In this document: positions 1-32,000 of the stretch, one piece after another | Layout: each line of letters opens with the position of its first letter | How positions within the stretch are numbered: the stretch's first letter is position 1 | From: Schaalia meyeri | GTDB taxonomy: Bacteria; Actinomycetota; Actinomycetes; Actinomycetales; Actinomycetaceae | Assembly (NCBI RefSeq): GCF_900105015.1 | Contig: NZ_FNLK01000015.1 | Coordinates: forward strand, 30,001 to 62,000 | Direction: 5' to 3' | Length of the DNA: 32,000 nucleotides | Notes under the pieces: generated by a model | Seen by the model: only the letters and a program-made list of their open reading frames with translations | Database searches by the model: none | Told to the model about the DNA's origin: nothing | Program-made: the position numbers and the translations under genes

Positions 1-144
1 TGGGCCAGCAGGTCAGCATCGGTTCCGGCGACTGAGCGGGAGGGGGCTTCGTATCGGGGAGTCATGCCTTAAGAATACAGGCGAAACCACCGGCGGCGGA
101 GAACCGCCTGCTGGCCGGGCGCCCAGGGAATGCTCGCGCGAGAA

Positions 145-549
145 CTACGCCTCCAGGCTCATGAGAAATAAGGCGATGCCGACGATAACGATGATGACCT
201 GGAGGACAACCATGATGATCGAGACCAGTCGCGCCGCCCTCACTGCGGACCGTACATCGGCGGGCGTCTCCTCCGCCCGCGCCTTCCGGGCCAGAATGAT
301 CGCCCATATCATGACCGGTATCGACACCGCGAGATGCAGGGTAAACCAGCTGAGAATGGACAGGATGGTAATAACTGTTGAATACGTTCGAAGACTGTCA
401 AACCTGCTGGGGCTCACCGGTGCGCAACCGGGCTGAGTACCGTAAGGGGTCTGTTGGCCGGGGGAAGCCTGTCCGTAGCCGGGTTGAGCAGCGTAGGGAG
501 GCTGGGCGCCAGAGGGGGTGGAAGCGTACGGGTTCGCGGGATCGCTCAC
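145..549 (-). CDS. small membrane protein, Pro/Gln/Tyr-rich N-terminus plus two TM helices (paralog 1 of 3)
   Basis: Track ORF 145..642 trimmed to the GTG at 547-549, giving the N-terminus VSDPANPY shared with the two neighbouring paralogs. The start is preceded by GGAGCATCCC (SD-like). Two long hydrophobic segments (ITILSILSWFTLHLAVSIPVMIWAII and LVSIIMVVLQVIIVIVGIALFLM) flank a charged loop containing ETPADV. Confidence 0.7.
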   Translation of the reverse strand: MSDPANPYASTPSGAQPPYAAQPGYGQASPGQQTPYGTQPGCAPVSPSRFDSLRTYSTVITILSILSWFTLHLAVSIPVMIWAIILARKARAEETPADVRSAVRAARLVSIIMVVLQVIIVIVGIALFLMSLEA

Positions 550-610
550 GGGATGCTCCACATCAAATCGCTGACAGTACCCGCCCATCGTAGCGCACGC
601 CATCCGGCGC

Positions 611-645
611 AAAACAGCGGTGCCCGAAAAAACACCGGGCACCGC
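611..645 (-). terminator. rho-independent terminator downstream of paralog 2
   Basis: 10-bp perfect stem GCGGTGCCCG (617-626) / CGGGCACCGC (636-645) with a 9-nt loop. On the minus strand it is followed by TGTTTT (611-616). It lies 18 nt after the stop at 663. Confidence 0.6.
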
Positions 646-662
646 TGTCGAGCGAGGCTTGT

Positions 663-1082
663 TCAGATATTTGGATCCGCGAGGATCGCCATGATCACGA
701 TCAAGACCATGAACAGGATTACCGCGACGACAACTGCAATGTGGACAAAGGTGACGATCTTGGCGGTCGAACGCGCGCCCTGCACCTCCGTCGTAACGTC
801 CGCCGGGGCGCCGAGGGACTGAGCCTCAGACACCATCTTGTTCGCCCAAACCCACATGCAAGCCGACAGGATTACCCCGCCGAACAGGAAGCTCAGGAAC
901 GACAGCATGCGCACCATCGACGCATTCGAACGGATCTTCTCGACCGCGGGATTAAGCGCATACACCGGCTGCCCATAGACGGGCTGGCCGTAGGCGCCCT
1001 GCTGGCCTTGGGGCTGTTGCTGGCCGTAGGGGGGCTGCCCTGTCGAGGGGGCAGCGGAGTACGGGTTTGCGGGATCACTCAT
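663..1082 (-). CDS. small membrane protein, Pro/Gln/Tyr-rich N-terminus plus two TM helices (paralog 2 of 3)
   Basis: Track ORF 663..1199 trimmed to the ATG at 1080-1082 (MSDPANPY...), preceded by GGAGCAACCC. The N-terminal PYGQ-type low-complexity region is followed by NPAVEKIRSNAS, TM1, the loop motif SLGAPADV and TM2. About half the C-terminal residues are identical to paralog 3 by eye. Confidence 0.8.
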   Translation of the reverse strand: MSDPANPYSAAPSTGQPPYGQQQPQGQQGAYGQPVYGQPVYALNPAVEKIRSNASMVRMLSFLSFLFGGVILSACMWVWANKMVSEAQSLGAPADVTTEVQGARSTAKIVTFVHIAVVVAVILFMVLIVIMAILADPNI

Positions 1083-1260
1083 GGGTTGCTCCAACTGGAC
1101 TCGTTGATCAGATACGCGGTTTATCGTAGCCCATGTGCTACCCCTGCGGAAACGGGCCCCGGACCCCGACAGCGACAAACGGCGCGTTATTCCTGGCACA
1201 CCACCGGCCGCTGGCCGTAGAGCGGCGCGGGCTGCGGGATGTCACTCAGGGGCACGCGTT

Positions 1261-1290
1261 GGGGTCCCTGCGCGTCATCGCAGGGACCCC
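1261..1290 (-). terminator. terminator-like hairpin downstream of paralog 3
   Basis: 10-bp perfect stem GGGGTCCCTG / CAGGGACCCC with a 10-nt loop, about 80 nt after the stop at 1372. There is no U-tract, so this is an intrinsic terminator or an RNA-stabilising hairpin. Confidence 0.4.
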
Positions 1291-1371
1291 AACGTCCCCC
1301 GGCGGGCGCAGGCCCGCCGGGATTCACCGCTTCGCTCACGGGACCATGATCCCGTCACGTGGCATCACCGA

Positions 1372-1863
1372 TCAGCTGTCGAGAAGGGCCCCGAGGAAGG
1401 CCAGCATGAAGATGAGGATAAAACCGGCCAGCTCGATAATGGCGCACACCATCGCCGTCGTGCGTGCTCCCCTGAGGTCGTTCATCACGTCCGCGGGGGC
1501 GCCGAGCGAGCGGGCCTCGTTCATCAGGCTATTGCCCCAGATCCAGGCCGGCACCGACAGAAACGGACCCAGGATAAGAAGGCTCACGAACCCCATGATG
1601 CGCACCGTCGACGCGTTCGAGCGGACACGCTCAACGGCGGGATTGATGGAATACATGGGCTGTCCGTACGCGGGCTGACCGTAGGACTGGCCGTACGGGG
1701 GCTGCGCGCCAGGCTGACTACCGTAAGATGCCTGCCCACCAGGCTGGCTGCCGTATGGGGGCTGTGCACCGGGCTGTCCGTACGGGGGCTGCGCGCCAGG
1801 CTGACTGCCGTACGGGGGCTGCGCGCCAGGCTGGTTGCCATAGGGATTCGTGGGGTCGCTCAT
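1372..1863 (-). CDS. small membrane protein, Pro/Gln/Tyr-rich repeat N-terminus plus two TM helices (paralog 3 of 3)
   Basis: 163-aa ORF starting MSDPTNPY. It carries repeated [10 protein letters not shown] units, then [14 protein letters not shown]1, SLGAPADV and TM2. Third codon positions are G/C-rich. Confidence 0.8.
1691..1837 (-). repeat. in-frame tandem repeats of about 27-30 nt inside paralog 3
   Basis: Five consecutive units begin with CCGTA(C/A/T). Units 1691-1719, 1778-1807 and 1808-1837 are nearly identical (CCGTACGGGGGCTGCGCGCCAGGCTG...). They encode the [10 protein letters not shown] repeats. Confidence 0.85.
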
Positions 1864-1983
1864 CGCTTACTCCGGTCGGATAGGGGAAATATACCTCCCC
1901 CATCATACGAGGTAGATTCAGAAAAACCGAACGTAGAACCAGACGTTCGCCCACCCTCACCCATCCCGGCCCCGACCTGTTTT

Positions 1984-2023
1984 GCCAAAAGGCAGCGCGG
2001 GGGCCGAAAATCAGCCCCCGCGC
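1984..2023 (-). terminator. rho-independent terminator of nrdE
   Basis: Stem GCGCGGGGGC (1995-2004) / GCCCCCGCGC (2014-2023) with a 9-nt loop. On the minus strand it is followed by TGCCTTTTGG. It lies 20 nt after the nrdE stop. Confidence 0.7.
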
Positions 2024-2043
2024 CACCGCAAACTGAGTCAGTC

Positions 2044-4200
2044 TCACAGCATGCACGACACGCAGCCCTCAACCGCCGTGCCTTCCAGGGCCATCTGGCG
2101 CAAGCGCATGTAGTACAGGGTCTTAATGCCCTTCCTCCACGCGTAAATGTAGGACTTGTTCAGGTCGCGCGTCGTCACCGTGTCCGGGTAGAACAGCGTG
2201 AGCGACAGGCCCTGATCCACGTGCTGGGTGGCCACCGCGTACGTGTCAATGATCTTCTCCGGACCGATCTCGTACGCGTCCTGGTAGTACTCCAGGTTCT
2301 CGTTCGACATGTAGGGCGCCGGGTAATAGACGCGGCCGATCTTACCTTCCTTGCGGATCTCCACGCGGGAAACGATCGGGTGAATCGAGGATGTCGAATT
2401 ATTGATGTACGAAATGGAACCCGTCGGAGGAACCGCCTGCAGGTTCTGGTTGTACATGCCGTAACGCGCCACGTCCGCCGCCAGCGCCTCCCAATCCTGC
2501 CGGGTCGGCACCTGAATCGACGAGGCCGCAAGCAGCTCGCGGCACCTGTCCGTGGTCGGCTCCCACGCCTCGTCGATGTACTTGCGGAAGAACTCGCCGG
2601 ACGCGTACGTCGAGTCCTCGAAGCCCTCGAAACGCTCCTTGCGCTCGCGCGCGATCGTGCACGACGCCTTGATCGCCTCGAAAAGCACCGTCATGAAGTA
2701 CATGTTCGTGAAGTCGAGGGCCTCCTCGCTCCCGTAGTGCACGTGCTCGCGCGCCAGGTACCCGTGCAGGTTCATCTGCCCCAGGCCGATGGCGTGGCTC
2801 ATCGCGTTGCCGCGGGCGATCGACGGCACCGCGCCGATGTCCGACAGGTCCGACACGGCCGTCAACCCTCGGACAGCCGTCTCGATCGTCTTGGAGAAGT
2901 CCGGGGAATCCATGGTCTTGGCGATGTTGAGCGAGCCCAGGTTGCAGGAAATGTCCTTGCCCACGTGCGAATACGACAGGTCATCGTTATATGTCGAGGC
3001 CTCCGAGACCTGCAGGATCTCCGAGCACAGGTTCGACATCGTGATGCGGCCCTTGATCGGGTTCGCCGCGTTCACCGTGTCCTCGAAGACGATGTACGGG
3101 TAGCCGGACTCGAACTGAATCTCCGCGATCGTCTGGAAGAATCGACGCGCGTTGATCTTCTTTTTGTGAATGCGACCGTCGTCCACCATCTCGTGGTATT
3201 TCTCCGTCACCGAGATTTCAGAGAACGGCACCCCGTACACGCGCTCCACGTCGTAGGGGCTGAAGAGGTACATGTCCTCGTTCTTACGGGCCAGCTCGAA
3301 TGTAATATCCGGGATGACCACGCCCAGGGAGAGGGTCTTGATGCGGATCTTCTCGTCCGCGTTCTCACGCTTCGTGTCCAGGAACGCCATGATGTCCGGG
3401 TGGTGGGCATGCAGGTACACGGCGCCGGCGCCCTGGCGGGCCCCCAGCTGGTTGGCGTAAGAGAAGGAGTCCTCCAGCAGCTTCATGACCGGGACGACGC
3501 CGCTGGACTGGTTCTGGATCCTCTTAATGGGGGCGCCCGACTCGCGCAGGTTCGTCAGCTGCAGGGCGACGCCGCCGCCACGCTTGGACAGCTGCAGCGC
3601 CGAGTTGATGCCGCGCGCGATCGACTCCATGTTGTCCTCGATGCGCAGCAGGAAGCAGCTGACCAGTTCGCCGCGCGCCGCCTTGCCCGCGTTCAGGAAA
3701 GTCGGGGTCGCGGGCTGGAAGCGGCCGGCCATGATCTCATCCACGAACTGGCGAGCCAGCTCAATGTCACCGCGCGCCAGGTACATGGACACCATCGTCA
3801 CGCGGTCCTCGAAGCGCTCCAGGTAGCGTTTGCCGTCGAAGGTCTTGAGCGTGTAGGAGGTGTAGTACTTGAACGCGCCCAGGAACGTGGGGAAACGGAA
3901 CTTGTGGGCGTAGGCCCGCTTGTACAGCTCCTTGATGTCGGCGAATTCGTACTGGTCCAGGACGTGGCGTTCGTAGTAGCCCTCGTCCACCAGGTACTTC
4001 AGCTTCTCCTCCAGGTCGTGGAAGAACACCGTGTTCTGGTTGACGTGCTGCAGGAAATACTGGCGGGCAGCCGCACGATCCGCGTCGAATTGGATGCGCC
4101 CGTCCGCGTCGTACAGGTTAAGCTGCGCGTTCAGCGCGTGGTAGTCCAGCTCCGGTGAGGGAGCCTCTTCTACGCCCGTGTCGGTGTAGTTTTCTGCCAA
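2044..4200 (-). CDS. nrdE: class Ib ribonucleoside-diphosphate reductase alpha subunit
   Basis: 718 aa with an NrdE-type N-terminus ([14 protein letters not shown]), the active-site region NLCSEI and the C-terminal redox cysteine pair CVSC. It sits downstream of nrdH and nrdI. The start is TTG at 4198-4200, preceded by GAAGGA, and overlaps the nrdI 3' end by 31 nt. Confidence 0.97.
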
Positions 4201-4586
4201 AACTGTTCCAGTCCTTCGCGAACTCTGGAGACATCCTCGGACGTGCCGAGGAGCTCGAACTTATACATGTGGGGAACCCCCAGCTTGGCCGCGATGATGT
4301 CGCCCGCGATGCAGTAGGCCTTGCCGAAGTTGGTATTTCCCGACGAGATGACGCCCCTGCACAGGGCCCGGTTGTCGGGGTCGTTCAGGAACTTGATGAC
4401 CTGTTTCGGCACCGCTCCCCTGATATTCCCGCCGCCGTACGTGGGCACGATCAGCACGTATTCCTCGCTGACGCGCAACGGATCCTCCCTGGGCAGCAGC
4501 GGGATGCGCGCGGCCGGGATGCCGAGTTTCTCGACGAAGCGACGGGTGTTGCCCGTCGCCGACGAAAAGTAGACGACGCTGCCCAT
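4170..4586 (-). CDS. nrdI: class Ib RNR flavodoxin-like assembly protein NrdI
   Basis: 138 aa with the N-terminus [17 protein letters not shown] typical of NrdI. ATG at 4584-4586 is preceded by GGAAGGA. It lies between nrdH and nrdE. Confidence 0.95.
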
Positions 4587-4774
4587 GATGGTCCTTCCAG
4601 CTTGTCGGGTCGGTGGGCTTCCAGTGTCTCATTGACGAGGAGGGGGCGCGCGCGTCTGGGGCGCGTGTCCCGTGTGGGCTGATCGACGCAGCCGCGGGCG
4701 TACCGCCGAAAACGGGTTCTCGCGGCCCTCGCAGAATCCGCGCGACAGCCTGGCCGAAAACGGCGCGGATACAC

Positions 4775-4804
4775 GAAAGTCCCGGCCTGACAGCCGGGAC
4801 TTTC
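4775..4804 (-). promoter_or_regulatory. strong intercistronic hairpin between nrdH and nrdI
   Basis: 12-bp perfect stem GAAAGTCCCGGC / GCCGGGACTTTC with a 6-nt loop, starting 8 nt after the nrdH stop. No U-tract follows. Confidence 0.5.
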
Positions 4805-4812
4805 GGCGCGGC

Positions 4813-5064
4813 TCAGGCCTGCAGGGCCAGGGGGGCTGCGGCCACGGCGACGGCCTTGATGCGGTCGGGGCGGAAGCCGGACCAGTGATCTTCGCCCGCC
4901 ACGACGACGGGGGCCTGCTGGTAGCCGAGGCCCTTAATGAAGGCCAGGGAGTCAGCGTCCTGGGTGACGTCGATCTTTTCGTAAGAGACGCCCTGCTTGT
5001 CGAGGGCGCGGTAGGTGGCGTCGCACTGGGGGCAGCGGGGCTTCGAGTAAACGGTGATCGACAT
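4813..5064 (-). CDS. nrdH: glutaredoxin-like protein NrdH
   Basis: Track ORF trimmed to the ATG at 5062-5064 (MSITVYSKPRCPQC...), preceded by AAGGAG. It has the CPQC redox motif and the WSGFRPD motif characteristic of NrdH. 83 aa. Confidence 0.93.
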   Translation of the reverse strand: MSITVYSKPRCPQCDATYRALDKQGVSYEKIDVTQDADSLAFIKGLGYQQAPVVVAGEDHWSGFRPDRIKAVAVAAAPLALQA

Positions 5065-5167
5065 GTTCGTGTCTCCTTGCGGCCTGAGGCCGTACGTTTG
5101 CTTCCCTTGAGGGCTTTCTTTTCTGCCCTCGCGGGCTTCCCTGCGGCTCGTCGCCGCGAACACCACA

Positions 5168-5183
5168 ACACTACACCTCGTGG
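5168..5183 (-). promoter_or_regulatory. NrdR-box-like operator (proximal)
   Basis: The minus strand reads CCACGAGGTGTAGTGT, 11/16 matches to the published NrdR palindrome acaCwAtATaTwGtgt. The centre is 32 bp from the second box, about three helical turns. Confidence 0.55.
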
Positions 5184-5195
5184 CCCGGTGCGCAA
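5168..5195 (-). promoter_or_regulatory. candidate nrdHIE promoter
   Basis: On the minus strand: TTGCGC (5195-5190), a 16-bp spacer, then TAGTGT (5173-5168). This lies about 100 nt upstream of the nrdH ATG, and the -10 sits inside an NrdR-like box. Confidence 0.45.
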
Positions 5196-5199
5196 GCGA

Positions 5200-5215
5200 C
5201 CCCTAGATGTTGTGT
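5200..5215 (-). promoter_or_regulatory. NrdR-box-like operator (distal member of the promoter pair)
   Basis: The minus strand reads ACACAACATCTAGGGG, 12/16 matches to the NrdR consensus. It lies immediately upstream of the putative -35. Confidence 0.55.
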
Positions 5216-5503
5216 CACACTCCCAACTGTGGAGGAGGGGTGAACATTTTGTGGACGGAGCGAGCGACCGGGATCAGCGACCTCGCCCAGGGGCTTGCCG
5301 CAGCCCCGGGGAGGGGAACGCGGATGCGCGCAAACACGGGAGTTGTCGCCAACCCGGCGGCACTCCACCGCTGCGCCACGCAGCCGACAGGCCCCAGCGA
5401 AGGCTGTGGACGGCGCCTTCACCACCCTGTGCATAACCACCCGACAATCGCCCAAAAGTTGTCGAGCGTCACACCTATCAATATGGCGCTCGGGCGTGTC
5501 GCA

Positions 5504-5519
5504 TCCCCACATATAGGGG
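5504..5519. promoter_or_regulatory. additional NrdR-like box, far upstream
   Basis: TCCCCACATATAGGGG, 10/16 to the consensus. It shares the (A/C)T(A/C)TAGGGG right half with box 5200-5215. Confidence 0.3.
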
Positions 5520-5536
5520 TCGTTGGCCGCCGAGCG

Positions 5537-5552
5537 CCACTACATCTAGGGC
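5537..5552. promoter_or_regulatory. additional NrdR-like box, far upstream
   Basis: CCACTACATCTAGGGC, 11/16 to the consensus. Its core CATCTAGGG is identical to box 5200-5215, and it lies 33 bp from box 5504-5519. Confidence 0.35.
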
Positions 5553-5736
5553 CTGGGGCTTCGCCGAGCCGAGTGAAACCGCCACCGCCCCCGCATGCGT
5601 GAATCCACCCGATTCGCCGCTTTACTTGCACGCAGGGGCGACGCGGGTTTCATGATGCCGCAGCGCGAGCACAGTTACCGGCCCACGCGCACCTGCAACA
5701 AACAAACAGATCGGCCCGAAAACCAACGGCCGGACC

Positions 5737-6669
5737 CTACATCCCCAGGAACGCCTTGATCGCTGGCATCTCGCGCACGGCTTGGACCAGGCCAGCCCGG
5801 TAGGTGGCTTCCAGACGTTCGCGCCGGGACTCGGTGTTGTTGATCCACAGGTTGTCGGGCGCAAACACGTAGGCCTGCCCGCGTTCCTCGAGCTTGAAAA
5901 GGAAGCGTCGCCCCGCGTTGTAGCGGTCGGGGCGGCGGGCGACGCCCTCGTAAACGGCGGGGTAGGACCGGTAGGTGGCGCGCAGGAGGGCCCCGACGCT
6001 GGCGGACATGGGGTTTTTCACGTAGTCGCGGGGGCGGGTGAGGACGACCAGGAGCTTGCGGTAGCCCTCGCGCAGGGGCTGGTCAAAGGGGAGGCCACCG
6101 TTGGGTCCCAGCGCGCCATCGACGTATGTGTCGCCGTCGATTTCTACGGGGGGCATGAGGACGGGCAGGGTGGAGGAGGCGCGCACGATGGGGCCCAGCT
6201 GGTCCAGGCCGCGCATCTCCTGCTTGGTAAACCAGCGCACCTGACCGCGCGAGGCATTGAAGGCGGCAACGCAGGTGGCCGCGGGGTTCGCCAGGAAGGC
6301 ATCCATGTTGAAGGGGAAGGCGCCGTCGGGGTAGCAGATCCGCTGGTAGATGTATTCGGCGTTGAAGTAGCCGTGACCCTTGCGGAAGTGCCTGAGCCCG
6401 CCGAATTCGGGGTCGTCAACCAGGTCGACGAAGGTCGCGTGCGAGCGGGATGCGTCGCGGGAGGTGAAGTTGCACAGGTGGCTGGCTCCCGCGGAGACGC
6501 CGGAGACGTGGGGAAAGTTAATGCCTTCGGCGATGAGCCGGGCGACCAGCGCGGCGGTGTAGGCGTTGCGCATCCCCCCGCCTTCAAAGACGATGGCGGT
6601 GTCGTCGATGGTGACCATCGTGTCGATGGACCGCTGGGGGGTCGGGTAGTGCTCTGGGATTTCCTTCAC
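5737..6669 (-). CDS. patatin-like phospholipase family protein
   Basis: Oxyanion motif FEGGGMRNAY and nucleophile elbow GVSAG, with a later DGA (YVDGAL) consistent with the Ser-Asp dyad. The start is uncertain: GTG at 6669, or ATG at 6618 (MVTIDD...). Confidence 0.9.
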   Translation of the reverse strand: MKEIPEHYPTPQRSIDTMVTIDDTAIVFEGGGMRNAYTAALVARLIAEGINFPHVSGVSAGASHLCNFTSRDASRSHATFVDLVDDPEFGGLRHFRKGHGYFNAEYIYQRICYPDGAFPFNMDAFLANPAATCVAAFNASRGQVRWFTKQEMRGLDQLGPIVRASSTLPVLMPPVEIDGDTYVDGALGPNGGLPFDQPLREGYRKLLVVLTRPRDYVKNPMSASVGALLRATYRSYPAVYEGVARRPDRYNAGRRFLFKLEERGQAYVFAPDNLWINNTESRRERLEATYRAGLVQAVREMPAIKAFLGM

Positions 6670-6697
6670 GCTTCGACCCTACCGCCCGGCAACTGAC

Positions 6698-7141
6698 CTA
6701 CGCTCGCGTACGCCCGGTAAAGACCACGTAGTGGTAGAAGAAGAAGCGGAAGGCGGTTCCCAGCGCGAATCCGACGACGTAGGCGGCAACGTTGTCGGCG
6801 AGCGCGGAGGTCAGGCCCAGGATGTGGTGGGTAAAGAGGAGGCAGAACTGGGAGATGCCGATTCCGCAGGCGTTGGCGAAAAAGAACAGGACGGCTTCGC
6901 GAGTGGCGTTGTCGCGGGTGCGCCCGCGGTAGGTCCACAGCCGGTTGGCGATCCACGAGTACGCCGTGGCGGTCGCGGCGGCGACGAATTGAGCGGTGTT
7001 GGGGTGACCGGAAAGGACGGCGAGCGGGCCGTGTTGGAGGAGGTTGAACAGTCCGGCGTCAACGACGTACGCGGTGGCTCCGACCAGGCCGAATTGGATG
7101 AACTCGCGCACCCAGGCCAGGGCCCGTTCGGTGAGGTTCAT
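6698..7141 (-). CDS. GtrA family membrane protein
   Basis: Track ORF trimmed to the ATG at 7139-7141 (MNLTERALAWVREFIQFGLVGATAYVVDAGLFNLL...). It has four hydrophobic segments and the ANRLWTYR motif typical of GtrA-like proteins. The 147-aa size fits the family. Confidence 0.85.
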   Translation of the reverse strand: MNLTERALAWVREFIQFGLVGATAYVVDAGLFNLLQHGPLAVLSGHPNTAQFVAAATATAYSWIANRLWTYRGRTRDNATREAVLFFFANACGIGISQFCLLFTHHILGLTSALADNVAAYVVGFALGTAFRFFFYHYVVFTGRTRA

Positions 7142-7305
7142 TGACGAGGCCGGGGTGCCCCGGTCCCGGACGCTCCCCTGGTCGGGGATCGGGGCTGCGA
7201 TCGCGGTGGTTTCCCCGCGCGGCTGGTGCTGTGTTCCACTCACCCTTCCAGTGTCGCACGCTCGCGCCGCGCTTTCGCATTGTCGCCCGGCTCGGGCGCC
7301 CACCT

Positions 7306-9744
7306 ATGATGGTCCCCATGACGGACACGAACCAGCGCGGGGCGGCCGCTGCCTCGCCAATCCAGGCTCCCCCGGTTGCCCCCAAGCGTTATGGGTACCG
7401 CGTGCGAGACCACTTCGGGCAGCGTTTTGATGACCCGTGGGATTGGCTGCGCGACGCGGAGGATCCGCGGGTGCGCGCCCACCTGGACGCGGAGAACGCG
7501 TGGGCGGACACCGTCACGGAGCCGACACGCGAGGCGGCGCGGGGCCTGGTGGAGGAGGTGAAGGCGGCGACCGCCCTCACGGACGCGACCGCGCCGATCC
7601 GCCGGGGTGACTACTGGTATTTCCGGCGTTTCGCGCAGGGCCAGTCCTATGCGACGCACCACCGCGCCCCCGTTGAGCGCGACCAGTCCGGGGCTGTCCT
7701 GCCCCTGGTCCCCCTCCCGGGCGTCCCCGTCGCCGGCGAGGAGCTCCTGATCGACGAGAACGAGTGGGCGCGCGGCCAGCAGTTTTTCCGCATCGCGGAC
7801 CTGAGCCCCTCCCCCGACGGGCGGCTGATCGCGTGGGCGCGGGACACCAGCGGCGACGAACGTTACGCGTGGGTCATCCAGGAAGCCTCGGGGCGCATCA
7901 TCGACCAGGCCGTCACCGACGCGGGCTACGGCTTCGCGTGGGCGCAGGATTCGCGATCTTTCATTTACATGGGCGTTAACGGGGCGTGGCGCGCGTGCGA
8001 CGTGTGGTGGCACCGGGTGGGCACCGACGCCTCGGCTGACGAGCTGCTGCTGGTTGAGGCGGACGAGGGCTTCGAGATGGGGTTCGCACCCTCGGGGTTC
8101 CCAGGCCACGTCATCATCCACTCGTCGTCCTCGACGGCGGGGCGCGCGTGGCTGTGGCTCCCCGACCATCCGCGCGTGCGTCCCCTGCCTCTGGCCGGGG
8201 CGCGTCCGCGCACCCTGATGTCCGCCGAGTCCGCCGGGGATAGCCTCTACATCGTGCACACGGGGTGGACCCAGGAGGGGTCCCTGGCACGGGCGCCCCT
8301 GCCCGGTGGCGGCGACGCGGATGCGTTGGCCGCTTTGGGGGTCGCCTCCACCGATGCCTTCAGCCGCGCTGCCCTGGGGTGCCGCGCGCCCGGCACTCCC
8401 CTGCCGGGTCCCGAGCCCGCGCCCCTGACGCCCTTTGACACGTGGGAGCCGCTGCGCAGCGCCGGCCAGGCCGAGCGCATCATCGACGTCGAGGCGCACT
8501 CCGCCTGTGTGGCCCTGACGCTGCGTTCCGGCTCGCTCACGCAGGTTGACGTGTGGGATACGCGCGAGAGCACCCCCTCGTGGCGGCGCGTCCGCGTGTC
8601 CGCGCCGGTGCGCACCATCGCGACCGTGCCCACCCCGTGGGAGGACCCCCTGCGCGTCGAATACCAGTCGCAAACCGTTCCCCCCACCGTCGCCGAGGTG
8701 ACACTGCCCCAGGGAGGCCAGGCCGCGCCCCGGGGAGAGCTGGGCGTGCGGACCCTGCGCGTCCAGGCGGCCCCCGGCTGGGACCCCGCCGAGTACGTTG
8801 AGGAGCGAGTGTGGGTCCTGGCGCGCGACGGGGCGACCCGCATCCCCGTGACCCTGGTCCACCACCGCGACGCTCTGCCCGACGGGACGCACGCGGGCTG
8901 GCAGATCGGGTATGGCTCCTACGAGGCCAGCTACGACCCCGAGTTCGAGACGCTGCGCCTGCCGATCCTGCGGCGCGCCGTCTACGCGATCGCCCACGTG
9001 CGCGGCGGGGGTGAGATGGGTCGCGCCTGGTACGAGGATGGCAAGGAGCTGGTCAAGGAGCACACTTTCACGGACTTTATCGACGTGGCGGACTGGCTGG
9101 TTGAGTCCGGGTGGGTTGCGCCCGGGCGCCTGGTCGCCGAGGGCCGCAGCGCCGGGGGGCTCCTCATGGGCGCTGTCGTCAACGCGGCGCCCGACCGCTT
9201 CCGCGCGGTCCTGGCGGGCGTGCCCTTCGTGGACGCGCTGACGACGATCCTGGATGCGTCCCTGCCGCTCACCGTCGGCGAGTGGGAGGAATGGGGAAAT
9301 CCCGTCACCTCGCGCGCCGTTTTTGACGCGATGAGCCGCTACACGCCGTATGAGAACGTGCCCGACGGCGCGCTCCTGCCCGCGATCATGGCGACGACCT
9401 CGGTCAACGACACGCGGGTGGAGTTCGTCGAGCCCACCAAGTGGGTGCAGCGCCTGCGCGAGGCAACCGGCCAGGTGGTTGCCTCCACGGACGAGGCCGA
9501 GGCCCCAACGGGGGAGGCCGGGGCGAGCGTGGCGGCCAGCGTGAGCGGGGAGGCCGGGGCCGAGCTGACCGGTGCGCGTGAAAGGGGCGGGCTCCTGCCC
9601 GCGCGCGACCCGCGCGAGCGGCCCATCATCTTGCGCACCGAGATGGTCGCCGGGCACGCCGGCCCGTCCGGGCGCGAGGAGCGGTGGGCGGCGCGCTGCG
9701 AGGAGTTCGCCTTCGCGCTCGGCCAGGTGGGCATCACGCGGTGA
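7306..9744 (+). CDS. ptrB: S9A serine peptidase, oligopeptidase B-like
   Basis: N-terminus DDPWDWLRD, an extended N-terminal region, and a C-terminal catalytic domain with GRSAGG (Ser), NDTRV (Asp) and AGHAGPSGR (His). The start is ATG 7306 or 7318; the upstream part of track ORF 7141.. overlaps gtrA antisense and was discarded. Confidence 0.9.
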   Translation: MMVPMTDTNQRGAAAASPIQAPPVAPKRYGYRVRDHFGQRFDDPWDWLRDAEDPRVRAHLDAENAWADTVTEPTREAARGLVEEVKAATALTDATAPIRRGDYWYFRRFAQGQSYATHHRAPVERDQSGAVLPLVPLPGVPVAGEELLIDENEWARGQQFFRIADLSPSPDGRLIAWARDTSGDERYAWVIQEASGRIIDQAVTDAGYGFAWAQDSRSFIYMGVNGAWRACDVWWHRVGTDASADELLLVEADEGFEMGFAPSGFPGHVIIHSSSSTAGRAWLWLPDHPRVRPLPLAGARPRTLMSAESAGDSLYIVHTGWTQEGSLARAPLPGGGDADALAALGVASTDAFSRAALGCRAPGTPLPGPEPAPLTPFDTWEPLRSAGQAERIIDVEAHSACVALTLRSGSLTQVDVWDTRESTPSWRRVRVSAPVRTIATVPTPWEDPLRVEYQSQTVPPTVAEVTLPQGGQAAPRGELGVRTLRVQAAPGWDPAEYVEERVWVLARDGATRIPVTLVHHRDALPDGTHAGWQIGYGSYEASYDPEFETLRLPILRRAVYAIAHVRGGGEMGRAWYEDGKELVKEHTFTDFIDVADWLVESGWVAPGRLVAEGRSAGGLLMGAVVNAAPDRFRAVLAGVPFVDALTTILDASLPLTVGEWEEWGNPVTSRAVFDAMSRYTPYENVPDGALLPAIMATTSVNDTRVEFVEPTKWVQRLREATGQVVASTDEAEAPTGEAGASVAASVSGEAGAELTGARERGGLLPARDPRERPIILRTEMVAGHAGPSGREERWAARCEEFAFALGQVGITR

Positions 9745-9746
9745 GG

Positions 9747-9764
9747 GCCTGGCGAGAGCCAGGC
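9747..9764 (+). terminator. terminator-like hairpin after ptrB
   Basis: Stem GCCTGGC / GCCAGGC with a GAGA loop, 3 nt after the stop. There is no U-tract. Confidence 0.4.
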
Positions 9765-9848
9765 ACTCCGCCACGCCGCCCACGCCTGGTCCTCCCGCCC
9801 CCTCACCGCCCCGCGATCCGCACGAGGGGATGCCGATAGGATGATGGC

Positions 9849-10787
9849 ATGACGATTACGGCGGCGGCGGACGGTTCCTCCCTGGGTAACCCCGGGCCCG
9901 CGGGGTGGGCCTGGTACGTGGACGAAGACAGATGGGACGCGGGGGGGTGGCACCAGGGCACCAACAACTTGGGCGAGCTGACCGCGATCCTGCGCCTGAT
10001 GCAGGCCACGGCCCACACCGGCGAAGACCTGCACATCCTGGCGGACTCGCGGTACGCGATCAACGTCGTGTCCAAGTGGCGCCTGGGCTGGAAGAAGCGC
10101 GGCTGGACGAAGGCCGACAAGAAGCCCATCAAGAACCTGGAGCTCATCCAAGAGATCGACCGCGCCATGGAAGGCCGCCGCGTCACCTTCGAGTGGGTGA
10201 AGGGGCACGCGGGGCACCCCATGAACGAGCGGGCCGACGACCTGGCGCGCGCGTGCGCGCAGGCCTACCGGGAGGGGAGAACGCCCGAGCCGGGGCCGGG
10301 ATTTAGGGGTGGGGCCACATCGGGAGCCACGCAGGAGACCGCACGGGGGGACCAGGCCACTTCAGACGCAGTCACCGCGGCGGACGGCCCCAACGCGGCT
10401 GACGGGGACGCGCCCGCTCCCTCGGCTTCCCCCACTGACTCCGCTCCCTCGGGTTTGCTCAGCGCCGGTGAGGTGGTCGCCCGGGAGAGGGCGTTCATCC
10501 TGGCGTGGACCGACGGGGATGAGGGGGCGCTGGCGGGGATGACTGACGCGCGCACGACTCGCATCTGGCCAGGCGGCTCGGCCACGACGACCCTGGCGGG
10601 TCCCGCCCCGGCCTCGCCGTCGGTGGGCCGCATCGACGTGCAGGATCTGGGGGGCGCTTTCCTGGCCCGCTACCGCGTGCGCTGGGAGGGCGGCGCGTCC
10701 CTGGAGTCCAGCGTGTGGGCACCGGCGGACGATGCGGGCGGCGACCGCCTGGTCATGGTGCACCACCAATCGACGCTGATCGGCTGA
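9849..10787 (+). CDS. rnhA: ribonuclease HI fused to a C-terminal NTF2/SnoaL-like domain
   Basis: N-terminal 140 aa: ADGSSLGNPGPAGWAW, TNNLGELTAI, ILADSRYAI, KGHAGHPMNERADDLA (RNase HI catalytic DEDD context). An Ala/Pro/Ser-rich linker follows. The last ~105 aa (ERAFILAWTDGDEGAL ... GDRLVMVHHQST) resemble DUF4440/SnoaL-like folds. Confidence 0.9.
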   Translation: MTITAAADGSSLGNPGPAGWAWYVDEDRWDAGGWHQGTNNLGELTAILRLMQATAHTGEDLHILADSRYAINVVSKWRLGWKKRGWTKADKKPIKNLELIQEIDRAMEGRRVTFEWVKGHAGHPMNERADDLARACAQAYREGRTPEPGPGFRGGATSGATQETARGDQATSDAVTAADGPNAADGDAPAPSASPTDSAPSGLLSAGEVVARERAFILAWTDGDEGALAGMTDARTTRIWPGGSATTTLAGPAPASPSVGRIDVQDLGGAFLARYRVRWEGGASLESSVWAPADDAGGDRLVMVHHQSTLIG

Positions 10788-10976
10788 GCGATGACCATCC
10801 GCGGGGCGTACTCCCGCGCGGGGCAACTGGAGGGCCATACCGCCCGGGTCAATGTCGCGGCACCCGGGGGAGGGCCGTAGACAAGCACCGAGCGCGTCGC
10901 CTACCCTGAAAGGCAGCGCCCGACCCATCCCCGCGGGCGCCCACCTGATCGCAGTCGGAGCCCGAGGAGAACAGCC

Positions 10977-11729
10977 GTGACGACGCGTACCGGAACGCCT
11001 CCCCCAATGGGACCCGCGGAGGGTACCCCGGCAACGGTCCTGCTGGTTGACGACGAGGCCGCCATCGTCGATGGCCTCGCGCCCTTTCTGCGCCGCTCGG
11101 GTTTCACGGTCCACACTGCCCGCGACGGGGAGGAGGGGCTGGCCGCCCACGGCAGGCTCCACCCCGATATCGTCGTTTCCGACATCATGATGCCCCGCAT
11201 GGACGGGCGCGAAATGGTGCGCCGGATTCGGGCGGGGGGCACGTGGACCCCGGTCATCCTGCTCACGCAGATCGACACCTCCTTCGAGCGCTCAGCCGCG
11301 CTGGACGAGGGCGCCGACGACTACCTGTCCAAACCCTTCGACCCCCAGGAGCTGGTCTCGCGTATCCGCGCCGTGCTGCGCCGCTCCCTGCACACGCCGC
11401 GCCCCCTGTCGGCCTCCGAGCGCGTCACGAGCGGCGACCTGGTGCTCGACCGCCTCTCCAGGCGCGCCTTCCTGTCTGACCGGGAACTGGAACTGACCCC
11501 CAAGGCGATGGGGCTCCTGGACTACCTGATGACGCACCCGGGCGAGCTCCACACCCGCGAGCGCCTGCTGTCGGTGCTGTGGGGGATCGACTTCGCCTCG
11601 TCCACGCGCGCGGTCGATCACCGGATCCGCGAAATCCGCGCGGCCCTGGGGGAGGACCCCACCGATCCGGTATTCATCGAAACCGTTCCCTCCGTGGGGT
11701 ACCGGTTTATCGGAAAGGTCGACCAATGA
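10977..11729 (+). CDS. OmpR/PhoB-family response regulator
   Basis: GTG start preceded by GAGGAG. The receiver domain has VLLVDDE and DIVVSDIMMPRMDG. The winged-helix output domain ends in VPSVGYRF. Confidence 0.93.
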   Translation: MTTRTGTPPPMGPAEGTPATVLLVDDEAAIVDGLAPFLRRSGFTVHTARDGEEGLAAHGRLHPDIVVSDIMMPRMDGREMVRRIRAGGTWTPVILLTQIDTSFERSAALDEGADDYLSKPFDPQELVSRIRAVLRRSLHTPRPLSASERVTSGDLVLDRLSRRAFLSDRELELTPKAMGLLDYLMTHPGELHTRERLLSVLWGIDFASSTRAVDHRIREIRAALGEDPTDPVFIETVPSVGYRFIGKVDQ

Positions 11730-12649
11730 GGAACCGGATCCTGTGGTGCCTGGCGCCCGCCGCCATCGCCGTCCCCTGCGCCCTGGTGTGGTGGTTGGTC
11801 GGCTCGGGTCTGGAGGTGTGGTCGTCCGTGCCCCTGCACACCGTCCTGGCATTCGTCGGTGTCCTGGTGTCGGCCGCGGCCGTGGGGGTGGTGCTCGTCT
11901 CCTCCGCACTCTCGCAGGCGCGCCTGGCTGGGGCCGCCGAGGCGGACGCGCGCCGTGACCTGAAGCACCGGCAGTTCCTGGCGCGCCTGGACCACGAGTT
12001 AAAGAATCCCCTGACGGCGATCCTGGCGGCCACCGCCTCGGGCGACGACGAGGCGTCGGCGCTGGTGTCGGCCCAGGCGCGGCGGATGGGCATGCTCATC
12101 ACGGATCTGCGCAAGCTGGCTGACCTGTCCTCCGCGCCTATGGAGCGCGAGCGGGTGGACCTGGAGGAGACGGTGCGCGACGCCGTGGAGGCCGCGCGCT
12201 CGTGCGTGGGGGATGCGCGCAGCTTCACCCTGGCCTTCCCGACCGCGCCGTGGCCGTTGCCCCGCGTCGTCGGGGACGCAGACTTGTTGTATTCCGCCAT
12301 CCAGAACGTCGTGCTTAACGCCGTGAAGTACTCCGGCGAGGGCGACAGCATCGAGGTGCGCGCCAGCCATTCGGAGGACGGGGTAAGCATCGAGGTGGCC
12401 GACACGGGGATTGGGGTTCCCGAGGCGGAGCGTGAGTCCGTGTGGGCGGAGCTGGCGCGCGGGTCGAACGCGGCAGGGCGCTCCGGGTCGGGGCTGGGAT
12501 TGGCACTCGTGCGCCTGGTCATCGAGCGGCACGGCGGGCACGTGCGCCTGACGTCTCGCGAGGGCGTGGGGACCAGTGTCGTCATGACCCTGCCGCTGCC
12601 CGACGAGGCGGGCGCCGCGCCGACGAGGATTCCCCAGCCCCCGCTGTGA
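11726..12649 (+). CDS. sensor histidine kinase with minimal extracytoplasmic loop
   Basis: ATGA overlap with the regulator stop. There are two N-terminal TM helices separated by about 10 residues, the H-box LDHELKNPLTAI, the N-box VLNAVKYS and the G-boxes DTGIGV and GSGLGLALV. Confidence 0.9.
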   Translation: MRNRILWCLAPAAIAVPCALVWWLVGSGLEVWSSVPLHTVLAFVGVLVSAAAVGVVLVSSALSQARLAGAAEADARRDLKHRQFLARLDHELKNPLTAILAATASGDDEASALVSAQARRMGMLITDLRKLADLSSAPMERERVDLEETVRDAVEAARSCVGDARSFTLAFPTAPWPLPRVVGDADLLYSAIQNVVLNAVKYSGEGDSIEVRASHSEDGVSIEVADTGIGVPEAERESVWAELARGSNAAGRSGSGLGLALVRLVIERHGGHVRLTSREGVGTSVVMTLPLPDEAGAAPTRIPQPPL

Positions 12650-12650
12650 A

Positions 12651-12691
12651 CACCCCGCCCCCACCAGTGGCGTGCTGGTGGGGGCGGGGTG
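12651..12691. terminator. bidirectional terminator hairpin between convergent genes
   Basis: 17-bp perfect stem CACCCCGCCCCCACCAG / CTGGTGGGGGCGGGGTG with a 7-nt loop. It sits between the kinase stop (12649) and the OmpA-like stop (12706). Confidence 0.7.
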
Positions 12692-12705
12692 CAGCGAGCG
12701 GGTTC

Positions 12706-13239
12706 TCACTTCTGTGCGCGGATCTCGACGCGCCGGTTCTGGGCGCGCCCCTCGTCGGTCTCGTTGTCGCCGATGGGCTCGGATTCACCCTTCCCGTCGG
12801 TCGTGACCGCCAGGCCGGAGACCTTGCCCTTCAGGTAGTCGCCCACGGCCTTCGCCCGCCGCTTCGACAGGTCGAGATTGTGGGCGTCGTCGGCCACCGA
12901 GTCCGTGTGTCCCGTCACGGAGACCTTGGAGGGCTTGGCCTTGGACCAGTCGGACGCCAGGGAATCGAGGACCTGTTTCGCCCGGGCGGTCAGCTGGTCG
13001 GAGTCGACCTCGAAGTTCACGTCCCCCGACAAGGTGGTGACCGTGGCGTCCTTCTGTTCCGTGGTCGCCACCGCCCCGTCAACACTGCCGACAGAGAAGA
13101 TGACCTTGACGGGGTCGGGGAACTCGATCGTCATTGCGTTCGCGGTCACTTCGTCCGCGGCCAGGGCGGGTCCCGCCCCGACGGCGGCCGCGAGCGCGAG
13201 GGCCGCGGCGGCCCCCACGCGCCTCCTCATCGCGGTCAT
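12706..13239 (-). CDS. secreted OmpA/MotB C-terminal domain (peptidoglycan-binding) protein
   Basis: Trimmed to the ATG at 13237-13239, with GGAG 8 nt upstream. Signal peptide MTAMRRRVGAAAALALAAAVGAGPALA. OmpA-C motifs are VTGHTDSV, NLDLSKRRA and NRRVEI. Confidence 0.85.
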   Translation of the reverse strand: MTAMRRRVGAAAALALAAAVGAGPALAADEVTANAMTIEFPDPVKVIFSVGSVDGAVATTEQKDATVTTLSGDVNFEVDSDQLTARAKQVLDSLASDWSKAKPSKVSVTGHTDSVADDAHNLDLSKRRAKAVGDYLKGKVSGLAVTTDGKGESEPIGDNETDEGRAQNRRVEIRAQK

Positions 13240-13244
13240 GGCAC

Positions 13245-13841
13245 TCACTCCCTGGTCACCGGGATGCCCTCGAAGGGGGCAACGTTCGGGACAGACACGG
13301 TGACGGCGTTGACCCCGTCGGGCAGGCCCTTGAACGTCGTGAAGACCGTCCGAGACTCGCCCGGACTCATAGAAGTAGATTCGAGCTTGCTGCACATGCA
13401 GGACTTGTCCGGACCCTTCCCCGGCGTGTAGACGAGGTTGTTCTGCGGATCGGTGAGCTTCACGTCGTCGGAGAGCATCTTATTGCCCCCGAAACTGTAA
13501 TACCAGGCGGAAATGTCCTTGGAACCGGTGTTCGTGAAGGTCATGGTCAGCGTCGTGACCCCGTCCTTGACGACGACCGCGTTCACGTCCACCCGGAAGG
13601 ACTTCCCGCTGATACTGCCCTCCCAGGTGCTCTGGACCTGGGAGGTGCGGGGCTTTGGGGCGCCCGTCGCCTGGGACGATGCGGAGCCGTTCGACTCCGA
13701 GGCGGCCGGGTTAGACCCGCCCTTGTCGCCGCCTGACTGCGTGGTCAGGCCGAACTGGCAGGCGCTCATGCCAAGTGCCAGGGGCAGCACGGCCATGGCC
13801 GCGATCACCCCGCGGGCTTTTTTGCTCCGTTGCGTCTTCAT
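13245..13841 (-). CDS. lipoprotein with Ig-like (DUF4352-like) domain
   Basis: Trimmed to the ATG at 13839-13841, preceded by GGAGGG. The signal peptide has a lipobox-like LALGMSAC. A Ser/Gly-rich linker is followed by a beta-rich domain (FRVDVNAVVVKDGVTTLTMTFTNTGSKDIS). It lies 5 nt upstream of the OmpA-like gene. Confidence 0.75.
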   Translation of the reverse strand: MKTQRSKKARGVIAAMAVLPLALGMSACQFGLTTQSGGDKGGSNPAASESNGSASSQATGAPKPRTSQVQSTWEGSISGKSFRVDVNAVVVKDGVTTLTMTFTNTGSKDISAWYYSFGGNKMLSDDVKLTDPQNNLVYTPGKGPDKSCMCSKLESTSMSPGESRTVFTTFKGLPDGVNAVTVSVPNVAPFEGIPVTRE

Positions 13842-14060
13842 GTTGATCACCCTCCGGTGTTGTTCCGTCATCATCATTCCGACGCTTCGAGCGCCGTTGT
13901 TAAAACTCTACCCGCACCGTTTGACCATATGGTCGCAAGAGTGTCGCAATCCCGCGACACCCGGAACCAGGACGGGGGCAGGAACGTGCCAGGCCCAGGA
14001 TCACGCGGAAAGAAGCCCGGACCGTCGCCTCGAACCCCCGTGCCGCCTGGTGCGGCGCGC

Positions 14061-14066
14061 TAGAAT
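14061..14066 (+). promoter_or_regulatory. -10 element (TAGAAT) consistent with a leaderless prolyl aminopeptidase mRNA
   Basis: TAGAAT ends 7 nt before the A of the ATG at 14074, and there is no SD sequence in between. This is the typical geometry of actinobacterial leaderless transcripts. Confidence 0.4.
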
Positions 14067-14073
14067 CGTGTCC

Positions 14074-15384
14074 ATGCACACACAGTCGTATTTGCACCGC
14101 GGCCACACGGTCTATGAGCACCGCCTGGAGGTCCCCCTGGACCACCTGCGCCCAGCCGGGGGCGACAACCCGACGATCCAGGTTTTCGCGCGCGAGGTCG
14201 TGCGCAAGGGGAACGAGGACTCCCCCTACGCGGTGTTCTTGCAGGGCGGCCCGGGCTATCCCAGCCCTCGCTTCGGCACCTTTAGCGGCGGCTGGATAAA
14301 CCGTCTCCTTCAGGACTATCGGGTGGTCCTGCTGGACCAACGAGGCACGGGCCAGTCCACACGCATGGACGCCCAGGCGCTCGGTTCCCTGGGCAGCGAC
14401 CAGGAAAAGGCCGCCTACCTGCGCCACTTTCGTCAGGACCAGATCGTCTACGATGCCGAGGCCTTGCGCCACGAGCTGTGCGGGGATGAACCGTGGACCA
14501 CGCTGGGCCAATCCTTCGGCGGATTCATCACGACATCGTACCTGTCGCTGGCCCCCCAGGGCCTCAAGGCCAGCCTGATCACGGGCGGGCTGCCCGGCCT
14601 GGTCCACGTGGATGACATCTACCGCCTGACTTACGAGCGCACGGCCGCCCGCAACCGCGCGTACTTCCAGCGCCACCCGGGCGACGAACGTACCGTGCGT
14701 GAGCTGTGCGCGCACCTGGCGGGCGAGGTCGAGACGCTGCCGACCGGCGAGCGCCTGAGCCCCGCGCGTGCGCGCATGATCGGCATGATGCTGGGCGGGC
14801 AGGCGAACACGGACCAGCTGCACTACCTGTTGGAGGGACCGTGGACTCATGTCGGCGGACAGCGCCGCCTGTCCTCGCAGTTCCTTCAGGCTATCGGCGC
14901 ACAGGTGGGTGTCGCACCGATTTACGGGGTGTTCCAGGAATACATCTACGCGTGTTCCACGCCCGACCTGGAGGGGACGGCCACAATCTGGGCGGCGGAT
15001 CGCCTGGCGGAGGAGGTGCCCGGATTCGCCAAGGACGCGGACCCACTGGACACCTCGGAGCCGTACTATCTGACGGGCGAACACTTCATGCGCCGCGTCT
15101 TTGAGGAGGACCCGGGCCTGGCTCCCCTCAAGGGCGCCGCCGACATTCTGGCCTCCACCACCCAGGCCTCCCCCGTGTACCTGCCGGACGTCCTGGCCAC
15201 CAACACGGTGCCCGTGGCGGCCGCCGTCTACTACGACGACATGTTCGTGCCCCGCGAGCTCTCCCTGGACACGGGCGAGTTGATGGGCGCACGCTGCTAC
15301 ATCACGAACGAATACCAGCACGACGGTTCCGCCTATTCCGGCGGCGCGGTCGTGTCTCATCTGCTCGACCTGATCGCCAACTGA
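14074..15384 (+). CDS. alpha/beta hydrolase, prolyl aminopeptidase (S33) family
   Basis: Track ORF 13513.. trimmed to the ATG at 14074 (MHTQSYLHRG...). Motifs are FLQGGPGYPSP, LLDQRGTGQST and the nucleophile elbow GQSFGG. 436 aa. Confidence 0.88.
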   Translation: MHTQSYLHRGHTVYEHRLEVPLDHLRPAGGDNPTIQVFAREVVRKGNEDSPYAVFLQGGPGYPSPRFGTFSGGWINRLLQDYRVVLLDQRGTGQSTRMDAQALGSLGSDQEKAAYLRHFRQDQIVYDAEALRHELCGDEPWTTLGQSFGGFITTSYLSLAPQGLKASLITGGLPGLVHVDDIYRLTYERTAARNRAYFQRHPGDERTVRELCAHLAGEVETLPTGERLSPARARMIGMMLGGQANTDQLHYLLEGPWTHVGGQRRLSSQFLQAIGAQVGVAPIYGVFQEYIYACSTPDLEGTATIWAADRLAEEVPGFAKDADPLDTSEPYYLTGEHFMRRVFEEDPGLAPLKGAADILASTTQASPVYLPDVLATNTVPVAAAVYYDDMFVPRELSLDTGELMGARCYITNEYQHDGSAYSGGAVVSHLLDLIAN

Positions 15385-15417
15385 GGTCGAACATTCACCC
15401 AATCGAAAGGACCGGCC

Positions 15418-15933
15418 ATGGCATCGTCATCTTCATCCACCTGCCCCATCGCCGCTAACGCGACCCGGATCGCCGGGTTCGCGGCCGGCGTCGGAGCCAC
15501 TTTTGCGTGGTATGCGCTGCCCGATTACGTGCGCTCGCGCCCGCTGCGCGGGGTGGTAAAGACGGGATTGCTGGGGGTGATCGGATGGTCACTGGTGGCG
15601 ATGATGCCAGGGGATCCGGAGCTGGCCCCCTACGACGACGAGGAAGCGGACTGCTCGGAGGGGACGCCCACCGCCGGCGAGGATCCTTTGGAGGGTGTGA
15701 CCGAGGCGCAGCCCGCCGAGCTGGCGGTGCTTGGGGGCGCGGTGGTGGGCTCCGCGGTCCTCACGGTCGCCGTTGAACGCTGGTTGTTCCGTCGCGGGGA
15801 GCGGCGCCGCGCCCGCGGGGCCCGTTTCGCCCACACCAGGCAGGGGCTCCTTCTCGGGGGACTCGCGGCTGCGCTGGACGCGCTGGCGCTCACCGACTCC
15901 GCGTGCGTCACGTGCAGGCGGACTCAGGACTGA
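15418..15933 (+). CDS. hypothetical membrane protein
   Basis: 171 aa, G/C-rich third positions, AAAGGA upstream. It has three or four hydrophobic segments and an acidic loop (PYDDEEADCSEG). No recognisable family motif. Confidence 0.6.
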   Translation: MASSSSSTCPIAANATRIAGFAAGVGATFAWYALPDYVRSRPLRGVVKTGLLGVIGWSLVAMMPGDPELAPYDDEEADCSEGTPTAGEDPLEGVTEAQPAELAVLGGAVVGSAVLTVAVERWLFRRGERRRARGARFAHTRQGLLLGGLAAALDALALTDSACVTCRRTQD

Positions 15934-16017
15934 GGCGCAGCCTGGCGCGCGCACCCGCCTCGTCGCCTCCGCTCGCGACCGCGACGCGCCTGGGCTGGAC
16001 CTTGTTTTGGCGCCTCC

Positions 16018-17097
16018 TTAGCGTCCCAGCTTTGTCACGGTGAACCAGGCGACGATGGCGCCGAACCACCCGCAGAAGATGATGAGGATGGGCACGCCCA
16101 CCGCCGTCCACCAGGAGGAGGCCGGAGCGAGGAGCCCCCAGGCGCCCCACGCTGCGGGCGTGACGTTGATCGATACGAGCGAGAGCGCGGCGATGGAGAT
16201 TCCGACGGGACGCCTCCTGAACGCCGACGCGACCACCTCGCGGGGGGAGGTCTCCGTGCCGTCGGCGATCTTGGCAGCGTCTTTCCTGCATTGCAGGAGT
16301 ATCACGCGCGTCCCTAGCAGCGACCACAGCATCCCGCACACGAGGGCCGCCGTTCGATGGCCGAACGTATAAAAAACTGTCGCGGCCAGCCAAGCGGCCG
16401 CGTATACGATCTGCAAGCCGATGGATAGCGTGAACAGATTGCCGAATAGTGTCCAGTGCAGCTGGCTCTCGTAGTGGCTGCGCTCGGGATTCGTCTCCAA
16501 AAGCCCGCGGTACAGGCGGCTGCTCTCGTCGGCGTCATCGACCCTCTTCAGCTTGGCGATAGCCTCTCGGGCGCCTGTGTCCCCGGGGTCGATCTCAAGG
16601 ATGCGGCCGTATGCCTCCAACGCCTCGTCCGGATGGGAGCTACGCAGCACAAAACCGCAGGTGTTGAGCACGAAAACGTCCTCGGGGGCGAGGCGCACGG
16701 CCTCGCGCGCCTCGCGTTCCGCCTCCTCCGACCGCCCGTTCCCCCTGAGCACGCGGGCGTGGAGGGCGCGGTAGGGTCCCCACTGCGGGGCGCGTTCGAC
16801 CAACCTGGACGCGTGCTCCAGCGCCAGCGCGGCGTCGGACTCTGTGCCGGCCAACCAGTACAGCGCCTCATTGCTGTCGGGCGCGGCTTGGACAGCGCGT
16901 TTCGCGCTGGCATGGGCCTCGGCGCCCTGGTTCAGCCTCAGGTGAGCGAAGGCGAGGGTGCAGTTCACGTCGACGACCAGTTCCGGATCGGTCTGGGGGA
17001 TGGTTGCGAGCAGTTCGATGGCCTGCTCCTCCCGTCCGAGGTTAATCAGCGCCTCGGCGCGTTCGATCTGAGCGCGAGCGACGTCATCGGCTGGCAT
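16018..17097 (-). CDS. TPR-repeat protein with C-terminal four-TM membrane anchor
   Basis: ATG preceded by GAGGAGGA. The N-terminal ~210 aa consist of repeated helical-hairpin TPR-like units (e.g. AEALINLGREEQAIELL, ALEAYGRILEIDPGD, RLYRGLLETNPE). The C-terminal ~150 aa hold four hydrophobic helices. Confidence 0.8.
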   Translation of the reverse strand: MPADDVARAQIERAEALINLGREEQAIELLATIPQTDPELVVDVNCTLAFAHLRLNQGAEAHASAKRAVQAAPDSNEALYWLAGTESDAALALEHASRLVERAPQWGPYRALHARVLRGNGRSEEAEREAREAVRLAPEDVFVLNTCGFVLRSSHPDEALEAYGRILEIDPGDTGAREAIAKLKRVDDADESSRLYRGLLETNPERSHYESQLHWTLFGNLFTLSIGLQIVYAAAWLAATVFYTFGHRTAALVCGMLWSLLGTRVILLQCRKDAAKIADGTETSPREVVASAFRRRPVGISIAALSLVSINVTPAAWGAWGLLAPASSWWTAVGVPILIIFCGWFGAIVAWFTVTKLGR

Positions 17098-17173
17098 CGG
17101 TCCTCCTCGGGGTGGTTGGGCGGCGTTGGTCAGCGGGGGCCGAACGGGCGCGCGGCATACCCGCGCACCGTGC

Positions 17174-18538
17174 TCACAGCAGCTTGTTGGCTTTCATGTA
17201 GGCGGCGAGTTCGTCGTACTGCCCGTCGCGATTTCCGTAGGCGACGATGTTGCGGGCGGTGGCAAACCAGGGGCCGCCGCTGGGCCGCACCTGCTTCAGG
17301 GCCTTCTTGAAGTCCTGCATGGTGACCATGCGGACGTTGCCGGTCTTCAGGGAGTCCATCATCGCGTACTCGACGGCGCTGTCTGCCAGGTGCGCCAGGT
17401 CCGCGCCCGTGAAACCGGCGGTCTGGCGCGCCAGCTGTGCCAAGTCGATCCCCTCCACGGGACGTGACCGCAGGTGGTGATGGAGGATCGCGTGCCGGGC
17501 GGGTTCATCCGGGGGCAGCACCGCAACGGACCGATCGAAGCGACCGGGCCTGCGCAACGCCGGATCCACGTCCCAGGGGACATTCGTGGCGGCCAGGATA
17601 AAGACCCCCTCGTTCGTGCCGTCGATGCCGTCCATCTCGGTGAGCAGCTGGTTGGTGACGCCCCGCCATCCGGAGCTGGTCGACTGGCTGCGCTTCTGTC
17701 CGATCGCATCAATCTCGTCGAGGAAGAGAACCACGGGTGCGTGGGCGCGGGCGGTCTCGAAGAGGGAGTGGAGATTCGCCTCCGAGTTGCCAATGTACTG
17801 GTCGAGGATGTCGGTGAGGGTGATGTTCATGAAGGAAGCCCCCATCTCGCCGGCGAGGGCTCGCGCAATGTACGTCTTGCCGCATCCCGGGGGTCCGTAG
17901 AGCATGAGGCCGCCCTTGAGGCTCTTGCCGTAGAGACGACGCATCTCCGGATTGCGCAGGGGCGCCAGGAACGCCATTGCGAGGCGGTCCTTGACGGCCT
18001 GCATCCCGCCCACGTCGGCGAGGGTGACGGTGGATGCCTCGACCTCCCACACGCCGTCTTTGCCCCCATCCGTCCCGTCGTTCAGCTCGGGCTCGCTTCC
18101 TTGGAGGAACGCCGGTGCGGGTCCCCCGACCTGCTGCTCGGCGCTGTCCCAGTCGAAGTCTTCTGAGTCCTGGGCCGTGGCCTCCTCGACGGTGTTGTCG
18201 GCCGGTCGCCTCTCGTCCGCCGCCTCCCGGTTCTGCGTCTCCGGCGCGTCGAACGGGGCGCCGCTCTCAGGGGAGTTCCCTGGGCCCGTCTCTGGGGCGT
18301 CGGCGGCCTCTTCTCCGCTGGTGCTTAGGGGCATATGGGGAGCACCGATGGCTTGCCTCATGAGGGCGACGGCGCGCTCGTTGCTCGGCTGTGAGGCCAG
18401 GACAACGCCCAGGTGGGGGACTGCTTCCGCGCCCCGCCCATCCGCGATGAGCAGCTCGGCCAGGTGCTCGCGCAGCGGCAGGTCCTGCGGTCGCTCCGCG
18501 ACGATGGTTGTGAGGGAGTCAATCAATGGGTTCGTCAT
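17174..18538 (-). CDS. classical-clade AAA+ ATPase with N-terminal TPR/MIT-like helical domain and acidic disordered linker
   Basis: Walker A GPPGCGKT, pore-loop YIG, Walker B VVLFLDEIDA and second region of homology ATNVPWDVDPALRRPGRFDRSV. The N-terminal ~65 aa are helical (LREHLAELLIADGRGAEAVPHLGVVLASQP), followed by ~110 acidic low-complexity residues. There is a C-terminal extension after VRPS. Confidence 0.9.
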   Translation of the reverse strand: MTNPLIDSLTTIVAERPQDLPLREHLAELLIADGRGAEAVPHLGVVLASQPSNERAVALMRQAIGAPHMPLSTSGEEAADAPETGPGNSPESGAPFDAPETQNREAADERRPADNTVEEATAQDSEDFDWDSAEQQVGGPAPAFLQGSEPELNDGTDGGKDGVWEVEASTVTLADVGGMQAVKDRLAMAFLAPLRNPEMRRLYGKSLKGGLMLYGPPGCGKTYIARALAGEMGASFMNITLTDILDQYIGNSEANLHSLFETARAHAPVVLFLDEIDAIGQKRSQSTSSGWRGVTNQLLTEMDGIDGTNEGVFILAATNVPWDVDPALRRPGRFDRSVAVLPPDEPARHAILHHHLRSRPVEGIDLAQLARQTAGFTGADLAHLADSAVEYAMMDSLKTGNVRMVTMQDFKKALKQVRPSGGPWFATARNIVAYGNRDGQYDELAAYMKANKLL

Positions 18539-18699
18539 ACATTCAGCCTACCGCGCAGTGTGGTCGGGACAATTTGGGCCCCTCCGGTGGGCGCATGCCC
18601 GCCGGGGATGAGTGTCCTCGGCCCCCGCCCCGAGGGGCTCCCGGTCGGCGGCGCGCCGAGGCGTGGGCGGGGCCGGGGTGCGTGTGCTGACACACCGTT

Positions 18700-19281
18700 T
18701 TACAGCGTGCGGGCGACGATGCGGCGTTGCGCCTGCCAAGAGCGCCACGCGTTGATCAGCCCCATGGCCAGGGGCAGGGAAACCAGGGCTGCCAGCATGG
18801 ATGATTCGGCGGCGATGGCGACACCCGCGACGGCCAGGAATCCGACGAACCAGGCCAGCTGCATGCGCGCGCAGGCGGTCATGATGGAGCCGTCGGCGCG
18901 GGCGGCGCGCAGCGCGACGTGGGAGTCGGAAAAGATGACCAGATCTTCGTTCCCGGACCATTCGCGGCGCCATTGCCGGTCTGTCACCATGAGGGCAGCC
19001 AGGAGCGCCAGGAGAACCAGGCCTCCCCCGGTGATGAGGATGATGACTGCGAGGGCGAACTTTTGGGTGCTCGGCTCTGGCATGGCGGCCATTTCGACGA
19101 CGGCGATGATGGAGCTGACAGAGACGATGAGGAGGACGGTGACGACGACGATGGCGAGATTGATGCGTCCCGCGATCGTTTGTCCGGCCCGCACGCGGTT
19201 GTAGCGACGCAACCTGTCGTTACCCAAGCGGTAGGGCCTGGGCGTCGCATCGAATTCTGCGGATTTGTATCTCACCCTCAC
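18700..19281 (-). CDS. hypothetical polytopic membrane protein
   Basis: 193 aa, G/C-rich third positions. The architecture is 2 TM, a ~35-aa soluble insert and 2 TM. It has a GTG start without an obvious SD (GTG 19281 or 19275). Confidence 0.65.
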   Translation of the reverse strand: MRVRYKSAEFDATPRPYRLGNDRLRRYNRVRAGQTIAGRINLAIVVVTVLLIVSVSSIIAVVEMAAMPEPSTQKFALAVIILITGGGLVLLALLAALMVTDRQWRREWSGNEDLVIFSDSHVALRAARADGSIMTACARMQLAWFVGFLAVAGVAIAAESSMLAALVSLPLAMGLINAWRSWQAQRRIVARTL

Positions 19282-19300
19282 ACCATATCGTTGATTGTTG

Positions 19301-19330
19301 ATATTTCGCGCCTTTCCCGAAAATTGTCAA
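19301..19330 (-). promoter_or_regulatory. candidate promoter for the 18700-19281 gene
   Basis: On the minus strand: a perfect TTGACA (19330-19325), an 18-bp spacer and a weak -10 AAATAT (19306-19301). It lies in an AT-rich island just upstream of the GTG start. Confidence 0.3.
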
Positions 19331-19797
19331 GTGTCAAATCCGTAACATTTTTAACGGTCAGCATACGGGCAAAATGCGACGCGAACCCGCCACCGACCAC
19401 CCGTTGACGATCCCGTGTCGGCGACCGTGTTGCGGACGGCACCCGATCCGGCGACAACGACCGCCCGCGCGAATGCCACGGCCGAGGCGCCCAGGGGTGA
19501 GGATTTTCGCGGCATCGCGGGAGGATGGGCGCGCCCCACACCCGGGCTGAGCAGGCGTATTATGCTCGGGCGATGCTGCTGATCCGCACGCCGAGGGGCG
19601 GCTCCCGGGTGGCCTCATAAGCTCTCGGGTGCAGGAGAACACCGCGGCCAGCGCACCCCGGGCCAGCCTGTGACACCCGATCGGTCGTGTCCAATGTTTG
19701 ACACCGCGTTGCACACAGGGGATCGGTCGGAGTAGGCTGCCCGGCAAGCAACGCGTCACCGGCGAGTGTTGCAGCACCGTATCGTTGGAGTGAATCG

Positions 19798-20094
19798 ATG
19801 AGCACCCCCAAGTGTTTCGGCGGTGGATTCATCAGCACCCGGCTCAAGGACATCCCCATCCCGCCCGCCCCTTCCACCGGCAGCGCCCACAACGTGCTCC
19901 TGACCAGCCACCTGGCCGCACTGAACAACACCATCAGCCAGGTCGCCTGGATCGCAAACGGAATCAGCCTGGGCCTGTCGGCCGCCACACACGATTTCCA
20001 GTGCACGGACGACGCGGCCGCCGACGCGCTCCACGAAATCCAGCGATACAACGACCTGTATAACAACCGCTACCCTGTGCGGCCCTCCATGTAA
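19798..20094 (+). CDS. hypothetical small protein (98 aa)
   Basis: ATG preceded by GGAG 9 nt upstream. Third codon positions are overwhelmingly G/C, unlike the flanking non-coding DNA. The core is predicted helical (HNVLLTSHLAALNNTISQVAWIANGISLGLSAATHDF). No family recognised. Confidence 0.6.
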   Translation: MSTPKCFGGGFISTRLKDIPIPPAPSTGSAHNVLLTSHLAALNNTISQVAWIANGISLGLSAATHDFQCTDDAAADALHEIQRYNDLYNNRYPVRPSM

Positions 20095-20145
20095 AGATGA
20101 GGCCCCCGACCGCGGCGCGTCCCGCGTCCGACCCCGGAGCGGTAA

Positions 20146-21219
<1,074 letters not shown>

Positions 21220-21251
21220 GCCCCGCCCGGCCCGCTGTGAACTGATCGCGG

Positions 21252-21273
21252 GCATCGGCGCATCCGCCGATGC
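21252..21273 (+). terminator. terminator-like hairpin after nrdF
   Basis: 9-bp stem GCATCGGCG / CGCCGATGC with a CATC loop, 32 nt after the stop. There is no clear U-tract. Confidence 0.5.
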
Positions 21274-21635
21274 GGGTATGTCCGCCTCTGCGGGCGCGCC
21301 CGCGTCCGCCTGCCCAACACGAGAGGCCCGACGCCTGGACGGGACTCACCCGGGCCGACGAGGACGCCCGATCGGAGCCAGACTTTGTTTGCTCCCGCAC
21401 ACTTACAATCACATATGCAACAATTACACCAGAAGTCACAGGCGCATCGTTATGAGGTATTCCCCGCCATGACGCGCCTCGCACGCGGGCGCACAAACCT
21501 CATCTCGACGCAAACATCCCAGTAGATAGAGCCACGGCACTTGCCACGGCGGCTAGACTGTGACTGGGAGCGGCCTCGCTTCCACCCAAATCGTACGTCG
21601 CGCACACCGCGCGGGGGAATGAGGAGAGCACGACT

Positions 21636-22337
21636 ATGAGCATCTTCGACCGCTTCGAGAGCGCCGTCGAGAGAGGCGTCAACGGCGCCTTCTCGCGCGT
21701 GTTTCGGTCGGGGATCAAGCCCGTGGACATCACCACGGCGATCCGCCGCGCCATGGACGAATCCGTCCAGGAAGTCTCCGCCACGCGCATCATCGCCGCG
21801 AACCACTTCACGGTCTACTCCTCGCGCGCCGACCTGTCCTCCCTCGAAGCCTCACTGGACGTCCTCGCCGACGAATTCGCCCAGCAGGCAACCGAGCACG
21901 CCTCGGCGAACAGCTACTCGCTCCTGGGACCCGTCACGATCGAATTCGTCGCAGACGCCACGGAACCCAGCGGCACCCTGAAGGTTGACGCAGAAAACCG
22001 CAGGGGACCCGCCGCGCCCGCCACGGCCTCGTCCGCATCCCCCGAACACCCCATCATCGACATCGACGGCGACAAGTGGCTGCTGACCGAACCCGTCACC
22101 GTCATCGGGCGCGGCTCTGAGGCGGACATCGTTGTCAACGACTCGGGCGTCTCGCGTCGCCACCTCGAACTGCGCATCACCCCCTCCGGCGTGATCGCCA
22201 CGGACCTCGGCTCCACCAACGGATCCTTCGTCGAAGGCCACCGGATCGACGCCGCAACCCTGCTCGACGGCAACCAGATCGTCATCGGACGCACCAAGAT
22301 CCTCTTCTGGACCCATCCAGACCAGAGCGGAGTTTAA
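21636..22337 (+). CDS. fhaA: FHA-domain protein FhaA (DUF3662 plus FHA)
   Basis: N-terminus MSIFDRFESAVERGVNGAFSRVF (FhaA-type). The C-terminal FHA domain has VIGRGSEADIVVNDSGVSRRHLEL and STNGSFV. GAGGAGAG RBS. It is the first gene of the conserved cluster. Confidence 0.9.
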   Translation: MSIFDRFESAVERGVNGAFSRVFRSGIKPVDITTAIRRAMDESVQEVSATRIIAANHFTVYSSRADLSSLEASLDVLADEFAQQATEHASANSYSLLGPVTIEFVADATEPSGTLKVDAENRRGPAAPATASSASPEHPIIDIDGDKWLLTEPVTVIGRGSEADIVVNDSGVSRRHLELRITPSGVIATDLGSTNGSFVEGHRIDAATLLDGNQIVIGRTKILFWTHPDQSGV

Positions 22338-22341
22338 TGAA

Positions 22342-22842
22342 GTGACCACAGACCTCGCATTCACTGTCTTCCGCATCGGTTTCCTGGTGCTGCTCTGGCT
22401 CCTCGTGCTCGCCGCCGTCAACACGCTGCGACGCGACATCTTCGGCACCGTCGTCACCCCGCGCGGCAAGGGACGAGACAAGGCTGCTTCACGCCGAAAA
22501 GCCTCACGCGACAAACGCAAAGAAAAAAAGGCCACCCCCGCGAACCCGCTGGCCCCCAAAGACCTCCTGGTCACCGGCGGGCCGCTGGTCGGCACCATGC
22601 TGCCCCTGGGCGAGGCCCCCATCGTCATCGGCCGCTCGCCCGCGTGCACCCTGGTGCTCGAAGACGAATACGCATCCAGCCGCCACGCGGCGCTCACCCC
22701 CCAGTCCGACGGCTGGTGGATCGAAGACCTCTCCAGCCGAAACGGCACCTTCATCGACGACGAACGGCTGACCACCCCGCGCCAGCTCAAGATCGGCGAC
22801 GTTATCCGCATCGGCCAAACCACTTTGGAATTGGTGGGTTGA
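22342..22842 (+). CDS. fhaB: membrane-anchored FHA-domain protein FhaB/FipA
   Basis: GTG start, one N-terminal TM helix and a basic linker. The FHA domain has IVIGRSPACTLVLEDEYASSRHAAL and SRNGTFI. Confidence 0.88.
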   Translation: MTTDLAFTVFRIGFLVLLWLLVLAAVNTLRRDIFGTVVTPRGKGRDKAASRRKASRDKRKEKKATPANPLAPKDLLVTGGPLVGTMLPLGEAPIVIGRSPACTLVLEDEYASSRHAALTPQSDGWWIEDLSSRNGTFIDDERLTTPRQLKIGDVIRIGQTTLELVG

Positions 22843-22843
22843 C

Positions 22844-24118
22844 ATGTCAGGAAACGCCGTTCAATTCCACTACGCTGCCCGCTCGGACGTGGGCCTGGTG
22901 CGCTCGAACAACCAGGACTCCGGTTACTCCGGAGCCAACCTGCTGGTCCTCGCCGACGGCATGGGCGGACCCGCCGGAGGCGACATCGCTTCCTCCGTTG
23001 CCCTGGCGCACCTGGTCCCCCTCGACACGGACTCACACCCGGCGGACTCGATGCTGCCCCTCCTGCGCGAAGCCCTCCTGGACGCGCACGAGGAACTCAC
23101 CGACCGCTCCAGCCGCGACCGCGACCTTGAGGGGCTGGGGACTACCTGCATCGCGCTCATGCGCAGCGGTAACCGCCTGGCGATGGTCCACATCGGCGAC
23201 TCGCGCGCCTACGTGCTGCGCGGCGACACCCTCACGCAGGTCACGACCGACCACTCCTTCGTCCAATACCTGGTCGATACCGGCCAGATCACGCCGGAGG
23301 AAGCGGAACACCACCCCAACCGCAACGTCGTGCTAAAGATCCTCGGTGACGCCCAGGCCGACGTGGCCCCCGACGAAACGATCCGCGAGGCCGTCGTCGG
23401 CGACCGCTGGATGCTGTGCTCCGACGGCCTCTCCGGCCTGGTGTCCCCCGAAACCATCGGCCAGGTCATGGCCGACTTCAAGGACCCCGGCGAATGCGCG
23501 GACGAACTGGTCCGCCTGGCGCTGCTGGGGGGCGGACCCGACAACATCACGTGCGTCATCGCCGACATCGTTCCCGCCGGCGCCTTCCCCCCCGCTCCCC
23601 CGCAGATCGTCGGCGCCGCAGCCCTCGACCGCAACGCCAGGTCGCGCGGCGGCGACGGGGCGGCGGCGCGCGCCGCCGCCCTGGGGTCCTCGTCCTCGGA
23701 AAACGGCGGGGACGACGACGAGGCGTCCGACGACCTCAAGCCCCCCACCTCCTGGTGGACGCCCGTGTTCATCTCGCTCGTGACGGTCCTCGTGGTGGCC
23801 GCCTCGTGGATGTCCTGGATGTGGACGCAAACCCAGTACTACGCGATCGGCCAAGACGGGTACGTCGTCATCTACCAGGGCATCCCCCAGTCGATTGGCC
23901 CATGGCAGCTCTCTCACGCCGTCGAAGTATCCAACGTGGCCCTGGCCGACCTGGCACCCGTGGACCGACAGCGCCTGGACACCCCGGTCCTGCGCTCCTC
24001 GCGCGCCGACATCGACGCCTATATTGAGGGACTCAGGCGCTCCATTGCCGACGCCTCGTCCTCGAACCCCCAGTCCGGCGCGAAACAGTCGGGAGCGCAG
24101 AGCGGAGGCGCCTCGTAA
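22844..24118 (+). CDS. pstP: PP2C-family Ser/Thr phosphatase PstP
   Basis: Motifs RSNNQDS, LADGMGGPAGGDIAS, LCSDGL and GGPDNITCV, with a C-terminal TM helix. It starts 1 nt after the fhaB stop. Confidence 0.93.
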   Translation: MSGNAVQFHYAARSDVGLVRSNNQDSGYSGANLLVLADGMGGPAGGDIASSVALAHLVPLDTDSHPADSMLPLLREALLDAHEELTDRSSRDRDLEGLGTTCIALMRSGNRLAMVHIGDSRAYVLRGDTLTQVTTDHSFVQYLVDTGQITPEEAEHHPNRNVVLKILGDAQADVAPDETIREAVVGDRWMLCSDGLSGLVSPETIGQVMADFKDPGECADELVRLALLGGGPDNITCVIADIVPAGAFPPAPPQIVGAAALDRNARSRGGDGAAARAAALGSSSSENGGDDDEASDDLKPPTSWWTPVFISLVTVLVVAASWMSWMWTQTQYYAIGQDGYVVIYQGIPQSIGPWQLSHAVEVSNVALADLAPVDRQRLDTPVLRSSRADIDAYIEGLRRSIADASSSNPQSGAKQSGAQSGGAS

Positions 24119-25503
24119 TGGCCACCGTATCGATCGCGCCGGCCAGGCCGCGCCGCTTCCTGGAGCTGACCCTCATGGGGCTGGCCCTGTTCGTGGGCAT
24201 CGCTGGCTACGTGCTGACCTCGCTGAACTACACGGGGGAGATCCCCGCGGACCTGCTGACCCAGGTGGGCGTGCTCGTCGTGCTGGCCGTCATCGCCGAG
24301 GTCGGGGTGCATTTCCTGGCCCCCTACGCGGACCCGGTGATCCTGCCGATCGCCGTTGCACTGACCGGCCTGGGGCTGGCAATGATCTACCGCCTGGACC
24401 TGTCCTACGCCCGCAGGGGAGAGCCCGTGGTCGGCTTCCGGCAGGCCCTGTTCGTGGGCATCGCGATCGTCATCGCCGCCATCATCCTGATCACGCTGCG
24501 CGACCACCGGATGCTGCGCCGCTACACATACACCTTCGGCGCGCTCTCCCTGTTTCTGCTGCTGCTGCCGATGATCCCGGGGCTGGGCCAGGAAACCTTC
24601 GGCGCGCGCGTGTGGATCCACCTGGGGCCCATTTCGGTACAGCCGGGCGAACTGGTAAAGATCACGCTGGCGGTCTTCTTCGCCGGCTACCTGGTGACGA
24701 ACCGCGACAACCTGGCGATCGGCGGCCGCAAATTCCTAGGAATGCGGCTGCCCCGCGCACGCGACCTGGGACCCATCATGGTGGTGTGGCTGATCGGCAT
24801 CGCGATCCTGGTCCTCCAGCGCGACCTGGGGACCTCGCTGCTGTTCTTCGGATTGTTCGTAGCGATGCTGTACGTGGCCACGAACCGCGTCTCATGGCTG
24901 GTCATCGGCTTCACGCTGTTCATTCCGGCAGTCTTCATTGCCGTCCAGTCCTTCAGCCACGTCCGCACGCGCTTCAACGTGTGGATGAACGCCCTGGATT
25001 CCGACGTTTACAACAACGGCTCGTATCAGCTGGTGCAGGGTCTCTTCGGCCAGGCCTCCGGCGGATTGATGGGCACGGGCTGGGGGCGCGGCTACCCGCA
25101 GCTGGTACCCCTGGCAAACTCGGACTTTATCCTGTCCTCCTTCGCCGAGGAGCTGGGACTGATGGGCCTGGCGGCGATCCTCGTCCTGTACCTGATCCTC
25201 ATCCAGCGCGGCCTGCGCGCCGCGCTGGCGGTGCGCGACGGCTTCGGCAAACTCCTGGCGACAGGCCTGAGCTTCTCGCTGGCGATTCAGCTGTTCGTCG
25301 TGCTCGGCGGCATCACCAGGATCATTCCGCTGACCGGCCTGACCGCCCCCTTCCTGGCGGCCGGCGGATCCTCGATGGTGTCCTCGTGGATCACGGTCGC
25401 GCTGCTGATCCGCGTGTCGGACGCGGCCAGGCGCCCGGCGTCAACACCGGCGCCGTGGAACTCAGGTATCCAACCGGCCGTGGGAGCGGGTGAAGCCTCG
25501 TGA
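24118..25503 (+). CDS. rodA: SEDS-family peptidoglycan glycosyltransferase (FtsW/RodA)
   Basis: About ten TM segments and a conserved loop VQPGELVKI. TAATG overlap with pstP. Its position in the cluster matches rodA. Confidence 0.93.
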   Translation: MATVSIAPARPRRFLELTLMGLALFVGIAGYVLTSLNYTGEIPADLLTQVGVLVVLAVIAEVGVHFLAPYADPVILPIAVALTGLGLAMIYRLDLSYARRGEPVVGFRQALFVGIAIVIAAIILITLRDHRMLRRYTYTFGALSLFLLLLPMIPGLGQETFGARVWIHLGPISVQPGELVKITLAVFFAGYLVTNRDNLAIGGRKFLGMRLPRARDLGPIMVVWLIGIAILVLQRDLGTSLLFFGLFVAMLYVATNRVSWLVIGFTLFIPAVFIAVQSFSHVRTRFNVWMNALDSDVYNNGSYQLVQGLFGQASGGLMGTGWGRGYPQLVPLANSDFILSSFAEELGLMGLAAILVLYLILIQRGLRAALAVRDGFGKLLATGLSFSLAIQLFVVLGGITRIIPLTGLTAPFLAAGGSSMVSSWITVALLIRVSDAARRPASTPAPWNSGIQPAVGAGEAS

Positions 25504-26951
25504 ACGCTCAGATTCGCAAGATTTTCGTCATCGTACTGCTCATGTTCTCCCTGCTGGGCATGGGAATCACGAACACGCAGTTTATTTCCGCGTCCGCACT
25601 GAACGGCGACCCACGAAACCAGCGCGCGATCCTGCACGCGGCCGAAACAGACCGCGGGCCCATCATCGTTGACAAGACGGCGATTGCGGTCTCCGAGCGC
25701 GACGGCGACTCGAAACGCTACGTGCGCTCCTACACCAATGGGCCCCTGTACGCACCGGTCACGGGGTACTTCTCGTCGGTCGGAAACGCATCGACGGGCC
25801 TGGAGGCCGCCGAAGAGGACGTCTTGGACGGCCAGTCGCAGACCCTGCTGGGCCAGCGGGTCCGCAACCTCCTGACGGGCCAGAACCGGCAGGGCGGCGG
25901 CGTGGAGCTGACGCTGAACGCCGCCATGCAAAAGGCAGCGGCCGATGCGCTCGGCGACCGCAAGGGCGCCGTCGTCGCGCTGGACGCGACAACGGGAGCG
26001 ATCCTGGCCATGTATTCGTCGCCCACGTACGACCCGAATCAGCTGGCCTCCTCCGACGCGACCTCGGTCACGGACGCGTTCTCTGCCCTGTCCTCCGACC
26101 CGGACAACCCCCTGCTGAACCGCGCGACCTCCGAGCGCTACGCGCCGGGTTCGACGTTCAAGATCCTCACCACAATCGCCATGATCGAAAACGGCGTCGC
26201 GTCCCCAGAAACGCGCCTGGCCTCGCCCGTATCAACGACCCTGCCGGGCACGAACACCGAGGTTTCCAACATCGAATCCTCGAGGTGCGGCGACGGTAAC
26301 CCGACCCTGGCCGAGGCCTTTGCGCGTTCGTGTAACACGACGTTCGTCCTGGCCTCCCAGCAGCTGACGAACCAGCAGCTCACGGACGTGACGAACCGCT
26401 TTGGTTTCGGCCGCGAAACGCAGGTCCCGCTGCCGGTGACGCCCTCCGTGTTCCCCACGGGCACGGACCCCGCGCAGCTGGCGATGAGCTCGATCGGCCA
26501 ATACACGGTCCAGACGACGCCCCTGCAGATGGCGCAGGTCGCTCAGACCATCGCGAACGGCGGCCATATGATGAGCCCGCACCTCATCGCTTCGATCGTG
26601 GACGCGGACAACCAGGTGGTGCGCACGACCAGCCCGACGGACGCGGGACGCCCGATTTCGGCGGAGACGGCCTCGAAACTGACATCCATGATGGAAGGCG
26701 TCGTCTCCCAGCCCTACGGCACCGGCACGACGATGGCCCTGCCGAACGTGCCGGTCGCCGCAAAGACCGGCACTGCAGAGACCGGCAACGGCAACCGCGC
26801 GAACGCGTGGGCCGTCGGCTTCGCCCCGGCCAATAAGCCGCAGATCGCCTTCGCCGTCCTGGTCGAGGGCGACGACAACACCCCCACCCCGCACGGCGGA
26901 AAAGTGGCCGGACCGATTGCTCGGGCCGTCCTGGAAGCGGGGCTAAAGTGA
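25500..26951 (+). CDS. pbpA: class B penicillin-binding protein
   Basis: GTGA overlap with rodA and an N-terminal TM anchor. Transpeptidase motifs are STFK, SCN and KTGTAE. Confidence 0.93.
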   Translation: MNAQIRKIFVIVLLMFSLLGMGITNTQFISASALNGDPRNQRAILHAAETDRGPIIVDKTAIAVSERDGDSKRYVRSYTNGPLYAPVTGYFSSVGNASTGLEAAEEDVLDGQSQTLLGQRVRNLLTGQNRQGGGVELTLNAAMQKAAADALGDRKGAVVALDATTGAILAMYSSPTYDPNQLASSDATSVTDAFSALSSDPDNPLLNRATSERYAPGSTFKILTTIAMIENGVASPETRLASPVSTTLPGTNTEVSNIESSRCGDGNPTLAEAFARSCNTTFVLASQQLTNQQLTDVTNRFGFGRETQVPLPVTPSVFPTGTDPAQLAMSSIGQYTVQTTPLQMAQVAQTIANGGHMMSPHLIASIVDADNQVVRTTSPTDAGRPISAETASKLTSMMEGVVSQPYGTGTTMALPNVPVAAKTGTAETGNGNRANAWAVGFAPANKPQIAFAVLVEGDDNTPTPHGGKVAGPIARAVLEAGLK

Positions 26952-29251
26952 GCTCACCACGCATGACTTCCGGCGCCGGGCGGGTACTCGGTGGGCGCTA
27001 CACGCTGCTCACCCCGATCGCCCAGGGCGGCATGGGCGAGGTGTGGAAAGCCCGTGATCGGGTCAGCGGGCACATCGTCGCGGCGAAGGTCTTGCGTCCC
27101 GAACTGACGGGCGAAGAGCTGTCGCTGTCGCGTCTGCGCCTCGAAGCCCGCAATTCGATGGCTATTTCGCACCCGAACATCGCCAACACGCAGGATTCCG
27201 GTCAAGAAGAGGGCATCGGCTGGATCATCATGGAGCTGGTCGACGGCTATCCGCTGACGGATTACCTGCGCGGCGGATCCCGCATCGAACCGGAATACCT
27301 GATGCCGATCCTCGTGCAGGTCGCGATGGCACTGGGGGCCGCGGCCCGCGCGGGCGTCGTCCACCGCGACATCAAGCCCGCGAACATTCTGGTCCGCCCC
27401 GACGGCATGGTCAAGCTCACGGATTTTGGCATCTCGCGCGCGAAGGGTCAGGTCAACTTGACGGCCGCGGGCATGGTCATGGGCACCGCCCAGTACCTGC
27501 CGCCCGAGCAGGCCATGGGTGAAATCGCCACGCCCATCGGTGACCTGTACGCCCTGGGCGTCATCGCCTACGAGGCCGCAGCCGGGCGCCGCCCCTTCAC
27601 CGGCGAGACTCAGGTGGATATCGCTTTCTCACACGTCAACGACCCTGTGCCGTCCCTGCCGGATTTCGTGCCCGCGCCGCTGGCCGACGTGATCCTGCAC
27701 CTGCTGGAAAAGGACCCCGCGAAGCGGCCCGAGTCCGGTTCAGCCGCCGTCCGCGAGATCGCCAGCGCCGCCAAGGCCATGGGCATTTCCGTCACCCCAC
27801 GCCCCCTGCCCCTCCCAAAGTCCGCACAGCACCCCACCGAAATACGCACGCCCGTGCAACCCTCCGTGCCGATCGTCGCTCCCGTTCGTCACCTGACGCG
27901 CCGCACACTGCCCGACGAAATGCTGCAACCCCCGTCCGGCCTGACCCCCAAGGTGCGCTCGGTCTCGGGCCGCCACGCGATGCCCGTCCTGGACGAGGCG
28001 ACGACGATCGCCCCCTCCTCCGCGCCAATCCCAACCACGGGCCGTCACGCCTCAGCTCCGCGCGTCCTTGACGAGGCCGAGGTTTCCCCTGCCCCACGCC
28101 CGGCACCCGCGCCCGCGCCTGCGCGAGTTCGCCGTCTCCACCCCGAGACGGGCGAGCACGCGGCACCCGTTTCGGGCACGGTCCGCTCCCTCACCTCGAC
28201 CGGCCGCCACGCGGCCGCTGCACCGGCGGCTTCGGCAGCCGCGTCGGCGTCCCTCACGGGGGCCCCGGTCCCGGTGCGCTCCGCCGCCTCCGCGGGGGCG
28301 GCGATGATCGCGGGGGCAGCGGCTTCTCCCAAATCAGCCGACCGCCCGCAGGGGCCGGCCTCTCCCGCACGGGCAACGACCACCCCCGCGGGGGAGCCCA
28401 CGGCCGACCGCCCGCAGGGGCCGACGCCTCGAAGCAACGCACGGGCCTCGCACCCCGCTCCCAGTCCAACGCCTCCGACAAAGCACGCCCCCTCCCAGTC
28501 GTCCGCTGGCCCCTCCCGTTCCGCCGCCGACCCCTCCAGCTCTGCTGCCGCGCCGGAGGACCGACGGGCCGCCCTGGCCGAGCGCCTGCGCCAGCGCGCC
28601 GAACACCGCCAGGCCGAGGACGTCGCCGAGGAGCAACGCCGCGCACGGGTCGCCCGCGAGGAGGAACAGCGCAAACGCGAGCTGCGCGAGACCCGCAAGC
28701 GCCGCGAAGCCGAACAGGCCCAGCGTCAGCACGCCCAATCAGGTCCCCAGCGCTTCCCCCATCCCGCCCCCGGCCAGGACGGCCGTCGCAAAAAGGAGTC
28801 CACGGCCTCGTCTACGCCGCGCTCACCCTCACCCGCGCCGCGGTCAGCCTCGTCATCGTCACGCTCAGCATCGAGTTCAACGCACCGGGTGTACGGCACC
28901 GTGCCCCAGCCTCGTACAAAGAAACCCTCCACGCGGCCGCGCCGCTCCGTCTACGAGCCGCAACCGGAAAAGACGTCGCGGGGGCCGCGCTGGCACGAGC
29001 TTGACGCCCGAACGGCACAGCACACGCGCCCGCCGACGAAAACAGCGTACTCACGCAGCGCCGTCGCCCCACCCGTCCCAGTATCCAGGCATATTATCCG
29101 CGCGGTTGTCGCCGCAATCATCGTGATTGCGCTGATTGCGCTCTTAGCTATTACGATCAGACACATGCTTGGCTCCCTGATACATCCAAGTGCGGGGGCA
29201 CACATTATCGAGGAGGTTAGGACATGGCAGAGCCCATGGCCCACCGTCTAG
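26948..29251 (+). CDS. pknA: Ser/Thr protein kinase PknA-like with very long disordered juxtamembrane region
   Basis: GTGA overlap with pbpA (alternative ATG at 26963). Kinase motifs are GGMGEVWKA, HRDIKPANILV, DFGISR and PPEQ. About 430 low-complexity residues follow, then a single TM (IIRAVVAAIIVIALIALLAITI) and a ~30-aa tail. Confidence 0.88.
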   Translation: MSSPRMTSGAGRVLGGRYTLLTPIAQGGMGEVWKARDRVSGHIVAAKVLRPELTGEELSLSRLRLEARNSMAISHPNIANTQDSGQEEGIGWIIMELVDGYPLTDYLRGGSRIEPEYLMPILVQVAMALGAAARAGVVHRDIKPANILVRPDGMVKLTDFGISRAKGQVNLTAAGMVMGTAQYLPPEQAMGEIATPIGDLYALGVIAYEAAAGRRPFTGETQVDIAFSHVNDPVPSLPDFVPAPLADVILHLLEKDPAKRPESGSAAVREIASAAKAMGISVTPRPLPLPKSAQHPTEIRTPVQPSVPIVAPVRHLTRRTLPDEMLQPPSGLTPKVRSVSGRHAMPVLDEATTIAPSSAPIPTTGRHASAPRVLDEAEVSPAPRPAPAPAPARVRRLHPETGEHAAPVSGTVRSLTSTGRHAAAAPAASAAASASLTGAPVPVRSAASAGAAMIAGAAASPKSADRPQGPASPARATTTPAGEPTADRPQGPTPRSNARASHPAPSPTPPTKHAPSQSSAGPSRSAADPSSSAAAPEDRRAALAERLRQRAEHRQAEDVAEEQRRARVAREEEQRKRELRETRKRREAEQAQRQHAQSGPQRFPHPAPGQDGRRKKESTASSTPRSPSPAPRSASSSSRSASSSTHRVYGTVPQPRTKKPSTRPRRSVYEPQPEKTSRGPRWHELDARTAQHTRPPTKTAYSRSAVAPPVPVSRHIIRAVVAAIIVIALIALLAITIRHMLGSLIHPSAGAHIIEEVRTWQSPWPTV

Positions 29252-31236
29252 CTGGCCGATACGAGGTCCGTTCGCTCATCGGGCGCGGCGGAATGGCCGA
29301 GGTCCACCTGGGCTTCGACACTCGCCTGTCGCGCGTCGTCGCAATCAAGATGCTGCGGCGTGACCTGGCGCAGGACTCGATTTTCCAGGCGCGCTTCCGC
29401 CGCGAGGCGCAGTCAGCGGCGTCGTTGAATCACCCGAACATCGTCGCCGTCTACGACACGGGCGAAGAGATCGTCGAAGACGCGGTCCGTCGCTCAGTCG
29501 CCGTGCCCTACATCGTCATGGAGTATGTCGAGGGGCACACGGTTAAGGAACTCATCTCCGATGGCACGGCCGTTCCGATCAACGAGGCCGTCGAGATCGT
29601 GTCGGGCGTCCTGTCCGCCCTGGAGTATTCGCACGCGAACCATCTGGTGCACCGGGACATCAAGCCGGGCAATATCATGCTGACCTCGGACGGCAAGATC
29701 AAGGTCATGGACTTTGGCATCGCCCGGGCCCTGACGGACTCGCAGGCCACGATGACGCAGACGAACGCCGTCGTGGGCACCGCACAGTACCTGTCCCCCG
29801 AGCAGGCGCGCGGCGAGACCGTGGACGCCCGCTCGGACCTGTATTCGACGGGTGTCGTCCTCTTTGAACTGCTGACGGGGCGCCCGCCCTTCAAGGGCGA
29901 TTCCGCGGTCGCCGTCGCGTATCAGCACGTTGAGCAGATCCCGCCCACCCCCTCGTCAATCCTGTCCGATATCCCCGACCCCCTGGATCGCGTGGTGCTC
30001 AAGGCCCTGGCGAAAAACCGCGAGGATCGCTATCTCAGCGCCGCGGCGATGCTCTCGGACCTGCAGTGCGTGGCCCACGGACTGGACGTGGGTGCCCCGT
30101 CCGCCGACTCGTGGGCGACCCAGGTACTGCCCGCTCCGGGATTGGCGGGCGCGCAGACGGCTGCGACCACACCCCTGTCAGCGATTGGCGCGCATGAGGG
30201 CGCCCCAGCGATGGCCGCGACCTCCACGTCGCTTCCCCCCGTCGATCCCCAACAGGACGCGGCCAAGGAGGCCAGCAAGGCCCGTAAACGCCGCACCGCG
30301 ATCATTGTGTCCCTCGTCGTGATCGCCCTGCTCCTGATCGGCGGGTCCGTGTGGGCGCTGACGCGCCGCGCCGCGACCCCTGAAACCCTCGCGGTTCCCA
30401 ACGTCGTGGGCCTCAGCCAGGCGAACGCGAAGGAACAGATCGAGGCAGCCGGATTCACGTGGGAGCTCAACCCCGACAAGATCGCCTCCGACACGGTCGA
30501 GGAGGGTTCCGTTGCTTCGACAGACCCCGCCGCGGGCACGCAGGCCGAAAAGGGCGCAACCGTGCGCGTCACGATCTCTTCCGGACCCGACTCAGTGACT
30601 CTGCCGTCGAACCTGGTGGGCATGAGCCCCGACGACGCCCGCAAGGCCGTCGAGGCCCTGGGCCTGAAGTGGGAGCTTGACGCCAACAGGATTGCATCCA
30701 ACAGCGTCCCAGAGGGCAAGGTCGCGCAAACCAACCCCTCCCCCGGCTCCAAAGTCAAGGCCGGTCAGACCATCCGCGCCAACCTGTCCTCCGGCTCCGA
30801 TCAGGTTGAGGTCCCCGACCTTGAGGGTATGAGCCAGGACCAGGCCAGGAGCGCGCTGAAGGCCGTCGGCCTGGAGCTGGGCAACGTGACGAGCGTCGAT
30901 TCGGACAAGGAAAAGGATCGGATCGTTTCCCAGGATCCTTCCACCGGCACGAAGGTCAAGAAGGGCACCCGGGTTGGTGTGTCTGTCTCGAACGGCAAGA
31001 GCGCCCAGGTTGAGATCCCGACTGTTGTCGGAATCGGCAGCGAGGATGCTCAAGCGAAGCTGAAGGCCCTGGGCCTGAAGGTGACCGTCGAGGAAGTCGC
31101 CGACAATCAGCCGGCCGGACAGGTCCTGTCCGTCGAACCCGGCGAAGGCTCGAAGGTTGAGAAGAACTCGACCGTGAAGCTGAAGGTCTCCAAGGGGCCT
31201 CAGGGCGGCAACAACAACGGGAACAAAAAGAAGTGA
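29224..31236 (+). CDS. pknB: Ser/Thr protein kinase PknB with four PASTA domains
   Basis: GAGGAGG RBS. Kinase motifs are HRDIKPGNIML and DFGIAR, followed by a TM helix (AIIVSLVVIALLLIGGSVWAL). Four ~65-aa PASTA repeats start at VPNVVGLS, LPSNLVGMS, VPDLEGMS and IPTVVGIG. It overlaps pknA by 28 nt. Confidence 0.93.
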   Translation: MAEPMAHRLAGRYEVRSLIGRGGMAEVHLGFDTRLSRVVAIKMLRRDLAQDSIFQARFRREAQSAASLNHPNIVAVYDTGEEIVEDAVRRSVAVPYIVMEYVEGHTVKELISDGTAVPINEAVEIVSGVLSALEYSHANHLVHRDIKPGNIMLTSDGKIKVMDFGIARALTDSQATMTQTNAVVGTAQYLSPEQARGETVDARSDLYSTGVVLFELLTGRPPFKGDSAVAVAYQHVEQIPPTPSSILSDIPDPLDRVVLKALAKNREDRYLSAAAMLSDLQCVAHGLDVGAPSADSWATQVLPAPGLAGAQTAATTPLSAIGAHEGAPAMAATSTSLPPVDPQQDAAKEASKARKRRTAIIVSLVVIALLLIGGSVWALTRRAATPETLAVPNVVGLSQANAKEQIEAAGFTWELNPDKIASDTVEEGSVASTDPAAGTQAEKGATVRVTISSGPDSVTLPSNLVGMSPDDARKAVEALGLKWELDANRIASNSVPEGKVAQTNPSPGSKVKAGQTIRANLSSGSDQVEVPDLEGMSQDQARSALKAVGLELGNVTSVDSDKEKDRIVSQDPSTGTKVKKGTRVGVSVSNGKSAQVEIPTVVGIGSEDAQAKLKALGLKVTVEEVADNQPAGQVLSVEPGEGSKVEKNSTVKLKVSKGPQGGNNNGNKKK

Positions 31237-31282
31237 CGCCCCGCAGGATAAGCCCCGCGCAGGGTAAGTGAGGCCGCGTACC

Positions 31283-31419
31283 TGGATAGGAAATTGCTTC
31301 GTGGATAGGAAACAATCATCTGGATAGGTTATGAGCTTCTGGATAGGTTAATAAGCTATCCACGAGCGCATAACCTATCCAGAAACGCACTTCCTATCCA
31401 GCAGCGCGTTTCCTATCCA
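31283..31419. repeat. dyad-symmetric array of eight TGGATAGG sites with exact 19-bp phasing
   Basis: Forward copies start at 31283, 31302, 31321 and 31340. Inverted copies (CCTATCCA; one is GCTATCCA) start at 31355, 31374, 31393 and 31412. The symmetry centre is at 31351. The two outer sites on each arm extend as GGAA(A/G), and the two inner sites as G(G/C)TTA. The spacers between motifs are not conserved between arms. Confidence 0.9.
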
Positions 31420-31505
31420 CGAACCAGCGTAGGAGGCCCGCCCGCATCGTTCCTTTATTAACGAGGCCAGGTTCTCTTTCGCGGCCCGTTTCCCGCGCGG
31501 GCAGG

Positions 31506-31664
31506 TCAGGCACCGCCCACGGAGTCTCCGAGCTCCAGGTATGACTGGACCCAGGGGTAGACCCAGGTGAAGAGCGCGGCGACGGCCGCGCCGATAAGGA
31601 TCAGGAATTCGATGGCTTTCAGCCAGGTGGGCCCGGGGAGGTGGCGGAAGATCCATGCGTACAT
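31506..31664 (-). CDS. safA: small sortase-associated membrane protein (SafA-like)
   Basis: Trimmed to the ATG at 31662-31664, preceded by GAAAGG. 52 aa with one TM helix (AIEFLILIGAAVAALFTWV) followed by YPW, resembling the FPW motif reported for Actinomyces SafA. It lies immediately downstream of the class E sortase, as described for that family. Confidence 0.6.
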   Translation of the reverse strand: MYAWIFRHLPGPTWLKAIEFLILIGAAVAALFTWVYPWVQSYLELGDSVGGA

Positions 31665-31674
31665 GAGGGGCCTT

Positions 31675-32000
31675 TCAGTTCGTAGGTTCGTCAACGAGCT
31701 CGGCGGGGACGCCCGTGTCCTTCGGGGTCCATGATTCGAACTTGAGGTGGACGATGAACCGCTGCCAGTTGCCGTATTCGGGGTGGCAGGTGGTCATGGT
31801 CATCCAGCGTTCGGTGGGGGTTTCGGACCACGAAACGTCGTCGATGACGGGGGCGACGACGCGCATCTGCGTGGGGTCGGTGGCGTCGATGATCTCGGAG
31901 GAAACCATGGAGTACACCAGGTAGTGGTCGTCAACCTCCACGACGACCTTGTCGCCCTGGGTGAGTCGATCGATCCAGCGGAAGTTGTTGCCGTAGGTGC
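31675..32000 (-). CDS. srtA: class E (housekeeping) sortase, C-terminal part; the N-terminus lies beyond the window
   Basis: The reading frame is open to the window edge (..TYGNNFRWIDRLTQGDKVVVEVDDHYLVY..). The catalytic Cys context is MTTCHP, and the gene ends at the stop 31675-31677. Confidence 0.85.
   Translation of the reverse strand, partial: TYGNNFRWIDRLTQGDKVVVEVDDHYLVYSMVSSEIIDATDPTQMRVVAPVIDDVSWSETPTERWMTMTTCHPEYGNWQRFIVHLKFESWTPKDTGVPAELVDEPTN

Follow-up and report, generated by a model that had tools for sequence, protein, structure and literature searches.

Organization of the locus

The window, the whole 32,000-nt stretch of Schaalia meyeri DNA that was analyzed, contained three consecutive genes on the minus strand near nrdF, fhaA, and a hydrolase gene. 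They encoded a small membrane protein of 193 residues, an AAA ATPase of 454 residues, and a TPR membrane protein of 359 residues. The spacers were 161 nt between the 193-residue gene and the ATPase gene and 76 nt between the ATPase gene and the TPR membrane protein gene. An earlier sequence-only reading had described three same-strand genes with these gaps, and its coordinates and spacers agreed with the ORF list. The GC3 values of 0.82–0.85 across the three ORFs represented a gene-like coding signal. The features were assigned as follows, with the evidence in parentheses.

18700–19281, minus strand: membrane protein with 2+2 TM segments, 193 aa (ORF)
18545–18550, minus strand: TAGGCT, a −10 hexamer of the TANNNT type separated from the ATPase ATG by exactly 6 nt, putative promoter (conservation)
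17174–18538, minus strand: AAA ATPase, 454 aa (ORF; Pfam AAA and AAA_lid_3; motifs; full-length relatives)
18341–18538, minus strand: ATPase N-domain, residues 1–66, about 1.5–2 TPR repeats from four short helices (AF2, TPR_19, PDB profile search)
18044–18340, minus strand: acidic disordered linker, residues 67–165 (composition, alignments, pLDDT)
17279–18043, minus strand: AAA core and lid, residues 166–420, with Walker A/B, YIG, N319, and R330/R333 (profiles, motifs, invariant columns)
17177–17278, minus strand: family-specific C-terminal extension, residues 421–454 (alignments)
17101–17108, minus strand: ribosome-binding site GAGGAGGA, 3 nt upstream of the TPR membrane protein ATG, inside the 76-nt spacer (sequence)
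16018–17097, minus strand: TPR membrane protein, 359 aa (ORF; Pfam TPR; AF2 model; topology; partner conservation)

The TAGGCT-N6-ATG arrangement was identical in five Schaalia loci despite differing intergenic sequence and a differing upstream gene. This conserved hexamer suggests that the ATPase gene has its own promoter and a leaderless transcript that includes the TPR membrane protein gene. The spacer between these two genes contained no terminator-like site. Together with the putative promoter and the ribosome-binding site, it is consistent with transcription of the ATPase and TPR membrane protein genes as one unit.

Domain structure of the ATPase

The N-domain was modeled by AF2 with a pLDDT of ~90 and was composed of four helices (residues 4–15, 20–32, 36–49, and 54–64). 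TPR_19 matched this domain in 18 of 18 family members, and a profile of the domain retrieved only TPR structures from the PDB. The sequence-only reading had described the domain as TPR/MIT-like. An MIT domain was rejected, with no MIT match at E ≤ 1 and no MIT structure in the 60 best profile matches from the PDB, and the domain was assigned as TPR.

The linker was strongly acidic, with 27 Asp and Glu against 4 Lys and Arg in residues 71–175, and its length was hypervariable in alignments with relatives. It carried a conserved FDWxxAE(E)Q motif (approximately residues 128–136), where the AF2 model showed a short helix (residues 130–136) in a region of pLDDT below 35. The full ATPase model was poor outside the N-domain, with a pLDDT of 45.7.

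The AAA core was matched by Pfam AAA (3.7e-41) and AAA_lid_3 (5.2e-10). It contained Walker A (GPPGCGKT, starting at residue 215), the pore loop YIG (residue 248), Walker B (DEID, residue 274), sensor-1 residue N319, and arginine fingers R330 and R333 inside RRPGRFDR. Every motif named in the earlier reading was found in the sequence. The Walker A and B, sensor-1, and arginine-finger positions were invariant columns in the family alignment, which suggests an active, threading-competent ATPase. Pfam detected one AAA cassette and no protease domain, and hydropathy detected no TM segment, in agreement with the earlier description of a classical-clade, single-cassette AAA protein lacking both.

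The C-terminal extension contained the motif PSxxPWFxTARNxxxFxNxxGxYDELxxYhK and was kept from Actinomycetota to Bacteroidota, Cyanobacteria, and Firmicutes. A family signature, W..ARN...[FY]xN..G.Y[DN][DE]L..Y[LM]K, was defined in the present analysis; the window ATPase matched it with PWFATARNIVAYGNRDGQYDELAAYMK, and the motif was common to loci from eight phyla. The extension gave no significant match against the PDB. The C-terminus ended in KANKLL, with no penultimate tyrosine and no HbYX motif.

Comparison with other AAA families

The best profile and PDB matches of the ATPase were the cassettes of Cdc48/p97 D2, PAN/Rpt, and FtsH. The profile scores were 214 bits for FtsH (TIGR01241, cut-off 600), 207 bits for Cdc48 (TIGR01243, cut-off 803; the match covered D2 only), 205 bits for PAN (cut-off 500), and 160 bits for CdvC (cut-off 650), all far below the cut-offs. 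In each of the eight family members compared, the window ATPase and seven others that included members from Cyanobacteria, Bacteroidota, Planctomycetota, and Opitutaceae, CdvC trailed Cdc48, PAN, and FtsH by 20–54 bits. The Vps4_C profile gave 15.9 bits against a cut-off of 21.3 (E 0.013). The ATPase shared AAA_lid_3 and the RPGRFD arginine-finger motif with Cdc48/p97 D2, PAN/Rpt, and FtsH; its aromatic pore loop, as in p97 D2, runs on into G-x-SEAN. We take RRPGRFDR to be the Cdc48/PAN/FtsH form rather than the RRF/LxKR form of the meiotic clade. By these comparisons the AAA core resembles those of Cdc48-D2, PAN, and FtsH rather than those of Vps4, katanin, or spastin. The earlier assignment to the Vps4/katanin/spastin type held for the layout of the protein but not for its core.

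Identity with a known family was rejected in each case. FtsH has N-terminal TM helices and the M41 protease, both missing here. Cdc48/VAT/Cpa was rejected by the single cassette and the lack of a double-psi-barrel N-domain. PAN and ARC-Mpa (128 bits, cut-off 505) were rejected by score, by the TPR N-domain in place of a coiled-coil/OB region, and by the tail. EccA, an ATPase of actinobacteria, likewise carries TPRs at its N-terminus; however, its AAA is of the CbbX type and its TPR domain is long, the window ATPase scored 37.8 bits on TIGR03922 (cut-off 467), and no ESX genes were found near the locus. IetA/IteA was rejected with 113.6 bits on NF042959 (cut-off 510) and no IetS protease partner, and the IetA model, at 115 bits over the AAA core alone, was the closest PADLOC model to the ATPase.

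The TPR membrane protein and its conservation with the ATPase

The 359-residue protein was composed of six TPRs (residues 1–205), followed by a connector helix and four TM helices (residues 206–359). Pfam TPR matches were found, hydropathy indicated about four TM segments in the C-terminal 140 residues, and the AF2 model (pLDDT 80.8) showed 12 TPR helices followed by membrane helices. The protein had no signal peptide, and the distribution of Lys and Arg residues, by the positive-inside rule, predicted a cytoplasmic N-terminus and TPR array. The TM region was the least conserved stretch and matched no Pfam family, and the only fold matches were to generic TPR. The number of TM helices ranged from 1 to 8 across the family and was no stable feature. 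With its variable helix count and low conservation, the TM part behaved like an anchor. The gene was also mosaic between its TPR and TM parts.

The ATPase had been called an orphan; instead, a large family was found whose full-length members shared the N-terminal TPR hairpin, the linker, the AAA cassette, and the unique C-terminal extension. Related loci came from Actinomycetota, Acidobacteriota, Cyanobacteria, Bacteroidota, Planctomycetota, Verrucomicrobiota, Myxococcota, and Bacillota, and across 80 of them only the ATPase and TPR membrane protein families recurred. Neighborhood conservation, which the earlier reading had proposed as a check, was counted in 64 loci with the C-terminal extension and at least 1.1 kb of downstream sequence, with a partner defined as a protein of 280 aa or more whose C-terminal part contains TM segments. 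An adjoining downstream protein with TPR and C-terminal TM segments was present in 49 of them, and the two genes overlapped by 4 nt (ATGA) in 25. Some other loci carried the partner gene upstream of the ATPase gene instead. TPR Pfam matches were found in 41/41 partners tested. At AAA loci lacking the extension, an adjoining C-terminal-TM protein of at least 280 aa was found in 1 of 11. By gene neighborhood, the ATPase and the TPR membrane protein thus form a two-gene module kept together across many phyla.

Proposed mechanism

The best reading of the pair, and in our judgment a somewhat probable one, is a membrane-anchored AAA unfoldase with a TPR membrane protein as its anchor or adaptor. The partner would be held in the membrane by its C-terminal helices, with the six-repeat TPR array facing the cytoplasm, and would tether a hexameric AAA unfoldase of the classical clade, bring substrates to it, or both. 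The ATPase may dock through its N-terminal TPR domain, the conserved motif of the acidic linker, or the family-specific C-terminal tail. Membrane-proximal clients would then be threaded through the YIG pore and unfolded, extracted, or disassembled, with no protease attached.

Sequence variation and a possible role in conflict

In Schaalia, the AAA core of the ATPase and the TPR domain of its partner co-varied as one cassette whose divergence did not follow that of the flanking genes, in agreement with co-evolution of the pair. Compared with one lineage, the AAA core was 92–95% and the TPR domain 83–88% identical, whereas compared with another lineage the values were 78–85% and only 51–55%. The flanking genes were closer to this second lineage, with neighbors 90–96% identical. 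In Streptomyces (loci L044, L048, and P0199), a trypsin-like peptidase, a STAND NTPase, and TPRs were fused to an AAA of the same family, again with a TPR membrane protein gene downstream. Family members were also located near the ends (arms) of linear megaplasmids in Streptomyces, where IS, TOPRIM, and nuclease genes were their neighbors.

These features would suit a conflict or defense system, in which an invader or a stress signal is sensed by the TPR array and the AAA protein activates or resets a membrane-damaging TM effector, or the pair forms the output arm of a STAND-type immunity system. The upstream gene that varies between lineages, the fast, cassette-like divergence resembling exchangeable alleles, the mosaic partner, the STAND fusions, and the plasmid arms fit such a system better than housekeeping proteostasis, and the nearest PADLOC model, IetA, is anti-phage. 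However, that model was matched far below its family cut-off and its protease partner was missing, and PADLOC gave no match for either membrane protein. In every Schaalia and Actinomyces locus examined, the pair occupied a fixed chromosomal site amid the housekeeping genes nrdF, fhaA/B, pstP, and a hydrolase gene. Chaperone genes were neighbors elsewhere, hrcA-dnaJ adjoining the Streptomyces copies and dnaK-grpE-dnaJ near those of A. oris. No family member was present in 50,697 phage records, and the range of helix number in the partner is unlike a conserved pore. A conflict or defense role was judged possible but unlikely.

The 193-residue membrane protein

Hydropathy of the 193-residue protein showed the 2+2 TM segments, and its Lys and Arg distribution predicted a cytoplasmic N-terminus. 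It had no match in Pfam, NCBIfam, or PADLOC. A homologue, 70% identical and likewise adjoining the pair, was found only in four loci (L001–L004). The protein was confined to one Schaalia subgroup and was absent or replaced elsewhere, by an acidic protein of 208–224 aa in L005 and L089, by a 319-aa TPR and TM paralogue in L090 and L091, and by a divergent MFS transporter in A. oris. With its GC3 of 0.82 and conserved relative, it is a real gene, but a lineage-specific neighbor outside the conserved module. It also appears to have its own transcription unit, as the putative promoter element lies between it and the ATPase gene.

The sequence-only reading had linked all three genes. Cross-phylum neighborhoods tied the ATPase to the TPR membrane protein, but the same comparison confined the 193-residue gene to some Schaalia genomes. 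A single membrane-extraction or stress system of all three proteins would agree with their adjacency on one strand and with the conservation of the 193-residue gene beside the pair in L001–L004. The absence of the 193-residue gene outside one subgroup, its replacement by other genes, and the separate start that TAGGCT-N6-ATG may give the ATPase all speak against such a system, which we consider very unlikely.

A Vps4 derivative that disassembles partner polymers replacing Snf7/ESCRT-III, for membrane remodeling or repair, is less probable still: its layout of a small helical N-domain, flexible linker, one AAA, and C-terminal extension was matched and the Vps4_C match was faintly in its favor, but the TPR N-domain, the CdvC and Vps4_C scores, and the arginine-finger form argued against it, the flanking proteins scanned had no Snf7 or PspA Pfam match, and no TPR solenoid is known to polymerize like ESCRT-III.

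Comparison with known systems

The earlier reading had recognized no characterized system of this composition. None was found that had been characterized experimentally, but the dyad had already been noted computationally as "VPS4-like AAA + TPR-6TM", 'suggesting membrane proximal action', in a 2024 comparative genomics study (PMC11237479). That study gave it a short computational mention, spread over its main text, its supplementary text, and Table S3, reported no experiments on it, described snf7 as 'displaced', and framed the dyad as Vps4/ESCRT-like. Its exemplar was Oter_1429 (ACB74714.1) of Opitutus terrae, and its phyla were Cyanobacteria, Bacteroidota, Verrucomicrobia, Nitrospirae, and Planctomycetes, with Actinomycetota not listed. 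The same pair was recovered from these phyla among the 80 loci, with the exception of Nitrospirae, which had none in the set. In both dyads, the first of two genes on one strand encoded a classical AAA protein with a single cassette and a small, helical N-domain, and the second a protein with TPR and C-terminal TM segments; an Opitutaceae locus (L053) with the same gene pair stood in for ACB74714.1. The partner has six TM helices in that study and four in the window protein, and its MIT and Vps4 labels lacked support in the present profile and PDB tests. The pair was therefore already noted computationally and is uncharacterized experimentally, and the window locus is a new member.

For a membrane-anchored unfoldase with a TPR partner, one working comparison is LapB (YciM)-FtsH of E. 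coli, in which a membrane-anchored cytoplasmic TPR protein is an adaptor for an inner-membrane classical AAA. Weak LapB profile matches were obtained (E 8.5e-5). LapB differs in its N-terminal anchor and rubredoxin domain, with no homology beyond the TPRs; FtsH differs in having its own TM helices and protease, and lapB and ftsH are no operon pair. Pex1/Pex6-Pex15/26 and Msp1/ATAD1 are protease-free AAA proteins held at the membrane by a separate anchor or their own helix, and they extract or recycle membrane-associated proteins. They are eukaryotic, with other N-domains and no TPR partner, and the analogy is functional only.

Biological significance

Classical AAA unfoldases are central to membrane-protein extraction in eukaryotes, as in Cdc48 (ERAD), Msp1, Pex1/6, and Vps4, and FtsH is the main well-understood membrane-associated classical AAA of bacteria. 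Beside FtsH, the pair is a candidate second AAA system at bacterial membranes, one that would work independently of a protease. What had been a guess from adjacency becomes a defined family, recognizable by a diagnostic motif at the C-terminus, with corrected domains (TPR and a Cdc48/PAN-like core) and a clear two-gene unit. More speculatively, and with less confidence than for the conflict role above, the pair might be a protease-free membrane extraction or remodeling machine like Msp1 or Pex1/6 whose TPR adaptor and AAA core are swapped as matched alleles. If so, such swapping would point to fast-evolving clients, for example membrane proteins of invaders or competitors, and would tie membrane proteostasis to conflict in a system spanning at least eight phyla.

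Gene arrangement

The window derived from an actinomycete with high GC content that belongs to the Schaalia/Actinomyces group, and the top protein matches were from Schaalia. Three minus-strand open reading frames, separated by spacers of 161 and 76 nt, were found as follows:

18700-19281, minus strand, ORF of the 193-aa protein
17174-18538, minus strand, ORF of the ATPase, 454 aa
16018-17097, minus strand, ORF of the TPR-TM protein, 359 aa

All three were gene-like, with GC3 values of 0.82-0.85, and the ORFs, the strand and both gaps agreed with those described in the sequence-only reading. The neighbours in the window were nrdF, fhaA, fhaB, pstP, and a rodA-type gene. Rfam gave zero matches over the whole window.

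The 193-aa gene and nrdF were separated by a gap of ~950 bp (19282-20229), and positions 19001-21000 formed a 2-kb stretch of lower GC content (0.62-0.63). Inside the gap, a 98-aa ORF (19798-20094, plus strand, GC3 0.86) clustered with ORFs that occupy this position in L002-L004, three of the loci with ATPase relatives (designated by L numbers). This ORF had no Pfam match, and Rfam had no match across the gap. On the other side, a 171-aa protein (15418-15933, plus strand) was encoded convergently to the TPR-TM gene. This protein had a single clear hydrophobic segment, the conserved motif ERWLFRRGERRRA, and no family assignment, and every Schaalia locus seen encoded it in the same place, at 52-72% identity.

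Domain identity of the ATPase

The ATPase contained Walker A (GPPGCGKT) at residue 215, the pore loop YIG at 248, Walker B (DEID) at 274, and RRPGRFDR at 329-336, and was matched by the Pfam families AAA and AAA_lid_3. The linker was strongly acidic (27 Asp and Glu against 4 Lys and Arg). Neither a TM segment nor, by Pfam, a protease domain was found. The AF2 model of the whole ATPase had a pLDDT of 45.7, its alignment consisting of Schaalia sequences only, and the N-domain alone was usable; it was composed of four short helices with a pLDDT of ~90. TPR_19 matched the N-domain in 18 of 18 family members, in none of which MIT matched at E<=1. In the PDB, the N-domain profile had matches to TPR proteins alone (consensus TPR, OGT, PEX5, APC7, and MamA), and the MIT domains of Vps4, spastin, and katanin were missing from its top 60 matches. 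The N-domain is a TPR domain and not an MIT domain, so the MIT-like alternative left by the earlier reading was discarded.

The AAA cassette was compared with models of characterised families.

Scores of the window ATPase against family models (model; bits; cut-off)
FtsH; 214; 600
CDC48 (D2); 207; 803
PAN; 205; 500
CdvC/Vps4; 160; 650
Mpa (pup_AAA); 128; 505
IteA; 114; 510
EccA; 38; 467

CdvC also ranked below CDC48, PAN, and FtsH in seven further members, including those from Calothrix, Bacteroidota, Planctomycetota, and Opitutaceae. The best PDB matches of the AAA core were p97/Cdc48, and Vps4_C scored below its cut-off (15.9 versus 21.3 bits). The RRPGRFDR sequence is of a form that we take to be that of Cdc48, PAN, and FtsH, unlike the RRF/LxKR of the meiotic clade. 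Because of the model ranking, the PDB matches, the Vps4_C score, and this motif, the affinity to Vps4, katanin, and spastin proposed earlier was not upheld: the ATPase resembles these proteins in layout, whereas its cassette appears to lie outside their clade. The C-terminal extension had no HbYX tail, and its profile found nothing significant in the PDB, with a weak match to the clathrin heavy-chain repeat at an E value of 0.15. PADLOC matches of the ATPase to IetA and TRIP13 covered the core only, were below threshold, and were rejected.

Distribution of the ATPase and its TPR membrane partner

Relatives of the ATPase were sought among 1.8 billion cluster representatives, and many of 400-480 aa were aligned end to end with it at 41-57% identity. 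Common to these relatives were a helical hairpin domain at the N-terminus, a linker that varied in length, a single AAA cassette, and a C-terminal extension. The catalytic residues of the cassette were invariant among full-length relatives, and an FDWxxAE motif was conserved inside the otherwise hypervariable acidic linker. The extension, of ~35 residues, had the consensus PSxxxWFxTARNxxx[FY]AN.xG.YD[DE]L..YLK. In a survey limited to one genome per species, 80 loci were recovered from Actinomycetota (Streptomyces, Micromonospora, Nocardia, Mycolicibacterium, Arthrobacter, and Acidimicrobiia), from other bacteria (Thermoanaerobaculia, Calothrix, Bacteroidota, Planctomycetota, Opitutaceae, Myxococcota, and Bacillota), and from DPANN archaea, the AAA proteins of which lacked the C-terminal extension.

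Pfam TPR matches spanned residues 1-205 of the 359-aa protein, and its AF2 model (pLDDT 80.8) placed membrane helices after 12 TPR helices. By the positive-inside rule, the TPR array, the TM2-TM3 loop, and the C-terminus were cytoplasmic. A Foldseek search of the model against the PDB retrieved only generic TPR solenoids, and the TM part had no match.

When this protein was used as a tblastn query, many of the 80 loci gave matches immediately downstream of the ATPase gene. Downstream ORFs were then re-called. Of the loci with the C-terminal extension, 64 had sufficient sequence downstream, and in 49 of these the neighbouring gene encoded a protein of 280 aa or more with TM helices at its C-terminus, compared with just 1 of 11 AAA loci without the extension. 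The two genes overlapped by ATGA in 25 loci, and the gap was -8 to +20 nt in 42. TPR families, and nothing else, were matched by Pfam in all 41 partners scanned. In L030, L067, L069, L071, L072, and L083, a TPR and TM gene was located directly upstream of the ATPase gene instead. All-against-all clustering of the flanking ORFs gave no third family extending beyond single genera. The view that the ATPase and the TPR-TM protein are functionally linked, previously drawn from adjacency in one genome, now rests on conservation across several phyla and apparent translational coupling.

The TM region of the partners had no Pfam family, varied from 1 to 8 helices, and was less conserved than the TPR array; this behaviour suits an anchor more than it does a conserved channel or a conserved enzyme.

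Other arrangements were also observed. TPR-TM genes flanked the ATPase gene on both sides in L083 (Fulvivirga). In Bacillota, the gene order was inverted relative to Actinomycetota: L069 (4212-6957) and L071 encoded, in this order, a small multi-TM protein of 148-209 aa, a ~290-aa TPR protein with a single TM helix at its C-terminus, and the family ATPase; L075 yielded ORF calls for the small TM protein and the ATPase alone.

Upstream position and putative transcription signals

The 193-aa protein had 2+2 hydrophobic segments and no match in the family libraries. Its homologues, at 70% identity, were limited to one Schaalia subgroup (L001-L004). The upstream position was occupied by an acidic 208-224-aa protein in L005 and L089, by a divergent MFS transporter gene in Actinomyces oris, and in L090 and L091 by a 319-aa protein with weak TPR matches and C-terminal hydrophobic helices. 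The latter (L090:4982-5941), also present in L001-L004 (about 4564-5523) and absent from the window, looks like a second partner-like paralogue. Since other genes fill this position elsewhere, the 193-aa protein is judged not to belong to the module, and the proposed three-gene unit was reduced to two. Between nrdF and the ATPase region, L001-L004 carried five genes without Pfam matches (399, 146, 177, 229, and 122 aa; about 1127-4340 in locus coordinates, minus strand); this spot is variable, because the five genes are missing from the window.

In each of the five Schaalia loci, the hexamer TAGGCT preceded the ATPase ATG by exactly 6 nt; the remaining spacer and the upstream gene differed among these loci. 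In actinobacterial promoters, the -10 element typically reads TANNNT and spans -12 to -7. From this geometry, we infer that TAGGCT is the promoter of a leaderless ATPase mRNA, predicted to start at the ATG. The TPR-TM gene had the ribosome-binding site GAGGAGGA, and no terminator-like site was present inside the 76-nt spacer. A sigma-70 promoter scan gave nothing, and the terminator-like sites found were all within coding regions. Folding of the 161-nt spacer was no more stable than that of shuffled sequences (z -1.6), leaving a terminator hairpin unsupported.

Co-variation and possible recombination in Schaalia

Compared with L002/L090, identities were 87-96% for the flanking proteins (NrdF, hydrolase, FhaA, FhaB, and PstP), 78-85% for the AAA core, and 51-55% for the TPR domain. 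Compared with L089/L005, the corresponding values were 78-94%, 92-95%, and 83-88%. Every flanking protein compared was closer to L002/L090, opposite to the AAA core and the TPR domain, which indicates that the ATPase and its partner move or evolve as a matched cassette. This co-variation supports direct coupling of the two proteins and suggests recombinational exchange of a matched AAA and TPR cassette (16018-18538). The window partner (16018-17097) shared 76% identity in the TPR part and 98% in the TM part with the related protein P0122, and 88% and 53%, respectively, with P0123. The partner gene is mosaic, its TPR and TM halves seeming to recombine independently.

Such cassette-like turnover, the mosaicism inside the partner gene, and the varying upstream gene speak for a conflict role of the pair, and so do two further observations. 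Family copies occurred near linear megaplasmid ends, amid IS, TOPRIM, and nuclease genes. In Streptomyces (L044:2938-7341, L048, and the related protein P0199), proteins of about 1370-1490 aa carried a trypsin-like peptidase, a STAND NTPase (nSTAND5/ATPase_2), and TPRs fused N-terminal to the family AAA cassette, with a TPR and 5-8 TM gene next in line; conflict or cell-death systems typically have an architecture of this trypsin-STAND-TPR-AAA kind. However, the chromosomal position was fixed in every Schaalia and Actinomyces locus examined, and the neighbours in other genomes were housekeeping genes. PADLOC had no match for the partner, and the phage collection contained no member of the ATPase family. 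A conflict role was considered unlikely.

Proposed model of a membrane-anchored unfoldase

The best-supported model for the pair is a membrane-anchored AAA unfoldase. The TPR membrane protein would anchor a hexameric, threading-competent unfoldase, with no protease attached, on the cytoplasmic face of the membrane, and would probably also select clients. Candidate docking elements of the ATPase are its own TPR hairpin, the FDWxxAE motif of the acidic linker, and the family-specific tail. LapB-FtsH, Pex15/26-Pex1/6, and Msp1 are analogous to such an arrangement.

In four Streptomyces loci (L013, L016, L024, and L028), hrcA-dnaJ and a nitronate monooxygenase gene were located just upstream of the pair, and in L092 (Actinomyces oris) dnaK-grpE-dnaJ was ~3 kb away. 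These neighbours hint weakly at a proteostasis context, and were set aside as a functional clue, being too weak and not general. The L092 replicon (NZ_CP116225.1, 'plasmid unnamed1', 415 kb), which carries dnaK, grpE, and dnaJ, resembles a chromosomal fragment or chromid more than a true plasmid.

Relation to previous work

A 'VPS4-like AAA + TPR-6TM' pair, exemplified by ACB74714.1 (Oter_1429), was noted in a comparative-genomics study (PMC11237479). Loci found here from the phyla named in that study, except Nitrospirae, showed exactly the same pair. On the basis of this shared gene pair, we take the two to be the same family. This note was the only one found in the literature, with no experimental work on an AAA and TPR membrane system; the pair was absent from the descriptions of conflict systems (PMC7159879, PMC8195603) and of ESCRT evolution (PMC11188069), and database entries call the two proteins simply 'AAA family ATPase' and 'tetratricopeptide repeat protein'. 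The sequence-only view of an unrecognised system therefore holds for experimental characterisation and not for computational recognition; overall, a trio with a possible MIT domain and Vps4-like affinity became a duo with a TPR domain and a Cdc48/PAN/FtsH-like cassette.

The pair is an actinobacterial, 4-TM member of a computationally noted, experimentally uncharacterised two-gene module. Beyond PMC11237479, the actinobacterial branch, the 4-TM form, and corrected domain assignments were added. This broadly distributed, conserved module now lends itself to clean testing.

Follow-up and report, generated by a model that had tools for sequence, protein, structure and literature searches.

What is the array of short, evenly spaced repeats that separates a pknB-type kinase gene from a converging small membrane-protein gene near the end of the 32-kb stretch of DNA analysed here (the window), and is it tied to this locus? 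The pknB cluster usually lies near oriC in actinobacteria, and the original prediction, which described eight phased sites in this spacer, offered three candidate roles: a DnaA-titrating or origin-auxiliary locus, a centromere or nucleoid-organising site, or a cargo-less miniature element made of two abutted transposon ends. A motif search of the window located exact forward copies of TGGATAGG at 31283, 31302, 31321 and 31340 and exact inverted copies at 31374, 31393 and 31412, the fourth inverted site (31355) being TGGATAGC, which differs from TGGATAGG by one mismatch. Consecutive starts inside each arm were exactly 19 bp apart and, as the innermost forward and inverted sites are separated by 15 bp, the dyad axis falls at 31351. 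The 4+4 layout, the 19-bp phase and the mirror point were therefore as predicted, except that only seven of the eight sites are exact and one is near-exact. The seven exact matches compare with 0.22 expected in the window, a number of at least seven was reached in none of 100 shuffles, and no exact TGGATAGG was found elsewhere in the window. The features of the region are as follows.

31280..31422, no strand: complete repeat element of family 'A', 4 + 4 units of 19 bp (motif search and family alignment)
31280..31351, + strand: left arm, four tandem units, with TGGATAGG at 31283/31302/31321/31340
31352..31422, - strand: right arm, four inverted units at 31355 (TGGATAGC)/31374/31393/31412
31345..31357, no strand: centre or hairpin tip, AGGTTAATAAGCT
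29224..31236, + strand: pknB-type Ser/Thr kinase gene, Pkinase and 4 PASTA domains (domain search)
31506..31664, - strand: gene for a 52-aa single-pass membrane protein, adjoining the sortase gene
31675..32000, - strand: sortase gene (PF04203), 3' part, continuing past the window end

The element starts 43 nt after the pknB stop codon and ends 83 nt from the stop codon of the 52-aa gene, which is consistent with the putative 'safA' named earlier. The description of an AT-rich island between converging genes was accurate, the G+C content being 44-50% in the island versus 62-73% in the adjoining genes, with pknB on the + strand and the 52-aa and sortase genes on the - strand. A minus-strand ORF of 93 aa that overlies the right arm (31375-31656) was discarded as spurious: it gave no family match, and relatives use the 52-aa gene in another frame. 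Scans of the spacer for promoter and terminator consensus sequences gave no match, and an Rfam scan returned noise, with top scores of 15-22 bits against gathering thresholds of 36-98.

One genome per bacterial species was then scanned for TGGATAGG-N11-TGGATAGG. We retrieved at least 116 stretches with this pattern; by our own arithmetic, about 280 chance matches are expected in the 596 Gb. About half of the matches listed belonged to Actinomyces, Schaalia and Pauljensenia, where it was common for one genome to have several loci and for forward copies to adjoin inverted ones; those listed from other phyla were lone chance matches or unrelated tandem repeats. A census based on the GGATAG core (at most one mismatch), the 19-bp phase and a 15-bp centre gave at least 79 hairpin-type elements of the same build in 59 Actinomyces, Schaalia and Pauljensenia loci, so that the array is not specific to the pknB locus. 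The left arms of these 79 elements have 2-6 units and the right arms 2-5; a 3+3 build was found in 39 of them and a 4+4 build in three, the window copy among them. Individual genomes carry several copies, with lower bounds of at least 8 in Schaalia sp. ORNL0103 and at least 10 in A. bouchesdurhonensis. In the retrieved loci GGATAG occurred outside the elements at or below chance and no solitary arms were seen, and no long parent element with separated ends was present in about 0.5 Mb of related loci. That the window array belongs to a dispersed family is, in our judgement, practically certain.

All 79 copies are intergenic and outside gene-like ORFs, mostly at gene 3' ends. Among the 42 copies for which both neighbours were called, 15 sit between convergent, 25 between tandem and 2 between divergent genes, a bias with a binomial P of 6e-4 if the copies are taken as independent, which they are only in part. 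The neighbours are unrelated housekeeping genes, and the only recurrent ones were orthologous housekeeping contexts, as determined with a G+C3-based gene filter outside which the nuclease gene described below fell. Many sites are occupied at the corresponding place in species that share about 82-85% DNA identity, and orthologous copies differ in length by ±19, ±38, ±57 bp and further 19-bp steps, indicating that whole modules are gained or lost. The original prediction had named many copies with target-site duplications (TSDs) as what would count against a local array. The copies exist, but the duplications do not: between the flanks of 76 copies no direct repeat of 2-9 bp was enriched at any offset. 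A BLAST comparison of the 150-nt flanks of 308 elements with all loci disclosed no clean empty site, its only matches being tandem duplications of element plus linker around the nuclease gene, and mobility is thus read from dispersal alone. A scan of viral contigs for the phased pattern gave mostly single chance matches and no phage link. A few oral-metagenome contigs that appeared in that scan (L122-124, L128 and L129) carry ordinary family copies.

Alignment of the family defined the 19-bp unit as WTSYGGATAGGWWAy, that is, about 15 conserved nucleotides instead of the 12 or so first proposed, plus 4-5 low-information positions, with an identical logo in both arms. An element consists of n modules in direct orientation, m in inverted orientation and, between the two sets, a short palindromic centre. 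The usual centre is the palindrome GGTTAtTAACC, with GGTTAATAAGC as an alternative subtype; the window copy has the latter (GGTTAaTAAGC), in common with many other copies. Conservation stops 3 nt beyond the outermost 8-mers, and the flanks of separate copies are unrelated. The spacers do differ between the arms, as noted originally, but not in the complete, random manner then envisaged: there are two distinct types, 'gaaca/gacga' in one arm and 'gcgca' in the other, which gives the element a polarity. In the window copy the left-arm 8-mers are followed by AAAT, AAAC, TTAT and TTAA, in this order, and the right-arm spacers are of the 'gcgc' type, unlike those of the left arm.

Within the motif, complementarity of mirrored positions is about 100%, and just 10-14% of copies are complementary at spacer positions -6 and -5. 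In a covariation test, 143 mirrored unit pairs were compared with re-paired controls. The variable positions (0, -3 to -1, +8 and +9) were no more complementary than expected by chance (at best 0.62 versus 0.55), and four positions were significantly less complementary than the controls. It is hence the motif that is preserved and not base pairing between the arms. The near-invariant motif and the absence of excess complementarity upheld the earlier preference for a multi-site binding array, and as far as sequence comparison can tell they support the view that the modules are protein-binding sites instead of the stem of a hairpin selected for pairing. As a single strand, the window element nevertheless folds into a long interrupted hairpin, with predicted energies of -82.1 kcal/mol (z -11.0) for RNA of the + strand, -84.2 kcal/mol (z -9.7) for RNA of the - strand and -44.1 kcal/mol (z -9.5) for DNA. 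Intrinsic terminators are recognised by a G+C-rich stem-loop with a U-tract behind it or, in actinobacteria, by a strong hairpin where the transcript ends. The hairpin is strong on both strands but a sequence scan showed neither a U-tract nor a consensus terminator. From these folds, a role of the window copy in stopping transcription in both directions or in stabilising RNA is plausible as a side effect.

Comparison of the pknB region provided information about the stability of the array. In four relatives with 82-85% DNA identity (L078, L095, L057 and L050), trpG separates pknB from the gene for the small membrane protein, and the pknB-trpG spacer contains one or two 3+3 copies. Between these copies we found a second kind of palindrome with a 19-bp period, made of GGGAGCATTGCACCA units. 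Strains with an identical PknB (L231-L234) all have the window's element, and the differences among them are almost wholly within it, the only one outside being a 1-nt indel upstream. The hairpin tip varies by indels of 2-4 nt, and a 5-nt deletion in a spacer shortens one 19-bp interval to 14 bp and breaks the phase. Such a deletion would not be expected to persist if the function of the array at the pknB locus required the exact phase.

At six loci (L112, L082, L061, L058, L100 and L055) the elements are 1.2-1.3 kb apart and enclose an ORF of about 355 aa that adjoins sigE/anti-sigma genes. This ORF encodes a protein of the type referred to here as the linked protein (about 360 aa), with a predicted C-terminal Vsr/DUF559-like PD-(D/E)xK nuclease domain; the gene is single-copy and chromosomal. 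We took the best 80 metagenome loci of the linked protein, all of them of subfamily 1 (73-96% identity). An A-type element was present within 700 nt upstream in 69 of the 72 loci with enough upstream sequence, the innermost one usually ending 104-107 nt before the ATG. Downstream, in all 62 loci with enough sequence, the last 10-29 nt of the coding region lay within an element, so that the nuclease-like ORF terminates in its first units; the stop codon at L061 is the TAG of a TGGATAGG. Both elements flanking a subfamily-1 gene share the same polarity. At many subfamily-1 loci, 2-4 elements are nested on each side, their arms having as many as 11 units; these nests arose through tandem duplication of an element together with a linker of 32-130 nt.

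The only database similarities of the linked protein were weak matches to REase_MTES_1575, DUF559 and RAP (17-20 bits, against Pfam cut-offs of 20.6 and 38.2); NCBIfam gave no match, and neither did a PDB search with its sequence profile. A word-indexed search returned 65 homologue clusters, the sole source name being 'endonuclease domain-containing protein [Actinomyces]', and an exhaustive profile search returned 1386 clusters (50% identity), with E ≤ 1e-30 for 142 of the clusters. No homologue was found in the plasmid and phage collections. Vsr/DUF559-like PD-(D/E)xK nucleases have a conserved acidic/lysine catalytic motif on an alpha-beta-beta-beta-alpha-beta core; in the linked protein, residues D251, E262-F-D264 and K268 were invariant in 21 sequences with 39-75% identity. 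The AlphaFold (AF2) model has a pLDDT of 83.7 and an alpha/beta C-terminal domain, whose top Foldseek neighbour was Vsr (1cw0; probability 0.98, target-normalised TM 0.50, E 0.17), followed by PvuRts1I and the Vsr-like homing endonuclease I-Bth0305I, all with weak E-values. The similarity to Vsr is local only, the whole protein having no significant Foldseek match, and the N-terminal residues (about 230) had no convincing structural match.

Because the subfamily-1 gene occupies one orthologous site, next to sigE/anti-sigma, the 80 loci amount to few independent events. For this reason, divergent homologues at other loci were examined as a test of the prediction that the gene and the repeats go together. 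Direct units spaced by 19 bp and followed by inverted units were found in the flanks in 7 of the 9 sampled lineages, with units that varied from one homologue to another:

P0060, 40% identity to the query: unit GGGAGCATTACACCATTTA, on both sides, the downstream element overlapping the stop
P0053, 42% identity: P0060-type unit (GGGAGCATTGCACCA), at both contig ends
P0039 and P0044, 46-47% identity: unit ATTGRCACCACTTGGCGGC, upstream
P0069, profile E = 1.1e-90: unit TGCACCAyTT, at both contig ends
P0075, profile E = 2.6e-75: unit TTGGTGCCG, on both sides
P0100, profile E = 4.5e-49: unit CTTTGGTYRC, on both sides
P0133, profile E = 2.8e-38: unit AAGATCCACCCGTTA, downstream

The short flanks of P0163 and P0088 contained no 19-bp hairpin. 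The GGGAGCATTGCACC type is scarce: some 480 kb of related DNA contained about five sites, of which three to four belonged to the orthologous pknB locus, and its presence on both sides of P0060 can thus not be put down to background.

Taken together, we consider that the window array is one copy of a dispersed, non-autonomous family of palindromic repeats of Schaalia, Pauljensenia and Actinomyces, which the linked protein would bind and mobilise (probability roughly 0.6). The parts of this reading are not equally firm. The linked protein is quite probably the cognate partner of the repeats, and on their mobilisation by it we would lay even odds. Each module of about 15 nt would be a binding site of the nuclease-like protein, probably recognised through its N-terminal two thirds, and the nuclease domain would act on the duplex or on the extruded-hairpin form of the element. 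The protein may in this way maintain and spread the elements, as RAYT transposases do for REP/REPIN sequences. The window copy itself would have no origin-related role and would, at most, form a large hairpin (RNA folding energy about -82 kcal/mol) by which the two converging transcripts are stopped or stabilised. Among the three roles proposed originally, the cargo-less miniature element comes closest to these data.

Other explanations have to be weighed against mobilisation by the linked protein. The arrays could be host-selected, non-mobile binding sites for a chromosomal protein, the nuclease-like one or another, with a regulatory, nucleoid-organising or insulating function. Such a function would agree with the persistence of copies at orthologous positions in several species, with their bias to gene 3' ends and with a conserved motif whose spacers are free and whose arms do not covary, but without copying it leaves unexplained the origin of dozens of near-identical modular palindromes at unrelated loci. 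The functionally unrelated adjoining genes, the unstable module number between orthologues and the phase-breaking 5-nt deletion tolerated between identical-PknB strains also speak against host selection, which we consider unlikely. Less likely again is that the long hairpins are RNA or transcription devices, that is, bidirectional factor-independent terminators or 3'-end stabilisers in which the motif is incidental. The predicted RNA folding energies on both strands would suit a terminator, as would the lack of any other terminator-like site in the spacer and the convergent or tandem context of 40 of the 42 copies. Nevertheless, there is no compensatory covariation, spacer positions being anti-correlated between the arms, the invariant 7-8-nt core and the exact 19-bp modularity would be superfluous to a terminator, and neither a U-tract nor an Rfam family goes with the element. 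Termination may yet be a by-product of it.

The element could also be a MITE that is mobilised in trans and in which two multi-site DDE transposon ends (Tn7-, Mu-, Tn402- or IS21-like) abut. The parents of such a MITE have arrayed transposase sites of about 19-22 bp and 5'-TG...CA-3' tips, and here too sites of about 19 bp are arrayed in inverted arms, TG at the start and CA at the end are common to many units, and the copies are dispersed. This proposal is at odds with the 76 copies devoid of a TSD of any length, with the many outermost units that start with CGG and not TGG, and with the lack of solitary arms or of a long element with separated ends in the 0.5 Mb or so of related loci; in addition, the sole consistently flanked gene encodes a nuclease-like protein and not a DDE transposase. 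We rate it as slightly less probable than the terminator. Finally, a DnaA-box cluster (titrating or origin-auxiliary) or a chromosomal centromere, specific to the pknB region near oriC, is hardly credible. Three to four of the inverted sites in the window read CTATCCAC and match TTATCCACA at 6-7 of 9 positions, but the likeness to a DnaA box that had been pointed out does not hold across the family, whose consensus CCTATCC(A/G)GAT departs from TTATCCACA and TTGTCCACA at core positions, with A or G at one of them and G where the box has C. Moreover, the copies are spread over many unrelated loci, the 19-bp phase is broken in sister strains, and the 32-kb window, which has no dnaA, dnaN or par gene, showed no link to oriC, dnaA or a partition gene. 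On sequence grounds, the array is not a unique origin- or DnaA-related site, since its family is scattered in intergenic DNA and brackets the nuclease-like gene.

What defines REPIN-RAYT systems is a single-copy, chromosomally fixed gene bracketed by its own repeats, the repeat sequence differing from one gene subfamily to another (PMC3116915, PMC3337134, PMC5581495). The present elements resemble the REP/REPIN-RAYT and BIME sequences of enterobacteria and pseudomonads in being short extragenic palindromes, present in tens per genome, mostly at gene 3' ends and without target-site duplication. As in those systems, the gene is vertically inherited, single-copy and flanked by cognate repeats, the repeats cluster beside it, and the repeat sequence differs with the gene subfamily. 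However, the partner here is a Vsr/DUF559-like PD-(D/E)xK protein with an uncharacterised N-terminus and not a Y1/HUH transposase (PF01797). A REP unit is an imperfect palindrome of 20-40 nt with a GTAG-like 5' end, arranged in inverted doublets, whereas the module described here is non-palindromic, 19 bp long and tandemly repeated; there are 2-11 such modules per arm with non-pairing spacers, and only the whole element is palindromic. The host is also different, being a high-G+C Gram-positive lineage. As both the enzyme class and the structure of the REP unit fail to agree, we do not assign the system to REPIN-RAYT. We tentatively suggest, at slightly less than even odds, that it constitutes an undescribed REPIN-like class in Actinomycetota, with a Vsr/DUF559-like partner endowed with a new N-terminal domain, with 19-bp modules that co-evolve with the protein subfamily, and with the pknB/safA array as one member.

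Other repeats share some of these traits. Pneumococcal BOX elements (boxA-boxB(n)-boxC) are likewise modular, intergenic and non-coding, with a variable number of internal modules and strong predicted structure, but their modules are about 45-60 nt long, they do not have n direct and n inverted copies of one motif, and no dedicated flanked gene is known for them. MITEs such as the Correia elements of Neisseria and the IS200/IS605-derived PATEs are also non-autonomous, palindromic, dispersed and intergenic, and PATEs and IS200/IS605 elements lack TSDs and rely on hairpins as well. Classical MITEs, however, have terminal inverted repeats with TSDs and a recognisable parent IS, neither of which was found in the loci retrieved here, and IS200/IS605 elements have TnpA(Y1)/TnpB, of which none was seen. 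Tandem modules of 11-22 bp in exact phase, sometimes in two opposed blocks, occur in plasmid iterons, in type II/III centromeres (R1 parC, the 20-bp repeats of pSK41) and in the sites of Tn7, Mu and Tn402. Those are single loci beside rep or par genes or at transposon ends, unlike the present array, which belongs to a set of dozens of chromosomal copies and whose neighbours are pknB, the 52-aa gene and the sortase gene. Neither this repeat family nor its link to the gene was described in the literature searched, although such an absence is no proof of novelty.

For the annotation of this locus, the results mean that no origin-, DnaA- or partition-specific feature should be assigned downstream of pknB and that the element should be masked as a repeat. 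To our knowledge, the proteobacterial REP/REPIN-RAYT systems are essentially the only known cases in which a repeat population is persistent, is inherited vertically and has a dedicated single-copy enzyme. If the proposed partnership is true, the occurrence of a second such system in Gram-positive oral actinobacteria, built on an unrelated enzyme, would imply that this way of life has evolved more than once, and a large unannotated protein family (the 1386 clusters, which have no Pfam or NCBIfam name) would acquire a function. It would also explain the frequent assembly breaks in Schaalia and Actinomyces metagenome contigs, and it would supply defined pairs of 15-nt modules and proteins whose specificity is apparently programmable. 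As a minor observation on the gene itself, conserved ATCCACAGG boxes are present upstream of the nuclease-like gene.

Strains encoding a PknB identical to that of the window differed from it almost exclusively in the palindromic A-type element of the pknB spacer (31280-31422), the single change found elsewhere being a 1-nt indel, located upstream. Relative to window positions 31316-31320 and 31351-31354, the changes in L232 and L234 comprised a 5-nt deletion in a spacer and indels of 2-4 nt at the hairpin tip, and the contig of another such strain (L233) stopped within the palindrome. Sequence change and assembly breaks are thus locally concentrated here, making the element a hotspot for both.

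The gene content of the spacer was compared between the window (31237-31505) and three relatives, L095 (5903-7649), L057 (2017-3561) and L050 (1-3343). In all three, trpG, encoding a glutamine amidotransferase, separated pknB from the small membrane-protein gene, and L050 carried an additional ORF of about 1.8 kb between these two genes, whereas the spacer of the window's species measured just 269 bp and contained neither trpG nor the ORF. The pknB region of L095 (NZ_JVKM01000047.1, labelled 'Xylanimonas cellulosilytica 352_XCEL') is of the Schaalia type, 82-84% identical to the window. A-type elements were present in L095 and also in L083 and L101 (labelled 'Sanguibacter keddieii 250_SKED'); the assemblies look mislabelled or contaminated.

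The pknB-trpG spacer of the relatives also harboured a second palindromic family with a 19-bp period, built of GGGAGCATTGCACCA units and flanked there by two A-type elements. Palindromes of the same units flanked P0060/P0053, a different subfamily of the nuclease-like gene, which encodes a protein of about 360 aa with a Vsr/DUF559-like domain.

Palindromes with GGGAGCATTGCACCA units in retrieved loci
L078, about 340-470, minus strand of the locus
L095, about 6420-6520
L057, about 2990-3090
L050, about 150-240
L037, 37-95

On the reverse strand of L078, the trpG-proximal A element was preceded, at a distance of about 200-290 nt, by an inverted repeat, gggggttttgcac...gtgcaaaaccccc, which recurred in the corresponding spacers of L095 and L050; it may represent a third small repeat family of these relatives' genomes.

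Beside the nuclease-like gene, elements were found in nests of up to four per side (L170 1950-2400, L184 3540-4700, L156 and L148), in which single arms had grown to 7-11 units. These nests arose by tandem duplication of the element together with a linker of 32-130 nt. In one element only (L061 5780-5843), the outer-unit spacers of both arms had 'acgctgtt' in common as a direct, not an inverted, repeat, which hints at same-strand copying between arms.

In almost all subfamilies of the nuclease-like gene, one or two conserved (T)TATCCACAGG boxes preceded the coding region, irrespective of the type of flanking repeat. The usual layout consisted of two boxes with a spacing of 30 nt, at about -92 and -62 relative to the ATG. 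Their core is identical to the E. coli-type DnaA box TTATCCACA, and the boxes could be promoter elements, operators or true DnaA boxes.

(T)TATCCACAGG box(es) upstream of the nuclease-like gene
L112, about 4973-5016
L137, about 2075-2118
L151, L197 and L203, about 2408-2453
L227, about 63-136
L229, about 503-516
L230, about 2439-2452
L235, about 1418-1431
L236, about 1216-1260

Further tandem repeats adjoined distant homologues of the gene, namely in L230 (3706-4111 and 4569-4768, with unit lengths of 62-63 and 60 nt) and in L235 (993-1166, T-rich, with units of 20-24 nt). In the P0039 lineage of homologues (L135 5158-7940, and L136), three genes followed the nuclease-like gene: a 221-aa ORF that matches none of the known families, a MazG-like gene and one for a ResIII/SLFN-like helicase. 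This neighbourhood may be of a defence type.
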